Positions 1 to 64,000 of a stretch of DNA of 64,000 nucleotides are shown here, piece by piece. The stretch is taken from the NCBI GenBank assembly GCA_015055535.1, contig SVIA01000003.1, positions 16,098 to 80,097 on the forward strand. The letters are read 5' to 3'. The notes beneath the pieces are model-generated. The model was given only the letters and a program-made list of their open reading frames with translations, was not told the DNA's origin and did not search any database. The first letter of the stretch is position 1. Each line of letters begins with the position of its first letter. The stretch comes from Clostridiales bacterium (GTDB taxonomy: Bacteria > Bacillota > Clostridia > Christensenellales > UBA1242). A program made the translations under genes and the position numbers.

Positions 1-153
1 TATATTTTAGGATTTGCTGCAGGTGCGATGCTTTATGTAATAATAGAAGAATTACTACCTGAAGCAAATTTAAACGAAAACAATAAGCTTGGTGTTTGGT
101 GTTTTATTATTGGATTTTTATTAATGATGGTTTTAGATTTGGTATTTGCTTAA
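1..153 (+). CDS. C-terminal fragment of a ZIP-family (ZupT-like) metal transporter; the 5' part lies outside the window
   Basis: Frame 1 reads YILGFAAGAMLYVIIEELLPEA...GFLLMMVLDLVFA, then TAA at 151-153. Hydrophobic C-terminal helices typical of ZIP permeases. Confidence 0.5.
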   Translation, partial: YILGFAAGAMLYVIIEELLPEANLNENNKLGVWCFIIGFLLMMVLDLVFA

Positions 154-160
154 ATATAAT

Positions 161-541
161 TTATTTAGGATAAATTTTAGGATCTATTACTTCTATTTTA
201 CTTAAATCTTCATTTTCTTCATTGTTTTGTTCATTATGTAAAATATTAATGGCTTTATTTAACTTGTTTTTTGGTGGACATGGACAACATGGTGAACTAT
301 CTACAAAAAGTTCAACAAGTATAACATCAACTCCTATTTTACAAACTTGAGAATAAGGAATAAAAATATTATCACAACTTTTCCAAAAACTTTTTTTAGC
401 TCCAGGCACTAAAAACCCCAGAATTTTACCATTTAACGGGGTGAAAATTATATCTATAATATTACCCAAAATTTTTCCATCAGCAACATTTATAACAAGC
501 TTACATTTTAGGTCTTGATAGGATATTTCTAGTCCTTGCAT
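161..541 (-). CDS. YlmC/YmxH-family PRC-barrel sporulation protein with a Cys/Pro-rich C-terminal tail
   Basis: The N-terminal ~85 aa (DLKCKLVINVADGKILGNIIDIIF...IPYSQVCKIGVDVILV) matches the PRC-barrel YlmC/YmxH pattern. Confidence 0.6.
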   Translation of the reverse strand: MQGLEISYQDLKCKLVINVADGKILGNIIDIIFTPLNGKILGFLVPGAKKSFWKSCDNIFIPYSQVCKIGVDVILVELFVDSSPCCPCPPKNKLNKAINILHNEQNNEENEDLSKIEVIDPKIYPK

Positions 542-612
542 AATTAATTATATGTTTGCTTTTCTACATTTTATTACATAATTAGATATTTGTATTTATA
601 ATTTTTACAAAA

Positions 613-621
613 TTTGTCGAA
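613..621 (+). promoter_or_regulatory. Candidate Spo0A box (TTTGTCGAA) inside a cluster of AAATTTGTC/GACAAATTT repeats
   Basis: TGTCGAA lies at 615-621. Inverted repeat AAATTTGTC (610-618) / GACAAATTT (626-634) plus a third copy AAATTTGTT (647-655), in the divergent ylmC-like/comM intergenic region. Confidence 0.25.
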
Positions 622-700
622 TTATGACAAATTTTTATTTATCATAAAATTTGTTGTTATTTATAAAAAAAATTTGATATAATAAAAATTAGGAGATTTT

Positions 701-2236
701 ATGATATCAAAAGTATTAAGTTATGGCCTTATGGGCATAAATGGATATAAAGTAGAAGTAGAAATAGATATTAATAATGGGCTTCCTGGTTATGAGGTTG
801 TGGGCTTGGCAGATACAGCAATAAAAGAAAGTAAAGAAAGGGTAAAAAGTGCTATTAAAAACACTTCGCTTCTTGATTTTCCTAAATATAAAATAGTAGT
901 TAATCTTGCTCCAGCAGATACCAAAAAAGAGGGTGCTTATTACGATTTACCAATAGCTATAGGTATTTTAAGAGCAACAGATCAAATTAAAAATGAAAAT
1001 TTAAAAGATTATATAATTATTGGTGAACTTAGCTTAAATGGAGATATAAGAAAAATTAATGGAATTTTACCAATATTAATTTCTAGTAGAGAGGCTGGAT
1101 TTAAAAAGGTGATTATTCCTTATGAAAATGCAAAAGAGGCAAGTTTTATTGAAGGAATAGAAACTTATGCATTTAAAACACTTAAAGATGTTGTTAATTT
1201 TTTAAATGGTGAAGAAAATTTTGATAAAGTAGAAATTACAAATTTTGAAACTATTAAAAATACAAGTATTGTTTGTGATGATTTTGCTTTGGTTAAAGGC
1301 CAATATAATGCAAAAAGGGCTTTAGAAATTGCTGCAGCTGGGGGTCATAATATGCTTATGATAGGACCTCCTGGAAGTGGAAAAACAATGTTAGCTAGAT
1401 GTTTTCCAAGTATTCTTCCAGATATGAGTTTTGAAGAGGCTTTAGAAGTAACTAAAATACATAGCATAGCAGGAATTTTAGATTCTAACACAGGTATAAT
1501 TGTAAATAGACCTTTTAGGTCACCACATCATACAGCAACTACAGTTGCCTTAGCAGGTGGCGGAAGAACAGCTAAACCAGGTGAAATAAGTCTTGCTCAT
1601 AATGGAGTATTATTTTTAGATGAAATGCCAGAATATTCAAGAACTTCGGTTGAGGCAATGAGACAACCTTTAGAAGATGGAATTATAACTGTAGCTAGAA
1701 ATGCTCAAACGGTAGATTATCCAGCCAGATTTAATTTAATAGCTAGTATGAATCCTTGTCCTTGTGGTTATTATGGTAGTAAAAAAGTTGAATGTAAGTG
1801 CACAGCAAGTCAGATACATAAATATTTAAACAAATTAAGTGGTCCTATTATGGATAGAATTGATTTACATGTTGAAGTTGATAATGTCGATTATGATGAT
1901 TTATCATCAACAAGACTAGAAGAAAGCAGTAGTACAATCAAAGAAAGAGTTAATAAAGCAAGACAAATTCAAGCAGAAAGATTTAAAGGAACAAATATAT
2001 ATAATAACGCTAGTATGACAAATAAAATGTTTAATAAATTTTGTAAACTTGATGAAGAATGTAAGCTGATTATGAAAATGGCTTTTGAAAATTATAATTT
2101 AACAGCAAGAGCTAATAATAGAATTTTAAAAGTTGCTAGAACTATTGCTGATTTAGATAATAGTGAAGATATAAAATCTAATCATATTTTAGAAGCAATT
2201 AGTTATAGAGCATTAGATAATAAATATTGGGTATAA
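701..2236 (+). CDS. comM: YifB/ComM-family Mg-chelatase-like AAA+ ATPase
   Basis: Lon-like N-terminal domain, Walker A GPPGSGKT, C-terminal Mg-chelatase subunit ChlI-like region. Sits upstream of dprA. Confidence 0.9.
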   Translation: MISKVLSYGLMGINGYKVEVEIDINNGLPGYEVVGLADTAIKESKERVKSAIKNTSLLDFPKYKIVVNLAPADTKKEGAYYDLPIAIGILRATDQIKNENLKDYIIIGELSLNGDIRKINGILPILISSREAGFKKVIIPYENAKEASFIEGIETYAFKTLKDVVNFLNGEENFDKVEITNFETIKNTSIVCDDFALVKGQYNAKRALEIAAAGGHNMLMIGPPGSGKTMLARCFPSILPDMSFEEALEVTKIHSIAGILDSNTGIIVNRPFRSPHHTATTVALAGGGRTAKPGEISLAHNGVLFLDEMPEYSRTSVEAMRQPLEDGIITVARNAQTVDYPARFNLIASMNPCPCGYYGSKKVECKCTASQIHKYLNKLSGPIMDRIDLHVEVDNVDYDDLSSTRLEESSSTIKERVNKARQIQAERFKGTNIYNNASMTNKMFNKFCKLDEECKLIMKMAFENYNLTARANNRILKVARTIADLDNSEDIKSNHILEAISYRALDNKYWV

Positions 2237-2238
2237 AA

Positions 2239-3312
2239 ATGATTATAGAAGAAAAAATTTTAGTCTTTTTAAATAGTTTTGATTTTTTATCGCATAAAAA
2301 ATGTGGTAAAATTTTTGATGCTTTAAATGGCGAAGATTTTTTTAAAAATTTTATAAAAAATTATAACAAAATTGAAGATGTTGTTAGCTATGTTCAATTT
2401 TCAAATATGTATGCTCAAATAGATAATTTTGATAATTATTTAAATGGTATACTAAAAAATGGTATTAAAATTATAACAATTTTATCGAAAGATTACCCTG
2501 AAACATTAAAAAATATTGACGAACCACCATATGTTTTATATTGCAAAGGAGATATTAGTTTACTTAAAAGTGAATTTAATTTGGCAATAGTTGGTACAAG
2601 GCATCCAACAAACTATGGAAAACAAATTACAGAAAAATTTTCAACTGAACTTACAATTAATGGTTTTAATATTGTTAGTGGACTTGCTGATGGAGTAGAC
2701 ACAATTAGTCATACAGCTTGTTTATTAAACAAAGGAAAAACTATTGCTGTGGTAGCTGGTGGATTAGATAATATTTATCCTAGTGGAAATATAAAACTAA
2801 GCGAAAAAATTTGTGAAAAAGGCTTATTGATTTCGGAAAAACCACCACATTATAAGGCAAAAAATTATGATTTTCCAATAAGAAATCGTATAATTGCAGG
2901 GCTTTCTCGTGGCGTGTTAATTACTGAAGCAAGTTTAAAAAGTGGAACTATGCATACAAAAGAGTATGCAATTAATTATGGCAAAGAACTTTTTGTTGTT
3001 CCTGGAAATATAACAAGTAACGCTAGTGAAGGCTGTAATGCACTAATTAAAGATTTAAGAATTAATATGGTAACAACTGTTGATGATATTTTAAAAGTTT
3101 TTGATAAACCACAAAATAAAGTTATACCAAAATCTATTCAACTATCTATTGATGAGGCAATTATTTTTAATCTTTTAAAAACAGGTGAAAAAACTTTTGA
3201 CGAAATATTAATTAATACAAATTTCGATGTAAAAACACTTACGAATTTGTTGACAATGATGTCTTTTCGTGGAATAATTAAAAAATTGGCGGGAAACATT
3301 TACTCGCTTTAA
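2239..3312 (+). CDS. dprA: DNA-processing protein DprA (Smf)
   Basis: Rossmann-like DprA core (AIVGTRHPTNYG...SGLADGVDTISH...VVAGGLDNIYP). I prefer ATG 2239 over the track's upstream non-ATG start at 2227. Confidence 0.88.
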   Translation: MIIEEKILVFLNSFDFLSHKKCGKIFDALNGEDFFKNFIKNYNKIEDVVSYVQFSNMYAQIDNFDNYLNGILKNGIKIITILSKDYPETLKNIDEPPYVLYCKGDISLLKSEFNLAIVGTRHPTNYGKQITEKFSTELTINGFNIVSGLADGVDTISHTACLLNKGKTIAVVAGGLDNIYPSGNIKLSEKICEKGLLISEKPPHYKAKNYDFPIRNRIIAGLSRGVLITEASLKSGTMHTKEYAINYGKELFVVPGNITSNASEGCNALIKDLRINMVTTVDDILKVFDKPQNKVIPKSIQLSIDEAIIFNLLKTGEKTFDEILINTNFDVKTLTNLLTMMSFRGIIKKLAGNIYSL

Positions 3313-3320
3313 GGAGTTAT

Positions 3321-5426
3321 ATGAAATTATTTATTATTGAAGGTAAAGGAAAAATTGAATCAATAAAAAAATATCTTGGTGGTGATTACCAAGTTTTTGC
3401 TACGGCTGGTCATGTTAGAGATTTACCAACAAAAAATTTAGGTGTTCAAATTACAAATAATTTTGAGCCTGTTTATGAAATAATGCCAGATAAGAAAAAT
3501 ATTGTTAATGATTTAGTTAAGCTTGCAAAAAAAGCAGAAACTATTTATATTGCAACCGACCCGGATAGAGAAGGAGAAGCGATTGCATATCATATTTCTT
3601 ATATTTTAAATATTAATCCTAATGAAAAAGTTAGGGTTGCTTTTAACTCTATTGATAAAGAAACAATTAATAAAGCATTACAAGAACCTAGAAATATTGA
3701 TTTAGATTTAGTTAATGCTCAACAAGCACGTAGAGTTTTAGATAGACTTGTTGGTTATAAAATTTCTCCAATAATTTGTAAAAAAATAAAACCAAATTTA
3801 AGTGCTGGGCGTGTTCAAAGTGCAGCTCTTAAAATGATTGTAGAAAGAGAAAAAGAAATTCAAAATTTTAAACCAGAAGAATACTGGAATTTAAATGTAG
3901 AACTAGAAAAAAATGGTGCTAAACCTAACTTTAAAGCATTACTTAATACAAAAAATAATGAAAAAATTAAGATTAATAATAACGATGAAATGCAAGAAGT
4001 TTTAAAAGAACTAGATAATAAGGATTTTGTTGTTACCAATGTTAAAAAAAGTGTTACAAAATCTAAACCAAAACCTCCTTTTACAACTTCAACAATGCAA
4101 CAAGATGCTGCAAATAAATTAAATTTTACACTTAAAAAGACTACACAAGTAGCACAAAATCTTTATGAGGGTATAGAAGTTAAAGGTGAAGGCAAGGTGG
4201 CTTTAGTTACATACATTCGTACTGACTCTACAAGGGTTAGTGAAGGCGCTATGATTAAAGCAAAAGAATATATTGTTAAAAATTTTGGTGAAGACTATGC
4301 TCCTAAAAAATTTAATATTTATAAAAGTAAAGATGCTGCACAAGATGCCCACGAAGCAATAAGACCAATTGATTTAAATAGAACGCCAGATAGTTTAAAA
4401 GATAAAATTGATAATGATTTATATAAGCTATATAAATTAATTTATAATAGATTTTTGGCAAGTCAAATGACTGAAGCACAATATAATTCCGTTAGTGTTG
4501 ATATATCTTGTGACAATTATGGTTTTAAAGTGAGTGGTAAAACTCCTAAATTTTTAGGTTATACAACTGTTTATGTAGATACTACTAAAGAAAACGAAGT
4601 TAAACTTCCAGTTTTAGAAAATGGTGATAAATTAAAATCAACAAACTTTTTACCAGAACAAAAATTTACAAAACCAGAACCTAGATACACTGAAGCAACT
4701 ATAGTTGATGCTATGGAAGCAAAGGGAATAGGTAGACCTGCAACTTATGCGGCAACTATTAATGTTTTACTTTCTAGATATTGTACAAAAGATGGAAAAA
4801 GTATTGTTCCGACTGAAACGGCTTTTCAAGTAATGGAATTTTTAGATAAAAATTTTGCTAAAACAATTAACATTAATTTTACAGCTCAAATGGAAACAGC
4901 ACTTGATGAAATTGCTGAAGGCAAACGAGAATGGCACGCTCTTATTAATGGATTTTACAATAAATTTATTCCACAACTTAAAAACGCTGGAGCAAGCGTT
5001 GTAGAAGCAAAAGTAACTGATGTTATTTGTGATAAATGTGGCGCTAATATGGTTGAAAGAGAGGGGAAATTTGGAAAATTCTTAGCATGTCCTAATTTTC
5101 CTAAATGTAAAAATATAAAAAATATCGAAAAAGAAAAACCTGTTGAAGTTATTACTGATATAGTTTGCGAAAAATGTGGCTGTAAAATGATAGAAAAACA
5201 AGGTAAATTCGGTAAGTTTTTAGGGTGTAGTAATTATCCTACTTGTAACAATATACAAAAGGTTTTACCTAAAAATATAGATCCAAATAAAGTTGTTGTT
5301 TGTGATAAATGTGGTGCTAATATGATTTTAAAACAAGGCAAATATGGTTATTTTTATGCTTGTCCTAATTACCCAACATGTCAAAACATAGTTAAAATAA
5401 CTAAGGAGAAAAATAGTGAAAGTTAA
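3321..5426 (+). CDS. topA: DNA topoisomerase I with three C-terminal C4 zinc ribbons
   Basis: TOPRIM N-terminus (IIEGKGK...DPDREGEAIAYH), catalytic-Tyr region (YIRTDSTR), three CDKCG...CPN(F/Y)PxC repeats. Confidence 0.96.
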   Translation: MKLFIIEGKGKIESIKKYLGGDYQVFATAGHVRDLPTKNLGVQITNNFEPVYEIMPDKKNIVNDLVKLAKKAETIYIATDPDREGEAIAYHISYILNINPNEKVRVAFNSIDKETINKALQEPRNIDLDLVNAQQARRVLDRLVGYKISPIICKKIKPNLSAGRVQSAALKMIVEREKEIQNFKPEEYWNLNVELEKNGAKPNFKALLNTKNNEKIKINNNDEMQEVLKELDNKDFVVTNVKKSVTKSKPKPPFTTSTMQQDAANKLNFTLKKTTQVAQNLYEGIEVKGEGKVALVTYIRTDSTRVSEGAMIKAKEYIVKNFGEDYAPKKFNIYKSKDAAQDAHEAIRPIDLNRTPDSLKDKIDNDLYKLYKLIYNRFLASQMTEAQYNSVSVDISCDNYGFKVSGKTPKFLGYTTVYVDTTKENEVKLPVLENGDKLKSTNFLPEQKFTKPEPRYTEATIVDAMEAKGIGRPATYAATINVLLSRYCTKDGKSIVPTETAFQVMEFLDKNFAKTININFTAQMETALDEIAEGKREWHALINGFYNKFIPQLKNAGASVVEAKVTDVICDKCGANMVEREGKFGKFLACPNFPKCKNIKNIEKEKPVEVITDIVCEKCGCKMIEKQGKFGKFLGCSNYPTCNNIQKVLPKNIDPNKVVVCDKCGANMILKQGKYGYFYACPNYPTCQNIVKITKEKNSES

Positions 5427-6711
5427 TATTATTGGTGCGGGCCTTGCTGGGTGTGAGGCTGCGTATCAACTTTTAAAACGAGGAGTAGAAGTAAATTTAT
5501 ATGATATAAAACCAAACAAATTTACTGAAGCTCATAAGAACCCAAACTTTGCAGAACTTGTTTGTAGTAATTCTTTAAAATCGTTAGATAGTTCTAATGC
5601 AAAGGGTTTATTAAAACAAGAATTATTAATGCTTGATAGTTTGCTTTTAAAGTGTGCTTATGAAACTCGAGTTGATGCAGGTGGTGCATTAGCTGTAGAT
5701 AGAGAAAAATTCGCTGCTTTAGTAACTAAAAAACTTAAAGAATTTAATAACTTAAATTTTATAAGTGAAGAAGTTGAAAAAATAGATACGAATATACCAA
5801 CAATAATAGCAACCGGTCCACTTACTACTAATAAATTATTAAATGGACTAAAGCTAGTAATAGAAAATGATAGTCTGTATTTTTTTGATGCAATGAGCCC
5901 TATTGTTAGTTTTGATAGTTTAGATAAAGAAAACTATTTTATACAAGACAGATATCAAAAAGGCAATAACGATTATATAAATTGTCCAATGACTAAACAA
6001 GAGTATGATTTATTTTACAATGAATTAATAAATGCTGAAAGTGTTGAGTTAAAAGATTTTGAAAACAAAAAAGTTTTTGAGGGTTGTATGCCCGTTGAAG
6101 TTATGGCAAAGCGTGGTGAAAAAGCACTACTATTTGGTCCATTAAAACCAGTTGGATTAATAGATCCTAAAACCGATAAAAGACCATATGCTGTTGTACA
6201 ACTAAGAAAAGAAAATAACACTGGAAATATGTATAATTTGGTGGGATTTCAAACAAATTTAAAGTTTTTAGAACAAAAAAGAGTATTTTCTTTAATTCCA
6301 GCACTTAAGAATGCTGATTTTATAAGATATGGTGAAATGCATAAAAATACTTTTATTAACGCGCCAAACAATTTAAATGAAACTTACCAACTAAAAAAAT
6401 ATCCAAACATATTTATTGCTGGCCAATTTAGTGGCGTAGAGGGTTATGTAGAAAGTATTAGTAGCGGATTATATGCTGGTATTAACATGTATAGACATAT
6501 TAACAATATGGAACCATTAATATTACCAAACTTTACAGCGGTAGGTGGATTAAGTTATTATATTGTAAATAGTGACCCTAAACATTTTCAACCAATGAAT
6601 ATGAATTTTGGTGTAATTATGAGTAATATTGGTTTACAAAAATGTAAAAATAAGTTAGAATTAGTAGAGAATAGCTTAAATTATATTAAAAGCATTAAAA
6701 ATGCAGTGTAA
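5416..6711 (+). CDS. trmFO: Folate-dependent tRNA (uracil54-C5)-methyltransferase TrmFO (Gid)
   Basis: FAD motif IIGAGLAGCEAA, ELVCSNSLK motif. GTG start after AAGGAGA. Follows topA as in Bacillus. Confidence 0.9.
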   Translation: MKVNIIGAGLAGCEAAYQLLKRGVEVNLYDIKPNKFTEAHKNPNFAELVCSNSLKSLDSSNAKGLLKQELLMLDSLLLKCAYETRVDAGGALAVDREKFAALVTKKLKEFNNLNFISEEVEKIDTNIPTIIATGPLTTNKLLNGLKLVIENDSLYFFDAMSPIVSFDSLDKENYFIQDRYQKGNNDYINCPMTKQEYDLFYNELINAESVELKDFENKKVFEGCMPVEVMAKRGEKALLFGPLKPVGLIDPKTDKRPYAVVQLRKENNTGNMYNLVGFQTNLKFLEQKRVFSLIPALKNADFIRYGEMHKNTFINAPNNLNETYQLKKYPNIFIAGQFSGVEGYVESISSGLYAGINMYRHINNMEPLILPNFTAVGGLSYYIVNSDPKHFQPMNMNFGVIMSNIGLQKCKNKLELVENSLNYIKSIKNAV

Positions 6712-6823
6712 ACAAAAAACTGCACTAATTTTATATTTGTTTTATAAAAATTATTAACAATTTAAATTAGTTAAAAAACATAAAATATAAATAAAGTGCT
6801 TAAGGCACCATAAAGGAGATAAA

Positions 6824-7360
6824 ATGGAACAACTTAGAGGAACAACAATTGTAGCTGTTAAAAAGAATAATGAAACTGTAATAGCTGGAGATGGACAAGT
6901 AACTTTTTCACAAAATGTTATTATGAAAAACAATGCCGTAAAAGTAAGAAGAATATTTAACGATAAAGTTATTATTGGTTTTGCTGGAGGCGTAGCTGAT
7001 GCTTTTAGTTTATCTAGTCGTTTTGAAGAAATGTTAAATAAATTCTCTGGAAATTTAATGAGAAGTGCTGTAGAACTTGCTACTCAATTTAGAAGAGATG
7101 AAATTGCAAGAAAATTAGAGGCAATGATGATAGTTGCAGATAAAGATAAATTGCTAATTTTATCTGGTAATGGTGAAGTAGTAGAACCAGACGGTGGTAT
7201 TTGTGCTATTGGTAGTGGTGGAAACTATGCTTATGCAGCTGCTAAAGCGCTTGCTGAAAATACAAATTTTTCAGCTGAAGAAGTAGCTGTAAAAGCTATG
7301 GAAATTGCTAGCAGTATTTGTATTTACACTAATAATCACTTTACGGTAGAAAAGGTTTAA
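6824..7360 (+). CDS. hslV: ATP-dependent protease subunit HslV (ClpQ)
   Basis: N-terminal GTTIVAVK nucleophile region, strong RBS AAAGGAGA, followed by hslU. Confidence 0.92.
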   Translation: MEQLRGTTIVAVKKNNETVIAGDGQVTFSQNVIMKNNAVKVRRIFNDKVIIGFAGGVADAFSLSSRFEEMLNKFSGNLMRSAVELATQFRRDEIARKLEAMMIVADKDKLLILSGNGEVVEPDGGICAIGSGGNYAYAAAKALAENTNFSAEEVAVKAMEIASSICIYTNNHFTVEKV

Positions 7361-7369
7361 GGAGGAATT

Positions 7370-8677
7370 ATGAATTTATCACCAAAACAAATTGTTAATG
7401 AATTAGATAAATATATTGTAGGACAACTAGAAGCAAAAAAAGCTGTTGCAGTTGCTTTAAGAAATAGATATAGAAGAAGCAAATTAAGTAAAGAACTTCA
7501 AGAAGATATAACACCTAAAAATATTATAATGAAAGGCCCTACAGGGGTGGGTAAAACAGAAATTGCAAGAAGATTAGCAAAACTTGTTAAAGCTCCATTT
7601 GTAAAAGTAGAAGCAACTAAATTTACAGAAGTTGGTTATGTTGGTAGAGACTGTGAAAGCATGATTAGAGATTTGGTTGAAGTATCTGTTAGAATGGTTA
7701 GAGAAGAAAAGATGCAAAGCGTTAAAGAAAAAGCAATGCCAATTGTTAATCAAAAATTATTAAACATTCTTTATCCTGTTAAAAAAGTAGAAAACGCACT
7801 AGTTGATGAAGATAAGGACAGAATTTTAAAGGCTATTGAAAGCGGCGATTATGATAATGATGTTATTGAACTTGATGTTCAAGAACAACCTAAAATGATG
7901 GAAATTTCTATAGCTAGTGCAAATGAAATAAACTTAGGGGATATTTTCTCTAACATGATGCCAGGTGGTAGAAGAAAAAGAAAAAAATTAACTGTAAAAC
8001 AAGCAAAAGAACAATTAATTAATGAAGAAAGTTCTAAACTTATTGATTTAGACAGTGTAAATGCTGAGGCTATACAAAGAGCTGAGCAAGAAGGAATTAT
8101 ATTTATTGATGAAATAGATAAAATTGCTGTTAAAGGTTCTACACATAATCAAGATGTATCAAGAGAAGGGGTACAAAGAGATATTTTACCTTTTGTTGAA
8201 GGTTGTAGTGTAACTACTAAATATGGAGTTATAAAAACAGATTACATTTTATTTATAGCAGCAGGTGCATTTCATATTGCAAGTGTTGAAAATTTAATTC
8301 CAGAACTTCAAGGAAGATTTCCAATTAGGGTAGATTTAGATAATTTAACAAAAGAAGATTTTGTTAAAATACTTTTAGAGCCTAAAAATGCAATTACTAA
8401 ACAATATGCTGAACTTTTAAAAGTGGATAATATTGAACTTGAATTTACAACTGATGCAATTGAAGAAATTGCACTTTTATCTGAAAAAGAAAACGAAACA
8501 AGTGAAAATATTGGAGCAAGAAGACTTCATACAATAATTGAAAAATTGCTTGAAGATATTAGCTATAATGCTGATGGTAGCTATGATAATGTAAAAGTTG
8601 TTATAGATAAAAATTATGTTGATAATACATTTAGTACAACACTTAGAAAATTTGATTTAAATAAGTTTATTCTATAG
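7370..8677 (+). CDS. hslU: ATP-dependent protease ATPase subunit HslU (ClpY)
   Basis: TPKQIV..LDKYIVGQ, Walker A GPTGVGKTEIARRLA, Walker B IIFIDEIDK, sensor region. Confidence 0.93.
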   Translation: MNLSPKQIVNELDKYIVGQLEAKKAVAVALRNRYRRSKLSKELQEDITPKNIIMKGPTGVGKTEIARRLAKLVKAPFVKVEATKFTEVGYVGRDCESMIRDLVEVSVRMVREEKMQSVKEKAMPIVNQKLLNILYPVKKVENALVDEDKDRILKAIESGDYDNDVIELDVQEQPKMMEISIASANEINLGDIFSNMMPGGRRKRKKLTVKQAKEQLINEESSKLIDLDSVNAEAIQRAEQEGIIFIDEIDKIAVKGSTHNQDVSREGVQRDILPFVEGCSVTTKYGVIKTDYILFIAAGAFHIASVENLIPELQGRFPIRVDLDNLTKEDFVKILLEPKNAITKQYAELLKVDNIELEFTTDAIEEIALLSEKENETSENIGARRLHTIIEKLLEDISYNADGSYDNVKVVIDKNYVDNTFSTTLRKFDLNKFIL

Positions 8678-8683
8678 GAAAAA

Positions 8684-9370
8684 ATGGAAAAAGAATTTGA
8701 TAGATTAGTTGGTTTAATTGGAGAAGATAATTTTAATAAAATAACTTCAAAAAAAGTTATTGTTTTTGGTGTTGGTGGTGTTGGCGGTTATGTTGTTGAA
8801 AGCTTAGTTAGATGCGGAGTAACGAATTTAACAATAGTGGATTTTGATAAAGTAAATATTACAAACATAAATCGTCAAATAATAGCAACACATTCAAATT
8901 TAAACAAATTTAAGGTGGATGCCTTTAAGGAAAGGCTAATAGATATAAATCCTAATTTAAATTTAAAAATAAATTATACAAGGCTTACTAAAGATAATAT
9001 TCATGATTTTAATTTATCAAATTATAACTATGTTATAGATTGTATTGATAGCTTTCAAGATAAACTTGCCTTAATTGAATATTGTTATAAAAATAAAATT
9101 AATATTTTATCATCTATGGGTGCTGGAAATCGCTATAAACCTACAAACTATCAAGTTCAAGATATTTTTAAAACAAAAAACGATAGTCTTGCTCGAAAAC
9201 TTAGAATAAATCTTAAAAAACTTGGAATTAACAAGTTAAAAGTTTGTTGTAGTGATACAATTAGCGACAACATACAAGATAAAACTAAAATTTTTTCGGT
9301 ATCATATAATGTGGCTCTTTGCGGAATAACTATTTCAAGCTACATAATTAATGATATAATAAAAAAATAA
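8684..9370 (+). CDS. ThiF/TcdA-family adenylyltransferase (tRNA t6A dehydratase-like)
   Basis: Dinucleotide fold VIVFGVGGVGGYVVESL...IVDFDKVNITNINRQ. Confidence 0.7.
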   Translation: MEKEFDRLVGLIGEDNFNKITSKKVIVFGVGGVGGYVVESLVRCGVTNLTIVDFDKVNITNINRQIIATHSNLNKFKVDAFKERLIDINPNLNLKINYTRLTKDNIHDFNLSNYNYVIDCIDSFQDKLALIEYCYKNKINILSSMGAGNRYKPTNYQVQDIFKTKNDSLARKLRINLKKLGINKLKVCCSDTISDNIQDKTKIFSVSYNVALCGITISSYIINDIIKK

Positions 9371-9397
9371 GGAAATAATAATATAGGAGGAAAAATT

Positions 9398-9715
9398 ATG
9401 AGTGAAATTAAAAAAATTGATTTAGAAGAATTTAACGATTTAGTATTAGAAAGTAAAAAAACAGTTTTGGTAGATTTTTTTGCTACTTGGTGTGGTCCTT
9501 GTAAAATGCTTGCTCCAATTTTAGAAGAAGTTAGTAAAGAAAATGATACTGACACAATTATTTGCAAAGTAGATGTTGATGAAAACTTTGATCTTGCTAA
9601 AAGTTATGGAGTAATGAGTGTTCCAACTATTATATTATTTAAAGATGGAGCTGAGGCAAAGCGTTCAATAGGGCTTAAAAATAAAGAATTTTTACTAGAT
9701 ATGATAAAAAATTAA
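9398..9715 (+). CDS. trxA: Thioredoxin
   Basis: WCGPC active site, 105 aa, RBS AGGAGGA. Confidence 0.93.
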   Translation: MSEIKKIDLEEFNDLVLESKKTVLVDFFATWCGPCKMLAPILEEVSKENDTDTIICKVDVDENFDLAKSYGVMSVPTIILFKDGAEAKRSIGLKNKEFLLDMIKN

Positions 9716-9736
9716 TCATAAAGTAAATAATTTGCT

Positions 9737-9765
9737 ATTGACATTTTTTTCTGACTATATTATAC
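9737..9765 (+). promoter_or_regulatory. Sigma-A-type promoter for nifS-nifU
   Basis: TTGACA (9737-9742), 17-nt spacer, TATACT (9760-9765). It lies inside the track's 5' extension of the nifS ORF. Confidence 0.5.
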
Positions 9766-9782
9766 TAATGATAGGAGAAATT

Positions 9783-10961
9783 ATGGAAAGAAAAGTTTAT
9801 TTAGATAGTGCTAGCACAACTTATGTAAATAGTGAAGTTTTACAAGAAATGATGCCAATGTTTAATGCAAATTTTGCAAACCCTTCTAGTTTGCACTTTT
9901 ATGGTAGAAACGCCAGTGATAAAGTAGATACCGCAAGAATTAAAATTGCAAAAGCCATTAATGCTAAACCAAGTGAAATTTATTTCACTTCTGGTGGAAC
10001 AGAAGCTAATAACTGGGCAATTAGAGGTCTAGCATATGCTAATAAAAGTAAAGGTAATCATATTATAACATCAAAAATAGAACATCATAGCGTGTTAGAT
10101 TCTTGTAAACAACTAGAAAAAGAGGGGTTTAAAGTAACTTATTTAGATGTTGATGAAACAGGTCTAGTAAAGCTTGCCGACTTAATGCATTATTTAACAG
10201 ATGATACTATTTTAGTTTCTATAATGGCAGCTAACAATGAAGTTGGCACTATTCAACATTTAAAAGCATTAGCTCGTACTTGTAAAGAAAAAGAGGGTGT
10301 AATATTTCATACTGACTGCGTTCAAGCATTCTCTCATATTCATCTAGATGTTGAAGAACTTGGAATAGATGCTCTAACAATTTCAGCTCATAAAATTTAT
10401 GGACCGAAAGGGGCAGGAGCTTTATATGTAAAAAAAGGCATTAAAATTGATAATTTAATTTTCGGTGGAAATCAAGAAAGAAGTAAACGTGGTGGAACTT
10501 TAAATGTTCCAGCAATTGTTGGTTTTGGTAAAGCTGTAGAAATTGCTACTCGTGATATGCATGCAGTTCATACAAAATTAAAAATGCTTAGAGATTATTT
10601 ACAAGCTGAAATTATGCAAAAAATTCCAGGCGTTAAATTTAATGGTCATATTGCACAAAGATTGCCTCACATTTTAAACGTAAGCTTTGAATGCATAGAG
10701 GGCGAAAGTATTTTAACTATGCTTGATATGGAAGGAATTTGTGTTTCAACAGGTAGCGCTTGTACTAGTGGAGCATTAGAACCTAGTCATGTACTACAAG
10801 CTATGGGTGTTTCTCATGAATTAAGCAACGGAACAATTAGATTTTCTTTATCTAAAGCTATTAATAAAGAAGATATTGATTATACGGTTGAAAAACTAGT
10901 TAAAATTGTTGAAAGATTAAGAGAAATATCACCACTAATGCTTAAAGGAGGAAAAAAATAA
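9783..10961 (+). CDS. nifS: Cysteine desulfurase NifS (class V aminotransferase)
   Basis: PLP-lysine region SAHKIYGPKG, catalytic Cys STGSACTSG. ATG 9783 follows RBS TAGGAGA and lies downstream of the promoter. Confidence 0.88.
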   Translation: MERKVYLDSASTTYVNSEVLQEMMPMFNANFANPSSLHFYGRNASDKVDTARIKIAKAINAKPSEIYFTSGGTEANNWAIRGLAYANKSKGNHIITSKIEHHSVLDSCKQLEKEGFKVTYLDVDETGLVKLADLMHYLTDDTILVSIMAANNEVGTIQHLKALARTCKEKEGVIFHTDCVQAFSHIHLDVEELGIDALTISAHKIYGPKGAGALYVKKGIKIDNLIFGGNQERSKRGGTLNVPAIVGFGKAVEIATRDMHAVHTKLKMLRDYLQAEIMQKIPGVKFNGHIAQRLPHILNVSFECIEGESILTMLDMEGICVSTGSACTSGALEPSHVLQAMGVSHELSNGTIRFSLSKAINKEDIDYTVEKLVKIVERLREISPLMLKGGKK

Positions 10962-11359
10962 TGTACTCAAAGAAAGTTTTAGACATATTTAAACAACCTA
11001 AAAATGTTGGATTAATAAAAAATGCTAGTGGCACGGGTCAAGTAGGCAACATGAAGTGTGGTGATATTATGAAGATCTATTTAAAAATAGAAGATGAAAA
11101 AGTAATTGATGCCAAGTTTAAAACTTTTGGTTGCGTTGCGGCAATTGTTTCAACAGATATTGCATGTGATAAAATAAAAGGAAAAACAATTGAGGAAGCA
11201 TTACAAATTTCAAATGAAGACATTTTAAAAGAAATGGGTGAAGTTCCTACAAACAAAATACATTGCTCAATTTTAGCAAAAGAAGCTATTGAAGAAGCAG
11301 TTAAAGATTATAGAAAAAAACAAGAAAAACTTGAAAAATTAGAAAATAAAAATAATTAA
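10961..11359 (+). CDS. nifU: NifU-like Fe-S cluster scaffold (IscU N-terminal type)
   Basis: Conserved Cys pattern (GNMKCGD...FGCVAAI...IHCS). Start overlaps the nifS stop (TAATG). Confidence 0.85.
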   Translation: MYSKKVLDIFKQPKNVGLIKNASGTGQVGNMKCGDIMKIYLKIEDEKVIDAKFKTFGCVAAIVSTDIACDKIKGKTIEEALQISNEDILKEMGEVPTNKIHCSILAKEAIEEAVKDYRKKQEKLEKLENKNN

Positions 11360-11360
11360 A

Positions 11361-11381
11361 GTGCTGTTAAGCACTTTTTTA
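11361..11381 (+). terminator. Rho-independent terminator after nifU
   Basis: GTGCT-GTTA-AGCAC hairpin followed by TTTTTT. Confidence 0.6.
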
Positions 11382-11522
11382 TTGTATTTTTACCTTTTTT
11401 CTACATAAGAAAATTATTCTTAATTTTTAATTTTAAATTGGTAAAATGTGGAGTTTTAAAGAAAAATTAAACAGAATATTTTATCAAATTTTGTAGAAAA
11501 TATATTCATAGGAGGATAATCT

Positions 11523-11669
11523 ATGAAAGAATGTTTTTCATTTGGCTTAGCAATGGGTATCATTGTTGGAGCAATTTTAGTACATTCAAGCCCAAAAGTT
11601 CAAAAATTTATGGAAAAAGGTGAAAAATGTATTAAAGAAAAAATTGAAGAAATTCAAGAAAATAATTAA
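11523..11669 (+). CDS. Small (48 aa) membrane protein absent from the ORF track, YtxH-like in pattern
   Basis: ATG 6 nt after RBS AGGAGGA. Translates to MKECFSFGLAMGIIVGAILVHSSPKVQKFMEKGEKCIKEKIEEIQENN (one TM helix plus a charged helix). Bracketed by terminators at 11361 and 11676. Confidence 0.45.
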   Translation: MKECFSFGLAMGIIVGAILVHSSPKVQKFMEKGEKCIKEKIEEIQENN

Positions 11670-11675
11670 AATAAA

Positions 11676-11702
11676 AAGTCAGTTTTATCACTGGCTTTTT
11701 AT
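11676..11702 (+). terminator. Rho-independent terminator after the small ORF
   Basis: AAGTCAGT-TTTATC-ACTGGCTT (one G-U pair) followed by a T-run. Confidence 0.55.
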
Positions 11703-11827
11703 CTTAAAAATATTTTATTTGTTATAAAAGTTAAATTATAAATATTTTTGTCTAAATTTTTAAAAGTTTTTAAAATAGTTTGTTAAAATTTTATATATTT
11801 GCTAAAATATTTTAGAGGTAAATTCTA

Positions 11828-12235
11828 ATGAAGGTAATGGGACTAGATTACGGAAAAGCTAGAATTGGTATAGCACTAAGTGATGTTATGGGATTTTTGG
11901 CAACTCCTTTTACAACGCTAAAGCGAACTAATTTAACAGAAGATATTTCTTTTTTAAAGAAAATTATTCTTGAAAATTCAGTTAAAACAGTTGTAATTGG
12001 TTTACCACTTGAGATGAGTGGAAATAAAGGTTCTATTGCAATTGAAACTCAAGAATTTGCTAAATTATTAAGTAATGAAGCAGAAGTAGAAATTGTTTTT
12101 GTTGATGAAAGGCTATCTAGTATTGAGGCTGAAGAGCAATTAAAACTTACTATTAAAAGCTGGGAAAAAAGAAAACAACTTTTAGACCAAGTTGCAGCCA
12201 GCATTATACTTCAAGGTTACTTAGATAGAAAATAA
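11828..12235 (+). CDS. ruvX: YqgF/RuvX putative pre-16S rRNA nuclease (Holliday junction resolvase-like)
   Basis: MGLDYGKARIGIALSD N-terminus, DERLSS motif, 135 aa. Confidence 0.85.
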   Translation: MKVMGLDYGKARIGIALSDVMGFLATPFTTLKRTNLTEDISFLKKIILENSVKTVVIGLPLEMSGNKGSIAIETQEFAKLLSNEAEVEIVFVDERLSSIEAEEQLKLTIKSWEKRKQLLDQVAASIILQGYLDRK

Positions 12236-12247
12236 AGGAGATTTATT

Positions 12248-12544
12248 ATGGAAGAAAAAAGTGTTTTTGAACAATTGTTAGACCCAAAAGATAGTTCTAA
12301 TATTGTTATTTATGATGAGGCAAACAAACCTGTTGAATTTGAACAAATTGCATTAATACCTGTAAAAGAAAATGTTTACGTAATTTTAAAACCTGTTAAA
12401 AAAATGGAAGGCGTAGGCGAAGATGAAGGTTTAGTGTTTGAACTAGAGGAAGATGAAGAAGGAGAAGAAAATCTAATTTTAGTTGATGATGAAGATATTA
12501 TCGATTTAGTTTTTGCTGAATATGATAAACTTCTAGAAGAATAA
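12248..12544 (+). CDS. DUF1292-family acidic protein
   Basis: 98 aa and acidic, follows ruvX as in many Firmicutes. Pattern ...EFEQIALIP...YVILKP. Confidence 0.65.
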   Translation: MEEKSVFEQLLDPKDSSNIVIYDEANKPVEFEQIALIPVKENVYVILKPVKKMEGVGEDEGLVFELEEDEEGEENLILVDDEDIIDLVFAEYDKLLEE

Positions 12545-12548
12545 AGGT

Positions 12549-13481
12549 ATGAATAAAAACGAAAATAAATACATATTAGTTTTTGGTGGAAGTTCAATTG
12601 ATTTTTTATATAAAGAAACTTCTGAAGGTTACAAAACAGAGCCAACATCAATCAATTTTGGCGGAAAAGGTGCTAATCAAGCAGTAGCAGCAAGTAGAGC
12701 TGGTTATAATGTTAAAATTATAACTTGTGTTGGAAATGATGCTACTGGAAAATTAATTTTACAAAATTTAAAAAATAATAATGTAGATATTAATAATTGT
12801 GAGTTGATTAATGGTGTATCTAATGATGTAAATGATATAAAAGTATCAATTGCTGGTGAAAATGAAATTATTAGAAAAACTGGAGCAATTAACGCTTTTA
12901 CAAAAGAATTGATTGATAAAAATGCTGAGATTATTAAAAACGCTGAAATTGTTATTGCTCAATATAAAATTCCACAAGAAGTTAGTGAGTATTTAATTGA
13001 TTTTTGTTATAAAAATAATGTAAAAATTGTTGTTACTCCTTGTAGACCAGAGCGTTTATCTGTATTAAATAACAATAATAAAGAAATAATTGATAAAATC
13101 ACTTATATTACTTGTAATGAAAAAGAAGCTAAAATTGTTTTTAATAATAAAAGTGTAGAAGAAATTGTATCAAATTATCCAAATAAAGTTATTATAACGC
13201 TTGGAGAAAAAGGCGCAATTTTTCATGATGGAAAAAAAATAATAAAACTACCAGCATTTAAAATTGAAAAGGTAGTTGATACAACTGGAGCTGGAGATAC
13301 TTTAAACGGAAACTTTGTTGTTAGCATTTTAAACGGAAAATCTTTAAAAGAGAGTTTAATTTATGCAATGGCAAGTTCAAGCATTAAAATTCAAAGTGAA
13401 TCGGCACAAGATGGAATGCCAACAAAAAAAGAAACTGAAAAATTTTTAAAGGAATTTACTAATGAACAATATTTTGGTTGA
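12549..13481 (+). CDS. rbsK: Ribokinase / PfkB-family sugar kinase
   Basis: GGKGANQAVAASRAG and DTTGAGDTLNG signature motifs. Confidence 0.75.
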   Translation: MNKNENKYILVFGGSSIDFLYKETSEGYKTEPTSINFGGKGANQAVAASRAGYNVKIITCVGNDATGKLILQNLKNNNVDINNCELINGVSNDVNDIKVSIAGENEIIRKTGAINAFTKELIDKNAEIIKNAEIVIAQYKIPQEVSEYLIDFCYKNNVKIVVTPCRPERLSVLNNNNKEIIDKITYITCNEKEAKIVFNNKSVEEIVSNYPNKVIITLGEKGAIFHDGKKIIKLPAFKIEKVVDTTGAGDTLNGNFVVSILNGKSLKESLIYAMASSSIKIQSESAQDGMPTKKETEKFLKEFTNEQYFG

Positions 13482-14355
13482 TTTACATACACATACAAGC
13501 TGTTCTGATGGAGAATTTTCGCCAGAGCAGCTTTATAATTTAATAAAAGAATATGCTAAAGATAAAAAAGTTGTTTGGTCTGTTACTGACCATAATTGTG
13601 TAGATGCATATGATTTTTTAAAACAAATACAAGATGATAAATTAACTATTATTAATGGTTGTGAATTAGAATTTTCATATAAAAACAAAACTAAAGATAT
13701 ACTTGCTTATAATTTTGATATAAATAAAATGAAGATATTTTTAAATGAGTATTATAATTTAGATAAGAAAATAAAACGACAAGAAGAAATATTAACAAAA
13801 TTTAAAAATATTTGTAAAAATAACAATTTAAAATTTGATAACAATATTGAAATTAAAACTGGAAAGATTGGTGAAGCATATAATTTAATGATGAAAAGCT
13901 TAAAAAAATATGAATGTAATTTAAAAATTTGTCCAGATATAGGAGTTTCTGGATTTTATAGAAAACATTTCATAAATCAAAAATCACAATTTTATGTAAA
14001 GGATGATTTTGAACTTTTAAATTTAAAACAAGTAATAGATGTAATTCATTCTTTTGGTGGCTTGGCTTTTATTGCTCATAGCTTTGATTATGCTGGGGAA
14101 ACAATAGAAGAAGTATTAACATTTTTAACTGATGCTAAAAATGCGGGTGTAGATGGTGTAGAAATTATGCATTTTTCTATCGACAGAAATAAAGAGCAAA
14201 TTTTAAGAAATTTTATTAAAGAAAATAATTTATTAGAAAGTGGCGGAACCGATTATCATGGTAAACTAGTTAAAAATACTGTAAAATTATTTACTGGCAG
14301 AGATAACAATGTTAATATAAATATTAAAAACTTAAAATGGATAAAAAATATTTAA
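13462..14355 (+). CDS. PHP-domain metal-dependent phosphoesterase
   Basis: N-terminal VDLHTHTSCSDG motif, later AHSF and GGTDYHG motifs. Confidence 0.7.
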   Translation: MNNILVDLHTHTSCSDGEFSPEQLYNLIKEYAKDKKVVWSVTDHNCVDAYDFLKQIQDDKLTIINGCELEFSYKNKTKDILAYNFDINKMKIFLNEYYNLDKKIKRQEEILTKFKNICKNNNLKFDNNIEIKTGKIGEAYNLMMKSLKKYECNLKICPDIGVSGFYRKHFINQKSQFYVKDDFELLNLKQVIDVIHSFGGLAFIAHSFDYAGETIEEVLTFLTDAKNAGVDGVEIMHFSIDRNKEQILRNFIKENNLLESGGTDYHGKLVKNTVKLFTGRDNNVNINIKNLKWIKNI

Positions 14356-14372
14356 AAATTTTGCAATAACAC

Positions 14373-14505
14373 TTGCAAATTTTTTTATAGTATGATAATA
14401 TTAAATGGTCAAAATTCACACCTTGTGTAAATTTAAAGATTGTTGCCATATTTTGTGGTGGTCTTTAAAGCTTTAAAACACTTGGGAGGACACAAAAACA
14501 AAATT
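14373..14505 (+). promoter_or_regulatory. rpsB promoter plus a ~100-nt structured leader
   Basis: TTGCAA (14373-78), 17 nt, TGaTAATAT (-10 at 14396-14401). Leader has helix TTTAAAGA (14432-39) / TCTTTAAA (14462-69) and relatively G+C-rich loops. Confidence 0.4.
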
Positions 14506-14522
14506 AAAAGGAGAAAAGAAAA

Positions 14523-15332
14523 ATGAGTGCTGTTTCAATGAAACAATTACTTGAAGCTGGTGTTCACTTTGGACATCAAACAAGAAAATGGAATCCAAAA
14601 ATGGATAAGTATATTTTTACTGCTCGTAAAGATATTCACATTATTGACTTAGAGCAAACTTTAGTATTAGTAGATAAAGCTTATGATTTTATCAGAGATG
14701 CTGTTAAAGAAGGAAAGAGCGTATTATTTGTTGGTACTAAAAAACAAGCACAAGATGCTGTTAAAGAAGAAGCTGAAAGATGTGGTATGTATTATATCAA
14801 TTCTCGTTGGCTTGGTGGTACTTTAACTAACTTTAAAACTGTTAAGAAAAGTATTGAAAGATTAAACAAATTAAATCAAATGGAAAAAACAGGTGAATTT
14901 GATTTATTACCTAAAAAAGAAGTTATTAAACTAAAAACTGAAAGAGATAAACTAGAAAAAAATCTTGGTGGTATTAAAGAAATGACTAAACTTCCAGGAG
15001 TTATATTTGTAGTAGATAGCAAAAAAGAACACATTTGTGTTAAAGAAGCTAAAACTTTAAATATTCCTACCGTTGGTTTAATTGATACTAACTGTGACCC
15101 TGATTATATTACTCATGTTATTCCAGGTAATGATGATGCTATTCGTTCAGTAAAATTAATTGCTGCTGCTATGGCAAATGCTGTTATTGAAGCTAAAGAA
15201 GGTGTTCAATTAACTGTTGAATTACCAGAAATTGAAGGCGAAAAAGCAGCTGAATCTATTGATGATATTGAAAAAGCTTTTGAAGAACCAAAAGCTGAAG
15301 AAAATGTTGAAGAAAAAAAAGATAACGAATAA
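14523..15332 (+). CDS. rpsB: 30S ribosomal protein S2
   Basis: [23 protein letters not shown]-terminus. Confidence 0.98.
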
Positions 15333-15355
15333 TTTTATATCAAAGGAGAATAATT

Positions 15356-16009
15356 ATGTTTACAGCTGAAGATGTAAAAAAATTAAGAGAAATGACTGGC
15401 GTTGGTATGATGGATTGCAAAAAAGCATTACAAGAAACTGACGGTAATATTGAAAAAGCTGCAACATACTTAAGAGAAAAAGGTATGGCTGCTGCTAGTA
15501 AAAAAGCAAATAGAATTGCTGCTGAAGGTGTTGTTCAAAGCTATATTCACATGGGCGGAAAAATTGGTGTTTTAGTTGAAGTTAATTGTGAAACTGACTT
15601 CGTTGCAAGAGCAGAAAACTTTATTGCTTTAACTAAAGATATTGCAATGCAAATTGCTGCTGCAAATCCTAAATTTGTAAGCGTTGATGAAGTTCCAGCT
15701 GAAATTATCGAACAAGAAAAAGAAATTTTAAGAGCTAAAGCTTTAAACGAAGGCAAACCAGCTAACATTGTTGAAAAAATGGTTGAAGGTGGAATTAAAA
15801 AATATTACAAAGAAGTTGTTTTATACGAACAAGAATTTGTTAAAGATCCATCAAAAACTATCACTCAAGTTATGAATGAAGCTATTCAAACAATTGGTGA
15901 AAAATTAACAATTAGAAGATTTACTCGTTATGAAATGGGTGAAGGCTTAGAAAAAAGAAAAGAAAATTTTGCTGAAGAAGTAGCAAAATACGGCCAAAAA
16001 GCTGACTAA
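15356..16009 (+). CDS. tsf: Elongation factor Ts (short form)
   Basis: [22 protein letters not shown]-like N-terminus. Follows rpsB. Confidence 0.97.
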
Positions 16010-16018
16010 TTTTAAATT

Positions 16019-16049
16019 AAAACTTGGACTTTTGTTTCCAAGTTTTTTT
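16019..16049 (+). terminator. Rho-independent terminator after tsf
   Basis: AACTTGGA-CTTTTGTT-TCCAAGTT followed by TTTTT. Confidence 0.7.
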
Positions 16050-16137
16050 ATTTGCTTGTTTGTTTTTATTAATAATGATATAATTTATTTATCAAAATTA
16101 AATTAGTAAATTACTTGTTTATAATTTGGGAGTAAAT

Positions 16138-17142
16138 ATGAACGAATTAATTGATGTTAGAGTAGATAAACGAACTGAACTTATGAGTTTAATGCTATTA
16201 ATTAGTGATTATAGCAAAGAATATCCAGAATTATTAGAAGAATGTAATAATAAAAATTATAGGGATACAATTTTAAATGAATTTTCTAAGTATAAAGACG
16301 AAAAAACTATAAAAATATTAAATGAAATAACAGACAAATTATGTTTTAGTTATGATGCACCATATTTTTTAATTTTGCAGCTTAATAATGATTTAACTTT
16401 TGAAAAACTTGACGATTATCCATTTGTAGGAAGGTTAGAAAGTTCTAAATTAGTATTAGATTTTTTAAAAAGCTTACCTGAATTTTCTAAAAAGATAAAG
16501 TTTGATGAATTTTATGAAAAAAATAAGGATTTTTATTTACTTCCCATAACTCAAATTAAAAATTTAATTAGAGATTACAATATTGTAAAATTTATGAAAG
16601 ATTTTTATAATATGGATTTATCAAATGTTAAATTTGTTATAAATTTAATGTGTTCTGCAACTGGTTATAATTATGGTACAAATAATAATAACGAATTCGT
16701 TTGCAACTGTTGTTTAAGAAAAAGCGATGATGGTAAAATCAATTTTATTGATGAAAAACATAACACTTTAACTTTATATGTTCATGAGTTTAGTCATTCT
16801 ATTGTAAATGAAATAACTGATAAATATAACAATTTGCCAAATGATTTTTTTGATGATATTAAAGATGTAATGACAAAAATGCATTATAATTTAAATAATA
16901 CTATTATAGATGAACATGTTATTAGAGCAATTGAAATTATTTATTTAAAATATGCAGTAAATAGTAAAGAAAGTTTAAAATATGCAGATAAATTAATTAA
17001 AGAGTATAAAGAAATTGGCTTTATTTATATTGAAGATTGCATAAAAAGTTTAGAAAAATACTATTTAAATAGAAATAATTATAAAAACTTTGAAGAATAT
17101 TTTCCACAAATTTTAGAAGATATAAAAACCAGTAAAAACTAA
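16138..17142 (+). CDS. Hypothetical HExxH protein, DUF4932-like putative metallopeptidase
   Basis: HEFSH motif and a VDKRTELMSLMLLIS N-terminal pattern. ATG 16138 follows GGGAG. Sits in the slot where pyrH normally lies. Confidence 0.45.
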   Translation: MNELIDVRVDKRTELMSLMLLISDYSKEYPELLEECNNKNYRDTILNEFSKYKDEKTIKILNEITDKLCFSYDAPYFLILQLNNDLTFEKLDDYPFVGRLESSKLVLDFLKSLPEFSKKIKFDEFYEKNKDFYLLPITQIKNLIRDYNIVKFMKDFYNMDLSNVKFVINLMCSATGYNYGTNNNNEFVCNCCLRKSDDGKINFIDEKHNTLTLYVHEFSHSIVNEITDKYNNLPNDFFDDIKDVMTKMHYNLNNTIIDEHVIRAIEIIYLKYAVNSKESLKYADKLIKEYKEIGFIYIEDCIKSLEKYYLNRNNYKNFEEYFPQILEDIKTSKN

Positions 17143-17222
17143 GAAACTATAGAAGAAAAAATATTTATATACTTACATATTTATATTTTTTTGTGAAATG
17201 ATTTATTTTGGAGGAAAATTAT

Positions 17223-17810
17223 ATGGAACAAATTAAAATTATTTTAGCATCTAAAAGCCCAAGAAGACGTGAACTAATAGAACTTATGGGATTAAAATGT
17301 GAAATTATGCCTAGTGATGCAGAAGAAGATAATAATCAAAAAATAAAACTTGTTAAATTGTCTGAAAGTTTATCACTTTTAAAAGCTCAAGATGTTTTTG
17401 ATAAAACAAGTGGAAATAGAGTTGTTATTGGTTCAGATACCCTTGTTTGTGTTAATGGTAAATATTTGGGTAAACCTAAAAATCGAGAAGAAGGTTTTAA
17501 AATGTTAAAAAGTTTATCTGGTAATACTCATAAAGTAATAACTAGTTTGTGTGTTATAATTGAAAAAGATGGCGAAGTAAAAACTTATAATACTCATGAT
17601 ATTTCTAAGGTTACATTTTTAAAACTTTCAGATGAAACCATTAACAACTATCTGGATTGTGGCGAATATCAAGATAAAGCCGGAGCTTATGCTATTCAAG
17701 GCAGAAGTGGAATGTTTATTAAAAATATAAATGGATCTTTTGCATCTGTTATGGGGCTTCCAACACATATTTTATATGAAATTTTAAAAAAAGAAAATTT
17801 AATTATTTAG
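17223..17810 (+). CDS. maf: Maf-family nucleoside triphosphate pyrophosphatase
   Basis: ILASKSPRRRELI and GSDT motifs, KAGAYAIQG. ATG 17223 follows GGAGGA. Confidence 0.85.
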   Translation: MEQIKIILASKSPRRRELIELMGLKCEIMPSDAEEDNNQKIKLVKLSESLSLLKAQDVFDKTSGNRVVIGSDTLVCVNGKYLGKPKNREEGFKMLKSLSGNTHKVITSLCVIIEKDGEVKTYNTHDISKVTFLKLSDETINNYLDCGEYQDKAGAYAIQGRSGMFIKNINGSFASVMGLPTHILYEILKKENLII

Positions 17811-17867
17811 CAAAAATTGCGGGTTAAATAGATTTGAAAAATATAAAATTTATGATATAATAAAATT

Positions 17868-18608
17868 ATGTTAGAAATTACAAGTAAGAATAATGAATTA
17901 ATAAAATCGTATTTAAAATTAAAAGAAAAAAAATATAGAGATAGTGAAAAACTTCTTTTAATAGAGGGTTATAAAATATTTTTGGAAGCTGAAAAATCGA
18001 GCTTGAAAATTGAAAAAGTGTTAGTTACAAAAGAGTTTTTATCTTTGCATAATGAACTTAATAAATATAACGATAAACTTATTATAATTAATGAAGTTGT
18101 TGGTGAAAAATTAAGTTCTCAAACTAATAATTATTCTTTTTTTGCAGTAGTAAAAAAACCTGAAGTTAATGAGTTTGATACAAGCTTTTTAATTTTAGAT
18201 AATATTCAAGATCCTCAAAATTTGGGAGCTATTATTAGAACTGCTGTTAGTACAAACATACGAAATTTATACTTAATAAATGGAGCAGATGAGTATAACG
18301 AAAAAGTAATTCGTGCTAGCATGGGTAATGTTTTTAAAGTTTATGTGAAACACATAAATTTAGAAGATTTGTCTCATATAAGCAAAGATTATCCAATATA
18401 TTCGGCAAATATGTATGGTGAAAACCTTTTTAAAACTGAAAAGCCTAAAACTAAATTTGGTTTAATATTAGGCAATGAAGGACAAGGAGTAAGTAGAGAA
18501 GTTGAAAAATTTGCAAACAAAATTATTTCAATTCCTATGCAAAATCAAGTCGAAAGTCTAAACGTTGCAGTATCTTGCGGAATTATTTGTTATTATTTAA
18601 AAAATTAA
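17868..18608 (+). CDS. TrmH/SpoU-family RNA 2'-O-methyltransferase
   Basis: DNIQDPQNLGAIIRTA, LILGNEGQGVS and ESLNVAVSCGI motifs. Confidence 0.82.
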   Translation: MLEITSKNNELIKSYLKLKEKKYRDSEKLLLIEGYKIFLEAEKSSLKIEKVLVTKEFLSLHNELNKYNDKLIIINEVVGEKLSSQTNNYSFFAVVKKPEVNEFDTSFLILDNIQDPQNLGAIIRTAVSTNIRNLYLINGADEYNEKVIRASMGNVFKVYVKHINLEDLSHISKDYPIYSANMYGENLFKTEKPKTKFGLILGNEGQGVSREVEKFANKIISIPMQNQVESLNVAVSCGIICYYLKN

Positions 18609-18623
18609 TTTCAAAATATTAAA

Positions 18624-18649
18624 GCAGAATTTAAAAATTCTGTTTTTTT
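18624..18649 (+). terminator. Rho-independent terminator
   Basis: CAGAATTT..AAATTCTG palindrome followed by TTTTTTT. Confidence 0.55.
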
Positions 18650-18880
18650 ATAAAAATTTTAAAAAGTTTTAAAATTTATTTGACCTTAATATTCAATTTG
18701 TGATATAATAAAAATATATGATTGTAAATTGGTAAATTTGTGCCAATTTTTTCTTTTTATTTAGATAACTGATTTTAAAATTATAAAAATTAAAAATGTT
18801 TTTGTTTTTTGTTTATTTATATTTGCAATTTTTCTTTTTTTTTAGTAATATATAATTAGTAATTTTTTAAGGAGAATTTT

Positions 18881-19444
18881 ATGACAACACAAAAAGAAGT
18901 TTATGATAATTTAAAAGAAAATTTAGAAAAGGTTATTAACCATTTAAATGTAGAATATTCATCTATTAGAGCTGGTAGAGCAAATCCTAAAATTTTAGAT
19001 AAAGTATTAGTAGATTACTATGGTACTCCAACTCCACTTTATCAAATGGCAAACATAAGCGTTCCAGAACCAAGAATGCTAGTTATTTCTCTTTGGGATA
19101 CATCTATGATTAAAGATGTAGTTAAAGCTATAAATGAAGCAAATATTGGAATTAATCCAAACGATGACGGTAAAGTAATTCGTCTTGTTTTTCCAATACT
19201 TACTGAAGAAAGAAGAAAAGAATTAGTTAAACAAACTAAAAAGATTGCTGAAGAAGTTAAAGTTAGTGCAAGAAACGAAAGAAGAGATTCTTTAGATAAA
19301 ATTAAACAACTTAAAAAAGATAATTTAATCACTGAAGATATGGAAAAAGCAAGTGGAGTTGAAATTCAAAAAATTTTAGATGAATATATTGCTAAAATTG
19401 ATAAAATTGCCGGTGATAAAGAAAAAGAGGTTATGTCTGTTTAA
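18881..19444 (+). CDS. frr: Ribosome recycling factor
   Basis: Full-length Frr pattern (IRAGRANPKILD...LVFPILTEERRKELVK). Confidence 0.96.
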   Translation: MTTQKEVYDNLKENLEKVINHLNVEYSSIRAGRANPKILDKVLVDYYGTPTPLYQMANISVPEPRMLVISLWDTSMIKDVVKAINEANIGINPNDDGKVIRLVFPILTEERRKELVKQTKKIAEEVKVSARNERRDSLDKIKQLKKDNLITEDMEKASGVEIQKILDEYIAKIDKIAGDKEKEVMSV

Positions 19445-19632
19445 TGGATTTAAACTCATATATTGGTTGTTTAAAGGAAGATGTTATTAATTTTTTAGAA
19501 AGCCAAAACATTAAATATAAGTCTATTACAATTAGTGATAATAATTTTTATGATACTGAACTTTTTGTAAAATTTGAGTATATAAATAATATGTTAACGC
19601 TTTATTTTGATAGATTTAAACTAAACATTTAG
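19444..19632 (+). CDS. Hypothetical 62-aa protein, translationally coupled to frr
   Basis: ATG overlaps the frr stop (TAATG). No recognisable motif. Confidence 0.35.
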   Translation: MDLNSYIGCLKEDVINFLESQNIKYKSITISDNNFYDTELFVKFEYINNMLTLYFDRFKLNI

Positions 19633-19639
19633 GAGTATT

Positions 19640-20329
19640 ATGAAATTAAAAAAATTACCTAATCATATAGGCTTTATATTAGATGGAAACGGAAGATGGG
19701 CTAAAAAAAGAGGATTAAAACGAAATATTGGTCACAAATTTGGAGTAGAGGCTGTAAAAAAAACAGTTGAAGCTTTATTAGAAAAAAATATTAAGTATGC
19801 TTCATTTTTTGTATTTTCTACTGAAAATTTTAAAAGAAGCAAAGAAGAAGTAGATGGTATTTTTGATTTATTAAGACAATATTTAAAAAGTGATGTTAAA
19901 GAATATAAAGAAAAAAATGTAAGATTAATTGTTAGTGGAGATTTAACAAAAATTCCACAAGATTTACAAGAACAAATATTAAATAGTGTTAATGAAACAA
20001 AAAATAATGATAAGCTTATTGTTAATATTTGTTTAAACTATGGTGGTCAACAAGACATAATTCATGCTTGTAATAATATTATTAAAGATAAGCTAGATTT
20101 TGTTGATGAAACTGTATTTAAAAGTTATTTATACACTAAAGATATGCCACCTTTAGACTTTTTAATTAGAACTAGTGGTGAAATTAGAATTTCAAATTTT
20201 ATGTTATTTGATTTGGCTTATTCAGAACTTTATTTTACAAAAACATTATGGCCAGATTTTAACAAAAGAAAATTATTAAAAGCTTTAAAAGAATTTCAGT
20301 TTAGAAACAGACGTTTTGGAAAGGCTTAA
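19640..20329 (+). CDS. uppS: Undecaprenyl diphosphate synthase
   Basis: HIGFILDGNGRWAKKRG and IRTSGEIRISNF motifs. Confidence 0.95.
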   Translation: MKLKKLPNHIGFILDGNGRWAKKRGLKRNIGHKFGVEAVKKTVEALLEKNIKYASFFVFSTENFKRSKEEVDGIFDLLRQYLKSDVKEYKEKNVRLIVSGDLTKIPQDLQEQILNSVNETKNNDKLIVNICLNYGGQQDIIHACNNIIKDKLDFVDETVFKSYLYTKDMPPLDFLIRTSGEIRISNFMLFDLAYSELYFTKTLWPDFNKRKLLKALKEFQFRNRRFGKA

Positions 20330-20341
20330 TTTGGGGGATGT

Positions 20342-21277
20342 ATGAAGCAAAGGACAATAACTGCAGCAATTATAATGGCTGTTGTATTAGCAGCATTTTT
20401 ATTAAGAGAAGTTAATGGTTATATTTTTGATGCACTTTTATGTTTGGTAATAATAGTAAGTGCTAATGAAGTAGCCAGGGTTTTTAATAGAAGTGGAAGA
20501 GTAAATGATAGTACTTTAATTACTTTTTATCCAATTTTAAATTTTATATTGTTTTATTTTTGCTTAAAAAGTAACATGTATATAAAACATATATTACTAT
20601 TAAGTTTAGCACTAATTGTTGCGTTAATGTTAGTAGAAACTGTTATTGTTTTATGTACAAAAAAACAATTGTTAAAGCAATATGAAGAATATAAAACAAC
20701 TAAAACATTTGCAAGTTTTTGTGTTAATAAAGTGTTATTAACCGGATTTATTATGCTTTATCCAGCTATGATTTTAGGTTCATTGCACTTCTTTAATCAT
20801 ATATCAGACTTTACTTATTTAAATATTGCAACAAAATTTCCTGATTTAAATATAAGTTTATTTTTGCTTTTAATTACTATAGTTACTACTATTGCAAATG
20901 ATATTTTTGCTTATTTAATTGGAAGCGCTATAAAAGGGCCAAAATTATGTCCTTTAATTAGTCCAAACAAAACAATTTCAGGTGCTATTGGTGGACTACT
21001 TGGTGGTGTAGTTTTTGGTTTTGGTGTTTATGCAATATTTATGGCTCTTGGTTTAACTGAGGCTATGATACCAGCATATATTATTATAATTTATACAATT
21101 ATTGCGGGAATTATTAGTCAACTAGGAGATATTTTTGCTTCTATTATTAAAAGAAAAGCAAGAACAAAAGACTATAGTTCTATTTTTCCAGGTCATGGCG
21201 GATTTATGGATAGACTTGATGGAATAAGCTTTAATAGTATTTTTAGTTTAGTATTTTTTATGTTATTTATTTTCTAA
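20342..21277 (+). CDS. cdsA: Phosphatidate cytidylyltransferase
   Basis: Polytopic membrane protein with C-terminal signature SIIKRKARTKDYSSIFPGHGGFMDRLD. Confidence 0.88.
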   Translation: MKQRTITAAIIMAVVLAAFLLREVNGYIFDALLCLVIIVSANEVARVFNRSGRVNDSTLITFYPILNFILFYFCLKSNMYIKHILLLSLALIVALMLVETVIVLCTKKQLLKQYEEYKTTKTFASFCVNKVLLTGFIMLYPAMILGSLHFFNHISDFTYLNIATKFPDLNISLFLLLITIVTTIANDIFAYLIGSAIKGPKLCPLISPNKTISGAIGGLLGGVVFGFGVYAIFMALGLTEAMIPAYIIIIYTIIAGIISQLGDIFASIIKRKARTKDYSSIFPGHGGFMDRLDGISFNSIFSLVFFMLFIF

Positions 21278-21310
21278 TTTAGAATATAATTATATTATAT
21301 AGTTTATATT

Positions 21311-22336
21311 TTGGGGGATATTTTGATAGTTTTATATATTTTATTAGCAGTTTTAGTCCTACTTGTAATGGTAACTATTCATGAGTTTGGACATTATGTT
21401 GCTGGCAAAATGCTTGGTTTTAAAATTAATGAGTTTTCCGTTGGTTTTGGACCAGCTATTTTTTCAAAAAAGAAAAAAAACGGTGAAATTTTCTCTTTAA
21501 GGATAATTCCACTTGGTGGTTATTGTGCTTTTGATGGGGAAGATGAAAAGAGTGAAAGTGAACAAAGCTTTATGAAACAAAAGCCATGGAAAAGATTAAT
21601 TGTTTTATTCTTTGGTGCTTTTTTCAATTTTATTAGTGCAATTATTTTTTCTTTAATACTTCTTTGTACTGTGGGGTATGATGTTCCAAAAGTAACAAAA
21701 ATTGTTGATGTTAACGGAAATATTCAAACTGAACTTAAACAAGGAGATATTATAACACATATAGATGGTGTAAAAGTTAGTTTTATAAATGGAAACACTT
21801 TTAATTCATTAATAGCTAAATTTGATAGTGGCGAAACTTTTGAAACAACAGTTATTAGAGATGGTCAAAAACAAGTAATAAATCTTACAATGTTAGAAGA
21901 TACAGATGGTAAAAAATTATTAGGTATAAATATTAAAGCTACACCTTATTCTTTTGGTGAAAGTTTACTTTTATGTGTTCCATTTACTTGTGTTTTAGCT
22001 TGGCAAATTTTAGCCTTATTTGGTCAATTATTAACAGGTGGATTAGGTTTAGCTGGTCTTGGAGGACCAATTACAACGGTTACAACAATGGCAACACTTT
22101 CTATGCAAGGAATTAGCAACTTTTTAGTCCTTCTTCCATTAATAGCAGCAAATCTTGCAGTGTTTAATTTACTTCCGTTTCCCGCATTAGATGGTTCAAA
22201 AATGGTATTTACAACTATCGAATGGATAAGAGGAAAACCTATTAATCAAAAGGTTGAAAATTGGATTCATACTATTGGATTAATTTTATTGTTTGGTGTG
22301 GTTATAATTGCAGATTTATATCATTTAATTTTTTAG
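21311..22336 (+). CDS. rseP: RseP/RasP site-2 (RIP) zinc metalloprotease
   Basis: HEFGH motif in TM1, PDZ segment, LNLLPFPALDG motif. The start codon is uncertain (non-ATG). Confidence 0.85.
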   Translation: MGDILIVLYILLAVLVLLVMVTIHEFGHYVAGKMLGFKINEFSVGFGPAIFSKKKKNGEIFSLRIIPLGGYCAFDGEDEKSESEQSFMKQKPWKRLIVLFFGAFFNFISAIIFSLILLCTVGYDVPKVTKIVDVNGNIQTELKQGDIITHIDGVKVSFINGNTFNSLIAKFDSGETFETTVIRDGQKQVINLTMLEDTDGKKLLGINIKATPYSFGESLLLCVPFTCVLAWQILALFGQLLTGGLGLAGLGGPITTVTTMATLSMQGISNFLVLLPLIAANLAVFNLLPFPALDGSKMVFTTIEWIRGKPINQKVENWIHTIGLILLFGVVIIADLYHLIF

Positions 22337-22384
22337 GTGTCGATAACACTTTTTAACAATTTAACATTTTAAATATTATTTACT

Positions 22385-23899
22385 ATGGGAAAAGAAAAAA
22401 TTTTAGAGTATTTAAAAAATAACAATATTAATTATTTAAAATTAGGCAATGTTAGTTTTAGTAAAAGTGAAAATTTGCTTTGCCTAACTTTTTTATACGA
22501 AGAAAAAAATTATGATAAAATACAACAAGAAAAAGAAAATATTATTAATCAAGTTAAAAACTATGTGAATATAGATAAAATAGAATATTTGATAAAATTC
22601 AATAAAGCTTTTTTAGATGATGAACGTTTAAAAATTTTAATTAAAGATTTTATGAAAGTTAATCACAGGTTAAGTTTTTTCTCTTTAAAAAACATAGATG
22701 TATTTTTTATTAACAATACGTTTAATGTAACATTAAATACAAGTTTAACAGAAGAAGAAAATAAAAAAATAATACAAGAACTTTTAAAATTTTTGGAAGA
22801 TAAATATTTTTATAATTTTAAAATTGACTTTAAAAATGTTGATAATTCATATAATCTTTTACAAGAACACAAATCAGAAATATTAGACAATATTTCTGAT
22901 CCTATTAAAATAAATAAAATGAAGGTTAATAAAATAGAAAATATCATTGGCGAAATATTAGAAAATACTTGTTATCCTTATGAGTATTATAAAAGCGCTG
23001 AAGAAAATATTTATTTATGTGGACATTTGGAAAGTATTGAGGAAATTGAATTTACCAAAAAAGATGGAGAAACAAAAGGTATAAGATATGCTTTAAAAGT
23101 TAAATGTTTAGACAAATTATTTAATGCTACTATATTTCCAACAAAGAAAAATTTAGAAATTGTTAAAAATATTGAAAACAATATAGATATTATTATGAAT
23201 GGTAGTTTAGATAATTTTAATAATTTTTTAACATTTAAAGTTAAAAGTTTGGCAAAATGTGTTATAGAAGATTTTGTAAAGCCAGAGATTTCTATAAACA
23301 AAGTTTATGATAAATATAAGTTTGTAACCCCTACAAAATATGAAGAAATTACACAATTAAATTTGTTTGAAAATAAAATCAGCAAAGACTATTTAATGAA
23401 TAATGAGTTCGTTGTTTTTGATTTAGAAACTACAGGGTTAGATTATATGACCGAAAAAGTAACAGAAATTGGGGCAGTAAAAATTAAAAATGGAGTAATA
23501 ACTGAAGTTTTTTCAACTTTTATTAATCCAGAAAAAGACATAGATTTTGAAATTACAAAACTTACCGGTATTACTAATGAAATGGTTAAAAACGCTCCAA
23601 AACTTGAAAATGTTATACCAGATTTTTATAAATTTTGCAATGGTGCAATATTAGTTGCTCAAAATATTCAATTTGACTTTGGTTTTATAGATTATTATTC
23701 TAGACAAATAAATTATGTATTTGATCATGAGAAAAATGATACTATGATTTTAGCTAAGAAGAATATGTTTTTGAAAAATTATAAATTAAAAACAATAGCC
23801 GAAAGTTTAAATGTTCCATTGATTAATGCTCATAGGGCAATAAATGATGCATTAGCTACCGCTAAAGTTTTTATAAAACTTGTTGAAAAATATTATTAA
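22385..23899 (+). CDS. PolC-derived protein: PolC-like N-terminal region, OB fold and DEDDh 3'-5' exonuclease, with no PHP or polymerase domains
   Basis: Exo I FVVFDLETTGL, Exo II VAQNIQFDFGFI, Exo III HRAINDALATAKVF closely resemble the PolC proofreading insert. Residues ~205-300 fit the PolC OB-domain pattern. The gene occupies the polC slot between rseP and rimP. Confidence 0.75.
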   Translation: MGKEKILEYLKNNNINYLKLGNVSFSKSENLLCLTFLYEEKNYDKIQQEKENIINQVKNYVNIDKIEYLIKFNKAFLDDERLKILIKDFMKVNHRLSFFSLKNIDVFFINNTFNVTLNTSLTEEENKKIIQELLKFLEDKYFYNFKIDFKNVDNSYNLLQEHKSEILDNISDPIKINKMKVNKIENIIGEILENTCYPYEYYKSAEENIYLCGHLESIEEIEFTKKDGETKGIRYALKVKCLDKLFNATIFPTKKNLEIVKNIENNIDIIMNGSLDNFNNFLTFKVKSLAKCVIEDFVKPEISINKVYDKYKFVTPTKYEEITQLNLFENKISKDYLMNNEFVVFDLETTGLDYMTEKVTEIGAVKIKNGVITEVFSTFINPEKDIDFEITKLTGITNEMVKNAPKLENVIPDFYKFCNGAILVAQNIQFDFGFIDYYSRQINYVFDHEKNDTMILAKKNMFLKNYKLKTIAESLNVPLINAHRAINDALATAKVFIKLVEKYY

Positions 23900-23904
23900 A
23901 AGTG

Positions 23905-23975
23905 TTGCAATTTTCTTTTTAATATGTTAAAATACTATTACTAAGTTAGGAGTGGGCAAAAAGGTCCGCTCCTAA
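23905..23975 (+). promoter_or_regulatory. rimP-nusA-infB operon promoter and G+C-rich leader hairpin (candidate rimP-leader element)
   Basis: TTGCAA (23905-10), 17 nt, TGtTAAAAT (-10 at 23928-33). 10-bp hairpin TTAGGAGTGG (23946-55) / CCGCTCCTAA (23966-75). Confidence 0.35.
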
Positions 23976-24000
23976 TTGTTGAAAAAGGGGGATATTTAAT

Positions 24001-24465
24001 TTGGAGAAAAACATCTTGAATATAGATGATTGTTTGTCTAAAATTTTTAATTTGGCAAAACCAATTGTTGAAAACTTGAATTATGAGTTAGTAGATGTAA
24101 CTTATAGTGAAATTGAAGATGAAAGATATTTTACAATAGTTATTTATAATGAAAAAGGAATAACTTTTGAAGATTGTAAGAAGGTATCAAAAGCTTTAGA
24201 TGAACCATTAGATGAATTAAATCCAACCAACGATTTAAGTTATAGTTTAAATGTTTCGTCACTTGGATTAGATAGACCTTTAAAAACGGTTAGAGATTTT
24301 GAAAGATTTTTGAATAAAGAAATAGAAATTTATTCTAATAATCAAAAAATTGTTGGAGTACTACTTGAAATTTTAACAGATTCAGTTAAACTTAAAGTAA
24401 AAAATACAACAAAAACAATTAAATTTAGTCAAATTGATAAGGCTATGCCTTACATTAAATTTTAA
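24001..24465 (+). CDS. rimP: Ribosome maturation factor RimP
   Basis: 154 aa, LEVSSLGLDRPL-type motif (LNVSSLGLDRPLK), upstream of nusA. TTG start after GGGGGA. Confidence 0.85.
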   Translation: MEKNILNIDDCLSKIFNLAKPIVENLNYELVDVTYSEIEDERYFTIVIYNEKGITFEDCKKVSKALDEPLDELNPTNDLSYSLNVSSLGLDRPLKTVRDFERFLNKEIEIYSNNQKIVGVLLEILTDSVKLKVKNTTKTIKFSQIDKAMPYIKF

Positions 24466-24479
24466 GGAGATAAAATATT

Positions 24480-25583
24480 ATGATTAGTAAAGATTTTTTT
24501 CAAGCATTAGAAGATTTTGAAACTGAAAGAAAAATTAGCAAAACAGAATTTATAAAAGCGTTAGAAACAGCATTAACTTCTGCTTACAAAAAACACATTG
24601 GTGAAGCAAAAATGGCAAGTGTTAAATTAAATCCTGAAAAACACACTATTAAAGTTTATAGTTATAAAGAAGTAAAAGAAGTTGTTGAAGATCCTGATAA
24701 AGAAATTAGTTTAGAAGATGCAAAACAAATTAAAAAATCTTATAAAATAGGTGATTTAGTAGAAAAAGAAGAAACACCTAAAGATTTTGGTAGAATTGCT
24801 GCTCAAACAGCTAAACAAGTTGTTATGCAAAAATTAAGAGAGTTAGAAAGAGGCAGAATGATTGCTGAAATAACTGAAAAAGAAGATGAATTAGTTACTG
24901 GTATTATTAGAAGAATTGAAGGTAAAAATGTTTTTGTTGAAATTGGAAGTAACAATTTAGAAGCTATACTTTCTGAACAAGACCAAATTAAAGGTGAAAA
25001 ATATTATATTAATTCTAAAATAAAAGTTTATGTTAAAAAAATTAAAGATGATAATAAATCTTCTTTAGTTCAAGTATCTAGAGCTAATACTGGGTTTGTT
25101 AAAAAATTATTTGAACTTGAAGTTCCAGAAATCCAAAATGGTGAAGTGGAAATTAAAGGTATTTCTAGAGAAGCGGGCGCTAGAACTAAAATAGCTGTTT
25201 TTGCTAAAAATGAAAATATTGATGCTGTTGGTGCTTGCGTAGGAAATCGTGGAATGAGAATTAACAATATTGTTAATGAATTAAATGGCGAAAAAGTTGA
25301 TATTATTTTATATAGTGATGATCCGCTTGAATATGTTGCAAGAGCTTTAAGTCCAGGAAAAGTAAATAGTGTTTGTTTTGTAGATGAAAAAACAACAAGA
25401 GCAATTGTTCCTAATGATAAATTATCTTTGGCTATTGGTGCTAACGGATTAAATGTAAGACTTGCAGCTAAACTTACTGGTATTAAGATTGATGTTAAAC
25501 CTGAAAGTTTTATTGAAGAAAAACCAGTTATTAACACTTTTGATGAAATTGAAACAGATTTAGATGATATGTTTAAGGATTAA
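24480..25583 (+). CDS. nusA: Transcription termination/antitermination factor NusA
   Basis: N-terminal domain, S1 and two KH domains (GACVGNRGMRINNIVNEL...LAIGANGLNVRLA). Confidence 0.96.
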   Translation: MISKDFFQALEDFETERKISKTEFIKALETALTSAYKKHIGEAKMASVKLNPEKHTIKVYSYKEVKEVVEDPDKEISLEDAKQIKKSYKIGDLVEKEETPKDFGRIAAQTAKQVVMQKLRELERGRMIAEITEKEDELVTGIIRRIEGKNVFVEIGSNNLEAILSEQDQIKGEKYYINSKIKVYVKKIKDDNKSSLVQVSRANTGFVKKLFELEVPEIQNGEVEIKGISREAGARTKIAVFAKNENIDAVGACVGNRGMRINNIVNELNGEKVDIILYSDDPLEYVARALSPGKVNSVCFVDEKTTRAIVPNDKLSLAIGANGLNVRLAAKLTGIKIDVKPESFIEEKPVINTFDEIETDLDDMFKD

Positions 25584-25584
25584 T

Positions 25585-25830
25585 ATGAAAAATATTAGAA
25601 CTTGTATCGCTTGTAGAAAAAAATTTGATAAAACCAATCACAATTTTATTAAAATTACAATAAACGAGAATAATTGCATAATTAATAATGATAATTCTGT
25701 GTTTGGTCGTAGCTGTTATATTTGTAAAGATGAAAATTGTATAAAAAAAGTTATAAAAAATAAAATTATTAATAAGGTATTAAAAAAACCAATAGATAAT
25801 AATATATATGAAAAATTAAATTTAATTTAA
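25585..25830 (+). CDS. ylxR: YlxR (DUF448) RNA-binding protein
   Basis: MKNIRTCIACRKK... Cys pattern. ATG 25585 preferred over the upstream track start at 25564. Confidence 0.8.
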   Translation: MKNIRTCIACRKKFDKTNHNFIKITINENNCIINNDNSVFGRSCYICKDENCIKKVIKNKIINKVLKKPIDNNIYEKLNLI

Positions 25831-25838
25831 GGGGCTTT

Positions 25839-28283
25839 ATGGCAATTAAAGAAGAAAATAACAAAATTGAAAATATTAAAAAATTAGAAAGTGTATTGCA
25901 AAGTAAATCTATTAAAGAAAGTATTAAACAACTAGAAGATGCAAAAAATCTTTTAGAGAGTTTTTATGGCAAAATAAGTGAAAAATTTAATTCTATTAAA
26001 ATTAAAAAATTAGAAGAAGAAAGAGAAAGAGAAAAGGAAGCTAAGCAAGAAGCAATTAAACAAGCTAATCCTATAAAAATAGTAAATTCTGAAAATAATA
26101 CAAATAATAATCGTTTTGCTAATAAAAACAATACTTTCCAAAATCGTCAAAATAAACCATTTAATAATAATGGTGCTTTTGCTAGATCAAACAGCTTTAA
26201 AAACGAAAGATCATTTGGTGATAAACCATTTAATAAAGGCGAAAAACCTAGTTTTGTTAATAAATCAGCAAACTTTAAAGCTGGAACAAAACCAGGAGTT
26301 AAATCTATTAAACCTTCTTTTGTAGAGCCAATTATAAATATTAAAGAAAAAGAAAGAGTATTTAAAAATAAGAAAAAACCGGTAGAACAAACTCAAGAAA
26401 AGAAAGCTTTAAGTAAAAAAGCTCAATTTAAAATGAGTTTGGTTAATGATGATTTAAACGAAACAGTTAAATATAGAAGAGTAAAAACTAAAAAAGATGT
26501 TAAAGAAACAGAACATATTATTACAACAATAGAAAAAGCAATTATGGATACTGAAAATATTACAGTTAAAGATTTAAGTGAAAAAATTGGTAAACCAGTT
26601 GCTGAAATAGTAAAAAAACTTTTTGTTTTAGGTATTATGAGTACTATTAATAGTAGTATAGATTTTGATACTGCTGAACTTGTTTCTAATGAGCTTGGTG
26701 TTACACTTGAATACAAAAAACCTGAAACTTTTGAAGAAAAATTATCTAAAATAATTGAAAATTCTGATGAAGAAGAAAAACTTACAAAAAGAGCACCAGT
26801 TGTTACTGTTATGGGACACGTTGACCATGGTAAAACTTCACTTTTAGATGCTATTAGAAAAACTAATGTTATTAGTGGTGAGGCTGGCGGTATAACACAA
26901 CATATTGGGGCTTATACCGTTAAAGCTAACGGTCAAATGATTACTTTTATTGATACTCCTGGTCATGCTGCTTTTACGGCTATGAGAGAAAGAGGCGCAA
27001 ACATTACTGACGTTGCTATTTTAGTTGTAGCGGCAGATGATGGTATTATGCCACAAACATTAGAGGCAATTAAACACATTAAAAATGCTGGCGTTCCAAT
27101 GATTGTTGCTATTAACAAAATTGACAAACCTACAGCCAACATTGATAAAGTCAAACAACAACTTGCTGATCATGATGTTTTATCTGATGAATGGGGTGGA
27201 GACACTATAATGGTTCCAATATCAGCAAAAGGAAATCAAAATATAGATAAATTATTAGAAATGGTAATTTTACAAGCAGATGTTTTAGATTTAAAAGCAA
27301 ATCCTGAAAGAAAAGCAATGGGAACTGTTATAGAAGCTAAAATAGATAAAGGTAAAGGCCCTGTTGCTACAATTTTAGTTCAAAACGGCACATTAAAGGT
27401 TGGAGATACAATTATTACAGGTTTAGCTGTTGGTAGAATTAGAGCAATGTTTGATGAAAATGGAAAATCAGTTAAATCAGCTGGTCCTAGTGTTCCTGTA
27501 TCAGTTCTTGGATTAAGTGAAGTACCTCAAGCTGGTGATACTTTGCATGCTGTAGATGAAAAACTTTCTAAACAAATTTTAGAAGAAAGAAAAACAAAAC
27601 TTCAAAGGGAAAGAGTTTCAAACGCTAGTGGTGTTTCTGCTGAAGATTTATTCCATAAGGCAGAAGATAATATGAAAAAACAATTAAATGTTATTATAAA
27701 AGCTGACGTTCAAGGATCTTGTGAGGCGTTAACAGATAGTATTAATGAAATTACAAGTGATGAAGTTAAAATTAATGTTATTAGTCATACAGTTGGTCAT
27801 GTTAATGAAACAGATGTAACATTAGCTAGTACTGCTAATGCAATTATTGTTTGTTTTAACACTAAAGCTGATAATAAAGCAAAAGATTTAATTGATAGAA
27901 ACAAAGTAGAAGTTTATTATTCAAGAGTTCTTTATGATGTTATTGACTTTTTAACAGAAAGAATGAAATCTATGTTTGAACCAAAATATAAAGAAGTTTA
28001 TACTGGTAAAGCTGAAGTTAGAATGGTTTATAAAATCACAGGCGTTGGTTTTGTTGCTGGAAGTTATGTGTTAGATGGTAAAATTTCTAGAAACTGTAAA
28101 ACTTATGTAATTAGAAATGGTGAAACTATAGGATCATATAATTTAGAAAGCTTAAAAATAAGAAAAGATGATGTTAAAGAAGTTGGTTATGGCTTTGAAT
28201 GTGGTATTAGACTTGCTAAATTTGAAGAATTACAAGCAGGAGATATAATTGAAGCTTATAATCTAGAAAAAATTGTATTTTAG
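25839..28283 (+). CDS. infB: Translation initiation factor IF-2
   Basis: Low-complexity N-terminus, then the GTPase (VMGHVDHGKTSLLD, DTPGH, NKID) and C-terminal domains. Confidence 0.98.
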   Translation: MAIKEENNKIENIKKLESVLQSKSIKESIKQLEDAKNLLESFYGKISEKFNSIKIKKLEEEREREKEAKQEAIKQANPIKIVNSENNTNNNRFANKNNTFQNRQNKPFNNNGAFARSNSFKNERSFGDKPFNKGEKPSFVNKSANFKAGTKPGVKSIKPSFVEPIINIKEKERVFKNKKKPVEQTQEKKALSKKAQFKMSLVNDDLNETVKYRRVKTKKDVKETEHIITTIEKAIMDTENITVKDLSEKIGKPVAEIVKKLFVLGIMSTINSSIDFDTAELVSNELGVTLEYKKPETFEEKLSKIIENSDEEEKLTKRAPVVTVMGHVDHGKTSLLDAIRKTNVISGEAGGITQHIGAYTVKANGQMITFIDTPGHAAFTAMRERGANITDVAILVVAADDGIMPQTLEAIKHIKNAGVPMIVAINKIDKPTANIDKVKQQLADHDVLSDEWGGDTIMVPISAKGNQNIDKLLEMVILQADVLDLKANPERKAMGTVIEAKIDKGKGPVATILVQNGTLKVGDTIITGLAVGRIRAMFDENGKSVKSAGPSVPVSVLGLSEVPQAGDTLHAVDEKLSKQILEERKTKLQRERVSNASGVSAEDLFHKAEDNMKKQLNVIIKADVQGSCEALTDSINEITSDEVKINVISHTVGHVNETDVTLASTANAIIVCFNTKADNKAKDLIDRNKVEVYYSRVLYDVIDFLTERMKSMFEPKYKEVYTGKAEVRMVYKITGVGFVAGSYVLDGKISRNCKTYVIRNGETIGSYNLESLKIRKDDVKEVGYGFECGIRLAKFEELQAGDIIEAYNLEKIVF

Positions 28284-28291
28284 GAGTTATA

Positions 28292-28648
28292 ATGGCAAAT
28301 AGAATTTTAAAAATTAATAGCGAAATTCAAAAAGAATTATCAAAATTAATTTCTTATTCTTTAAAAGACCCAAGATTAGAAGGTGTGTTTGTTAGCGTTT
28401 TATCGGTTGATACAACTAATGAATTAAGCTATTCAAAAATTAAAATTAGTGTTTTTCCAGATAATAAAAAAGAACAAACTTTTAATATAATTAGAAGTAG
28501 TGTGCCTTTTTTAAGAAAAGAATTGGCTAAAAACATTAAGCTTAGAGTTGTTCCTGAACTAATTTTTAGTTTAGATGAGGGTTATCAACACGAAAATAAG
28601 ATAAATCAATTACTAAAGGAAATTAAAAAAGATGCTAAAAACGATTAA
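28292..28648 (+). CDS. rbfA: Ribosome-binding factor A
   Basis: 118 aa, KH-like RbfA pattern, follows infB. Confidence 0.9.
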   Translation: MANRILKINSEIQKELSKLISYSLKDPRLEGVFVSVLSVDTTNELSYSKIKISVFPDNKKEQTFNIIRSSVPFLRKELAKNIKLRVVPELIFSLDEGYQHENKINQLLKEIKKDAKND

Positions 28649-29582
28649 AAGTTTAATAGATACATCAAAAACAGTTGCAATATTTTTTCATATTAATCCC
28701 GATGGTGACGCGGTGGGTTCAAGTCTTGCGTTAAAATTTGGTTTAGAACAAATGGGAAAAACAGTAACTGTTTTTTCTTCTGATGAAATTTCAGATGAAT
28801 TAGATTTTTTAAATTATAGAAGTATAAAAATACATACAACAAATGAAAAATTTGACTTAGCTATTGTGTTAGATTGTCCAGATATTAAACGAATTGGCTC
28901 AATGATAGATGTTTATAAAAATTGTAAGAAAACATTAAATATTGATCATCATTTAAATAATATGCATTTTGCTGATGTTACGCTTGTGGACCCAAAAGCA
29001 AGTTCTACATGTGAAATTTTATATTTTTTGTTAAAAGATTTGGGTGTGAAATTTAATAAAGATATAAGTAAATCTTTGTATACTGGTTTAGCAACTGATA
29101 GTGGTTGTTTTATGTATAATATTACCAAATCTCTACATAGTATAGCCGAATTATTAATTGAAAATATTGATAATGTTGAACAAATAAATTACAAATTATT
29201 TAGAGAAAAGAAAAAAGAAGATTTGGCTTTATATGCTGAAGCAATAAGCAGACTTGAATATTATTATAATAACAAATTTGCAATAACTTATGTTACTACT
29301 AAAGATTTTGAAAAGCTACAAACTACAGATGAAAGTACTCCTGGATTAATATTTTTATTATCAGGTTTAAAAGATATAGACATTTTATGTGTTATGTGTG
29401 AAGAACCAGGTGCTAAATATAAAGTAGCCTTTAGAAGCAATACAACAAATGTTTGCAATTTTGCATCGCTTTTTGGTGGTGGTGGTCACAAATTTGCATC
29501 AGGTTGTAAAATATATGGAACAAAAAATACGGTTAAAAAGAAAATTTTAGAAAAAGCAAGGGAATTCTTATGCACGGAATAA
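28632..29582 (+). CDS. nrnA: DHH/DHHA1 phosphoesterase (NrnA-like nanoRNase / pAp phosphatase)
   Basis: HINPDGDAVGS, DHH (IDHH), GGGGHKFASG motifs. Confidence 0.8.
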   Translation: MLKTIKSLIDTSKTVAIFFHINPDGDAVGSSLALKFGLEQMGKTVTVFSSDEISDELDFLNYRSIKIHTTNEKFDLAIVLDCPDIKRIGSMIDVYKNCKKTLNIDHHLNNMHFADVTLVDPKASSTCEILYFLLKDLGVKFNKDISKSLYTGLATDSGCFMYNITKSLHSIAELLIENIDNVEQINYKLFREKKKEDLALYAEAISRLEYYYNNKFAITYVTTKDFEKLQTTDESTPGLIFLLSGLKDIDILCVMCEEPGAKYKVAFRSNTTNVCNFASLFGGGGHKFASGCKIYGTKNTVKKKILEKAREFLCTE

Positions 29583-30433
29583 TAAATATATATAAACCTT
29601 GTGGAATGAGTAGTAACTATGTTTTAACAATTTTAAAGAAAAGTTTAAATATAAAAAAACTTGGTCATTTGGGAACGTTAGATCCGTTAGCTTGTGGCGT
29701 TTTACCAGTAATGGTAAACAAAGGAACAAAGTTATTTGATTTTTATTTAAACAAATCAAAAGTTTATCGTGCAATTTTTACTTTTGGTATTGAAACTGAT
29801 ACATTAGATAGTGAAGGAAAAATTATTAATAAAAACAATAATATTCCAAATGAAACTCAAATTAATGAAACAATTAAAAAGTTTATTGGTAAAATTAATC
29901 AGATTCCACCAATTTTTAGTGCTAAAAAGATAAATGGGCAAACCGCATATAATTTAGCAAGGAATGGCGAAAATATTGAATTAAAACCCAAAGAAGTTGA
30001 AATTTTTGACTTTAAGCTAATAAAACAAATTAATAAAAATAGTTTTTTGTTTGAAATTAAATGTAGTAGTGGAACATATATTAGAAGTATTGCAAGAGAT
30101 TTAGCCAAAGCTTTAAATACTTGTGCTTTTATGAGCGCATTAATAAGGTTGGAAAGTGGTGAATTTAATATTTTTAGTGCAACCTATGTTAAAGAATTGA
30201 CAAAAGAAAATTTTAATGATAAAATAATTGAGTTGGGAAATTTATTAATTGACCGAGAAAAATTAGATTTAAATTCATCTTATTATAAAGCATTGTCAAA
30301 TGGTGTTAAAATAGATATAGACCATAAGAATAAAGATAATTTAGTTATTTTTTGTAATAACGAGCTAATTGGACTTGGAAATATTGTTGATAAAAAACTA
30401 ACAATTAAAACTAATTTACAGATTAAAAATTAA
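29570..30433 (+). CDS. truB: tRNA pseudouridine55 synthase
   Basis: GHLGTLDPLACGVLPV catalytic-Asp motif. Confidence 0.92.
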   Translation: MHGIINIYKPCGMSSNYVLTILKKSLNIKKLGHLGTLDPLACGVLPVMVNKGTKLFDFYLNKSKVYRAIFTFGIETDTLDSEGKIINKNNNIPNETQINETIKKFIGKINQIPPIFSAKKINGQTAYNLARNGENIELKPKEVEIFDFKLIKQINKNSFLFEIKCSSGTYIRSIARDLAKALNTCAFMSALIRLESGEFNIFSATYVKELTKENFNDKIIELGNLLIDREKLDLNSSYYKALSNGVKIDIDHKNKDNLVIFCNNELIGLGNIVDKKLTIKTNLQIKN

Positions 30434-30441
30434 GGGTAAAC

Positions 30442-31287
30442 ATGATTAAATTTGGACCAAGTGGGAATGATGAAAAATTTTATGCTGATGGCTTTAGTAA
30501 AACTTTAGATAGTTTTGCTTGGCTTAAAAATATGGGTTTAGAACTTTTTGAATATTCACTTGGAAATGGTATTACTTTAAAATTAGAAACAGCCGAAAAA
30601 ATGGGAATTGAAGCTGTTAAAAATGATATTGAAGTTAGTGTTCATGCACCATATTTTATAAATTTTGCTAATCCTAGTTTAGAATCAAGACAAAAATCTA
30701 TTAACTATGTATTAAACAGTTTAAAAATATTAAACGCTTTTAAAGGTAAAAAATGTGTAATTCATAGTGGTTCAGTTTTAAAACAAGAAAGAAATGTTGC
30801 GTTAGATGTTTTATATAAAGGCTATGATGCACTTTTAGAAGAAATTTATAAAAACAATTTAAACAATTTTTATATTTGTCCAGAAACAATGGGAAAATAC
30901 ACTCAAATTGGATCTTATGAAGAAATTATAGATTTGTGTACACTAGATAAGTGTTTAATACCAACGCTTGACTTTGGTCATATTAATTGTGTTTTGCAAG
31001 GCAGCTTAAAAACTGAAGATGATTATAGGAAAATTATAGACTATTCTTTAAACAAGTTGGGAAAATTTAAAACTGATAATTTACATATCCATTTTTCAAA
31101 AATTGAATATTCAAAAAGTGGAGAAATAAAACATTTAGATTTGTCTGATGAAACTTATGGCCCAAAATTTGAGCCGCTTGCAAGAGTTTTAAAAGAATAT
31201 AATCTTAATCCAACGGTTATTTGTGAGTCTAAGGGTAAAATGGCAACAGATGCTCTTATACTTAAAAATATATATAAAAATTTATAA
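30442..31287 (+). CDS. AP-endonuclease family 2 / xylose-isomerase-like TIM-barrel protein (Nfo-like)
   Basis: 281 aa, motifs SVHAPYFINFA and IHSGS. Sits where ribF normally follows truB. Confidence 0.55.
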   Translation: MIKFGPSGNDEKFYADGFSKTLDSFAWLKNMGLELFEYSLGNGITLKLETAEKMGIEAVKNDIEVSVHAPYFINFANPSLESRQKSINYVLNSLKILNAFKGKKCVIHSGSVLKQERNVALDVLYKGYDALLEEIYKNNLNNFYICPETMGKYTQIGSYEEIIDLCTLDKCLIPTLDFGHINCVLQGSLKTEDDYRKIIDYSLNKLGKFKTDNLHIHFSKIEYSKSGEIKHLDLSDETYGPKFEPLARVLKEYNLNPTVICESKGKMATDALILKNIYKNL

Positions 31288-31302
31288 TAGGAGGAAAATA
31301 AA

Positions 31303-31857
31303 ATGCTTACAGCAGATGTTAAAGTAGGAACAACTTTTGAATGGGAGGGAAAATTATATCAAGCTGTTGAATGGCAACATGTTTGTCAACCAAGATTAGC
31401 TGCTTTCATTCGTGGAAAAATTAAAAACATTGAAACAGGTCAAGTTATAGAAAGAAACTTTAAAACTAATGAAAAAGTTGATGCAGTTCAATTAGAAAGA
31501 AAAGAAATGCAATATTTATATAACGATGGCGAAATCTTTTATTTTATGGATCCAGAAAGTTATGACCAAATTCCTGTAAATGCTAGTGATTGTGGAAAAG
31601 TTACAGATTATTTAATGGATGGCTTAATGTGTACTATTTCTTTTGCAAATGGCAAATTAATTTCAGTTGAACCACCTTTATTTGTTGAACTAGAAATTGT
31701 AGAGTGTGATCCTGCAGTTGCTGGAGATACTGCAAAAAGTGCTTATAAAACAGCTAAAGTTGAAACAGGTAAAGAATTAAAAGTTCCACTATTTGTTAAT
31801 AACCATGATCGTATTAGAATTGATACTAGAACTGGCGAATATATGGAAAGATTATAA
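31303..31857 (+). CDS. efp: Elongation factor P
   Basis: Full-length EF-P pattern (184 aa). Confidence 0.95.
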   Translation: MLTADVKVGTTFEWEGKLYQAVEWQHVCQPRLAAFIRGKIKNIETGQVIERNFKTNEKVDAVQLERKEMQYLYNDGEIFYFMDPESYDQIPVNASDCGKVTDYLMDGLMCTISFANGKLISVEPPLFVELEIVECDPAVAGDTAKSAYKTAKVETGKELKVPLFVNNHDRIRIDTRTGEYMERL

Positions 31858-31870
31858 TTTTAAAAATGTA

Positions 31871-31906
31871 AAAAACACAAGAATTTTGTATTCTTGTGTT
31901 TTTTTA
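31871..31906 (+). terminator. Rho-independent terminator after efp
   Basis: AACACAAGAAT-TTTGT-ATTCTTGTGTT followed by TTTTT. Confidence 0.75.
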
Positions 31907-31961
31907 TGCTTATATAGAATAATTAAAAAATTATATTAATATTTTATATAAAAGGAGTAAT

Positions 31962-32876
31962 ATGTTAGAAAATATTTTACCTACAAGCATATATGAAATA
32001 CTAGAAAAACATTTAAATTATTCTAAAATTTACGAGTTAAGATTGAGACTTGATAAACCTATTGTAGTAAATTATTCAAGTAAATTTTATTATTTAAGTT
32101 TAGAAGGATTAACAAATTTAGAAGAAAACGCAATAATTGGTACAAAACATTTAATAGATAGTATTGTTCTAAAGGCTAGTAATTATTCTATTTATTCAAT
32201 TAATGAAGATATTAAAAGAGGATATATAACTTTAAATAATGGTATAAGAATTGGTCTTGCTGGGGAAGTTGTTAGTGAAAATGAACTTGTAAAAACAATA
32301 AAAGATTTTAACGGTTTAAATATTAGAATACCTCATGAAATAAAGAATTGTAGCTTAAATATTTTAAATTATATTGTTGATAATGGACAAGTTTTTAATA
32401 CTTTAATTATTTCTAGCCCTTGTGGTGGAAAAACAACATTTATTCGAGATATTTGTTATCAAATTTCTAATAAAAATTATCCTTTAAACTTATTGCTTTT
32501 AGATGAAAGGAATGAAATTAGTGCAACTTATAAAGGGAAAAATACTATGAATATTGGAAAATTTACCGATGTTATTGTTTATGGAAATAAAAAACTAGGG
32601 TTTGAAAATGGAATACGTAGTATGTCTCCAAATGTCATTATAACCGATGAGATTGCAAATAAAGAGGATGTTGATGCTATAAATTATGCAGTAAATTGTG
32701 GTGTAAGTATTGTAGCAACGACTCATGCAAAAGATTTGGAAGATATTAAAGCAAAAAAATTGTTTGCAGATGTGCTATATAAAAAGATTTTTAAAAGATA
32801 TATAGTTTTGAGTCAAAAAAACGGCGCAGGAACGATCGAAGGCGTTTTTGATGAAAACTTAATAAGGTTATTATGA
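31962..32876 (+). CDS. spoIIIAA: Stage III sporulation protein AA (ATPase)
   Basis: Walker A SSPCGGKTT and Walker B-like VIITDEI. First gene of an 8-gene spoIIIA operon. Confidence 0.87.
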   Translation: MLENILPTSIYEILEKHLNYSKIYELRLRLDKPIVVNYSSKFYYLSLEGLTNLEENAIIGTKHLIDSIVLKASNYSIYSINEDIKRGYITLNNGIRIGLAGEVVSENELVKTIKDFNGLNIRIPHEIKNCSLNILNYIVDNGQVFNTLIISSPCGGKTTFIRDICYQISNKNYPLNLLLLDERNEISATYKGKNTMNIGKFTDVIVYGNKKLGFENGIRSMSPNVIITDEIANKEDVDAINYAVNCGVSIVATTHAKDLEDIKAKKLFADVLYKKIFKRYIVLSQKNGAGTIEGVFDENLIRLL

Positions 32877-33349
32877 AATTATTGATTTTAGGGCTAATTT
32901 TTGCTTCAATTAGCTTTATTGGTTATAAATTTGGTGACACATATAAAGAAAAAGAGGCTTTTTATAAGGAGTTTTTAAGTTTTTTATTATATTTAAAATC
33001 GCAAATAAATTTTCTTAAAACGGATATTTTAGAAATTTTAAACACATATCAAACTAAAAATAAAAATTTAAATAATTTACTTTTAAATTATAGATATGAT
33101 ATTTTGAATGATAAAAATATTGATATTGAGTTAAATATTTTGAAAGAAGATGAAAAAAATGATTTTATAAATTTTTTTAGCACGCTAGGAAAAAGTGATT
33201 TATTTACTCAAAACGAATTTCTTGAAAATAATATTCAATTTTTTAGTGATAAATTAGAGGAAAAAAAATCGTTAAATTTAAGATATGGGGTAATGTATAA
33301 AAAATTAGGCATTTTATTTGCATTTTTTGTTTGCATAGTATTAATTTAA
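32873..33349 (+). CDS. spoIIIAB: Stage III sporulation protein AB
   Basis: 158 aa with N- and C-terminal TM helices, position in the operon. Confidence 0.7.
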   Translation: MKLLILGLIFASISFIGYKFGDTYKEKEAFYKEFLSFLLYLKSQINFLKTDILEILNTYQTKNKNLNNLLLNYRYDILNDKNIDIELNILKEDEKNDFINFFSTLGKSDLFTQNEFLENNIQFFSDKLEEKKSLNLRYGVMYKKLGILFAFFVCIVLI

Positions 33350-33353
33350 ATAT

Positions 33354-33381
33354 TGCATAGTACTATGCATAGTACTATGCA
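33354..33381. repeat. Perfect 28-bp palindrome TGCATAGTACTATGCATAGTACTATGCA (12-nt unit x2.3), copy 1
   Basis: Read directly; it is its own reverse complement. Starts 5 nt after the spoIIIAB stop. A degenerate half-site ATACTGTGCG follows (33384-93). Confidence 0.95.
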
Positions 33382-33407
33382 ATATACTGTGCGAAATGGA
33401 GGTTTGG

Positions 33408-33605
33408 GTGGAAGTAGAAATCATTTTTAAAATTGCGGGCATTGGGGTTTTAACGGCTGTTGTTAATCAGGTTTTAAAGTATGCTGGGAAAGAAGAACTT
33501 GCAACTTTAACTACGCTTGCAGGACTTATTGTTGTTCTTTTAATGGTTGTTAATTTAATTAGTGACCTTTTTGCTACTGTTAAAAGTTTATTTACTTTAT
33601 TTTAG
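33408..33605 (+). CDS. spoIIIAC: Stage III sporulation protein AC
   Basis: IIFKIAGIGVLTAVV... two-TM mini-protein. GTG 33408 lies 5 nt after GGAGG (33398-402). The track's ATG 33396 has no RBS. Confidence 0.8.
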   Translation: MEVEIIFKIAGIGVLTAVVNQVLKYAGKEELATLTTLAGLIVVLLMVVNLISDLFATVKSLFTLF

Positions 33606-33613
33606 GGGGCAAA

Positions 33614-34000
33614 ATGGAAATTCTTAAAATTATTTTAATTGGCGTTATAACATGTGTGGCAACAATTGTTTTGAAAAATATTAAGCCTGAATTAAGTATT
33701 TTGGTTTCTTTGGCGGGTGGTGTTGTAATTTTGGTTATGGTAATCAACAGTTTGACTGAAATAATAACTAATTTTTCCGGTATTGTAAATAAAACTAACG
33801 TTAATACTCAGCTTTTTTCTAGTGTTTTAAAAATTGTGGGAGTTGGTTATATTACAGAATTTGGTGCAAATATATGCCAAGATACAGGAAATTCTTCTAT
33901 TGCTGATAAGGTTTTGCTGGCTGGAAAAGTTATAATTCTTTGTTTTGCTTTGCCTATTGTTAATAGTATGTTAAATGTAATTATAGGATTAATTCAATGA
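33614..34000 (+). CDS. spoIIIAD: Stage III sporulation protein AD
   Basis: 128-aa polytopic membrane protein, position in the operon. Confidence 0.8.
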   Translation: MEILKIILIGVITCVATIVLKNIKPELSILVSLAGGVVILVMVINSLTEIITNFSGIVNKTNVNTQLFSSVLKIVGVGYITEFGANICQDTGNSSIADKVLLAGKVIILCFALPIVNSMLNVIIGLIQ

Positions 34001-35184
34001 GAAAAGCTTTTTGTGTTTTGTTTGTTTTTGTAGCATTTTTATTGCCATGTATAAGCTTTGAAAGGGAAGATTGTAAGATTTATGCTATAAATGTATCTAT
34101 TGAAGAAGATTTACAAAATCAAACTAAAGAAGATTTGGAAATTTTTGATTTTTCAGAGCTTGATAATACTCTTAATAATATAGAACAATCTTCTCAATTT
34201 GGCGCAACTAGCTTTGTTGAAAAGGTTAAGCAACTTTTAAATGGGGAATTTTCTGGAGATATTGGAGAATTAATTAAAAATATTATACAAGTTTTTTTTG
34301 CGGATTTTAAAAAACTAATTCCTCTTTTAGCGTCTATTTTGTCTATAGCCATTTTATCTAATTTGCTTAGTCAGTTTAAGGTTAAAAGTAATAAAAATTT
34401 AAGTGAAGTAGTTCATTTTGTATGTTATATGTCAATAATAATCATAATTGGAGCGAGTATTACAAATTTAATTAATGTCGCGACTTCTGCAATATCGTCT
34501 ATGAAAAATCAAATGGAAATAATTTTTCCGATTGTTTTAACTCTTATGGCATCTGTGGGTAGTACTATAAGTGTTGGTATTTATCAACCTGTTTTAGCAA
34601 TGCTTAGTGGAGTTATTGTAAATATTTTTAGCTATGTTATTTTACCTATTTTTATAATAAGTTTTGTTATTTCTGTTGTTGGGAATTTGTCTAACAATGT
34701 AAAATTAAATAAATTTTCCTCTTTATTGTCAGATGTTTTTAAATGGATAATTGGTGTTATTTTTACGGTTTTTACGGGTGTTTTGGCAATTAGAGGAATT
34801 AGTGCGGGTAGTTTTGATAGTGTTTCTATAAGAACAACAAAATATGCGATTAAAAGTTATATTCCTATAGTAGGCGGATATATTTCTGACGGCTTTAATT
34901 TAATTATGGCAAGTTCAATATTAATTAAAAACGCGGTCGGTACAGCTAGTTTATTTTTGATTTTCTTATCAATTTTATCGCCTATAATAACAATTTTAAT
35001 TTTTAAATGGGCGCTTCATTTATTATCAGCCTTTTTAGAACCGTTATTTGATTCTAAAATTTCCAATTTTTTATATTCTACATCAAAAGCAATTAATATG
35101 TTGATTGCGTCTATTTTGTGTGTTGCGTTAATGTATATTATTTCTATGGGGCTATTAATGACAACAGGAAATGTGTGGGGGTAA
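33997..35184 (+). CDS. spoIIIAE: Stage III sporulation protein AE
   Basis: 395 aa, signal/TM then a multi-TM core, position in the operon. Confidence 0.85.
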   Translation: MRKAFCVLFVFVAFLLPCISFEREDCKIYAINVSIEEDLQNQTKEDLEIFDFSELDNTLNNIEQSSQFGATSFVEKVKQLLNGEFSGDIGELIKNIIQVFFADFKKLIPLLASILSIAILSNLLSQFKVKSNKNLSEVVHFVCYMSIIIIIGASITNLINVATSAISSMKNQMEIIFPIVLTLMASVGSTISVGIYQPVLAMLSGVIVNIFSYVILPIFIISFVISVVGNLSNNVKLNKFSSLLSDVFKWIIGVIFTVFTGVLAIRGISAGSFDSVSIRTTKYAIKSYIPIVGGYISDGFNLIMASSILIKNAVGTASLFLIFLSILSPIITILIFKWALHLLSAFLEPLFDSKISNFLYSTSKAINMLIASILCVALMYIISMGLLMTTGNVWG

Positions 35185-35186
35185 AT

Positions 35187-35681
35187 ATGATTAGTGGAAT
35201 AACGAGCTGGATTTTGTCTATTGTTGGAGTTGTGATTATTGGTGTTTTGGTTGATATTATTCTTCCAGAAGGAGAAATGCAAAAATATATAAAAGCGGTT
35301 TTTTCTGTTATTGTAATAGTTATAATGATAACTCCTATTTTGCAAATTGATTTTAATAAAATTGATTTTGATAAATTTTTATTTAACGAAACAAGTATAG
35401 AATTAAATCAAAATTATATTAATAATTATAATGATAAATACAAAGAAAATGTTGAAGAAATTTTGAAAAACAGCTTAAAAAGTAATGGATTTAGTAATGT
35501 TGATGTCGAAATATATTTAAATAAGTCGAATACAAATTTTGAAATCAATAAAGTTGTTCTTAATATTAAAAATTTAGTAATTAATATAAATTCTGTGCAT
35601 ATAGATAAATATAAAGAAATGAAAACAATTGTAGTAGCTTGCTTGAATATTGATGAAAACAAGGTGGTGTTTAATGAGTGA
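35187..35681 (+). CDS. spoIIIAF: Stage III sporulation protein AF
   Basis: MISGITSWILSIVGVVIIGVLVDIILPEGEMQKYIK matches the SpoIIIAF N-terminal pattern. ATG 35187 lies just after the spoIIIAE stop. Confidence 0.78.
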   Translation: MISGITSWILSIVGVVIIGVLVDIILPEGEMQKYIKAVFSVIVIVIMITPILQIDFNKIDFDKFLFNETSIELNQNYINNYNDKYKENVEEILKNSLKSNGFSNVDVEIYLNKSNTNFEINKVVLNIKNLVININSVHIDKYKEMKTIVVACLNIDENKVVFNE

Positions 35682-36267
35682 GGATAATAAGAAAAATACG
35701 GTTTTTATGGACAACTTGTTTAAACTGCCATTTTTAAAAAAAATTAAAAATATTAAGCATATTGAAATTTATATTTGCATAATATTTATAGGACTACTTT
35801 TGTTGATTTACTTTTATGGATTTGGTGGTAAAAAAGCTAATGATCAATTAAAAGAAACAGCATCTAGTGGAGAAATAGCTTTTACTTCATCAAGTTTATA
35901 TGCAAAAGAACTAGAGGAGAAACTTGAACAGGTTATAGGAAATTTAAAAGGGGTTGGAATGGCTAAAGTAATGGTTAGTGTAAAATCTGGCGGTGAAATA
36001 GTTATAGCTAACTCTATTACTGAAGAAACGGTAGTATCTACTGATGGCGAAAGTCAAAATGTGACTATAGTTAAAACTCCTATTATAGTTACAGAAAACG
36101 GAGAGAGCAAACCAATTATTTTAATGGAGATTTTGCCAGAAATTCAAGGAGTTATAGTTGTTGCTGAGGGTGCTGATGATACAATGGTAAAATTAAATAT
36201 TTATCAAGCAGTTCAAGCAATAATAACCGTGCCTAGTGTAAATATACAGGTTTTTGCGGGAGAATAA
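35674..36267 (+). CDS. spoIIIAG: Stage III sporulation protein AG
   Basis: TM helix, then the ring-forming domain (KVMVSVKSGGE...IQGVIVVAEGADD). ATG 35674 after AAGGTGG, overlaps the spoIIIAF stop. Confidence 0.8.
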   Translation: MSEDNKKNTVFMDNLFKLPFLKKIKNIKHIEIYICIIFIGLLLLIYFYGFGGKKANDQLKETASSGEIAFTSSSLYAKELEEKLEQVIGNLKGVGMAKVMVSVKSGGEIVIANSITEETVVSTDGESQNVTIVKTPIIVTENGESKPIILMEILPEIQGVIVVAEGADDTMVKLNIYQAVQAIITVPSVNIQVFAGE

Positions 36268-36279
36268 AAGGAGAGTGTT

Positions 36280-36756
36280 ATGAGTAAAAAGAAAAAAATT
36301 ATAATTTTAAGTGTTATGATGCTTTTGTTGGTTGTTACTGGGGTATTAAATATTGTTTTAAATGACAACATGAGTATGCAAACATCATCTTCAACAACTG
36401 TAAGTAGTGGAAATTTTTTCGTAACTTATAGGGCTGATAGACAATCTACAAGAGATCAAGAGTTGCTATATTATGATGCAATTATATCTAGTGAAACTTC
36501 AAGTGTAGATGCTATAAATTTGGCAGAAAACAAAAAATTAGATTTAATAGAAAATATGGAAACAGAACTTGTTACAGAGGGTTTAATAAAAGCACAAGGG
36601 TTTGAAGATTGTATTGTAACAACTTCTGCTAGCTGTGTAAATGTTATTGTGAAATCTGGTGAATTAACAAGCGGAGAAGTTGCTAAAATTGTTAATATTG
36701 TTAAAAATCAGACTAATGCAAGCATTGATAATATCAAAATTATTCCAGTTGAATAA
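36280..36756 (+). CDS. spoIIIAH: Stage III sporulation protein AH
   Basis: N-terminal TM, FFVTYRADRQSTRDQ motif, YscJ/FliF-like C-terminus. Confidence 0.78.
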   Translation: MSKKKKIIILSVMMLLLVVTGVLNIVLNDNMSMQTSSSTTVSSGNFFVTYRADRQSTRDQELLYYDAIISSETSSVDAINLAENKKLDLIENMETELVTEGLIKAQGFEDCIVTTSASCVNVIVKSGELTSGEVAKIVNIVKNQTNASIDNIKIIPVE

Positions 36757-36758
36757 AG

Positions 36759-36784
36759 AAAAGTGGAGCAAATCCACTTTTTTA
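36759..36784 (+). terminator. Rho-independent terminator after spoIIIAH
   Basis: AAGTGGA-GCAAA-TCCACTT followed by TTTT. Confidence 0.7.
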
Positions 36785-36858
36785 ATTGACAAGATTTAAG
36801 TATTTTTATTATAATTTAATTAATAATATATATATTTGTAAGCAAGTAAGGAGAAATT

Positions 36859-37236
36859 ATGAATTATCAAATAAGTGCAGACAGTTCAAATAAAAATAAA
36901 GGAAAAGTAAATTGTAATAAAAATGTTTTATTATCTATTATAAATTTGGCAGCCAAAGAAATATCTGGGGTTGATAGTCTTTGTGCTAATTTTAGCTCTG
37001 GAATTAAAAGATTTTTTTCTAATAATATGAGTGAAGGTGTTAAAATTACTTATGAAAACGATGGTATTACTGTAGATATATATTTAAATGTAGTTTATGG
37101 TTATAACATTACGGACGTTGCCCATAGAGTTCAGGAAAATGTTAAAAACGGAATATCTTCTATGATAGATGTTAAAATTAATAATATTAATGTTCATGTT
37201 ATGGGTGTAGAGTTTGTAGGGGAAGCAAATGAGTAG
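36859..37236 (+). CDS. Asp23/Gls24-family alkaline shock protein
   Basis: 125 aa, pattern SIINLAAKEISGV...ITVDIYLNVVYG. Precedes nusB like B. subtilis yqhY. Confidence 0.8.
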   Translation: MNYQISADSSNKNKGKVNCNKNVLLSIINLAAKEISGVDSLCANFSSGIKRFFSNNMSEGVKITYENDGITVDIYLNVVYGYNITDVAHRVQENVKNGISSMIDVKINNINVHVMGVEFVGEANE

Positions 37237-37612
37237 AATTGGTGCAAGAGAAAATTTAATGCAACTTGTTTTTGGGTTGAATTTTAAGGATGTATTGGAA
37301 GAAAGTGAAGATTTATATTTAAATAAAAATCTAACAGAGGAAGATAAAGAATATATTTTTTCTTCTTTAAATGGAATTAAAAACAATTATAACGATATTA
37401 TTTCTTTGATAGAAGATAATTTAGTTAAATATAATTTGGATAGAATTTGTAAAACGGACCTAGCGATTTTAATAGTTAGTATTTATGAAATTAAATATCT
37501 TAACATGCCAAATAAAGTTGTTATTAATGAAGCGGTAGAATTAGCAAAAAAATATTCTACAGAAAACAGTTATAAATTTGTAAATGGATTGCTTGCAAGG
37601 TTGGTAAATTAA
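37229..37612 (+). CDS. nusB: Transcription antitermination factor NusB
   Basis: 127 aa, RIGARENLMQLVF N-terminus, C-terminal NEAVELAKKYS..SYKFVNGLL. Confidence 0.88.
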   Translation: MSRIGARENLMQLVFGLNFKDVLEESEDLYLNKNLTEEDKEYIFSSLNGIKNNYNDIISLIEDNLVKYNLDRICKTDLAILIVSIYEIKYLNMPNKVVINEAVELAKKYSTENSYKFVNGLLARLVN

Positions 37613-38778
37613 TGCATTTTAATAATCTTAGCGTAGTTGAATTTAATAATATTATAAAAAACATTTTTGATAGCGAAGAAATGCTTTTTAACTGTGCAGT
37701 TGTTGGAGAAATATCTAGTTTTAAAATTACAAATAATATTGCTTATTTTACTATTAAAGATGAGTATGCTGTGTTAAATTGCGTTTTGTTTAATGCAGAT
37801 AAAGAGTATAAAGTGGGCGAAAAAGTTAAGGTTGTAGGTAGGCCCAATTTTTATGTAAAAGGTGGAAAATTTAGTTTTAACGCCAGTTTTTTAATTTCAT
37901 TTGGAGAAGGTGAAATTTTTAGGCGTTTTAATGAATTGAAAGAACAATTAAAACTTGAGGGATTTTTTTTAAACAAAAAAGAGTTGCCTGAAGATGTTAA
38001 AAATATTGGTGTTATTACATCTAGTACGGGAGCGGTAATCAAAGATATTATAAGTGTTACAAAAAGAAGAAATCCAAATATAAATCTATATGTTTATCCG
38101 GTAAAAGTTCAGGGAAATAATAGTGAAAATGAAATAGTAAATGGTATAAATTTTTTTAACAATTTTAATGTAGATATTTTGATTGTTGCTAGAGGCGGTG
38201 GAAGTAATGAGGATCTATCGGCTTTTAATACTGAAAAAGTTGCGAGAGCTTGTTTTGTGTGTCAGAAACCAATAATTTCGGCTGTTGGGCATGAAACAGA
38301 CTACACATTAATAGATTTAGTAGCAGATATTCGAGCTTCAACGCCTAGTGTTGCTGCTGAAATAGCGGTTAAAGAAAGTAAAAACAAATTGCAAGAGTTA
38401 AAGCTTTTATATAAAGAAATTTCAAGATTAGTAAACAACAACCTTTCTTTGTTGAAAGAAAGAGTTGAGGAATTAAATGAAAATATTAATAGTTTAATGG
38501 GGTCTAAATTAATAAAAAAACAAATAGAATTAAATAAAATTAAAGCTGATTTAAAGTACGCTATTAATACAAATGTTAATAAAATTGAGCATTTGTATGA
38601 AAGTGTAAAGAATAAAATTGAGTATTTAAATCCTGAAATTATTTATCAAAAAGGTTTTGTAAAATTAATAAAAAAAGATAAAAAGATTACAAGTATTAAA
38701 GATATTTGTGTAAATGATGAGTTAGATTTAATCTTGCTAGACGGAAAAATAAAAACAAAAGTTTTAAAGGTGGAATAA
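37612..38778 (+). CDS. xseA: Exodeoxyribonuclease VII large subunit
   Basis: OB fold N-terminus, GVITSSTGAVIKD, VARGGGSNEDL, GHETD motifs. Confidence 0.92.
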   Translation: MHFNNLSVVEFNNIIKNIFDSEEMLFNCAVVGEISSFKITNNIAYFTIKDEYAVLNCVLFNADKEYKVGEKVKVVGRPNFYVKGGKFSFNASFLISFGEGEIFRRFNELKEQLKLEGFFLNKKELPEDVKNIGVITSSTGAVIKDIISVTKRRNPNINLYVYPVKVQGNNSENEIVNGINFFNNFNVDILIVARGGGSNEDLSAFNTEKVARACFVCQKPIISAVGHETDYTLIDLVADIRASTPSVAAEIAVKESKNKLQELKLLYKEISRLVNNNLSLLKERVEELNENINSLMGSKLIKKQIELNKIKADLKYAINTNVNKIEHLYESVKNKIEYLNPEIIYQKGFVKLIKKDKKITSIKDICVNDELDLILLDGKIKTKVLKVE

Positions 38779-38780
38779 TT

Positions 38781-38984
38781 ATGAGTTATGAAGAAAACAT
38801 TAAAAGACTACAAGAAATTGTGGAATTATTAGAAGGTGATAATCAAAGTTTAGACAATAATGTTAAACTGTATGAAGAAGCTGTTGAATTGATAAAAAAT
38901 AGTTATGAAGAAATAAAACTTGGTAAAGGAAAAATTGTAAAAATAACAGATAAACTTGAAGAGATTGACTTAGATTTGGATTAA
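38781..38984 (+). CDS. xseB: Exodeoxyribonuclease VII small subunit
   Basis: 67 aa, SYEENIKRLQEIVELLE pattern. Confidence 0.88.
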   Translation: MSYEENIKRLQEIVELLEGDNQSLDNNVKLYEEAVELIKNSYEEIKLGKGKIVKITDKLEEIDLDLD

Positions 38985-38997
38985 TTATATTTAATAC

Positions 38998-39026
38998 TTG
39001 CAAAAATATTGAAAATATGATATAAT
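38998..39026 (+). promoter_or_regulatory. Near-consensus sigma-A promoter driving the large ncRNA
   Basis: TTGCAA (38998-39003), exactly 17 nt, extended -10 TGaTATAAT (39018-39026). Predicted TSS ~39033-39035. Confidence 0.65.
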
Positions 39027-39033
39027 TAAAATG

Positions 39034-39545
39034 TTAGAGAAACTGTATCCTAGTCGCAAAAACTTTAATGAAAACGAATAATGGCGTTAGAGGGCATATC
39101 GATGAAGTTTCTGGTGTTTGCTTTGGTTGCCCAAATCGGGGTGGATGCTGGGAGTTAAGATTTTTGGGTGTGTTATAATGGCATATAATTTAAGCCCAAT
39201 TATCGTGGAGACCTAAAAGGTGGTATTTTTAATATATTACTAATTAGGATTAAACCTGCTATGTGGTGAATAAAAAGCTATGTACAGAGTAGCCTGTTTT
39301 GAGTGAATGGTGTGGATTATGTATGAAACAATGTTTGCAAAACAAACTAGTTAAATTATTTTTGTGTTAAGGAAAACTTCTAGGCAGAATATCTTTTGGG
39401 GATTATAGTGTAATCTAAGTGGCAATTCGGTATCAGTATTGGCGCAAGACTTAAACAGAAATGGCATATTCGGTGACGGTATGTGTTTTGTGGGGAAATC
39501 CGACCGAACCTAAGTTGCAAGGTTTACTCAAAAGATTTTCTCTAA
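39034..39545 (+). ncRNA. Large (~510 nt) structured non-coding RNA; candidate compact OLE (ornate, large, extremophilic) RNA
   Basis: No ORF in the supplied six-frame track on either strand. Visibly G+C-enriched relative to the flanks. Terminal helix TTAGAGAAA (39034-42) / TTTCTCTAA (39537-45) stacks on ATCTTTTG (39391-98) / CAAAAGAT (39529-36). Internal helices GGGCA (39092-96) / TGCCC (39128-32) and TTCGGT (39469-74) / ACCGAA (39503-08). Own promoter. Position nusB-xseA-xseB-[RNA]-small TM protein-...-argR-recN matches the published OLE/oapA context. Confidence is high that this is a structured RNA and lower that it is OLE. Confidence 0.65.
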
Positions 39546-39563
39546 TTTTTATTTAGGAGACGA

Positions 39564-40133
39564 ATGAAAGATAATAAAGAAAAATCCAAGAATAAAAAAA
39601 TAAAAATTGCTTGGTCTTATCCATTAAAGGTGCTTTTACTAACACTTGTAATGAGTTTTGTTTTAAATATTTCTAGTGAAGCGTTGCTTTCGAGTGTTGG
39701 TTTAATTTTATCTGTAATAATATTGTTAATATTTGTTACAATATCTATTGTTTTTGATATGATAGGGGTAGCGGTTACAGCTGGTAATATTGAACCGTTT
39801 TTGGCAAGAGCTTCTAAAAAAGAAAGAGGAGCTAAAGAAAGTATTAAACTAATTAAGAATGCGGAAAAAATCTCAAGCTTTTGTTGTGATATAGTTGGTG
39901 ATAGTTGTGGAATACTTACTGGAGCAATGGGAGCAAGTATTGCAATACAAATTTATTCTGCTACTGGAGATTTCATATCTATATTAGTGGCGGCCTTGGT
40001 CAGTAGCTTGGTTGCATCAATAACAGTTTTTGGAAAAGCTTTGTGTAAGGGAGTAGCTGTTAATAACTCTGATATTATAATTTTAAAAGTTGGAAAAATT
40101 TTAAGTTTTTTTCATTTTAAAAGAAAAAAATAA
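39564..40133 (+). CDS. Small polytopic membrane protein, OapA-like (OLE-associated protein) by position
   Basis: ATG 18 nt after the ncRNA 3' helix, RBS AGGAGA. 189 aa with a Lys-rich N-terminus and ~4 hydrophobic helices. DIVGD (D109-x3-D113) lies in a helix. Confidence 0.5.
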   Translation: MKDNKEKSKNKKIKIAWSYPLKVLLLTLVMSFVLNISSEALLSSVGLILSVIILLIFVTISIVFDMIGVAVTAGNIEPFLARASKKERGAKESIKLIKNAEKISSFCCDIVGDSCGILTGAMGASIAIQIYSATGDFISILVAALVSSLVASITVFGKALCKGVAVNNSDIIILKVGKILSFFHFKRKK

Positions 40134-40154
40134 TAAATTAATTTAAAAATTTTT

Positions 40155-40185
40155 AAGAGGAAAGTGATTTTTCCTCTTTTTTTTG
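40155..40185 (+). terminator. Rho-independent terminator ending the ncRNA/oapA-like unit
   Basis: AAGAGGAAA-GTGATT-TTTCCTCTT followed by TTTTTTT. Confidence 0.75.
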
Positions 40186-40342
40186 TAATTTTGTTAAAAA
40201 TTTTTTATTATTTTTATCACAACATATTGTGTTTTTATTGTTTTAACAACACAATATATTGTGCTTTGTATAAATATTCAACATCATTATACAAAAAATT
40301 GAATATTTATAAAAAAATTTTTGTATATTTATGCAAAATCGC

Positions 40343-40371
40343 TTGCATAAATATTTAAAGAGTTGTATAAT
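40343..40371 (+). promoter_or_regulatory. argR promoter
   Basis: TTGCAT (40343-48), 17 nt, TATAAT (40366-71). The -35 is embedded in inverted repeat TTTATGCAA (40328-36) / TTGCATAAA (40343-51). Confidence 0.5.
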
Positions 40372-40386
40372 TATTTCAAATGATTT

Positions 40387-40400
40387 TGAATAACTATTCA
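40387..40400 (+). promoter_or_regulatory. ARG box (ArgR/AhrC operator) downstream of the argR -10
   Basis: TGAATAACTATTCA is a perfect TGAAT-N4-ATTCA palindrome. A further pair AAATATTCAA (40272-81) / TTGAATATTT (40299-308) lies upstream. Confidence 0.55.
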
Positions 40401-40422
40401 ATCAATACAAAAGGAGAAAGAA

Positions 40423-40872
40423 ATGGCTCGTTCTTTAAGACAAAGTAAAATTTTAGAAATTATTGCAAATAAGGAAATTGAAACACAAGATGAACTTGTG
40501 CAAGCATTAAGAAATTTGAATTATGATGTAACTCAAGCTACAGTATCTAGAGATATTAAAGAACTTGGGCTTATCAAAATTTTATCTGATAGTAAGAAAT
40601 ATAAATATGCTTATGTGGAAACAAATGAACAACAAGTTAGTAATAAAATTGTAGGAATATATAAAGAAGTTGTAATAAGTGTAAAAACAGCTCAAAACTT
40701 AGTTGTTGTTAAAACATTAAAAGGTTTTGCTAGTAGCATTTCTCAATACATAGATAAAATGAATTTAGATAAAGTTATGGGAACTGTTTTTGGAGATGAT
40801 ACTGTTATGTGTATTACTGAAAATAATATGGATGCAGAAATTGTTTATGAAAAATTTATTAATTTAATTTAA
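40423..40872 (+). CDS. argR: Arginine repressor ArgR/AhrC
   Basis: RQSKILEII...ETQDELVQAL...VTQATVSRDIKELGL winged helix, C-terminal oligomerisation domain. Confidence 0.92.
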   Translation: MARSLRQSKILEIIANKEIETQDELVQALRNLNYDVTQATVSRDIKELGLIKILSDSKKYKYAYVETNEQQVSNKIVGIYKEVVISVKTAQNLVVVKTLKGFASSISQYIDKMNLDKVMGTVFGDDTVMCITENNMDAEIVYEKFINLI

Positions 40873-40876
40873 ATAT

Positions 40877-40902
40877 ATCAGAGCTATGCTCTGATTTTTT
40901 TT
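40877..40902 (+). terminator. Rho-independent terminator after argR
   Basis: ATCAGAGC-TAT-GCTCTGAT followed by TTTTTTTT. Confidence 0.7.
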
Positions 40903-40946
40903 ATTAATTAATTGCAAATTATATATAATTTTGTTAAAATAATATT

Positions 40947-42638
40947 ATGTTAAAAACTTTAAAAGTAAAAAATGTAGCGTTAATGGATGATGGACTTGTA
41001 GAGTTTTCTACTGGTTTAAATATTATAAGCGGTGAAACTGGTGCAGGTAAAAGTGTTTTGTTAGATGCGCTTTCTTTGGCTTTAGGTGCTAAGGCTGATA
41101 AAACACTAATTAAAAGTGGAGAAGATTTTTTAAAAGTAGAAGCTACTTTTGTTTTTGATAAATCATTAACAAAGCTTGAAAATTTTTTTAATGAGTTTGA
41201 TTTGGAATACGATAATACCATTATAATTAGCAGAAAAATTGGTATTGATAGCAAAAGTGAAACTAAGTTTAATGGTCAAATTGTGCCTATTAGTTATTTA
41301 AAAAAATTTGCAAGTATTATAGTAGATATTCATTCTCAAAATGAAAACATGCTTTTATTAGATAAAAATATGCAACTAGACTTAATTGATAATTCAATTG
41401 AAGTTCTTAATAAGGAGAATATAGAAAAATTCTATAGAGAATATAGAGAAATTGAAGAAAAAATTGAAGAATTAAATAAGGATGAAGATGTAAAGCAAAG
41501 AGAATTAGATTTATTAAATTATCAAATAAACGAAATAGAAAGCGCCAAAATTTATAAAGGCGAAGAAGAAGAATTAGAAGAAGAATTTAAATTATTAAAA
41601 AATAGCGAAAAAATTTCTAACAGTTTAAATGTTTTAAAAGATATTTTTGAAGATAATTCATTTAATTTATTAAGCGGAATTAAAAAGGTTCAATTTGAAC
41701 TTAGCAATTTAAATTCATATATAAATTGTGAAGACTTAATAAATAGAGTAGATTCATTAAATATAGAGATAAATGATGTTTATGATGAAATAAATAATAA
41801 ATTTGATATTGAATTTAATGAATTAAGATATAATGAAATTGATGAAAGATTAGATACTTATAAAAAGCTGCATAGAAAATATGGTATTAATTTTGAAGAA
41901 ATAAATCAGTTTTTGTTAGATTCAAAAGCTAAAAGAGATTATTTATTAAATTATGAGCAAACATTAATAGATTTAAATAAGGCAAAATCACAAATTTTAG
42001 ATAAGGCTTTTATAGAGTGTAAAAACCTTGACAAACAAAGACGAGATATTGCAAAAAGGCTTGAAAATTCTATACTTTTGGAACTAAAAGAATTGGCAAT
42101 GCCAAATGCTCAAATAAAATTTGAAATATCAGATTTTACTAAAGAAAATTTTGAAAAAAATTTTACTACAAGTGGAGCAAATGCTGTTAATTTATTGTTT
42201 TCGGCAAATTTGGGCGAAGAAGTAAAACCTTTAGACAAAATAGCCTCTGGTGGTGAAATTTCAAGATTAATGCTTGCTATTAAAACTATTATAAGTAACT
42301 TTGATGACACGCCAACAATGATATTTGATGAACTTGATACAGGTATTAGTGGAGAAGCTTCGGTTTCTACATCTAAAAAACTTGCTAAAATTTCTAAAAC
42401 ACATCAAATTATTGCCATTTCTCACTTATTTCAAATTTGCAGTATGGCAGATAGAAATATTTTAGTTAAGAAAATTGAACAGAATGGTAAAACAAATTCT
42501 ATTGTAAAAATTTTAAAACCAGAAGAAACTGTTGTTGAATTGTGTAGATTTTTAATGGTTGATAATTTAACAGAAGCCACAATAAAGCATGCTGAAGAAG
42601 TAAAAGCGTATTGTGAAAATTATAAAAAAACCATTTAA
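40947..42638 (+). CDS. recN: DNA repair protein RecN
   Basis: SMC-like protein: Walker A GETGAGKS, coiled coil, signature ASGGEISR, Walker B MIFDELD. Confidence 0.93.
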   Translation: MLKTLKVKNVALMDDGLVEFSTGLNIISGETGAGKSVLLDALSLALGAKADKTLIKSGEDFLKVEATFVFDKSLTKLENFFNEFDLEYDNTIIISRKIGIDSKSETKFNGQIVPISYLKKFASIIVDIHSQNENMLLLDKNMQLDLIDNSIEVLNKENIEKFYREYREIEEKIEELNKDEDVKQRELDLLNYQINEIESAKIYKGEEEELEEEFKLLKNSEKISNSLNVLKDIFEDNSFNLLSGIKKVQFELSNLNSYINCEDLINRVDSLNIEINDVYDEINNKFDIEFNELRYNEIDERLDTYKKLHRKYGINFEEINQFLLDSKAKRDYLLNYEQTLIDLNKAKSQILDKAFIECKNLDKQRRDIAKRLENSILLELKELAMPNAQIKFEISDFTKENFEKNFTTSGANAVNLLFSANLGEEVKPLDKIASGGEISRLMLAIKTIISNFDDTPTMIFDELDTGISGEASVSTSKKLAKISKTHQIIAISHLFQICSMADRNILVKKIEQNGKTNSIVKILKPEETVVELCRFLMVDNLTEATIKHAEEVKAYCENYKKTI

Positions 42639-42721
42639 CAAAAATTGTTAAAATTTTAAAGATAGAATAATATTAAAAAAATTATTTAAACTACTTTCAT
42701 GCTTTTGAAAGGAGTTTTTTA

Positions 42722-43951
42722 ATGTCTATTTTCAAGAATAAAAAAATAATAATAGCATTAATTTTTATATTTTTACTTTCTTTTTATTTAAATAATTTAA
42801 ATTTTACTAGTTTAGATATTAATAATATAACATATGCTAACATTGATGATATAAATTATGCTATAAAAAATAAAACTTTTGGTAATTTTTATAGTTTAAA
42901 AATTAATAATGAAAATCTATATGCAAATAGCAATAAAAATAATAATATTATAAAAGTTGATTTAAAACTATTAAATCTTATTACTGTTAAAAGTTTTTAT
43001 ATTAATACTAATGAAGAGTATATATATGCTGGTGGAAATGCTGTGGGAATATATTTAAACACAAAAGGCGTTGTGCTTATGGGTTCAAATAGTATTATTA
43101 CAAAAGATGGACTTGTGAATACTTTGCAAAATAGTGAACTTCAAGTGGGTGATATTTTATTAAAAGTAAATGATGAATATATTTATGATATTAATGATAT
43201 TACAAACATAATAAATAAAGAAGAAAATCTTGGTAAACCAGCTAAAATTGTGTATGTAAGAAAAAATAAAGAATATGAAACACAAATTATGCCGGCAAAA
43301 GATGTACAAAGTGGAGAATATAAACTGGGAATTTGGGTTAAAAATGATGCAAGTGGTGTTGGTACTTTAACGTATATTACAGAAGATGGAAAATTTGGAG
43401 CGTTAGGACATTCAATAAATGTAAATAAAACAAAAGAACCTTATTCAATATCGGGTGGTAAATTGTACAATTGTAATATAATTGGTGTAAACAAAGGTTC
43501 AAAAGGAAAAGCTGGGGAATTAAAAGGACTATTTTTACATGGAAGAAATGCTCAGGGACAGATAGATAAAAATATAAATACTGGAATTTATGGCGAAATT
43601 TATGATGCTTCAAATTTAAAGGAAAGTGCTTTAAAAAGAAAATATTTAATAGGGGGAAGATTTACAGCAAGACCTGGAAAAGCTAAAATTTTAAGTTGCG
43701 TTAATGGCAGTGAAATTAAAGAATATGAAATAGAAATAATAAAAACCAATTATCAAAACACTTCAAGGGAAAAAAGTATGGTAATAAAAATTACTGATAA
43801 AGAATTATTGGAAAAAACTGGTGGAATAGTTCAAGGAATGAGTGGAAGTCCAATAATTCAAAACGGAAAATTGATAGGAGCAGTAACACATGTTTTTTTA
43901 AATGATAGTACAAAAGGGTTTGGATTATATCTAGATTGGATGATAAATTAA
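42722..43951 (+). CDS. spoIVB: SpoIVB signalling serine peptidase (S55)
   Basis: N-terminal TM, PDZ segment (VGDILLKVND), catalytic region GALGH...GIVQGMSGSPII. Confidence 0.88.
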   Translation: MSIFKNKKIIIALIFIFLLSFYLNNLNFTSLDINNITYANIDDINYAIKNKTFGNFYSLKINNENLYANSNKNNNIIKVDLKLLNLITVKSFYINTNEEYIYAGGNAVGIYLNTKGVVLMGSNSIITKDGLVNTLQNSELQVGDILLKVNDEYIYDINDITNIINKEENLGKPAKIVYVRKNKEYETQIMPAKDVQSGEYKLGIWVKNDASGVGTLTYITEDGKFGALGHSINVNKTKEPYSISGGKLYNCNIIGVNKGSKGKAGELKGLFLHGRNAQGQIDKNINTGIYGEIYDASNLKESALKRKYLIGGRFTARPGKAKILSCVNGSEIKEYEIEIIKTNYQNTSREKSMVIKITDKELLEKTGGIVQGMSGSPIIQNGKLIGAVTHVFLNDSTKGFGLYLDWMIN

Positions 43952-43988
43952 GTTTTTGTAAAAAATTGTTAATATTATTACAAAAACC

Positions 43989-44017
43989 TTGCATTTTTTA
44001 AAATAAACAGCTATAAT
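43989..44017 (+). promoter_or_regulatory. Sigma-A-type promoter upstream of the spo0A-like gene
   Basis: TTGCAT (43989-94), 17 nt, TATAAT (44012-17). Preceded by a 10-bp inverted repeat GTTTTTGTAA / TTACAAAAAC (43952-87). Confidence 0.5.
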
Positions 44018-44049
44018 ATATAAGATTGCTTACAAAAGAAGGGGAAAAT

Positions 44050-44763
44050 ATGGCAAAATATAATTTATCAGCAATACTTTTTTCAAGAAATACTTATGAT
44101 TATTTATTATCAATAAGACAAATGTGTATGAAAAATCAAATAAATTTAATTTACGAAAGGGATTTTTATAGTTTTTTACGTAAAGCAAATAAAATTTTGC
44201 CAAACTATATAATTATAGATTCTAGTACAGTTAATGTTTCTAAATTTCCATTTGATTCATTAAAAAATGAAATTTTTAAAGATAGAATAAAGATAATGAT
44301 ATTAAGTGACAATTTTATATGTACTAATAAATATATTAAAATTTTATCTCTTCAAGAGTTGGAAAGTTGTTTTGCTAACAATATTTATAAAGATGTTGAT
44401 GTTGAGCCTAATATTTTTCAAGTTGATTTTGGTAATAAAATAAATAATTTGTTATTAAAGCTGGGATTTTCCCCAAATTTAAAAGGAAAAGATTATTTAA
44501 AGTTTTGTATAAATTTAATTATTAATGATGGTGTGCATTTTAGATGTTTATCTAAAGATTGTTATCCTATTTTAGCTTTGAATTATCATACAGAAATAAG
44601 TAATATAGAAAGAGATATAAGAAATGCTATAAAAACCTCATTTATAAAAAACAATATAAAGGTTTGGTGTGAAATTTTAAACTGTAATTTAGATAAAATA
44701 CCATCAAATAAACAATTTATATATCTTTGTGTAGATAAAATAAAACAAGATTATATAAATTAA
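44050..44763 (+). CDS. spo0A: Spo0A homologue with a conserved Spo0A_C DNA-binding domain and a divergent receiver domain
   Basis: The C-terminal half aligns by eye to B. subtilis Spo0A (LGFSPNLKGKDYLKFCI / GVPAHIKGYLYLREAI; ISNIERDIRNAIKTSF / ASRVERAIRHAIEVAW; PSNKQFIYLCVDKI / PTNSEFIAMVADKL). Follows spoIVB as in Bacilli and Clostridia. ATG 44050 after GAAGGGGA. Confidence 0.7.
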   Translation: MAKYNLSAILFSRNTYDYLLSIRQMCMKNQINLIYERDFYSFLRKANKILPNYIIIDSSTVNVSKFPFDSLKNEIFKDRIKIMILSDNFICTNKYIKILSLQELESCFANNIYKDVDVEPNIFQVDFGNKINNLLLKLGFSPNLKGKDYLKFCINLIINDGVHFRCLSKDCYPILALNYHTEISNIERDIRNAIKTSFIKNNIKVWCEILNCNLDKIPSNKQFIYLCVDKIKQDYIN

Positions 44764-44784
44764 ATTTTATGAATATATTATAAT

Positions 44785-45393
44785 ATGCCGACATTTTTAA
44801 ATGAAATGAAAAGAAAAATTATTAATTGTTTTTCTAAAAATAAAGTTTATTTAATTTTTTTGTTGTCGGCTTTTTTTATTGGTTTTTTTATAGGAATAAT
44901 AGTTTTAATTAAATATCGTAGTGTAATAATTATAGATAATTTAACAGATAGTTGTTTGTGTGAATATTTAAAGGAAAAAATAAGTCTATTAACATTTATT
45001 TTTAAAAGATTTTTTACTATAGTTTTGATTTTATTAGTTATATTGTTTATTAGTTTTAACAAATATTCTTGCTATTTAAATGCTTTAATTTTTATTTATT
45101 TTGGTTATATATTGGCTTTTAATACTGGTGTTATAATTATTTGTTTTGGCTTTTTTGGAATAATTTATTCTATAATTTCTATTTTGTTTTTAGGACTTGT
45201 TTATTCGTTAATACTTTTAATGGCTATGATGATTTGCCGAGATATCTGTGTATGTGAATTTAATTATTTTATAAAGCTAAAGGAAAACTGTTTATTTTTT
45301 ATTGCTTTAATAGTTTTATTGTTATTTGCTTGTATTTTAGAAATTATATTATTACCATTTTTAACATCAACTTTTTTAATAAATTATTTTTAA
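44785..45393 (+). CDS. Polytopic membrane protein of unknown function (possibly SpoIIM-like by size, topology and neighbourhood)
   Basis: 202 aa, ~5 hydrophobic helices. No diagnostic motif recognised. Confidence 0.3.
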   Translation: MPTFLNEMKRKIINCFSKNKVYLIFLLSAFFIGFFIGIIVLIKYRSVIIIDNLTDSCLCEYLKEKISLLTFIFKRFFTIVLILLVILFISFNKYSCYLNALIFIYFGYILAFNTGVIIICFGFFGIIYSIISILFLGLVYSLILLMAMMICRDICVCEFNYFIKLKENCLFFIALIVLLLFACILEIILLPFLTSTFLINYF

Positions 45394-45447
45394 ATATATG
45401 TTGAATAATTTTTATTTATTATCAAAAAATAAACCTAGAGGTAAATT

Positions 45448-46608
45448 ATGAAAAAGAAGTTTATTTGTACATTATTAATTATAACTAGTTTATTTTTGAT
45501 TATCTTTCAAACAAAACCGGTAGTTTTTGCAAGTGATTTAAATTTGGATTGTAAAGCTTATTTGCTAATGGATTATAATTCAAACAAAATTATATTAAAA
45601 AATAATGAAGAAGAGCATTTAGAGGTTGCTAGCATGGTTAAGCTTATGACTAGTTTGATTACTATAGAAAAAATTGAGTCAGGAGAGCTATCGTTAGATC
45701 AAAAAGTTTTTGTAAGTGAATATGCTGCAAGTCAAGAGGGCTCACAAGCTTTTTTGGATGCAAATAAAGAATATGCTATAAAAGATTTATTAAAAAGTGT
45801 AATTATTGCTTCAGCTAATGATTCTTCTGTGGCTTTGGCTGAAACAATTAGCGGAACTGAGGAAAATTTTGTTAAATTAATGAATGAAAAAGCTAAAATG
45901 CTTGATCTTAAAAATACAAAATATGCAAATTCTACAGGACTTCCAAGTGATAATGAACAATATTCTTGTGCTAAAGATATTGCCAAACTTTTAAGCGAAG
46001 AAATCAAACATGATTTATATTTTAAATATTCAAAAATTTGGATTGATGAAATAATTCATGAAAGCGGTAGAAGAACAGAACTTGTAAATACAAATATATT
46101 AACAAGACAATATCAAGGTTGTGATATTGGTAAAACTGGATTTACAGATGAAGCTGGATATTGCTTGAGTGCTTCAAGTTTTAAAAATAATATGAGATTG
46201 GTGTCAGTGGTTATTGGTGCAAAAACGGCAAAAGAAAGATTTACATTAACTACAAGTTTATTAAATTATGGCTATACAAATTATGAAAATAAACAAATTT
46301 TAAGTAAAAATGATAAAATTGATGCATTAATAAATATCAAAGGATCTAAAAACAGAAATTTAAAATTTGAATATGAAAATGATTTTTATCTTTTAAATAA
46401 AAAAGGCGATAATTTTGATTGTGATACTAAAATTGAATTAAATAAAAAGTTAAAAGCGCCAATAAAAGCTAGAGAAATAATAGGAAAATGCTATATAATT
46501 AAAGAAGGAAATGTAGTTGGAGAAGTGAATATTGTGGCTAGCGAAAATATAGAAAAACAAACTTTTAAAGATGGTTTTAAAAAGATATTAGAAAATTTTA
46601 ATATTTAA
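45448..46608 (+). CDS. D-alanyl-D-alanine carboxypeptidase (PBP5 family, DacB/DacF-like)
   Basis: Signal peptide, SxxK (ASMVKLM), SxN (SANDS), KTG (GKTGFT). Confidence 0.88.
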   Translation: MKKKFICTLLIITSLFLIIFQTKPVVFASDLNLDCKAYLLMDYNSNKIILKNNEEEHLEVASMVKLMTSLITIEKIESGELSLDQKVFVSEYAASQEGSQAFLDANKEYAIKDLLKSVIIASANDSSVALAETISGTEENFVKLMNEKAKMLDLKNTKYANSTGLPSDNEQYSCAKDIAKLLSEEIKHDLYFKYSKIWIDEIIHESGRRTELVNTNILTRQYQGCDIGKTGFTDEAGYCLSASSFKNNMRLVSVVIGAKTAKERFTLTTSLLNYGYTNYENKQILSKNDKIDALINIKGSKNRNLKFEYENDFYLLNKKGDNFDCDTKIELNKKLKAPIKAREIIGKCYIIKEGNVVGEVNIVASENIEKQTFKDGFKKILENFNI

Positions 46609-46650
46609 TTTTATATATATTATAATAAAATGTGATTATTAAATTATAAC

Positions 46651-46678
46651 AAAAAAAGCGTTAATAAAACGCTTTTTT
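46651..46678. terminator. Bidirectional terminator between the convergent dac and recombinase genes
   Basis: AAAAAGCGTT-AATAA-AACGCTTTTT, with an A-run and a T-run on either side. Confidence 0.7.
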
Positions 46679-46686
46679 GTTTGTGA

Positions 46687-47739
46687 TTAATCATCATCTT
46701 TTCTTAATTTTACTCCAGTCAATGCATTTCTTCTTGTGTTTTCACTGGTTGCTGCGTAATGTTTTTTGGTTGTATTTACATCTTTATGACCTAAAACTTC
46801 TGCTACAACATAAATATCTTTTGTTTCGTTGTATAAATTTGTACCAAAAGTAGATCGAAGTTTGTGTGGTGTAATTTTCTTTAAAGGTGTTATTATTTTG
46901 GCATATTTTTTTACCAAATTTTCTACACTTCTAACATTAATTCTTTTATTTTGAAGGGAAGTAAAGAAAGGATCATCTTCTTCTAATTCTTTATTTTTTT
47001 CTTTTTTAAAATTTAAATATTTAATAAGAGCGTCTTTAACTTCTTCTGAATAGAAAAGAATCATTCGATTTCCACCTTTTCTTGTGACTACAAAGCTATT
47101 ATCTTCAAAATTAAAGTCATTTATATTTAATCCTACAAGTTCGCTTATACGAATACCTGTTCCTAAAAAAAGACTTAGCATTGCAAAATCACGTTCTTTT
47201 GTTTTTTCAAAAAAAGCTCGTTGATTTTTTGTAAAACCTTCGCCAGTTTCGGCTAAATTTAAAATGTTTACTACTTCATTTATATCTAATCTTATTATTT
47301 CTTTCTCATTAATTTTGGGAATATCAACTTTTGTTGAAACATTTTCTAAAATCCTATCTTTTTTATATAAATAAGCAAAGAAAGTTCTTAAACTAGATAG
47401 TTTTCTTGCTTTTGTTTTGTTTGTGTTAGAATGAGATTGATTATTATCGTCTACATAATAAGTTAAATAATCTAAATATAGCTCTAAATGAGTTGCTGTT
47501 AATTTGTTTAAGTCGGCAAGTGTTAATTCTTTTATTTTTTTATTGTTAAATTCATAAATTTCTTTAACTAAAAAAGAAAAGAATACCTTTAAATCTCTAG
47601 CGTAATTAACTTTTGTTAACATACTTGTTTTACTATCAATTCCAAGAAAAAATTCTTCACAAAAAAAAGGAAGTTCGCTTTTAATTTTTTTTAAAAGGAC
47701 GGCATTTTTATTATTTCTATCTGTAAAATAATTACTCAT
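46687..47739 (-). CDS. Tyrosine site-specific recombinase (Xer/phage-integrase family), 350 aa
   Basis: SAM-like N-domain (TKVNYARDLKVFFSFL). Catalytic residues ...GTGIRISEL..., HKLRSTFGT, LGHKDVNTTKKHY. No Shine-Dalgarno before the ATG. Extended -10 (rc TGATATAAT, 47746-54) is placed so the transcript would be leaderless. Confidence 0.85.
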   Translation of the reverse strand: MSNYFTDRNNKNAVLLKKIKSELPFFCEEFFLGIDSKTSMLTKVNYARDLKVFFSFLVKEIYEFNNKKIKELTLADLNKLTATHLELYLDYLTYYVDDNNQSHSNTNKTKARKLSSLRTFFAYLYKKDRILENVSTKVDIPKINEKEIIRLDINEVVNILNLAETGEGFTKNQRAFFEKTKERDFAMLSLFLGTGIRISELVGLNINDFNFEDNSFVVTRKGGNRMILFYSEEVKDALIKYLNFKKEKNKELEEDDPFFTSLQNKRINVRSVENLVKKYAKIITPLKKITPHKLRSTFGTNLYNETKDIYVVAEVLGHKDVNTTKKHYAATSENTRRNALTGVKLRKDDD

Positions 47740-47798
47740 AATGTAATTATATCATTATTTTAAATAAAAGTAAAATAAAAAACAAAAAATTTAACTAT

Positions 47799-47826
47799 TG
47801 CACAGTACTATGCATAGTACTATGCA
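47799..47826. repeat. 28-bp palindrome copy 2 (TGCACAGTACTATGCATAGTACTATGCA; one T>C change from copy 1)
   Basis: Read directly. Lies 60 bp upstream of the recombinase ATG and ~120 bp upstream of serS, between their divergent promoters. Confidence 0.95.
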
Positions 47827-47947
47827 AACAAAAATTGTTTAACTTTCAAAATAAAATATATAAAAAAGTCATAATCATTTGACAAAATTGTTTATAAATT
47901 TTACTATATATACAAATACTAAATAAATAATTGTGGGAGAAAGATAA

Positions 47948-49234
47948 ATGATAGATATTGAAATAATTAGGACAAACCCAGAAGTTGTTAAAGAAAATAT
48001 TAAAAAGAAATTTCAAAATGAAAAACTTCCTTTAGTTGATGAAGTAGTACAGCTAGATAAGCAAAATCGTGCCTTAAAACAAAAAGGTGATGATTTAAGA
48101 AGCCAAAGAAAGTCTAAAAGCACTGAAATTGGTAACTTTATGAAAAATAAAGAAATAGAAAAAGCAAATTTATTAAAACAAGAAGTAGCTAAAATAAATC
48201 TTGAAATAGAAAATGTTGAAAAAGAACAATTAGAAATTGATGAAAAAATTAAAAAAATAATGATGGTTATTCCTAACATTATTGATAGTAGCATTCCTGT
48301 TGGTAAAGATGATAGTGAAAATGTAGAAAATGAAAAATTTGGAGAAAATAAAGTTCCAAGTTTTGAAATTCCTTATCATGCTGATATTTTATATTCTTTA
48401 GGCGGTCTTGATAAAGATAGCGCTGGAAAAACAAGCGGAAATGGATTTTATTATTTAATGGGAAATCCAGCTCGTTTAGTTACAGCTATGATAAACTATG
48501 CTAGAGATTATATGATTAATAAGAACTTTATTTATGCAATTCCTCCATTTATGATTAGAAGTGATGTTGTTAATGGAGTAATGAGTTTTTCTGAAATGAA
48601 TGCAATGATGTATAAAATTGAAGGAGAAGATTTATATTTAATAGGAACTAGCGAACATAGTATGATTGGAAAATTTAAAGATACTATTTTAAAACCTCAA
48701 GAATTACCTATTACAATGACATCTTATAGTCCTTGTTTTAGAAAAGAAGTAGGTGCTCATGGTTTAGAAGAAAGGGGAATATATAGAGTTCATCAGTTTG
48801 AAAAACAAGAAATGATTGTTATTTGTAATCCTGAAGATAGTATGAATTGGTATAATAAAATGTGGCAATATACTGTTGAAATTTTTAGAAATTTAAATAT
48901 TCCGGTAAGAACTTTAGAGTGTTGTAGTGGAGATTTGGCTGATTTAAAAGTTAAAAGTTGCGATGTTGAAGCCTGGAGTCCAAGACAACAAAAATATTTT
49001 GAAGTTGCATCTTGTTCTAATTTATCTGATGCGCAATCACGTCGTCTTGGAATTAGGGTTAAAGGTGAAAAAGGAAATTATTATCCACATACTTTAAATA
49101 ATACAGTTTTAGCTTCAACAAGAGCTTTAATAGCATTTTTAGAAAACAATTTAAATGAAGATGGTTCAGTATATATTCCTGAAGCATTAAGACCTTATAT
49201 GGGTAATTTGGAAAAATTAGAAAAGGTTAAATAA
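47948..49234 (+). CDS. serS: Seryl-tRNA synthetase
   Basis: Coiled-coil N-terminus, class II motifs (FRKEVGAHG...RVHQFEKQE..., ...NNTVLASTRAL). Confidence 0.96.
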   Translation: MIDIEIIRTNPEVVKENIKKKFQNEKLPLVDEVVQLDKQNRALKQKGDDLRSQRKSKSTEIGNFMKNKEIEKANLLKQEVAKINLEIENVEKEQLEIDEKIKKIMMVIPNIIDSSIPVGKDDSENVENEKFGENKVPSFEIPYHADILYSLGGLDKDSAGKTSGNGFYYLMGNPARLVTAMINYARDYMINKNFIYAIPPFMIRSDVVNGVMSFSEMNAMMYKIEGEDLYLIGTSEHSMIGKFKDTILKPQELPITMTSYSPCFRKEVGAHGLEERGIYRVHQFEKQEMIVICNPEDSMNWYNKMWQYTVEIFRNLNIPVRTLECCSGDLADLKVKSCDVEAWSPRQQKYFEVASCSNLSDAQSRRLGIRVKGEKGNYYPHTLNNTVLASTRALIAFLENNLNEDGSVYIPEALRPYMGNLEKLEKVK

Positions 49235-50161
49235 ATGGATTTAGAGACTAAATTATTAATTGATGAATTTGTACTTAATGATGAAGATTTTAATGAAAAA
49301 TTTCCTTTAGTTTTAGAAAAACTAAATAATTTTTTGATTGAATTTTTAAATAAAATAATTGAAAAAACTAATTATACAGTAGGTTTTAACTTAAATTTGA
49401 TAGGCGATTATTCATTAAATAGTAATTATATGGATTATAGTTCTGTAAATATTATGATAGAATATAATACAAAAGAAGATGATTATAAATATAGTGAAAC
49501 AAGAGCAAATAAAGGGTCAATAACAAAATTAACTTCAGATGTTTTTAATCTAAATAAAACAATTGTGCCAACAATTTCTGAGTTATCTAAATTATTGCAT
49601 GATGAGTTAACAATAAAATTGAAAAATTCTAAAACCTATTTAAGAAAAAACTGTATTGCATTAAAATTATTAAATTATTCTTTTTTCATCTTTTTTGTAA
49701 ATTCTAATTTTAATAAAGAAGATTATAATTTTGTTATAAAAAGTAAAGATTATAGTTTAAATTTTGAAAAACTTACAAAAAATTTATTGCAAAAAAATGA
49801 ACAAACCAATGGTAAATTCTTTAATGTTATTAAATTTTTTAAAATTACAGAATTAGAATTGATGCTAATTAGAAAACTTAAGTCTAAATGCAGTAATATT
49901 TTGTATTTTTATGAAAATTTACTATATAATGTACCCAATGAATTATTTGATAATGATCATATCATTGATAGTTTTATATTGGTATTTAGTTATTTATTAA
50001 ATTCTAATGTTTATGAGTTAAAAACAGCTGATGATAAATTGCTTATTAATGATAAATATCGTTTAAAAGTAAAACCAGCAATAACAACAATAGATATTGA
50101 CAACTTTTTTACTAATTGTAAAACTTTTATTAATAATTTAGATAAAATTTTAAATGGTTAA
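49235..50161 (+). CDS. Hypothetical 308-aa protein abutting the serS stop
   Basis: ATG immediately follows the serS TAA. No clear motif. Faint resemblance to a nucleotidyltransferase-fold layout (LIGDYSLNS...SSVNIMIEY...KFFNVIKFFK) with the catalytic acidic residues not conserved. Confidence 0.45.
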   Translation: MDLETKLLIDEFVLNDEDFNEKFPLVLEKLNNFLIEFLNKIIEKTNYTVGFNLNLIGDYSLNSNYMDYSSVNIMIEYNTKEDDYKYSETRANKGSITKLTSDVFNLNKTIVPTISELSKLLHDELTIKLKNSKTYLRKNCIALKLLNYSFFIFFVNSNFNKEDYNFVIKSKDYSLNFEKLTKNLLQKNEQTNGKFFNVIKFFKITELELMLIRKLKSKCSNILYFYENLLYNVPNELFDNDHIIDSFILVFSYLLNSNVYELKTADDKLLINDKYRLKVKPAITTIDIDNFFTNCKTFINNLDKILNG

Positions 50162-50296
50162 ATAATACTATGCAACTTTTAAAATAAATTTTTTATATAT
50201 AAACTTAATAAATATTAACTTATAATAAATATTATTTGTTTATTAAAAAACATAAAAATTAATCAAATAATTGAAAAACGATTTAAATATGTACCA

Positions 50297-50338
50297 ATCT
50301 ATTCGCAAAATCTGTATTTTGCGAATAGATTTTTATTT
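50297..50338 (+). terminator. Strong rho-independent terminator
   Basis: Perfect 15-bp stem ATCTATTCGCAAAAT-CTGT-ATTTTGCGAATAGAT followed by TTTTATTT. Confidence 0.8.
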
Positions 50339-50454
50339 CAAACTTTTTTATTTTCTTTACTCTACTCTTTTATAAAATTTATATTAAATTAAAAAACACA
50401 CAAAATAAAGTTCTTTAAATTGTGTGTTAAACATTTAAATTATAAAATTTTTGA

Positions 50455-51135
50455 TTATTCTGTGAGTAGATTTAATAAAAATCCACACTGTTTTAATTTA
50501 GTTTGTAAAGTTTTATATTTTGGTAATACTCTTGCTAATTCTAAATAAAAGTTTTTGCTATGGTTCATTTCAACTAAATGTGTAATTTCATGAACTATTA
50601 CGTAATCTATTAAATCATGAGATAAAAATAATAGTTTATAATTTAAAAAAATATTTTTATTACTATCACACATTCCCCATTTTGCCTTGCTGTTTATAAT
50701 AGATAGGCTTTTTACGCTTAAATTCATATGTTTTAAAAGATCATTAGCTCGTTTTATTAATATTGTTTCGGCATTTTTTATATACCATTGTTTTAAGTTT
50801 AGTATTAACCTATTTGTTGAAAAACCCATTTTACTAGGCAAACATAAAGCATTTTCAGTAAGTATTATTTCCTTATTATTTTTTACATAAACAACGGGAT
50901 ATTTCTTTCCTAGAAACAAAACTTCTTCATAGTTTATTAAATTACTATTTAGTGTTAATGTAGACTTTATTTGAGTTTGTTTTGCTATAATCCACTTTTC
51001 TTTTTCACTAATAAACTTAAATATTTTTTCTAAACTCATATTTTTTGGAGCAAGCACAATTAACTTTCCTGTTTTATCTATTTTAAGTGCTAAACTCTTT
51101 CTATTACTTAAAATTACTTTATCTGGTTTAATCAT
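50455..51135 (-). CDS. YgjP-like (DUF45/M48-type) zinc metallohydrolase
   Basis: WGMC...HEITHLVEMNHSKNF (HExxH) near the C-terminus, 226 aa. Confidence 0.75.
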   Translation of the reverse strand: MIKPDKVILSNRKSLALKIDKTGKLIVLAPKNMSLEKIFKFISEKEKWIIAKQTQIKSTLTLNSNLINYEEVLFLGKKYPVVYVKNNKEIILTENALCLPSKMGFSTNRLILNLKQWYIKNAETILIKRANDLLKHMNLSVKSLSIINSKAKWGMCDSNKNIFLNYKLLFLSHDLIDYVIVHEITHLVEMNHSKNFYLELARVLPKYKTLQTKLKQCGFLLNLLTE

Positions 51136-51177
51136 ATTACAATTTTAACACATTTTTAATAAAAATTAAAATAAATT

Positions 51178-51237
51178 ATATACTATGCAAAAAAATGCAT
51201 AGTATATATTGACAAAATTTTTATAATTATTTATAAT
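51178..51237 (+). promoter_or_regulatory. Perfect 12-N6-12 inverted repeat abutting a consensus promoter (putative PadR auto-operator)
   Basis: ATATACTATGCA (51178-89), AAAAAA, TGCATAGTATAT (51196-207). Then TTGACA (51209-14), 17 nt, TATAAT (51232-37). Confidence 0.6.
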
Positions 51238-51257
51238 AATTATAATAAGGAGTACAA

Positions 51258-53273
51258 ATGAAAAGTAGTATTGCAAGTGGCGAAAGTCGTGGAAGTGTTC
51301 CAAATATTTTATTAAAAGCCCTTCAAAGTGGTGATAAATATGGTTATGAAATAAATAAAGAAATAGAAATAAAAAGCAAGGGACGATACTTTTTGAAAGA
51401 AGCTAGTTTATATAGTGGTTTAAAAAGATTAGAAGCTGCTGGTTTTATTACGTCTTATTGGAAAGATGGCGAACTTGGAATGAGAAGACATTACTACTCT
51501 ATTACTGAGGCTGGTTTAGAAAAATTAAAAAACAGTAATTTTACTTGGGATGATTCTAAAACATTTATGATTGAAATTTTTAATGATTATAAAACTAAAA
51601 ATAATTATAATCAAAATATTGCTAGTATAAATAATTTAGAAAACTCTGAACAAGTTAGTAATATTAATATAAATCAAGATAATAATATACAAAAACAACA
51701 AGAAATAATTTTAAATGAGAATATTAATAATAATTCAGAAAATATAATCGATGAACAAAAGAATAATAAGCCTGAAGTTAAGAAAAATCCATTTCAAATT
51801 GAAGTAAGTCCTAATCAACAAAGTATTTTTGATATGAATTTTTCTAGCTTTACTGTTCAAGATGCTAATACTGTTAATACTTTAGAAAATAATGAAAAAA
51901 TTGAAGAAATAGCTGAAGAAAAACAAAGTGAACAATTTGAAAAAATAGAAGAAACTAATAATGAAATTAAAATAAAAGAAGACTTTCTTACTGAAAAAGA
52001 ATTATCTGTTGAAAATGAAAAGACTGTTGAAGATAATAAAGAAGAAAATTTATTTAATAAATTGTTAGAAAATGTTAATGAAACAGAAACCGAGCAAGAA
52101 GATAAAAATAATAAAATTACTTCTAAAATTAATTATGAACAAAGTATACTTAATTACTCACCTTCTTCTTATTCTGAAAATATTAAAAATGTAAACGAAA
52201 AAATTGATATTTCTAAATATTTAAACCAAAATAAAGAAAATGATTCAAACATTATTTTGAATAAAGCAGAACAAAATAATATAGCGAAAACTGCTATTAA
52301 TGAGGAAAAAGAGGAAAAATTAGAATTACAAAATTTTAATTATTCAAATAATGATAGTCTTTTGAAAAAAAATGTTAATACTGAAACAAAATTTGATGAA
52401 AAAGAAGAACTAAATATAAATGTTCAAGAAAATAAAAAAGCAGAACAAAATGGAGTTAATTTAAAAAATATTTTCGGAAATTTATTAGTTGAAGATAATA
52501 TTGAAGAAAAAATTGATGAAATTGAAGTTTCTATTGAAAAGGAAGAAACTGTTGAAAAAATTGAAAAGCCTGCTCTTCCTAGAATAAATGTTGACAATGA
52601 TATAAACATAATGTTTAATTCAAATCAAATAAAACCAAAAACTAATATCAGAACATATAATAATGATATTGAAATAAAAAGTGGAACAAACACTGTTCCA
52701 AATGTTAAACAATATATAAATAATGTACATAAAAAGACTTTAATTTCAAGGGCAACAAAAATTGAAGAAGAAGTTAATTTAGAAGGAATTAATATTAGAG
52801 AATATAAAAAAATTAATAATAAGCCAATAAAAAATTCAAACTATGTTTATACAAACAAATTAAATTTATTTTTAGCTATTTTATTTGCTGGTATTATTAT
52901 TACCGAATGTATAATATCGTTTGTAGTGCTAAATAGTAATAAAGCTTTAGGTATTTTTGAAATTGTTTTATTTTCAGTTTTAATTTTATTATCTTTAGTA
53001 GCTACTTACCTATTTGCGCTTGCGTATGTAAAAGATAAATTTAAGGTTGAGCTTAAAAACTATAATTTTAAAAGTAGTTTATTTTATTTATCTTTAATTT
53101 TTATTGTTGTTAGTATAATTCTTGCTTGTATTAACATATTTAACGGTATGAATGCTTTAAACTCTAGTTACTTTATTGTTAAATTGGTTTTAGAAATTTT
53201 AATTGCATTTAATTTGGTGTTATTACCTATTATTAAACAATTGTTTTATAAATTAAAAATGTTTTCTAATTAA
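51258..53273 (+). CDS. Membrane-anchored PadR-family transcriptional regulator (PadR wHTH, ~400-aa N/E/K-rich linker, 4 C-terminal TM helices)
   Basis: N-terminus ...LLKALQSGDKYGYEINKEI...SLYSGLKRLEAAGFITSYW...RRHYYSITEAG is the PadR signature. The C-terminal 130 aa contain four hydrophobic helices. Confidence 0.75.
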   Translation: MKSSIASGESRGSVPNILLKALQSGDKYGYEINKEIEIKSKGRYFLKEASLYSGLKRLEAAGFITSYWKDGELGMRRHYYSITEAGLEKLKNSNFTWDDSKTFMIEIFNDYKTKNNYNQNIASINNLENSEQVSNININQDNNIQKQQEIILNENINNNSENIIDEQKNNKPEVKKNPFQIEVSPNQQSIFDMNFSSFTVQDANTVNTLENNEKIEEIAEEKQSEQFEKIEETNNEIKIKEDFLTEKELSVENEKTVEDNKEENLFNKLLENVNETETEQEDKNNKITSKINYEQSILNYSPSSYSENIKNVNEKIDISKYLNQNKENDSNIILNKAEQNNIAKTAINEEKEEKLELQNFNYSNNDSLLKKNVNTETKFDEKEELNINVQENKKAEQNGVNLKNIFGNLLVEDNIEEKIDEIEVSIEKEETVEKIEKPALPRINVDNDINIMFNSNQIKPKTNIRTYNNDIEIKSGTNTVPNVKQYINNVHKKTLISRATKIEEEVNLEGINIREYKKINNKPIKNSNYVYTNKLNLFLAILFAGIIITECIISFVVLNSNKALGIFEIVLFSVLILLSLVATYLFALAYVKDKFKVELKNYNFKSSLFYLSLIFIVVSIILACINIFNGMNALNSSYFIVKLVLEILIAFNLVLLPIIKQLFYKLKMFSN

Positions 53274-53335
53274 AAATTAGATATTTACAAAAATATTATT
53301 GTGTGTTATAATAAATGAACTTTGGGGGATAAATT

Positions 53336-54283
53336 TTGGAAAATAGAAAAGAAAATGTTGTTTTAAGTGTTCAAGGAGTTACTAAAATTTATGGCGAAAG
53401 AGCTGCTGTAAATAATGTTTCTTTTGATATAAAAAGAGGCGAAATATATGGCTTAATAGGTCAAAATGGCGCTGGTAAAACAACTATTATTAAAATTATT
53501 ACAGGACTTGCTAAAGCTACAAGCGGCTCAGTTTATGTGTGTGGATATAATATTGAAAATGATTTTGAAAAAGCAGTTAAAAATATTGGTGGAATTATTG
53601 AAAATCCAGAACTTTATGGCTATATGAGTGGATTAGATAATTTAAAATATTATGCTTCTTTGTATAAAAATGTAACTCGTGATCAAATTGATCAAATAGT
53701 TGCTTTTGTTGGCATGGAAAATCGTATTAGAGATAAAGTAAGAACTTACTCTCTTGGTATGAAACAAAGAGTTGGTATAGCGCAAGCTTTAATACATAAT
53801 CCAAAACTATTAATTTTAGATGAGCCAACAAATGGTTTAGATCCAAATGGAATTAAAGAAATGAGAACTTTTTTAAGAAAACTTGCTAAAGAAAAAGGTA
53901 TTTCAATTTTAATTTCAAGCCATATTTTATCTGAAATGGAATTAATTTGTGATAGAATTGGTATTATTGATAATGGATTAATTGTAGAAAATAAAACAAT
54001 GGAAGAATTGCAACAAGGGATAAACTCTAGTGTTAAAGTATCTATTAAAGTGGACTTCCCTAATTATGCTGGTAAAATACTTTTAGATAAATATAATAAT
54101 TCTTCGGTTTTCTGTGCTGGAAATCGTGTTGTTATTGAAACAACAAATGAAGAAATACCAAATATTACTTCTCTACTTACTCAAAAAGGTGTTTCAATAT
54201 ATGGAATTAATACTATTTATCGTAGTTTAGAAGATATTTACTTAGATATAGTAAATAAAGGAAAAGAACAAAAAATATTATAA
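53336..54283 (+). CDS. ABC transporter ATP-binding protein
   Basis: Walker A GQNGAGKTT, signature YSLGMKQR, Walker B LLILDEPTNGLD. TTG start after GGGGGA. Confidence 0.9.
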   Translation: MENRKENVVLSVQGVTKIYGERAAVNNVSFDIKRGEIYGLIGQNGAGKTTIIKIITGLAKATSGSVYVCGYNIENDFEKAVKNIGGIIENPELYGYMSGLDNLKYYASLYKNVTRDQIDQIVAFVGMENRIRDKVRTYSLGMKQRVGIAQALIHNPKLLILDEPTNGLDPNGIKEMRTFLRKLAKEKGISILISSHILSEMELICDRIGIIDNGLIVENKTMEELQQGINSSVKVSIKVDFPNYAGKILLDKYNNSSVFCAGNRVVIETTNEEIPNITSLLTQKGVSIYGINTIYRSLEDIYLDIVNKGKEQKIL

Positions 54284-54293
54284 GGAAAAGTTT

Positions 54294-56048
54294 ATGGGAA
54301 TTTTTAAATTAACAAAAGGCGAATTAAAGAAAATATTTTTAAAACCAGGTATATTTGTTGTTACTGCTGTGCTTGTACTAGTATTAGCTGTGTCATCTTT
54401 AATTTTTAATGTAAATAAAAGAGATGATGTTTTGGCTAGTGTTAAGGGTGAAACAATTGGACAAATGTATTCGGCAAGCTTTGGGGCTTCATCTGATACA
54501 AACTATTTATCTAAAGTATATTTAAATGCTAGATATATTGAAGCTTCAAATACAATTATTGAATTTTATGCTGCAGAACTTGAAAACACTACTAGTAGTA
54601 AAAAAGTTCAACTGCAAGAAAAAATTTCTGAAATTAGGGCTGATTTTGCCATACTTAGAAGTTGGGCTGGAGGATCTAATACCGTTTTAGATAAAGATAA
54701 AGAAGATCAAAGAAATTTAGTAAAACAAGGTTTAACTGAATTTAATTCACTATTTAGTGAATCTGTTAATGGGTTTAATGGCTTTAATTACTTTTTAATT
54801 AATAAAAACCAAAAAGCTGAATATGATGTATTTATTTCTTCTGTATTAACTCAACCATTTATTGCTAATAACACTTATCTTGCAACAGTTAATAAGCTAG
54901 AAGAATTAGATGCTTTTAATCAACTAACTCATTATGTAGATGAATTAAAAGTCTTCTTACCTACAAGCGAAACATTAGAATTTGCAAGAGAAAATTTAAC
55001 AAAATCTCAAGAAAATTTATCTCTTATTGAAACTGAAATTGAAGAATTTAGAGTAAATAATTCAAGTGATAAAACATTAGAAAAGAAAAAAGAGTTTAAT
55101 GTGTTAGTTACTCGTTATCAACAAGCATCAATCAATACTTATAATCTTACTCGTTTAACTATTAATTCTTCTGCTTTAAATGCTTATGATGATGTTGAAA
55201 TACAAAATTTCTATCAATTTGCAGCTGAAAAATATAATACAAAATATTCAATTAATGAACAAAAAAATATATATAAATTTTATTTAGACACTAATAAATA
55301 TGCTTTTGAATACGCTGCCCCATTAAGTTTAAGTACTGCTAGTAATTTAGAGCCCAATGTTTACGATTTTATGTATTTTGCATTAGAATTATGTAGTTTT
55401 ATTATTATAATTTATGTTGTATTTTTAGGTGCTACAATGATTGCTGGTGAATATGCTAGTGGAACCATGAAACTCTTAGCTATTAGACCATATTCAAGAG
55501 GTAAAATTTTATTTAGTAAACTTTTATCAACAATTCTAGTTGGAGGAATTTTCTTATTAATAACATTTATAGTAACTTATATTACTGGTGGCATTTTATT
55601 TGGATTAGATAGTTTAAATATGCTTTTAGTATTTAATTCAAATTTAGTTTTATCAGTTCATCCCCTTGTTTTAATAATAATATTATTCTTATGTAAAATA
55701 GTTGAAATAATATTCTATGCGATACTTTCCCTTTCAATTTCAACACTATTCAAATCTCATTCAGGAAGTATTGTAATTGCAATGTTAATTTATTTTGCTT
55801 CATTTATTTTAACTATGTTTACTTCAAGTTTGGGTATATTTAGCTATCTTCCGTTTGTAAATACAAACCTATTTGGTTATTTTGGCTCTCATGTTATGAC
55901 TGGTTCAAATAATATTATAGCGAATGTATTTAGCAAAGTTTTGGCTAATAATATGAATTTCTATACTTCATTTATAATTATTGCTTTATTCTCAATGCTT
56001 TTATACACTATTACATTAATTGTATTTAAAAAGAGAGATATTAAATAA
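54294..56048 (+). CDS. ABC-2-type permease with a large (~330 aa) extracytoplasmic domain
   Basis: N-terminal TM, long soluble region, five C-terminal TM helices. Immediately follows the ATPase. Confidence 0.6.
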   Translation: MGIFKLTKGELKKIFLKPGIFVVTAVLVLVLAVSSLIFNVNKRDDVLASVKGETIGQMYSASFGASSDTNYLSKVYLNARYIEASNTIIEFYAAELENTTSSKKVQLQEKISEIRADFAILRSWAGGSNTVLDKDKEDQRNLVKQGLTEFNSLFSESVNGFNGFNYFLINKNQKAEYDVFISSVLTQPFIANNTYLATVNKLEELDAFNQLTHYVDELKVFLPTSETLEFARENLTKSQENLSLIETEIEEFRVNNSSDKTLEKKKEFNVLVTRYQQASINTYNLTRLTINSSALNAYDDVEIQNFYQFAAEKYNTKYSINEQKNIYKFYLDTNKYAFEYAAPLSLSTASNLEPNVYDFMYFALELCSFIIIIYVVFLGATMIAGEYASGTMKLLAIRPYSRGKILFSKLLSTILVGGIFLLITFIVTYITGGILFGLDSLNMLLVFNSNLVLSVHPLVLIIILFLCKIVEIIFYAILSLSISTLFKSHSGSIVIAMLIYFASFILTMFTSSLGIFSYLPFVNTNLFGYFGSHVMTGSNNIIANVFSKVLANNMNFYTSFIIIALFSMLLYTITLIVFKKRDIK

Positions 56049-56050
56049 CA

Positions 56051-56085
56051 AAAAAACACATTAGCTTTAACTAATGTGTTTTTTG
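56051..56085. terminator. Bidirectional terminator between convergent genes
   Basis: AACACATTAG-CTTTAA-CTAATGTGTT flanked by an A-run and a T-run. Confidence 0.75.
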
Positions 56086-56093
56086 TATTTAAA

Positions 56094-57311
56094 TTATAAT
56101 TTATAACCATTTTCTTCCAAAAGATTTTGTGCGCTTTCAACTGAGTCTACACCGGTTTTATTTTTAACAGGAGCAAATTCTTTTTTTCTTTCAACTTCAA
56201 AAGGTAAACAAGAATTACAATATTCTATCATATCTACACAAAGCATTTCAAATTTGTGTGCATTTGGCTCGCTAGGTTTTACTAAAACTCCATCATCATT
56301 TATATACTCTACTTTTTTCGTTACAATATGAACTGGTAATTTATTATCTTTAATTTTATATAAAGTATCTACATTAAATAGATAATTTAATACAACGCCA
56401 AAATTATATACTCTTTCTCCATTTTCATCGGTTTCTACTGCCATTTCATTGGTTAAATCTATATATTCAACAATTGAAGGCTTACCATTTTTATTACACA
56501 TTACACCAACTTTTTCAAAAGGATCTACTTTTCTAATAACTTTAGAGCTAACTTCAAAATTTCCATTAATAGTCGCGCCAACAAATATAGGATCAGCTAT
56601 TTTTTGTAGTACATTATCAACACTAAAAACATTTAACCATTTTATATTATATTTTTCAAGCATTTCTTTTGCTTCAATATTATTTAATAAAGAGTTAAAC
56701 CATCCACCATTTCCATTTGGAGAGGTAGCTATTCTATCTTTGCTTTCTAAAAGAATTTTTCCTTTTAAATCTACACAAGGAGCCATTTCTTGAACAAAGA
56801 ATTTAACAAAGTTTTTATCATAACCAAAATAGTTTTTTCCTTCCAAAAATTCGGTAGTTACTTTATGGTTTTTCTCGCTTGTCATAATAAAGAAAGGTAT
56901 ATATTTTCCGCATTTTTTAACAACATCTAAAAGATTTTCAAATAATCTTTGAAAAATAAACACATCTTTAGTTTTTCCAATATTATACATACCCTTAGGG
57001 TTATCAGAACCAAGTCTAGTACCCATTCCACCAGCAAGAAGTAATGTTCCAACTTCATAATTTTGTAAAGCTTTTATGCCAATTTCTTCATATTTTGATT
57101 TATTTTTTTCAATTTCATTAATAGTCATTGCTTTAATGGGAGTAATTTTGCCTTTATCAATAGTTTGATTATTTTTTAATTCATCAAGATAAGAAAAATC
57201 AAGTTCGTTAATTTGATTATATAATTTTTCTTTTTGTTCTTTTTTTAATTCATCTTCAAACTTTAATAATTGTTCTTGACTATACTTTTTAATTTTTTCT
57301 TTTACTTTCAT
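56094..57311 (-). CDS. UDPGP-family (UAP1-like, eukaryotic-type) UDP-sugar / UDP-GlcNAc pyrophosphorylase
   Basis: LLAGGMGTRLGSDNPKGM nucleotide-binding loop, SPNGNGG, 405 aa. Confidence 0.72.
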   Translation of the reverse strand: MKVKEKIKKYSQEQLLKFEDELKKEQKEKLYNQINELDFSYLDELKNNQTIDKGKITPIKAMTINEIEKNKSKYEEIGIKALQNYEVGTLLLAGGMGTRLGSDNPKGMYNIGKTKDVFIFQRLFENLLDVVKKCGKYIPFFIMTSEKNHKVTTEFLEGKNYFGYDKNFVKFFVQEMAPCVDLKGKILLESKDRIATSPNGNGGWFNSLLNNIEAKEMLEKYNIKWLNVFSVDNVLQKIADPIFVGATINGNFEVSSKVIRKVDPFEKVGVMCNKNGKPSIVEYIDLTNEMAVETDENGERVYNFGVVLNYLFNVDTLYKIKDNKLPVHIVTKKVEYINDDGVLVKPSEPNAHKFEMLCVDMIEYCNSCLPFEVERKKEFAPVKNKTGVDSVESAQNLLEENGYKL

Positions 57312-57376
57312 ATTTTTCTCCTAATTTTTTATAACATAATAATAAATAATGTGAATTTTTTTATTTAAATTTTAAT

Positions 57377-57826
57377 TTATATTTTTTTAAATAAATAAGC
57401 ACTCCAAAAATTCATATTTAATTTTTCTATATAAAAAGATAATAATTTTTGATAATCTTTAGAAACTGCGTTTAGTTGTATTGTTTTACAACCCTTTTCT
57501 TTTGCATAATTTTCAGCAAATTCAAAAAGTTTTTGTCCGATATTTAAATTTCTATATTCAGGAATTACAAAAATCTCTTCTAAACTATAGAATTTATCAT
57601 CTTTATTAGAAAAAGCACGTTTTTTTGTTTCTATATTTATTTCGCCATAACAATATCCTATTATTTTGTTATTTAACAAGGCTATAATAATATTTTTATT
57701 TTCAAAATGTTCTTTGTTATCAGCTACAATACCATTGCAAGAACCCTCTTCAAAAAACAATTGGCTAAGTTTTGCTAATTCTTCACTGTCGCTTTTTTTG
57801 GCAAATTTAATTTTTATTTTATTCAT
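57377..57826 (-). CDS. GNAT-family N-acetyltransferase
   Basis: 149 aa, acetyl-CoA motif region VIPEYRNLNIGQKLFEFAENYAKEKG. Confidence 0.8.
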   Translation of the reverse strand: MNKIKIKFAKKSDSEELAKLSQLFFEEGSCNGIVADNKEHFENKNIIIALLNNKIIGYCYGEINIETKKRAFSNKDDKFYSLEEIFVIPEYRNLNIGQKLFEFAENYAKEKGCKTIQLNAVSKDYQKLLSFYIEKLNMNFWSAYLFKKI

Positions 57827-57880
57827 ATTTTTATATTAACATATTTTTTAATAAAAGTAAATTTAATTTATATTTAAAAT

Positions 57881-57907
57881 AAAAAACAGCCTAAAACGGC
57901 TGTTTTA
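57881..57907 (-). terminator. Terminator copy 2 (identical to 58012-58038)
   Basis: On the minus strand, AAAACAGCC-GTTTTA-GGCTGTTTT followed by a T-run. The 27 nt are identical to the tRNA-Trp terminator. Confidence 0.75.
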
Positions 57908-57912
57908 CCTAA

Positions 57913-58011
57913 AGGCGAAGTAGGATTTATTCACGAACCCGCGAATTGTCGTGGGTATGCAATGGCATGCATAATTGCGAAGCAATATCGAGTCCAACAA
58001 GGCCAAGTATT
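57913..58011 (-). pseudogene. tRNA-Trp 3'-end-derived element (element C): three abutting hairpins, a degenerate T-arm and an acceptor 3' strand, no CCA
   Basis: The minus strand ends ...TCGCGGGTTCGTGAATAAATCCTACTTCGCCT-TTAGG. The last 13 nt are identical to the tRNA-Trp 3' end (58045-57). Hairpins at 57937-56, 57956-73 (TATGCA-N6-TGCATA) and 57974-86. Confidence 0.6.
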
Positions 58012-58038
58012 AAAAAACAGCCTAAAACGGCTGTTTTA
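58012..58038 (-). terminator. Rho-independent terminator after tRNA-Trp
   Basis: Same hairpin as 57881-57907. Confidence 0.8.
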
Positions 58039-58040
58039 CT

Positions 58041-58116
58041 TGGCAGGCGAAGTAGGACTCGAACCCACGACCAACGGTTTTGGAGACCGCGACTCTACCA
58101 ACTGAGCTATTCGCCT
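58041..58116 (-). tRNA. trnW: tRNA-Trp (anticodon CCA), CCA end encoded
   Basis: Minus strand AGGCGAA-TA-GCTC-AGTTGGTA-GAGT-C-GCGGT-CTCCAAA-ACCGT-TGGTC-GTGGG-TTCGAGT-CCTAC-TTCGCCT-G-CCA folds by hand as a 76-nt cloverleaf. Confidence 0.9.
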
Positions 58117-58142
58117 TTATTTTAATTATCAATTTTAATTTT

Positions 58143-58293
58143 GCTCAGTTAGTAGACCCAAGGTCTTCCTCTTGTTTTAATGTCGCATTGCGTCAAAACA
58201 AGTTTTCCTAATGCTCGTTAAAGCAAGAACTTTCGTGTTCGCTTATTCGTCCACAGGACGTGCTCCACTTTGTTCCAACTGAGCTATTCGCCT
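58143..58293 (-). ncRNA. tRNA-Trp 5'-end-derived structured element (element A), ~150 nt, co-transcribed upstream of tRNA-Trp
   Basis: Starts with 19 nt identical to the tRNA-Trp 5' end (24 nt including the AATAA flank). Closing helix GCTCAGTT / AACTGAGC (58277-84 / 58143-50) encloses hairpins at 58248-60, 58171-202 and 58154-66. Confidence 0.5.
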
Positions 58294-58316
58294 TTATTAA
58301 AAATAAAAACATATTA

Positions 58317-58345
58317 ATTATATTTAAATTTATTTATTTTGTCAA
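58317..58345 (-). promoter_or_regulatory. Consensus sigma-A promoter for element A + tRNA-Trp
   Basis: Minus strand TTGACA (58345-40), 17 nt, TATAAT (58322-17). A second TTGACA lies 13 nt upstream (58358-53). Confidence 0.65.
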
Positions 58346-58446
58346 GTAATTGTGTCAAATAAATTTATTTATATAAAGTTTATAAAATATATATCGTGAA
58401 TGGTTTATAATTTGGTTTTTAGTAAATACTAAGTTTGGAGGATATT

Positions 58447-58662
58447 ATGAAAAAAGAAATAACAACTAAAGACATAATGGCTTTAAACGAATTAATGACA
58501 TTTGAAAACTGGATTGCAACTAAAATGTATATGTTTTATGAAAATGAAACAGATAGAAGTTTAAAGAATATGTTTAAAGAAATGGCAGTAAAACATTTAG
58601 ATAGCCATACAAAATTATTGAATTATTTAGAAACTAATGCTAAAGAAGGGGGTAAAAAATAA
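58447..58662 (+). CDS. Small helical protein, spore coat F-like partner
   Basis: ATG 58447 after GGAGGA, ~71 aa, overlaps the start of the downstream Coat F-like gene. Confidence 0.45.
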   Translation: MKKEITTKDIMALNELMTFENWIATKMYMFYENETDRSLKNMFKEMAVKHLDSHTKLLNYLETNAKEGGKK

Positions 58663-58946
58663 TGGAATTAACACAGCAAGAAATTTTACAAGACGCATTA
58701 ATAGCTGAAAAATATATAATGCATATGTATTGCCAATTTGGTTTAGAGTGTTCAAATCAGAGTTTAAGAGATTTATTTAGTGAACTTCATAGCGTTGCAT
58801 CTAAACACGATTTAAAACTTTTTAAAGTTATGAATGAAAAAGGCTTTTACCCTAAAACTGAAGCGCCAGTTAAAGATGTAAAACAAGCAATTAAAATGCA
58901 TACAGAAATGCAAACTAAATTAGAGAATAAAGTAATAAAAAAATAA
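58662..58946 (+). CDS. Coat F domain spore coat protein
   Basis: LTQQEILQDALIAEKYIMHMYCQFGLECSNQSLRDLF fits the CotF-family four-helix pattern. Confidence 0.6.
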   Translation: MELTQQEILQDALIAEKYIMHMYCQFGLECSNQSLRDLFSELHSVASKHDLKLFKVMNEKGFYPKTEAPVKDVKQAIKMHTEMQTKLENKVIKK

Positions 58947-58950
58947 AAAT

Positions 58951-58981
58951 AAAAGACATTCAATTATAGAATGTCTTTTTA
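58951..58981. terminator. Terminator between the convergent cotF-like and rnhA genes
   Basis: AAAGACATTC-AATTATA-GAATGTCTTT with flanking A- and T-runs. Confidence 0.7.
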
Positions 58982-59011
58982 TATTAAAAGTAATAATCAA
59001 ATATTAGTAGT

Positions 59012-59806
59012 TTATATAACAGGCTTATGCATTTTTATTTCATCGGTTGCAAGTTTGTCGCAAAGGTTATTATAGTAATTATCGGTATGTCCTTTTACTT
59101 TAACCCAGTTTACTGTTTTGTGTAAAGATATTAAATCTATAAGTTCTAACCAAAATTCTTTATTGGCAACCTCTTTTTTTTGTGAGTTTTTAAAGCCGTT
59201 TAATTGCCAAGTATTAATCCATCCTTGAGTGAAAGCACTATGAACATATGCACTATCAGTATAAATTGTAAGACAACAAGGTTTTTTAATAGCTTTTATC
59301 CCCTCTATTACAGCTGTTAATTCCATTTGATTGTTTGTTGTACTTTCATTATAACCACTCATTTCTTTATATTTTTCTTTTTCTTTACATAATAATACAT
59401 ACCCCCAACCGCCAGGACCAGGATTTCCACTGCAAGCTCCATCAGTATATAAGTCTATATTTAAAAATTCAGACATTAAAGTGATTTTTATTGCTAAAAC
59501 ACCATATTTTTCTTGTTCTGCTTGGTTGTAATATTTTTCCATATCTAATGGGTCAGCGCTTTCATTTTCTTTATAACCAAGTTCAATTTTATTAAAACTT
59601 TCATAAAGTTTTTTAAAACTATCAAATTTTATTAAATCTACAACTTTTACAAATATACGTTCGTTAGTTGTACGATTTATAAATATAATACTATCATTAA
59701 CTTTAATTAATTGTCTTTTTTCATCAAAAAGGCGCATTTCAACAGTTTTAATTCCATTTTTAATGCTTATAAATGGATCATTATTTAATCTTAATATATG
59801 TATCAT
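59012..59806 (-). CDS. rnhA: ASCH domain - RNase HI fusion protein
   Basis: N-terminal ~105 aa has an ASCH pattern (KTVEMRLFDEKRQLIKVND...YGVLAIKI). The C-terminus is RNase HI (YTDGACSGNPGPGGWG, NNQMELTA, IYTDSAY, GHTDN..N..CDKLA). Confidence 0.8.
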   Translation of the reverse strand: MIHILRLNNDPFISIKNGIKTVEMRLFDEKRQLIKVNDSIIFINRTTNERIFVKVVDLIKFDSFKKLYESFNKIELGYKENESADPLDMEKYYNQAEQEKYGVLAIKITLMSEFLNIDLYTDGACSGNPGPGGWGYVLLCKEKEKYKEMSGYNESTTNNQMELTAVIEGIKAIKKPCCLTIYTDSAYVHSAFTQGWINTWQLNGFKNSQKKEVANKEFWLELIDLISLHKTVNWVKVKGHTDNYYNNLCDKLATDEIKMHKPVI

Positions 59807-59992
59807 ACTTAAATAATAAAATAATAAAGATTATTTGTCAAGCGTAAGTGAAGTTTAGTTAAATAAAAAAAAGATGCTAAAAGCACCTTTAATTATATAA
59901 AATAATTTTTAAACATATATATTATATCATAACACAAAACAATAAGTCAAACAAAAATTAAAAGTTTTTAAAATTTATTAATTAAAATTTAA

Positions 59993-60023
59993 TAAAAAAG
60001 ACTACAAAATTTTGTAGTCTTTA
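59993..60023 (-). terminator. Terminator after rny
   Basis: Palindrome AAAGACTACAAAATTTTGTAGTCTTT followed by a T-run on the minus strand. Confidence 0.7.
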
Positions 60024-60028
60024 AAAAT

Positions 60029-61630
60029 TTATTTTGCATATTCAATTGCACGATTTTCTCTAATTACGTTAACTTTAATTTGACCAGGATATTCCATTTC
60101 CTCTTCAATCTTTTTAGCAATATCTTTAGCAAGGAACATAGCTTCATCATCAGTAATTTCTTCTGGTTTAACAATAACTCTAACTTCTCTACCGGCGCTT
60201 ATAGCATATGATTTATCTACACCTTTAAAACTATCTGCAATTGTTTCTAATTGTTCTAGTCTTTTAATGTAGTTTTCAATACTTTCTCTTCTTGCTCCTG
60301 GTCTAGATGAACTTATAGCATCTGCTGCTTGCACCAAAACTGCTTCAATACACTTAAATTCAACATCACCATGGTGTGCTTCTATACAATTTATAACATT
60401 TTCATTTTCTTTATATTTTCTAGCCAAATTTACACCAATTGATACGTGTGTACCTTCTGTTTCGTGGTCAATTGCTTTACCTAAATCGTGAAGTAAGCCG
60501 CCTCTTTTAGCAAGCTTAATATCAGCACCGATTTCTGCTGCTAATAGCCCTGCTATATAGCAAACTTCTTGACTATGTTTTAATACATTTTGGCCATAAC
60601 TTGTACGATATTTTAATCTTCCAAGTGTTTTTACAATTTCAGGATGAAGACCATTTACATCTGCTTCAAAAACAGCGTTTTCTCCAGCTTCTTTAATAGT
60701 TTGGTCTATATCTCTCTTAACTTTTTCTACAACTTCTTCAATTCTTGTTGGATGAATTCTGCCATCCATCATTAATTTTTCTAAAGATAATCTAGCAACT
60801 TCTCTTCTAACTGGATCAAAACCAGAAAGAACAATGTTTTCAGGAGTATCGTCAATAATTAAATCAACACCTGTTGCGTTTTCTAATGCTTTTATGTTTC
60901 TTCCTTCTCTACCAATAATTCTTCCTTTAATTTCTTCATTAGGTAGTGTTACAGAAGTAACAGTAACTTCGCTTGTATGATCTGCTGCACATCTTTGAAT
61001 AGCCATAGCAATTAAATTTTGTGCTTTTTTATTAGCAGTTTCTTTTGCTTCTTCTTCAATATCTCTAACTGTTTTAGCAGCAGATTTTTTAGCTTCTTCA
61101 GTTAAAGAATTGATAAGCATATTTTTTGCTTCTTCTTTGCTTAAATTAGAAACTTTTTCTAATTCTTTAGTAATACTTAATTTGCTTAATTCTAATTCTT
61201 TTTTAGTAACATCTAAATCTTTAAGTTTTTCTTCAATTTCTTTTTTACCTTGTTCTAAATTTTCTGATTTTATATCTAATTGTTCTTCTTTTTTATTTAA
61301 GAATTCTTCTTTTGCATAGATTTTCTCTTCTAATTTTTGAACTTCAAGTCTTCTTTCTCTAACCTCTTGGTCGGTTTCGGTTTTTAATCTGTGTGTTTCT
61401 TCTTTAGCTTCAAGTATTGCTTCTTTGCTTATATTTTTAGCTTCGCTATAAGCGTTTTCGATAATTTTGCTAGCAGTGGATTTTGCTTTTTTAAGTTTTG
61501 ATTCTAGCACTATTTTCATTAAAATAGCACCAGATGTAATACCAGCAGCAAGACCAATGCCAAGCCATGCTAAAATTGGGCCAATGCCTACACTAAAGAT
61601 AGAAGCAGACAGAATAGATATATTAACCAT
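60029..61630 (-). CDS. rny: Ribonuclease Y
   Basis: N-terminal TM helix, coiled coil, KH ([15 protein letters not shown]), HD domain (LLHDLGKA). Confidence 0.96.
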
Positions 61631-61751
61631 TATTCTATCTCTCCTTTAATAAATTTATATACAAACAAACTAATTGTAAAATTCATATATAATTTATAGT
61701 AATAAAATATAAAAAAAAAGTCAATTAATTTTAATCAACTTTTTTTCAATA

Positions 61752-62786
61752 TTAAATTTTTATTAATTTATATACTTTAGCTTTTTTGCCATTAACTAAA
61801 ATATTGTATTTATTTACTATGTTAAACAACTTAAAGTCTTTTAAAGATTGTTCAAATTCACCAGTGCTATTTCCCATTAAAATAACAGCAATTCCACCAA
61901 TAGATAATATTCTATAGAATTCTTTTAACATGTTGAAATAAAACAATTTGTAATTTTCATCAGTTTTATTATATTCATTCCAAGGCGGATCGGTTATTAT
62001 TTTATTAATAAAACCATCATTAAAATAATCTAAATTCAATGCATTTCTAGTCTTAATAAATAAATTTTTATTATTTTTCTTATACTCATTTTTAAGTTTT
62101 TGAATTTTTTCTTCATTGTTATCACTTAAAAATATCATATTATATTTAAAATATTTTAAAATTTGTCTAGAAATTGCTGCGGTTCCACAAAAAGGATCCA
62201 TTATAATATCTGTTGATTTTATTTCAGTTAAATACGAAAGAAAATACGCCAATTCTGGCCTTAAACTTCCCTTTTGAAGTGTTTTTTCAGTCACTCTATT
62301 ATATGTTAGTTTTAACATAAACAAAATTAAACCATTATCTCTTTTATTAAATATAAAATCTAAATCGTGCTGTTTTATTCCTATATTTAATTTTAATTCT
62401 TTTTTAATTTTATCTTCAATTGGTTTTACAAAATTGTAGTCAATAGATGTTGGTTTGTTTCTATCTGTTGCAATAATTTTAAAGGTTTTATATTTGTTTA
62501 AATTTAAATTTTCTTTTATATTTTGAAAGTTAAGTTTTAAATTTAATATACATTGTTTTAAAGAAGTGTTAAAGCTGTCACTTTTATCGGTTTTTAAAAG
62601 GCCTAGTAATAAATAAGAATTATTAAAAAATGGTAATTTTTTTACACACTCTTTATTATTTGTCTCATAAATTATAAGACCATCATAATGCTCAATTATT
62701 TTGGCATCATTAACAAATTTTGGTAATAATTCAACTATAACATCTTTAAATCCGTTGATATAAGTTGATACATAAGTATATTTCAT
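61752..62786 (-). CDS. Class I SAM-dependent methyltransferase with a DPPW motif and a THUMP-like N-terminal region
   Basis: MDPFCGTAAI (SAM motif I) and IITDPPWNEY (motif IV). Confidence 0.6.
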   Translation of the reverse strand: MKYTYVSTYINGFKDVIVELLPKFVNDAKIIEHYDGLIIYETNNKECVKKLPFFNNSYLLLGLLKTDKSDSFNTSLKQCILNLKLNFQNIKENLNLNKYKTFKIIATDRNKPTSIDYNFVKPIEDKIKKELKLNIGIKQHDLDFIFNKRDNGLILFMLKLTYNRVTEKTLQKGSLRPELAYFLSYLTEIKSTDIIMDPFCGTAAISRQILKYFKYNMIFLSDNNEEKIQKLKNEYKKNNKNLFIKTRNALNLDYFNDGFINKIITDPPWNEYNKTDENYKLFYFNMLKEFYRILSIGGIAVILMGNSTGEFEQSLKDFKLFNIVNKYNILVNGKKAKVYKLIKI

Positions 62787-63940
62787 TAAACTTCTACTAC
62801 CTCTAAATTTTTAATTGCATCATTAATTAATTCTTCTATATTCAATTTGCTTTCTTCTAACAAAACTTTGTCTATCTTAGGTTTTATTACTGGATTTTTA
62901 GGTAAAAATACTGTACAACAATCTTCGAAAGGTAAAATTGAAGTTTCATAAGTATTAATTTTATGGGCAATTTCAATTGTTTCGTCTTTATCGAAAGCAA
63001 TAAGTGGTCGTAAAACTGGAATTTTTTCTAAAACTAAATTTGTACTTGTTAAACTTTCTATCGTTTGACTCGCAACTTGTCCTAAACACTCGCCAGTAAT
63101 TATTGTTTTATACTCATATTTTTCACATAATCTTTCTGCTATTCTCATCATAATTCTACGCATTAAAGTAATCATAAAATCACCATCACAGTTTTTGTGA
63201 ATTTCTTCTTGTATTTTTGTAAAAGATACTACAAATAATTTTTTTAAATGAGTATAAGGTTTAATTAATTTTGCAAGTTTAATTACTTTATTTTTTGCGT
63301 TTTCGCTAGTATATGGAAAACTGTGAAAGTGTAATCCATCTACAATCATACCTCTTTGAGCGATTTTATAGCCAGCAACAGGGCTATCTAAGCCTCCAGA
63401 TAATAAAAGTAATCCTTTTCCAGCGCTACCAACAGGCATGCCGTTTAAAGCTTTTATATTTTTTGTAAAAATATAAGTTTTTCCAGTTTCTCTAATATCT
63501 ATAGAGATTTCATTTTTATAATTATGTAAATCTACCGTTAAATTTTCATTATTTTCAAATATAATTGAACCGATTTGCTTAGAAAATTCGGTAGAATTTA
63601 TAGGAAAACTTTTATCTGCTCTATTAACGCTTACTCTAAAAGTTGTATTGCTTAATTTAAAGTTTTTAAAATAATTTTCGATATTTTCTACACTTGTTTC
63701 AATTTCATCGGCTACACTTAAAGAGTGTATTCCAAAAACTGTTAATAATAAACTTAAAATTTCGTTAAGTTTTTCTTCTTCAAAATCTGTGACTAAATAT
63801 CTTGTATGTGAAAAAGAGATATTACAAGTAATATCTTTTAAAGCTTCTTTAATATTTGTTAGTAATAATTTTTCAAAAAAACGTTTATTGTTTCCTTTTA
63901 AATGTATTTCTGAATATCTAATTAATATAACTTTTTTCAT
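62786..63940 (-). CDS. thiI: tRNA 4-thiouridine synthase ThiI
   Basis: THUMP region, PP-loop LLLSGGLDSPVA. Confidence 0.92.
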   Translation of the reverse strand: MKKVILIRYSEIHLKGNNKRFFEKLLLTNIKEALKDITCNISFSHTRYLVTDFEEEKLNEILSLLLTVFGIHSLSVADEIETSVENIENYFKNFKLSNTTFRVSVNRADKSFPINSTEFSKQIGSIIFENNENLTVDLHNYKNEISIDIRETGKTYIFTKNIKALNGMPVGSAGKGLLLLSGGLDSPVAGYKIAQRGMIVDGLHFHSFPYTSENAKNKVIKLAKLIKPYTHLKKLFVVSFTKIQEEIHKNCDGDFMITLMRRIMMRIAERLCEKYEYKTIITGECLGQVASQTIESLTSTNLVLEKIPVLRPLIAFDKDETIEIAHKINTYETSILPFEDCCTVFLPKNPVIKPKIDKVLLEESKLNIEELINDAIKNLEVVEV

Positions 63941-63948
63941 ATTATTTC

Positions 63949-64000
63949 CTACTTTAGTTTTTCTCTTAAATTTTCAACTACTTCTTTAAGTGCGTTTATA
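63949..64000 (-). CDS. C-terminal end of an upstream gene (5' part outside the window); possibly a cysteine desulfurase, by the frequent iscS-thiI pairing
   Basis: Minus-strand frame reads ...INALKEVVENLREKLK, then TAG at 63951-63949. Confidence 0.25.
   Translation of the reverse strand, partial: INALKEVVENLREKLK

Follow-up and report, generated by a model that had tools for sequence, protein, structure and literature searches.

In the 64-kb stretch of DNA analyzed here (hereafter the window), a gap of 579 bp separates xseB (38781–38984) from the next coding sequence (39564–40133), which raises the question of what this gap encodes. The original prediction, made from the nucleotide sequence alone, had placed a structured RNA in it, either a compact OLE (ornate, large, extremophilic) RNA or a new large non-coding RNA, and had described the gap as free of ORFs. 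The latter was upheld, as the sole ORF of at least 40 residues lying fully within the gap is a mechanical 46-residue TTG ORF on the minus strand (39380–39520); a second 46-residue minus-strand ORF (38863–39003) overlaps just the first 19 bp. The higher G+C content that had been noticed by eye was likewise borne out, with 33–34% in the RNA region compared to 17–29% in most flanking segments, and the oapA gene that follows itself reaches 36%. The search with the Rfam covariance model RF01071 that had been proposed as a check returned a match on the plus strand at 39021–39558 with a score of 309.2 bits (gathering threshold 50, E-value 4.2e-87), which spans model positions 1–616 of 616 and is thus untruncated. 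The locus is accordingly an OLE locus, and we are highly confident that positions 39034–39545 of the plus strand, 512 nt from the first to the last base of helix P1, constitute a functional OLE RNA gene of reduced form, accompanied by its obligate partner gene oapA.

Support for this assignment was sought in a sample comprising 80 OapA-linked loci from reference genomes, 17 distinct metagenome OLEs and 9 loci from close relatives. OapA relatives of the window are over-represented in this sample, which contains no example of the published variant 2. An OLE was found upstream of the OapA homolog in 78 of 83 loci. When the RF01071 consensus was threaded onto the window, 127 of the 141 model pairs were retained. 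The comparison of homologs and their covariation, also suggested beforehand, showed the 136 base pairs of the window RNA to be 90% canonical across 91 unique sequences, compared to 39–46% when the 3′ partners were slid, and 97 pairs had changed on both sides, as opposed to 57–64 in the slid controls. Fuzzy regular expressions used as anchors for the lengths of the segments between conserved blocks missed or mis-registered many sequences and were dropped in favor of a MAFFT alignment. The minimum free energy fold of the region (−127.1 kcal/mol) corresponded to a z-score of −1.75 on the plus strand, with 6 of 100 shuffled sequences being equally stable, and to −1.11 on the minus strand. Thermodynamic stability is thus weak evidence, and it is homology and covariation that carry the identification.

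Every core helix of OLE RNA was found to be kept with compensatory changes, namely P1–P10, P12–P12.2 and P14/P14.1 (helix nomenclature after Lyon & Breaker 2025; PMC12265935). The ends of the RNA, already proposed to pair, form the perfect 9-bp helix P1 between 39034–39042 (TTAGAGAAA) and 39537–39545 (TTTCTCTAA), which is 84% canonical across the 91 sequences, varies on both sides in seven of its nine pairs and is compensatory in the window relative to the consensus GUGGUG/CACCAC. The second long-range helix of the original prediction, 39391–39398 with 39529–39536, turned out to be a perfect 8-bp part of P12, the outer helix of the 3′ domain, which is 91% canonical with variation on both sides in 11 of 11 pairs. 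P1 and P12 rank among the best-supported helices of the RNA. Three further helices, P2, P3 and P3.1, lie outside the Rfam consensus; they have been described in the literature and were supported independently here. P2, a name that we presume denotes the same helix in PMC12265935, pairs CCUAG (39049–39053) with CUAGG (39380–39384) and is 100% canonical in 89 sequences, its closing pair alternating between U-A, C-G and U-G. P3 (39055–39062 with 39359–39366, 8 bp) and P3.1 (39064–39069 with 39350–39355, 6 bp) together form the stem that earlier work suggests crosses the membrane. Column-wise covariation counts for P3.1 were ambiguous, as this region aligns poorly, and were replaced by an alignment-free duplex test in 89 sequences. 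This gave a median z-score of −3.3 (−2.3 for the window), with a duplex free energy of −13.2 kcal/mol for the own partner and −4.1 kcal/mol for mismatched partners.

Conservation extends to blocks with published protein or RNA contacts and to further hairpins. The palindrome AUCGAU (39098–39103), located inside the highly conserved block GGGCAUAUCGAUGAAGU, probably corresponds to the published P4a-proximal OapA site. The long P5/P5.1 hairpin (39108–39154, 20 bp) retains its GCCCA loop, is 93% canonical with 14 of 20 pairs varying on both sides, and was also found in the minimum free energy fold. The loop of the P6/P6.1 hairpin (39159–39204) is kept as AAUGGCAU and is complementary to the P5.1 loop (UGCC/GGCA); these two loops are described as kissing in trans (PMC12265935). 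The block GUUAAG (39154–39159) and J6/7 (39204–39211, CGUGGAGA), which together form the published k-turn region, are conserved in the window at the sequence level only, and the k-turn nucleotides around P5 and P6 constitute the OapC site. P8 (39256–39287) is 89% canonical with seven pairs varying on both sides, and the P10 hairpin (39369–39379, AAGGAAAACUU) is 99% canonical. Within the 3′ domain (39391–39536), the helices P12 (39391–39400 with 39527–39536), P12.1 (39409–39413 with 39515–39519), P12.2 (39426–39431 with 39503–39508) and P14/P14.1 (39443–39492) are 89–99% canonical, and both the GUGA loop of P14.1 and the GGGGAAAUCC block are kept.

The surroundings of the RNA agree with the identification. 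The gene order spoIIIAH-asp23-nusB-xseA-xseB-OLE-oapA-argR-recN-spoIVB-spo0A is that of a classical OLE neighborhood minus ispA and dxs, the two flanking isoprenoid genes whose loss had been noted from the start and which are both missing at the locus. The host fits the anaerobic or extremophilic Bacillota in which OLE occurs, with the spoIIIA operon, spoIVB and spo0A all encoded in the window and the NCBI name given as “MAG: Clostridiales bacterium”. The gene downstream of the RNA (39564–40133, plus strand) encodes a membrane protein of 189 residues, predicted earlier as a small protein with four transmembrane segments. This protein is OapA, as seen from its DxxxD motif, its four long helices and its CNNM/CorB-like fold. 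The motif, which is the hallmark of OapA (PMC11332333), reads DIVGD (residues 109–113), with D109, G112 and D113 invariant in 24 homologs. The AlphaFold2 model (pLDDT 81) contains long helices at residues 18–44, 47–73, 100–131 and 136–167; a crude Kyte-Doolittle scan flagged residues 15–76 and 128–161 only. The match to the Pfam family CNNM (PF01595) scored 28.2 bits, slightly below the cutoff of 28.4, and the closest structures found by Foldseek were MtCorB (7M1T/7M1U) and CorC (7CFF), with query-normalized TM-scores of 0.50–0.59. A CNNM-type structural likeness has been published for the Halalkalibacterium halodurans OapA (PMC11332333). The identical oapA was also assembled from other samples, among them JGI 3300024270 and ENA ERZ27248436. 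The weak PF01595 match and the fold nearest to MtCorB and CorC are what the window protein has in common with the CNNM Mg2+ transporters MpfA, CorB and CorC. MpfA-type transporters however have CBS and CorC/HlyC domains, both of which are lacking in the window OapA, as in other OapA proteins; it carries no additional domains.

The near-perfect promoter that had been reported upstream of the RNA is present as a sigma-70-type element (38998–39026, plus strand) consisting of a −35 box TTGCAA (38998–39003), a 17-nt spacer and an extended −10 box TGaTATAAT (39018–39026), which scores 10 of 12 matches with the TG extension. Promoter-like matches occur at chance frequency in this AT-rich region (10 found, 10.9 expected); the site gains its credibility from the −35 (TTGCAt) and TGnTATAAT boxes being held in position in both close and distant relatives. 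These conserved boxes support an OLE-oapA transcription unit with a promoter of its own, from which transcription is predicted to start 1–2 nt 5′ of P1. At the other end, the RNA had been described as ending 18 nt before the ribosome binding site, which needs correction, as the 18 nt separate P1 from the ATG at 39564 and the distance to the Shine-Dalgarno sequence AGGAG (39555–39559) is 9 nt. A search for terminators between OLE and oapA found none, and the strong terminator that had been expected to close the unit was confirmed at 40155–40185 as a 10-bp stem (40155–40178) followed by a T-run, in a region where terminator-like sites are more frequent than by chance (3 found, 0.3 expected).

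From these signals, OLE and oapA would be transcribed together from the extended −10 promoter, starting at or beside P1, continuing through oapA and stopping at 40155–40185. By analogy with described OLE RNAs, the transcript is likely to fold into a domain 1 (P3–P9) and a domain 2 (P1, P2 and P10–P15) with the P3/P3.1 stem connecting them. Going by published work on the OLE RNAs of H. halodurans and Clostridium, the folded RNA would bind OapA dimers at the membrane. The resulting particle may, again by analogy, aid the cell in coping with stress from Mg2+, alcohols, cold or poor carbon sources. That the RNA is instead mainly a cis-acting 5′ leader controlling oapA expression, and not a trans-acting component of a ribonucleoprotein, appears improbable: such a role would fit a promoter directly upstream of the RNA, the lack of a terminator before oapA, the 9-nt distance from P1 to the Shine-Dalgarno sequence and a deletion that in an OLE-less lineage (see below) extends over the −10 box as well as the Shine-Dalgarno sequence, whereas the OLE RNA of H. 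halodurans is abundant, binds OapA, OapB and OapC and localizes to the membrane, the blocks that make protein and RNA contacts are kept in the window, and the sequence bears no sign of an expression platform sequestering the Shine-Dalgarno region. A leader function could nevertheless coexist with the ribonucleoprotein function favored here.

While the core is intact, the window RNA was rightly singled out as unusually short. At 512 nt it is the shortest of the 72 complete OLEs collected, the others measuring 536–650 nt (median 589); given the skew of the sample and the unsampled variant 2, it is not claimed to be the shortest OLE known. The usual length of approximately 600 nt is thus not attained, making the window copy a size variant that is still a member of the family. 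It had further been suggested that such a compact form could reveal which OLE substructures are dispensable, and the lost parts could indeed be identified, all of them peripheral. The largest loss concerns P9 (39296–39347), of which only the base helices remain (GAU-UAUGUA-UGAAAC), the distal arch with its palindromic kissing loop being missing. A 48-nt segment of the model is reduced to 2 nt in the window, the lost arch amounts to approximately 45–50 nt, and the distal segment of P9 measures 14 nt compared to 55–73 nt in nearly all other sequences. The tip of the arch in nearly all other OLEs is a palindrome (GGCC, CCGG, GCGC, GUAC, GAUC or AGCU), which corresponds to the published symmetric kissing loop that forms dimer bridge B3, or centre 4 (PMC12265935). 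A second dimer contact is affected in the P4 hairpin (39073–39088), where the loop reads AAUAAUG instead of the conserved A-rich CUAAAAAU. This A-rich loop constitutes the A-A dimer centre 1 of the cryo-EM models (PMC12265935), and its UAAAAN motif was present in 65 of 72 sequences with P13 and in 1 of 19 without it.

P13 itself is vestigial in the window (39433–39442), consisting of 3 bp and a GUAU loop, with neither a GNRA tetraloop nor a bulged nucleotide. As OapB binding needs both the GNRA tetraloop of P13 and a single-nucleotide bulge (PMC7936274), the OapB site is absent from the window OLE. The particle of this lineage would work without OapB. No L7Ae-family gene was found between nusA/ylxR and infB in the 64-kb window, and neither a KOW nor an L7Ae match was obtained among the ORFs scanned in it. 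Additional reductions were seen in P7 (39212–39248), present in a short form that is 89% canonical and occupies 37 nt, compared to 58–66 nt in most of the longest OLEs (611–650 nt), and in the P8 segment, with 36 nt compared to 36–54 nt in the same long forms, whose distal P9 segment measures 58–73 nt. The P11 hairpin, located 3′ of P10 in many OLEs, is missing. Should the window RNA still dimerize, the P5.1 and P6.1 kissing loops that it retains would have to provide most of the contact. OLE is among the largest conserved bacterial RNAs, and natural minimal versions help to define its essential parts. The 512-nt RNA keeps the P3/P3.1 stem, the P5.1/P6.1 kissing loops, the k-turn blocks and the P12–P14 core, and as such offers structural biology a smaller natural construct with which to ask what portion of the published dimer interface is needed.

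The distribution of the arch among relatives was compared to OapA identity. All relatives with at least 67% OapA identity (L204–L210 and L004) lack the arch and share the synteny of the window locus, and L212, with 51% OapA identity, has a full arch with a GGCC tip. A clade encompassing several species is therefore united by arch loss as a derived trait. Separate losses of the arch have occurred outside this clade, namely in L027 and in a number of metagenomic lineages whose OLEs of 523–556 nt have a P13-like hairpin. The pattern used to scan metagenomes (TTGAGTG-N12-42-TGAAAY-N5-8-TGCAAAA) was too loose, with real OLEs in 26 of 120 among the matches listed, and the scan thus shows that arch loss recurs and gives no frequency for it. 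The absence of the isoprenoid genes was found to follow a wider grouping. Loci with a full P13 encode IspA immediately upstream in 18 cases and Dxs immediately downstream in 25. In the P13-less loci, neither gene was seen as a neighbor in any case, and oapA is followed by ArgR in 7 of 12. Since no P13-less locus has adjacent isoprenoid genes, their loss is a trait of the whole group and not specific to the window.

No other DNA at the locus is as well conserved within the clade as OLE, which is 80–92% identical, compared to 62–77% nucleotide identity for xseA, oapA and nusB, 78–89% for argR and 41–71% at third codon positions. Of the substitutions at paired sites, 113 preserved the pairing and 32 disrupted it; both sides had changed in 49 of the preserved pairs. 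Judging from this pattern, the compact OLE is under strong purifying selection, and the conservation together with the pair-preserving substitutions shows that it is not a relic. A decaying, non-functional RNA on its way to complete loss might have been suspected from the number of missing peripheral elements, from a sister lineage that has deleted OLE entirely and from the proneness of reduced genomes to gene loss, but such an account is very improbable and is largely refuted by the substitution pattern seen in the clade, as a relic would have to be reconciled with an identity of 80–92% next to 41–71% at the third codon positions of its neighbors and with paired-site changes that mostly preserve pairing. 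The universally conserved sequence blocks are moreover intact, and the arch-less form is found in the window lineage and in at least seven distinct OapA lineages (L004, L204–L206 and L208–L210). It has thus persisted through much divergence, and we retain the interpretation of a functional, reduced OLE.

In a sister lineage represented by five independent assemblies and including the genome that contains ENA ERZ15610027 NODE_170, oapA is kept and OLE is entirely absent from the locus. The −10 box was deleted along with the RNA, as was the Shine-Dalgarno sequence. OLE may thus be under weakening constraint in the group, or OapA may be able to work without it. Whether OapA has evolved faster where OLE is missing was considered, but its identity to outgroups was just slightly lower (47.9–48.6%, compared to 47–56% for the others), which is not decisive. 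Tentatively, and with somewhat less than even confidence, the clade could be viewed as a natural reductive series, leading from OLEs with a full P9 arch and no OapB site (e.g. in L212 and L009), via the arch-less 512-nt OLE of the clade with several species, to the clean deletion of OLE in the sister lineage with oapA left intact. If this is true, OLE function could dispense with two of its four cryo-EM dimer centres as well as with the OapB site, and OapA would persist without an adjacent OLE, contrary to the published view that the two “might never appear independently”.

Compared to the full-length OLEs of H. halodurans (approximately 610 nt) and Clostridium acetobutylicum (577 nt), the window RNA shares the core helices, the conserved blocks and the downstream oapA, as well as the nusB-xseA-xseB and argR-recN neighborhood. 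It differs from them in being approximately 65–100 nt shorter and in lacking the GNRA hairpin of P13, the P9 arch, whose kissing loop is one of the four dimer centres, as well as the A-rich P4 motif, P11 and the adjacent ispA and dxs genes. Moreover, the H. halodurans OLE stems from a long polycistronic transcript, whereas that of the window apparently has its own promoter. The shorter length, and nothing else, would speak for the other option of the original prediction, a new large structured RNA that is unrelated to OLE and occupies its slot, and this option is excluded for all practical purposes by the match to the full covariance model, approximately 260 bits over the threshold, and by conserved blocks for which a base-by-base alignment with 90 further OLE sequences is possible. 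As genome annotation, recognizing the window RNA as an OLE is routine, since Rfam identifies it outright.

Reduced OLEs have been described previously, in a survey of 2,822 OLE RNAs in Bacillota from GTDB (Fernando & Breaker 2024, mSphere; PMC11332333). Variant 1 of that survey has shorter P7, P8 and P9 helices, often lacks the OapB site and is found in uncultured gut Clostridia; it is most common in the gut order TANB77 with reduced genomes, mostly without OapB and OapC, and according to the authors it occurs in many clades (PMC11332333). Variant 2 lacks P7 and P8 and is mostly found in RF39 (PMC11332333). The window OLE resembles variant 1 in its shorter P7, P8 and P9, in lacking the OapB nucleotides at the end of P13 and in keeping the highly conserved OLE nucleotides, and it likewise comes from an uncultured gut Clostridia MAG of low G+C content. 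With variant 2 it shares the reduced OLE, the uncultured gut lineage and the small genome, but variant 2 is devoid of P7 and P8, both of which are present in the window, each 89% canonical. Judged by its structure, the window OLE accordingly falls under variant 1 and not under variant 2. The score range given for variant 1 (310–390 bits; PMC11332333) derives from the authors' own model and is not comparable with the 309.2 bits obtained with Rfam.

A reduced variant class is thus already published, and what the window copy adds is one of degree, in that both the arch and the kissing loop are lost. Most P13-less OLEs in our sample keep the full arch and the palindromic tip and measure 558–594 nt, while the clade of the window additionally lacks the whole arch and P11, resulting in 512 nt. 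The loss of P7 and P8 has been explained as tolerated because these stems make no dimer contacts (Lyon & Breaker 2025; PMC12265935). The same review is silent on losing the P9 centre and the A-rich P4 loop (PMC12265935), a loss that the brief published phrase “shorter P9” may cover. Finally, one of the P13-less relatives, Candidatus Caccopulliclostridium, belongs to the order 4C28d-15, which agrees with the occurrence of variant 1 in many clades.

A sister lineage lacks OLE at this locus and retains oapA in the same gene order as the window (spoIIIA, asp23, nusB, xseA, xseB, oapA, argR, recN, spoIVB, spo0A), encoding an OapA with 71% identity to the window protein. In this lineage, only 28 nt separate the xseB stop codon from the oapA ATG (OLE-less xseB/oapA regions: locus L211, 3766–4001; loci L213–L216, 9766–10001; locus L217, 8906–9141), and no OLE was detectable within ±10 kb (nhmmer, E ≤ 1). 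The arrangement was recovered from five assemblies of different samples, sharing 99.0–100% identity with real SNPs between them. The deletion seems to begin immediately downstream of the −35 box and to reach as far as the start codon (ATG) of oapA, with loss of the −10 box, the OLE gene and the Shine-Dalgarno sequence. Fernando & Breaker (PMC11332333) wrote of OLE and OapA that the two "might never appear independently".

Hosts of reduced OLE variants have been reported to lack the L7Ae-family protein OapC. The window nusA-infB slot contains no L7Ae-family gene, either ylxQ or OapC-like, which fits the reported absence of OapC from such hosts while not proving it. The sole ORF in this slot encodes an 88-aa Cys-rich protein (25564–25830), which from its position is a putative YlxR.

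The tip of the P9 arch, a distal P9 stem ending in a palindromic kissing loop, carries a palindromic tetranucleotide that differs between lineages, as seen in the P9 distal loop alignment of loci L005–L083. Scoring the first mid-arch palindrome of each of the 69 arch-bearing sequences gave GGCC (31), CCGG (15), GUAC (7), GCGC (4), GAUC (4), AGCU (2) and CGCG (2). GGCC, GAUC and AGCU have been cited as evidence of an intermolecular kissing loop (Kretsch et al. 2025), a set to which GUAC and GCGC can now be added.

Public gene calls were found to run into OLE. The N-terminal extension of protein P0035 (…NLWGNPTEPKLQGLL…) is translated from the conserved 3′ domain of OLE, and on contig L001 a 36-aa "gene" has been called within the RNA (314–424). 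Both are annotation artefacts that arise because OLE is unmasked.

Firmicutes usually encode a frr-uppS-cdsA-dxr-rseP block, followed by proS and polC. In the corresponding window region (18881–23899) uppS is present and dxr is missing, with cdsA (20342–21277) directly followed by the M50 protease gene rseP (21311–22336). As ispA and dxs are also missing from the window OLE locus, isoprenoid synthesis by the MEP pathway may be reduced in this organism or its genes may lie elsewhere, the 64 kb covered here being only part of the genome. The usual proS/polC position is occupied by a 504-aa ORF (22385–23899), in which a C-terminal RNase_T/DnaQ-type exonuclease domain (residues 343–496) was the only domain found, the N-terminal 340 aa having no Pfam match. 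Elsewhere in the window, a tyrosine recombinase gene (46687–47739, minus strand; Phage_integrase and SAM-like N-terminal domains) is located downstream of the PBP5 gene, and the sole tRNA gene lies at 58044–58116 (minus strand).

Follow-up and report, generated by a model that had tools for sequence, protein, structure and literature searches.

The classic case of a tRNA operon that carries extra RNA from the ends of its own gene is E. coli tyrT with RtT (rttR), in which a 178-bp unit that begins each time with the 3'-terminal 19 nt of tRNA-Tyr occurs in about 3.14 copies. A functional RNA also derives from a tRNA-operon spacer in the case of E. coli 3'ETS-leuZ, which is released by tRNA-processing nucleases, and an archaeal pre-tRNA-Trp intron encodes a box C/D guide RNA for the methylation machinery that is complementary to tRNA-Trp; to our knowledge, a box C/D guide system is lacking in bacteria. 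For tyrT, PMC3318445 (citing Bösl and Kersten, 1991) describes repeat units downstream of the tRNA gene, one of which yields an RNA product. The attL/attR sites of phages, ICEs and genomic islands are described in PMC9897764 (and Williams, 2002, therein) as partial tRNA genes with an end repeat flanking the insert, and in a synthetic RNase P riboswitch the structure of the pre-tRNA 5' leader decides on maturation by RNase P (PMC7897497).

The tRNA-Trp locus analysed here lies in a 64-kb stretch of DNA from a Clostridiales bacterium (the window) and may be read as a single tRNA-Trp transcription unit with two accessory modules, A and C, that are partly copied from the gene's own ends. Every item which an earlier note had listed on the minus strand, from the consensus promoter through A, the A+T spacer, the intact tRNA and the terminators to C, was present (Table 1). 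The promoter is the sole promoter-like minus-strand site found by a scan of 57700-58500 and lies upstream of both A and the tRNA. ARAGORN called only one tRNA in the window, the intact tRNA-Trp(CCA), and about 20 related species have exactly this tRNA sequence. Neither A nor C gave a tRNA match with ARAGORN or Rfam RF00005 (E up to 10), and the Rfam comparison at the same threshold returned solely weak chance matches to unrelated families, with no riboswitch, T-box or cis-regulatory leader among them. The 24 nt formed by AATAA and tRNA nt 1-19 occur exactly twice in the window (58298-58275 and 58121-58098; start-to-start distance 177), with 0 copies expected by chance in 100 shuffles, and the two terminator copies, for which the chance expectation is likewise 0, are spaced by 131. 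Both periods and the identity of 19 or, with the flank, 24 nt agree with what had been claimed, and so does the duplication of the terminator, although its identity extends over 29 nt and not 27. Both copies have the form of an intrinsic terminator, a G+C-containing hairpin followed by a T run; a simple scan flags copy 2 alone because part of the T run is counted as stem, and copy 1 consists of the identical 29 nt. As judged from its alignment with the leader of L125, the closest relative with tRNA-Trp at the site, the 26-nt spacer is the original short leader of the tRNA. The G+C content of A and C is 44-45%, compared with a window average of 25.7%.

Table 1. Features of the tRNA-Trp locus, in window coordinates.
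Feature	Position	Strand	Remarks
Sigma-70-type promoter TTGACA-17-TATAAT	58317..58345	-	12/12 matches
Head of A: AATAA + copy of tRNA-Trp nt 1-19	58275..58298	-	upstream copy of the 24-nt repeat
Element A, member of the A1 leader-RNA family	58143..58293	-	covariance-model match 58284-58143, 165-178 bits
A1 helix P1 (closing): GCTCAGTT / AACTGAGC	58284-58277 with 58150-58143	-	pairing of head and tail
A1 helix P2 (CGTCC-TGT-GGACG)	58248..58260	-	paired in 5/5 species; 3/5 pairs compensatory
A1 helix P3	58227-58218 with 58180-58171	-	6/10 pairs compensatory
A1 helix P4	58214-58210 with 58189-58185	-	3/5 pairs compensatory
A1 helix P5 (GGAAGACC-TTG-GGTCTACT) + tail AACTGAGC	58143..58169	-	antisense to tRNA nt 10-35
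A+T spacer, 26 nt	58117..58142	-	TTGATAAT..AA aligns with L125 leader
Intact tRNA-Trp(CCA)	58041..58116	-	ARAGORN; Rfam 64.4 bits
Terminator 1, hairpin AAAACAGCC-GTTTTA-GGCTGTTTT + T run	58011..58039	-	upstream copy of the repeat bounding C
Element C, member of the C1 trailer-repeat family	57909..58010	-	51.4 bits, E ~1e-10, model from other species only
C antisense T-loop/T-stem piece GGACTCGA	57995-57988	-	
C hairpin H1	57986-57974	-	
C hairpin H2	57972-57957	-	
C hairpin H3	57955-57938	-	
C T arm with enlarged loop + acceptor 3' strand	57942-57913	-	
Terminator 2	57880..57908	-	29/29 nt identical to terminator 1

Element A folded alone reached -45 kcal/mol (z = -4.1). Its tail AACTGAGC was located in P5 when the leader was folded by itself, and it can also pair with the head, giving the closing helix P1 that had been proposed for A. 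P3 and P4 (58171..58227) are connected through a GA-rich internal loop, and their apical loop contains CTTGTTTT, which repeats the sequence of the P3 5' strand; when the window's A is folded as a single sequence, the P3 3' strand takes an alternative partner in the minimum-energy structure. The 3'-terminal 24 nt of A are antisense to tRNA nt 10-33 at 19 of 24 positions, a value equalled by one of 400 shuffles.

A1 is a five-helix RNA domain, with a core length of 142 nt, that is found between promoter and tRNA-Trp in five Christensenellales species (the window, L127, L128, L021 and L025), all relatives compared being uncultured members of this order. A model based on the copies of the window and L127 detected exactly one copy each in L128, L021 and L025, directly 5' of tRNA-Trp, and no further matches in 251 kb of related loci. 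Helices P2-P5 are conserved in the family, P1 being found in the window, L127 and L128 alone, and the P5 core does not vary among the five species save for one C/U change in an outer pair, which keeps the pairing (G-C to G-U). Covariation analysis led to 12 compensatory pairs in three helices compared with 4.0±1.5 in shuffled alignments (none of 500 shuffles reached 12), and 94% of the alignment cells were paired compared with 34-42% when the partners were slid, in a set of five sequences only, two of them about 95% alike, whose counting alignment was fitted to the model; a hand alignment gave the same covariation result. All G·U pairs of P2, P4 and P5 stand on the tRNA-sense strand, and the G+C content of A1 (44-47%) differs from that of the genome (about 26%). 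In each of the five species the only promoter found precedes A, the stretch from A to the tRNA having none. Compensatory helices above both shuffled and slid controls, as expected of conserved structured noncoding RNA in general, were thus obtained for A1 and also for H1/H2 of the C1 family (see below), in both cases from few sequences and model-fitted alignments. From the sequence comparison, A1 is probably maintained by selection on RNA pairing. The leader module A2 of L018 and L024 was rejected as a member of A1, as its score did not exceed 4.8 bits even without filters. Box C/D, boxA-like, CsrA-type GGA sponge and TRAP-type triplet repeat motifs and a repeat small ORF, looked for by eye, were not conserved across the five species. 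A metagenome scan with the A1 tail motif gave one match, a chance one inside a coding region, in a collection that evidently is without these organisms.

In element C, the hairpins H1-H3 abut directly and are followed by a T arm, the loop of which is bigger by 6 nt, and by 13 nt (57925-57913) identical to the tRNA 3' strand, the end reading TTTAGG instead of the GCCAAG of the tRNA; this is the layout previously described for C. Its ACCCACGA (57956-57949) is the exact complement of TCGTGGGT in the variable/T-stem region of the tRNA, again as claimed; antisense matches of this kind in C1 extend over just 8-10 nt and are individually not significant. A C1 model made without the window matched the window's C, three sites in L021, two each in L014 and L030, and one in L035. 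In these five species, one to more than three tandem units (more than three in L021) follow the tRNA terminator, and the arrays stop mid-unit. As in tandem repeats of the RtT/tyrT type, each unit carries 3' nucleotides of the tRNA; the window has one unit, with 13 + 29 identical nt. H1 and H2 were 100% paired, with seven compensatory pairs compared with 1.6±1.0 in shuffles, a covariation that derives largely from one lineage, the window. We rejected the idea that the C body is a diverged half of the tRNA (the 5' half in sense or the 3' half in antisense orientation) as the C1 alignment scores were not significant, leaving only the short GGACTCGA and CCCACGAC as tRNA-like matches in the C1 body.

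L125, with 92% (CotF') and 88% (UDPGP) amino-acid identity to the window, has a plain tRNA-Trp without A and C, 14 nt downstream of an orthologous promoter. It has one terminator, the flank of which is orthologous to the flank after the window's terminator 2, and the window promoter is orthologous to those directly preceding tRNA-Trp in L125 or A1 in L127 and L128. Synteny around UDPGP was not conserved among the relatives compared. Both modules are absent also from about 12 other species with an identical tRNA, and they occur independently of each other, with A but not C in L128 and C but not A in L014 and L035. The plain tRNA-Trp of L125 indicates that neither module is essential, and with their absence from the further species any function would be accessory. 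According to the earlier note, absence or lack of conservation of A and C in close relatives, together with a failure to detect them as RNAs, would mark them as decaying duplication scars. The absence is borne out by L125, whereas A is kept with compensatory changes in four other species and C is kept in four, which together argue that the modules are not mere decaying scars but are dispensable.

Both modules are insertion-like: A (177 nt) is bounded by the 24-nt direct repeat and C (131 nt) by one of about 47 nt that comprises tRNA nt 61-76 and the terminator. This att-like form, a tRNA-end direct repeat flanking an insert, has its empty counterpart in L125. The modules do not fit MITE or IS elements, which have inverted repeats at their termini, duplicate a short target site and are dispersed in many copies; a single copy was found in the 64-kb window and in the 251 kb of related loci, and the flanking repeats, unlike short duplications, consist of 24-72 nt of tRNA plus flank. 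We agree with the earlier conclusion that a simple tandem duplication does not account for the locus, nor does the scar of a simple integration at the 3' end. The presence of both sense and antisense tRNA segments in the two modules suggests that they arose through local duplication and inversion at the D-arm and T-arm palindromes, as far as we can infer from the sequence, and the flanking direct repeats should facilitate deletion and amplification of the modules, which would explain their patchy, copy-number-variable distribution. A second kind of body, type 2, is common (z up to 23) to the tRNA-Trp leader of L018 and L024, to the trailer of these loci as its reverse complement, and to the trailer of tRNA-Leu(AAG) in L013, where it is accompanied by the 3' end and terminator of that tRNA-Leu. 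The idea that A is the reverse complement of C holds for type 2 (z ~6.5) and was rejected for A1 and C1 of the window (z -0.1 to 1.5). The type 2 element acts like dispersed DNA and is not covered by the explanation preferred below.

With some reserve, we favour as the probable explanation that these are accessory modules derived from the tRNA ends, A being a selected, co-transcribed leader RNA and C an amplifiable trailer with a spare terminator. As A lies between the sole promoter and the tRNA, it should be co-transcribed in the pre-tRNA leader and be cut off by RNase P at tRNA +1; this transcription and release are predicted from the sequence, and any function of A is putative. A would fold during synthesis, with P5 and P1 concealing the segments that can pair with the tRNA, and would either be released as a stable by-product or exert a cis effect on pre-tRNA folding. 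C, located behind terminator 1 and with each C1 unit adding one terminator, would chiefly reinforce termination. If A and C were instead functionless, decaying partial tRNA duplications, retained only through chance and gene conversion with the tRNA, this would agree with their absence from L125 and many other species with the same tRNA, the direct repeats bounding them, the arrays ending mid-unit, the head of A being degenerate in L127 and decayed also in L024, and the loss of the CCA end from the C units of the window, L030, L035 and the distal unit of L014. We consider it unlikely, however, as P2-P4 of A1 and H1/H2 of C1 still pair despite sequence turnover, G·U pairs of the conserved helices stand on the transcribed strand only, the high G+C content is held within an A+T-rich genome, and three species share the locus of A1, which occupies two other loci in the remaining two species. 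Small integrative or mobile elements that recombined with the tRNA end, by site-specific or Campbell-type events, could have left the att-like repeats as footprints. The units are indeed insertion-shaped and bounded by tRNA-end repeats, the type 2 body is common to tRNA-Trp leaders and trailers and a tRNA-Leu(AAG) trailer, the locus is a hot spot of presence and absence, and integrating elements commonly leave tRNA gene fragments (PMC9897764). Such an origin appears quite unlikely, nevertheless, since no integrase or transposase adjoins the loci examined (the neighbours being housekeeping or unknown genes), phage, plasmid and viral-contig searches gave matches to the tRNA alone and none to A or C, the units measure just 130-190 bp, A1 is present in one copy per locus and always at tRNA-Trp, and the window's A1 is not detectably related to the reverse complement of C1. 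Viral contigs scanned with the tRNA-Trp 19-mer and the C motif gave no match, and the type 2 hairpin motif gave two, both due to chance; TAGCTCAGTTGGAAC proved too generic as a probe.

The earlier note had further proposed a pair of tRNA-mimicking small RNAs, and one may also think of a split or nested tRNA in which the head of A and the tail of C form an outer acceptor stem. The head of A and the 3' end of C are complementary (AGGCGAA / TTCGCCT) and both modules are structured, but ARAGORN and Rfam found no tRNA-like gene in either; A has neither promoter nor terminator of its own, C lacks a promoter and lies behind a terminator, neither forms an acceptor stem alone, no anticodon arm is present, the copies of C range from 0 to more than three, and the two modules occur independently in relatives (A alone in L128, C alone in L014 and L035), which makes an independent gene pair very improbable. 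A could also act in cis as a switch if its masked antisense tail and its head captured the nascent tRNA and thus diverted or delayed RNase P. In the minimum-energy fold of the whole precursor the tail paired with the D arm and anticodon stem of the tRNA and the head with the 3' acceptor strand, so that the competition with tRNA pairing suggested earlier for AGGCGAA is reproduced in the predicted folds and extends to the tail. The predicted energy penalty of the cloverleaf amounted to 11.6 kcal/mol in the window and 13.6 kcal/mol in L128 (values reached by none of 24 shuffled-A controls), and a scrambled tail restored it in the predicted folds; moreover, the P5 core is invariant while other A1 helices covary, and leader structure governs RNase P cleavage in the synthetic device (PMC7897497). 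In L021 and L025, however, the effect was unexceptional (7.6 kcal/mol, reached by 7 of 24 shuffles, and 4.4 kcal/mol, reached by 3 of 24) and P1 is absent, L127 has only a degenerate head, no ligand or signal is evident, and equilibrium folding leaves out co-transcriptional order, tRNA tertiary structure and modification. The shuffled-leader controls rule out a folding 'brake' as a property of the whole A1 family. As the effect is exceptional solely in the window and L128, a maturation switch is speculative and, in our estimate, quite improbable; the regulator of tRNA-Trp maturation considered in the earlier note keeps some plausibility but is weakened by this restriction. Taken further, A1 might be a natural RNA device gating the maturation of an essential single-copy tRNA, in which the antisense tail (tRNA nt 10-35), masked in P5/P1, and the head, as a copy of the 5' acceptor strand, would decide whether the precursor reaches a cloverleaf that RNase P can process; as a second possibility, type 2 might be new mobile DNA, very small (130-200 bp), anchored at tRNA ends and moving between tRNA genes in either orientation. 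We regard this as improbable; if A1 were such a device, the synthetic RNase P riboswitch would have in it a first counterpart in nature.

Under the preferred reading of tRNA-end-derived accessory modules, such modules could arise on both sides of a gene, with antisense copies able to disturb tRNA folding, and could be quickly gained, lost or amplified through their direct repeats. If A1 alters pre-tRNA folding or gives rise to an abundant small RNA, this would mean a novel level of control over a single-copy tRNA in a major group of uncultured gut Clostridia. In addition, short-read assemblies break at such partial tRNA copies, which can also mislead tRNA annotation. Compared with the archaeal pre-tRNA-Trp intron, the locus likewise has an element inside a tRNA-Trp precursor that is complementary to tRNA-Trp, but A1 has no conserved C/D boxes, CUGA being confined to the window-type tail. 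In the window and L128, the head and tail of A are predicted to be able to act like the leader of the synthetic RNase P riboswitch, whereas this riboswitch is engineered and ligand-controlled and the effect of A is not conserved across the A1 family. As for 3'ETS-leuZ, a non-tRNA segment of the precursor would be freed by tRNA-processing nucleases and could function; A1, however, is a domain in the 5' leader that spans about 140 nt and folds into four or five helices, and its release is predicted only. With att duplications the locus shares the tRNA-end direct repeat flanking inserted DNA beside an intact tRNA, but the inserted DNA here is 85-130 bp, noncoding and without a recombinase nearby, the 5' end is duplicated too, the repeats run into leader or terminator, and the inserted bodies are conserved, structured and G+C-rich. 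The likeness to tyrT/RtT lies in the C1 units, which carry the tRNA 3' end and form arrays of fractional copy number that break off within a unit. Unlike there, the C1 unit also contains an intrinsic terminator and an antisense tRNA piece, the window has a second, distinct 5' module, the host belongs to a Clostridia lineage and is not an enterobacterium, and A and C match neither RtT nor any other Rfam family (E up to 10). No described equivalent of these modules was found in the literature, and A1, as an RNA domain supported by covariation, and C1, as a family of trailer repeats, hence appear to be undescribed and join the few tRNA operons with RNA derived from their own ends.

On the minus strand of the window, the promoter, the 5' module (element A), an A+T spacer, tRNA-Trp, a terminator, the 3' module (element C) and a second terminator follow one another exactly as the earlier note had described.

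Features of the tRNA-Trp locus in the window
Feature	Position	Strand	Remark
Promoter TTGACA-17-TATAAT	58345-58317	-	Perfect; sole promoter-like site on the minus strand in 57700-58500
Element A	58293-58143	-	
A+T spacer, 26 nt	between element A and tRNA-Trp	-	
tRNA-Trp(CCA)	58116-58041	-	ARAGORN and Rfam
Terminator 1	between tRNA-Trp and element C	-	
Element C	58010-57909	-	
Terminator 2	after element C	-	

ARAGORN detected one tRNA in the entire 64 kb, as did Rfam (64 bits). AATAA plus tRNA nt 1-19, the 24-nt head of A, occurs exactly twice in the window and in none of 100 shuffles, and the terminator block is indeed duplicated, with 29 identical nt instead of the 27 noted before; the measured repeat spacings of 177 nt (A side) and 131 nt (C side) agree with the earlier values. 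These repeats around tRNA-Trp are far above chance expectation. In addition, the final 24 nt of A are antisense to tRNA nt 10-33 (19/24 matched, a score equalled by 1 of 400 shuffles), and C contains GGACTCGA, antisense to the tRNA T loop/stem, as well as ACCCACGA, antisense to the variable/T-stem region as already claimed. The G+C content of A and C is 44-45%, compared to a window mean of 25.7%. Two TTGACA boxes, 7 nt apart, were also observed 5' of the -10 element (58358-58340, minus strand); they are retained in the related locus L128 and altered in L125 and L127.

The ARAGORN and Rfam runs proposed earlier left a single tRNA and placed neither A nor C in a known RNA family: Rfam at gathering thresholds and with E up to 10 gave only the tRNA plus weak chance matches, likewise for eight related loci. 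Blastn against phages and plasmids matched the tRNA part alone, and viral contigs scanned for the tRNA 5' 19-mer and for a C motif gave no match.

Scanning of species-representative genomes with the first 19 nt of tRNA-Trp led to 27 loci. About 20 belong to uncultured Clostridia/Christensenellales whose tRNA-Trp is identical or nearly so (L018 differs by one substitution), and in most of these the gene consists simply of promoter, tRNA and terminator. An A-like element was found in L021 and L025, with the 19-mer duplicate 188-189 nt upstream, and C-like units 3' of the terminator in L014 and L030 (two each), L021 (more than three) and L035 (one, degenerate), every array stopping mid-unit. L018 and L024 carry a different leader and trailer, designated type 2. 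Orthologous loci were obtained through the neighbouring CotF'-like gene. The A element of L127 (CotF' 88% identical) shares ~95% identity with that of the window, and L128, L129 and L130 (CotF' 79%) have A and lack C. In L125 (CotF' 92%, UDPGP 88%), the orthologous promoter lies 14 nt 5' of a plain tRNA-Trp, and a single terminator is followed by a flank matching that after terminator 2 in the window; in L119, L120 and L126 the tRNA is absent from this site. Absence from close relatives, part of what the earlier note would have read as decay, therefore applies to L125, but A and C are conserved in others, and both modules are dispensable.

Compared with L125, L126, L128, L119 and L003, the region of ~56050-58435, from an ABC-transporter permease to the CotF'-like gene, forms a hot spot of gene presence and absence: close relatives differ in whether they have UDPGP, GNAT, small unknown ORFs and the tRNA-Trp unit. 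MAG CATZIR01 (L034, L037) has two tRNA-Trp genes on separate contigs with unlike promoters, and the Logan contigs L127 and L129 end at the identical base within tRNA-Trp, suggesting an assembly-graph branch inside the gene.

A covariance model of the leader family (A1, helices P1-P5), based on the window and L127 sequences and on a structure derived by hand, gave exactly one match each in L128, L021 and L025 (E 1e-15 to 1e-38), all A1 matches being directly 5' of tRNA-Trp, and no further match in the 251 kb searched, rest of the window included; a five-sequence model had the same outcome. In the alignment, 94% of cells were paired compared to 34-42% with partners slid. The compensatory changes sought in relatives were found in 12 of 35 pairs (4.0±1.5 when shuffled; 0/500 shuffles reached 12), carried by P2, P3 and P4, and a separate hand alignment agreed. 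The P5 core is unchanged in all five species except for a C/U exchange in one outer pair that keeps pairing (G-C to G-U), and P1, the closing helix of the earlier note formed by the tRNA-like head and antisense tail, is confined to the window, L127 and L128. All G·U pairs of P2, P4 and P5 fall on the tRNA-sense strand, which favours selection on the transcript over DNA hairpins. As each A1 locus has a good promoter before A and none between A and the tRNA, A should be part of the pre-tRNA leader. The type-2 leaders reached at most 4.8 bits with the A1 model and were ruled out as members.

The apical loop of P4 (58209-58190; also L127 and L128) carries CTTGTTT(T), which repeats the P3 5' strand and is able to pair with AAAACAAG in its place, as in the single-sequence minimum-energy fold; the L021 loop has GGCAAGA there, a complement of that P3 strand. 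An alternative conformation may be represented here.

In the minimum-energy fold of the whole precursor, the tail of A pairs with the tRNA D arm and anticodon stem, and its AGGCGAA with the 3' acceptor strand. Scrambling of the tail restored the predicted cloverleaf, scrambling of the head did not. The cloverleaf was disfavoured by 11.6 kcal/mol in the window and 13.6 in L128 (values reached by 0/24 shuffled-A leaders each), by 7.6 in L021 (7/24) and by 4.4 in L025 (3/24), so the AGGCGAA competition envisaged earlier is computed for the window genome but is not conserved in the family. When the leader was folded alone, P5 sequestered the tail, as did P1 in the case of the window; the tail would probably do no harm if folding proceeds in order during transcription.

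For the trailer repeats (C1, hairpins H1-H3), a model derived from L014, L030 and L035 only, leaving out the window, detected the window's C with 51 bits (E ~1e-10) as well as three L021 units. Pairing in H1 and H2 is 100%, and compensatory changes occur at 7 pairs (1.6±1.0 shuffled), mostly between the window lineage and the rest. The layout is common to every unit: a CCCAC..GTGGG hairpin, a T arm with 6 extra loop nt precisely at the A58-G59 position, the acceptor 3' strand and a terminator copied from the species in question. Some units keep the CCA end, and in others it is mutated, among them those of the window, L030 and L035 and the distal one of L014.

Partial tRNA genes are classic footprints of integrating elements (PMC9897764), and the units could be traces of such mobile elements at tRNA ends. 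The type-2 body does behave as dispersed DNA: the type-2 tRNA-Trp leader shows homology to the reverse-complemented trailer of the same genomes (z ~6.5) and, much more strongly (z = 23), to the reverse complement of a unit 3' of tRNA-Leu(AAG) in L013, which begins with the antisense tRNA-Leu T arm and ends with that tRNA's own 3' end and terminator. However, nothing type-2-like was seen for the types found in the window, where comparison of A1 with reverse-complemented C1 was not significant, and no integrase or transposase adjoins any locus examined (neighbours are dacB-like, hisS, recN, trpS, AAA ATPase and unknown genes). Unlike integration footprints, the locus has no recombinase, a tiny insert and a duplicated 5' end. 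Relative to L125, A is a 177-nt insertion between 24-nt repeats and C a 131-nt insertion between ~47-nt repeats (tRNA nt 61-76 plus terminator); in L021 the repeat bounding A comprises 72 nt (53 nt of leader plus the 19-mer). This form is expected from tandem or Campbell-type events, and the modules would readily be lost or amplified through recombination or slippage between their repeats. Since the window, L127 and the more distant L128 all have A1 at this locus, the plain L125 state would most simply be a secondary loss. As tRNA segments run sense-antisense-sense on both sides, the arrangement suggests that duplication plus inversion at the D-arm and T-arm palindromes of the tRNA gene may have produced both modules, although the antisense pieces of C1 are short and individually not significant.

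Type 2 places the same ~100-nt body in opposite orientations 5' and 3' of tRNA-Trp (L018, L024) and also 3' of tRNA-Leu (L013, 3449-3590), its ends always copied from the local tRNA, and contains the bidirectional terminator-like hairpin AAGTTGCCAGTGGCAAGTT. In L013 (3312-3720), trpS is preceded by tRNA-Leu(AAG) and this unit. In five other species (L011, 2946-3100; L012, L020, L027, L029), only a terminator hairpin and a ribosome-binding site separate tRNA-Trp from trpS, which therefore seems to be expressed via read-through from its cognate tRNA gene. Elsewhere in the window, a full-length OLE (ornate large extremophilic) RNA (39021-39558, plus strand; 309 bits against the Rfam model) and a 264-aa ORF fusing ASCH and RNase HI domains (59012-59806, minus strand), two adjacent genes in L119 and L127, were detected.

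A and C belong to two families, undescribed so far and restricted to this lineage, that accompany tRNA-Trp. A1 is best read as a leader RNA that is under selection and co-transcribed with the tRNA, and C1 as an amplifiable trailer repeat contributing an extra terminator; a specific regulatory role is possible. The E. coli tyrT repeat is 178 bp long and present 3.14-fold. This operon comes closest to C as a precedent: units repeated downstream of its tRNA genes give rise to RtT/rttR RNA (PMC3318445); the layout is alike, but sequence and structure differ and C has no Rfam match. The concepts nearest to A are RNAs derived from tRNA-operon spacers and a synthetic RNase P riboswitch (PMC7897497).
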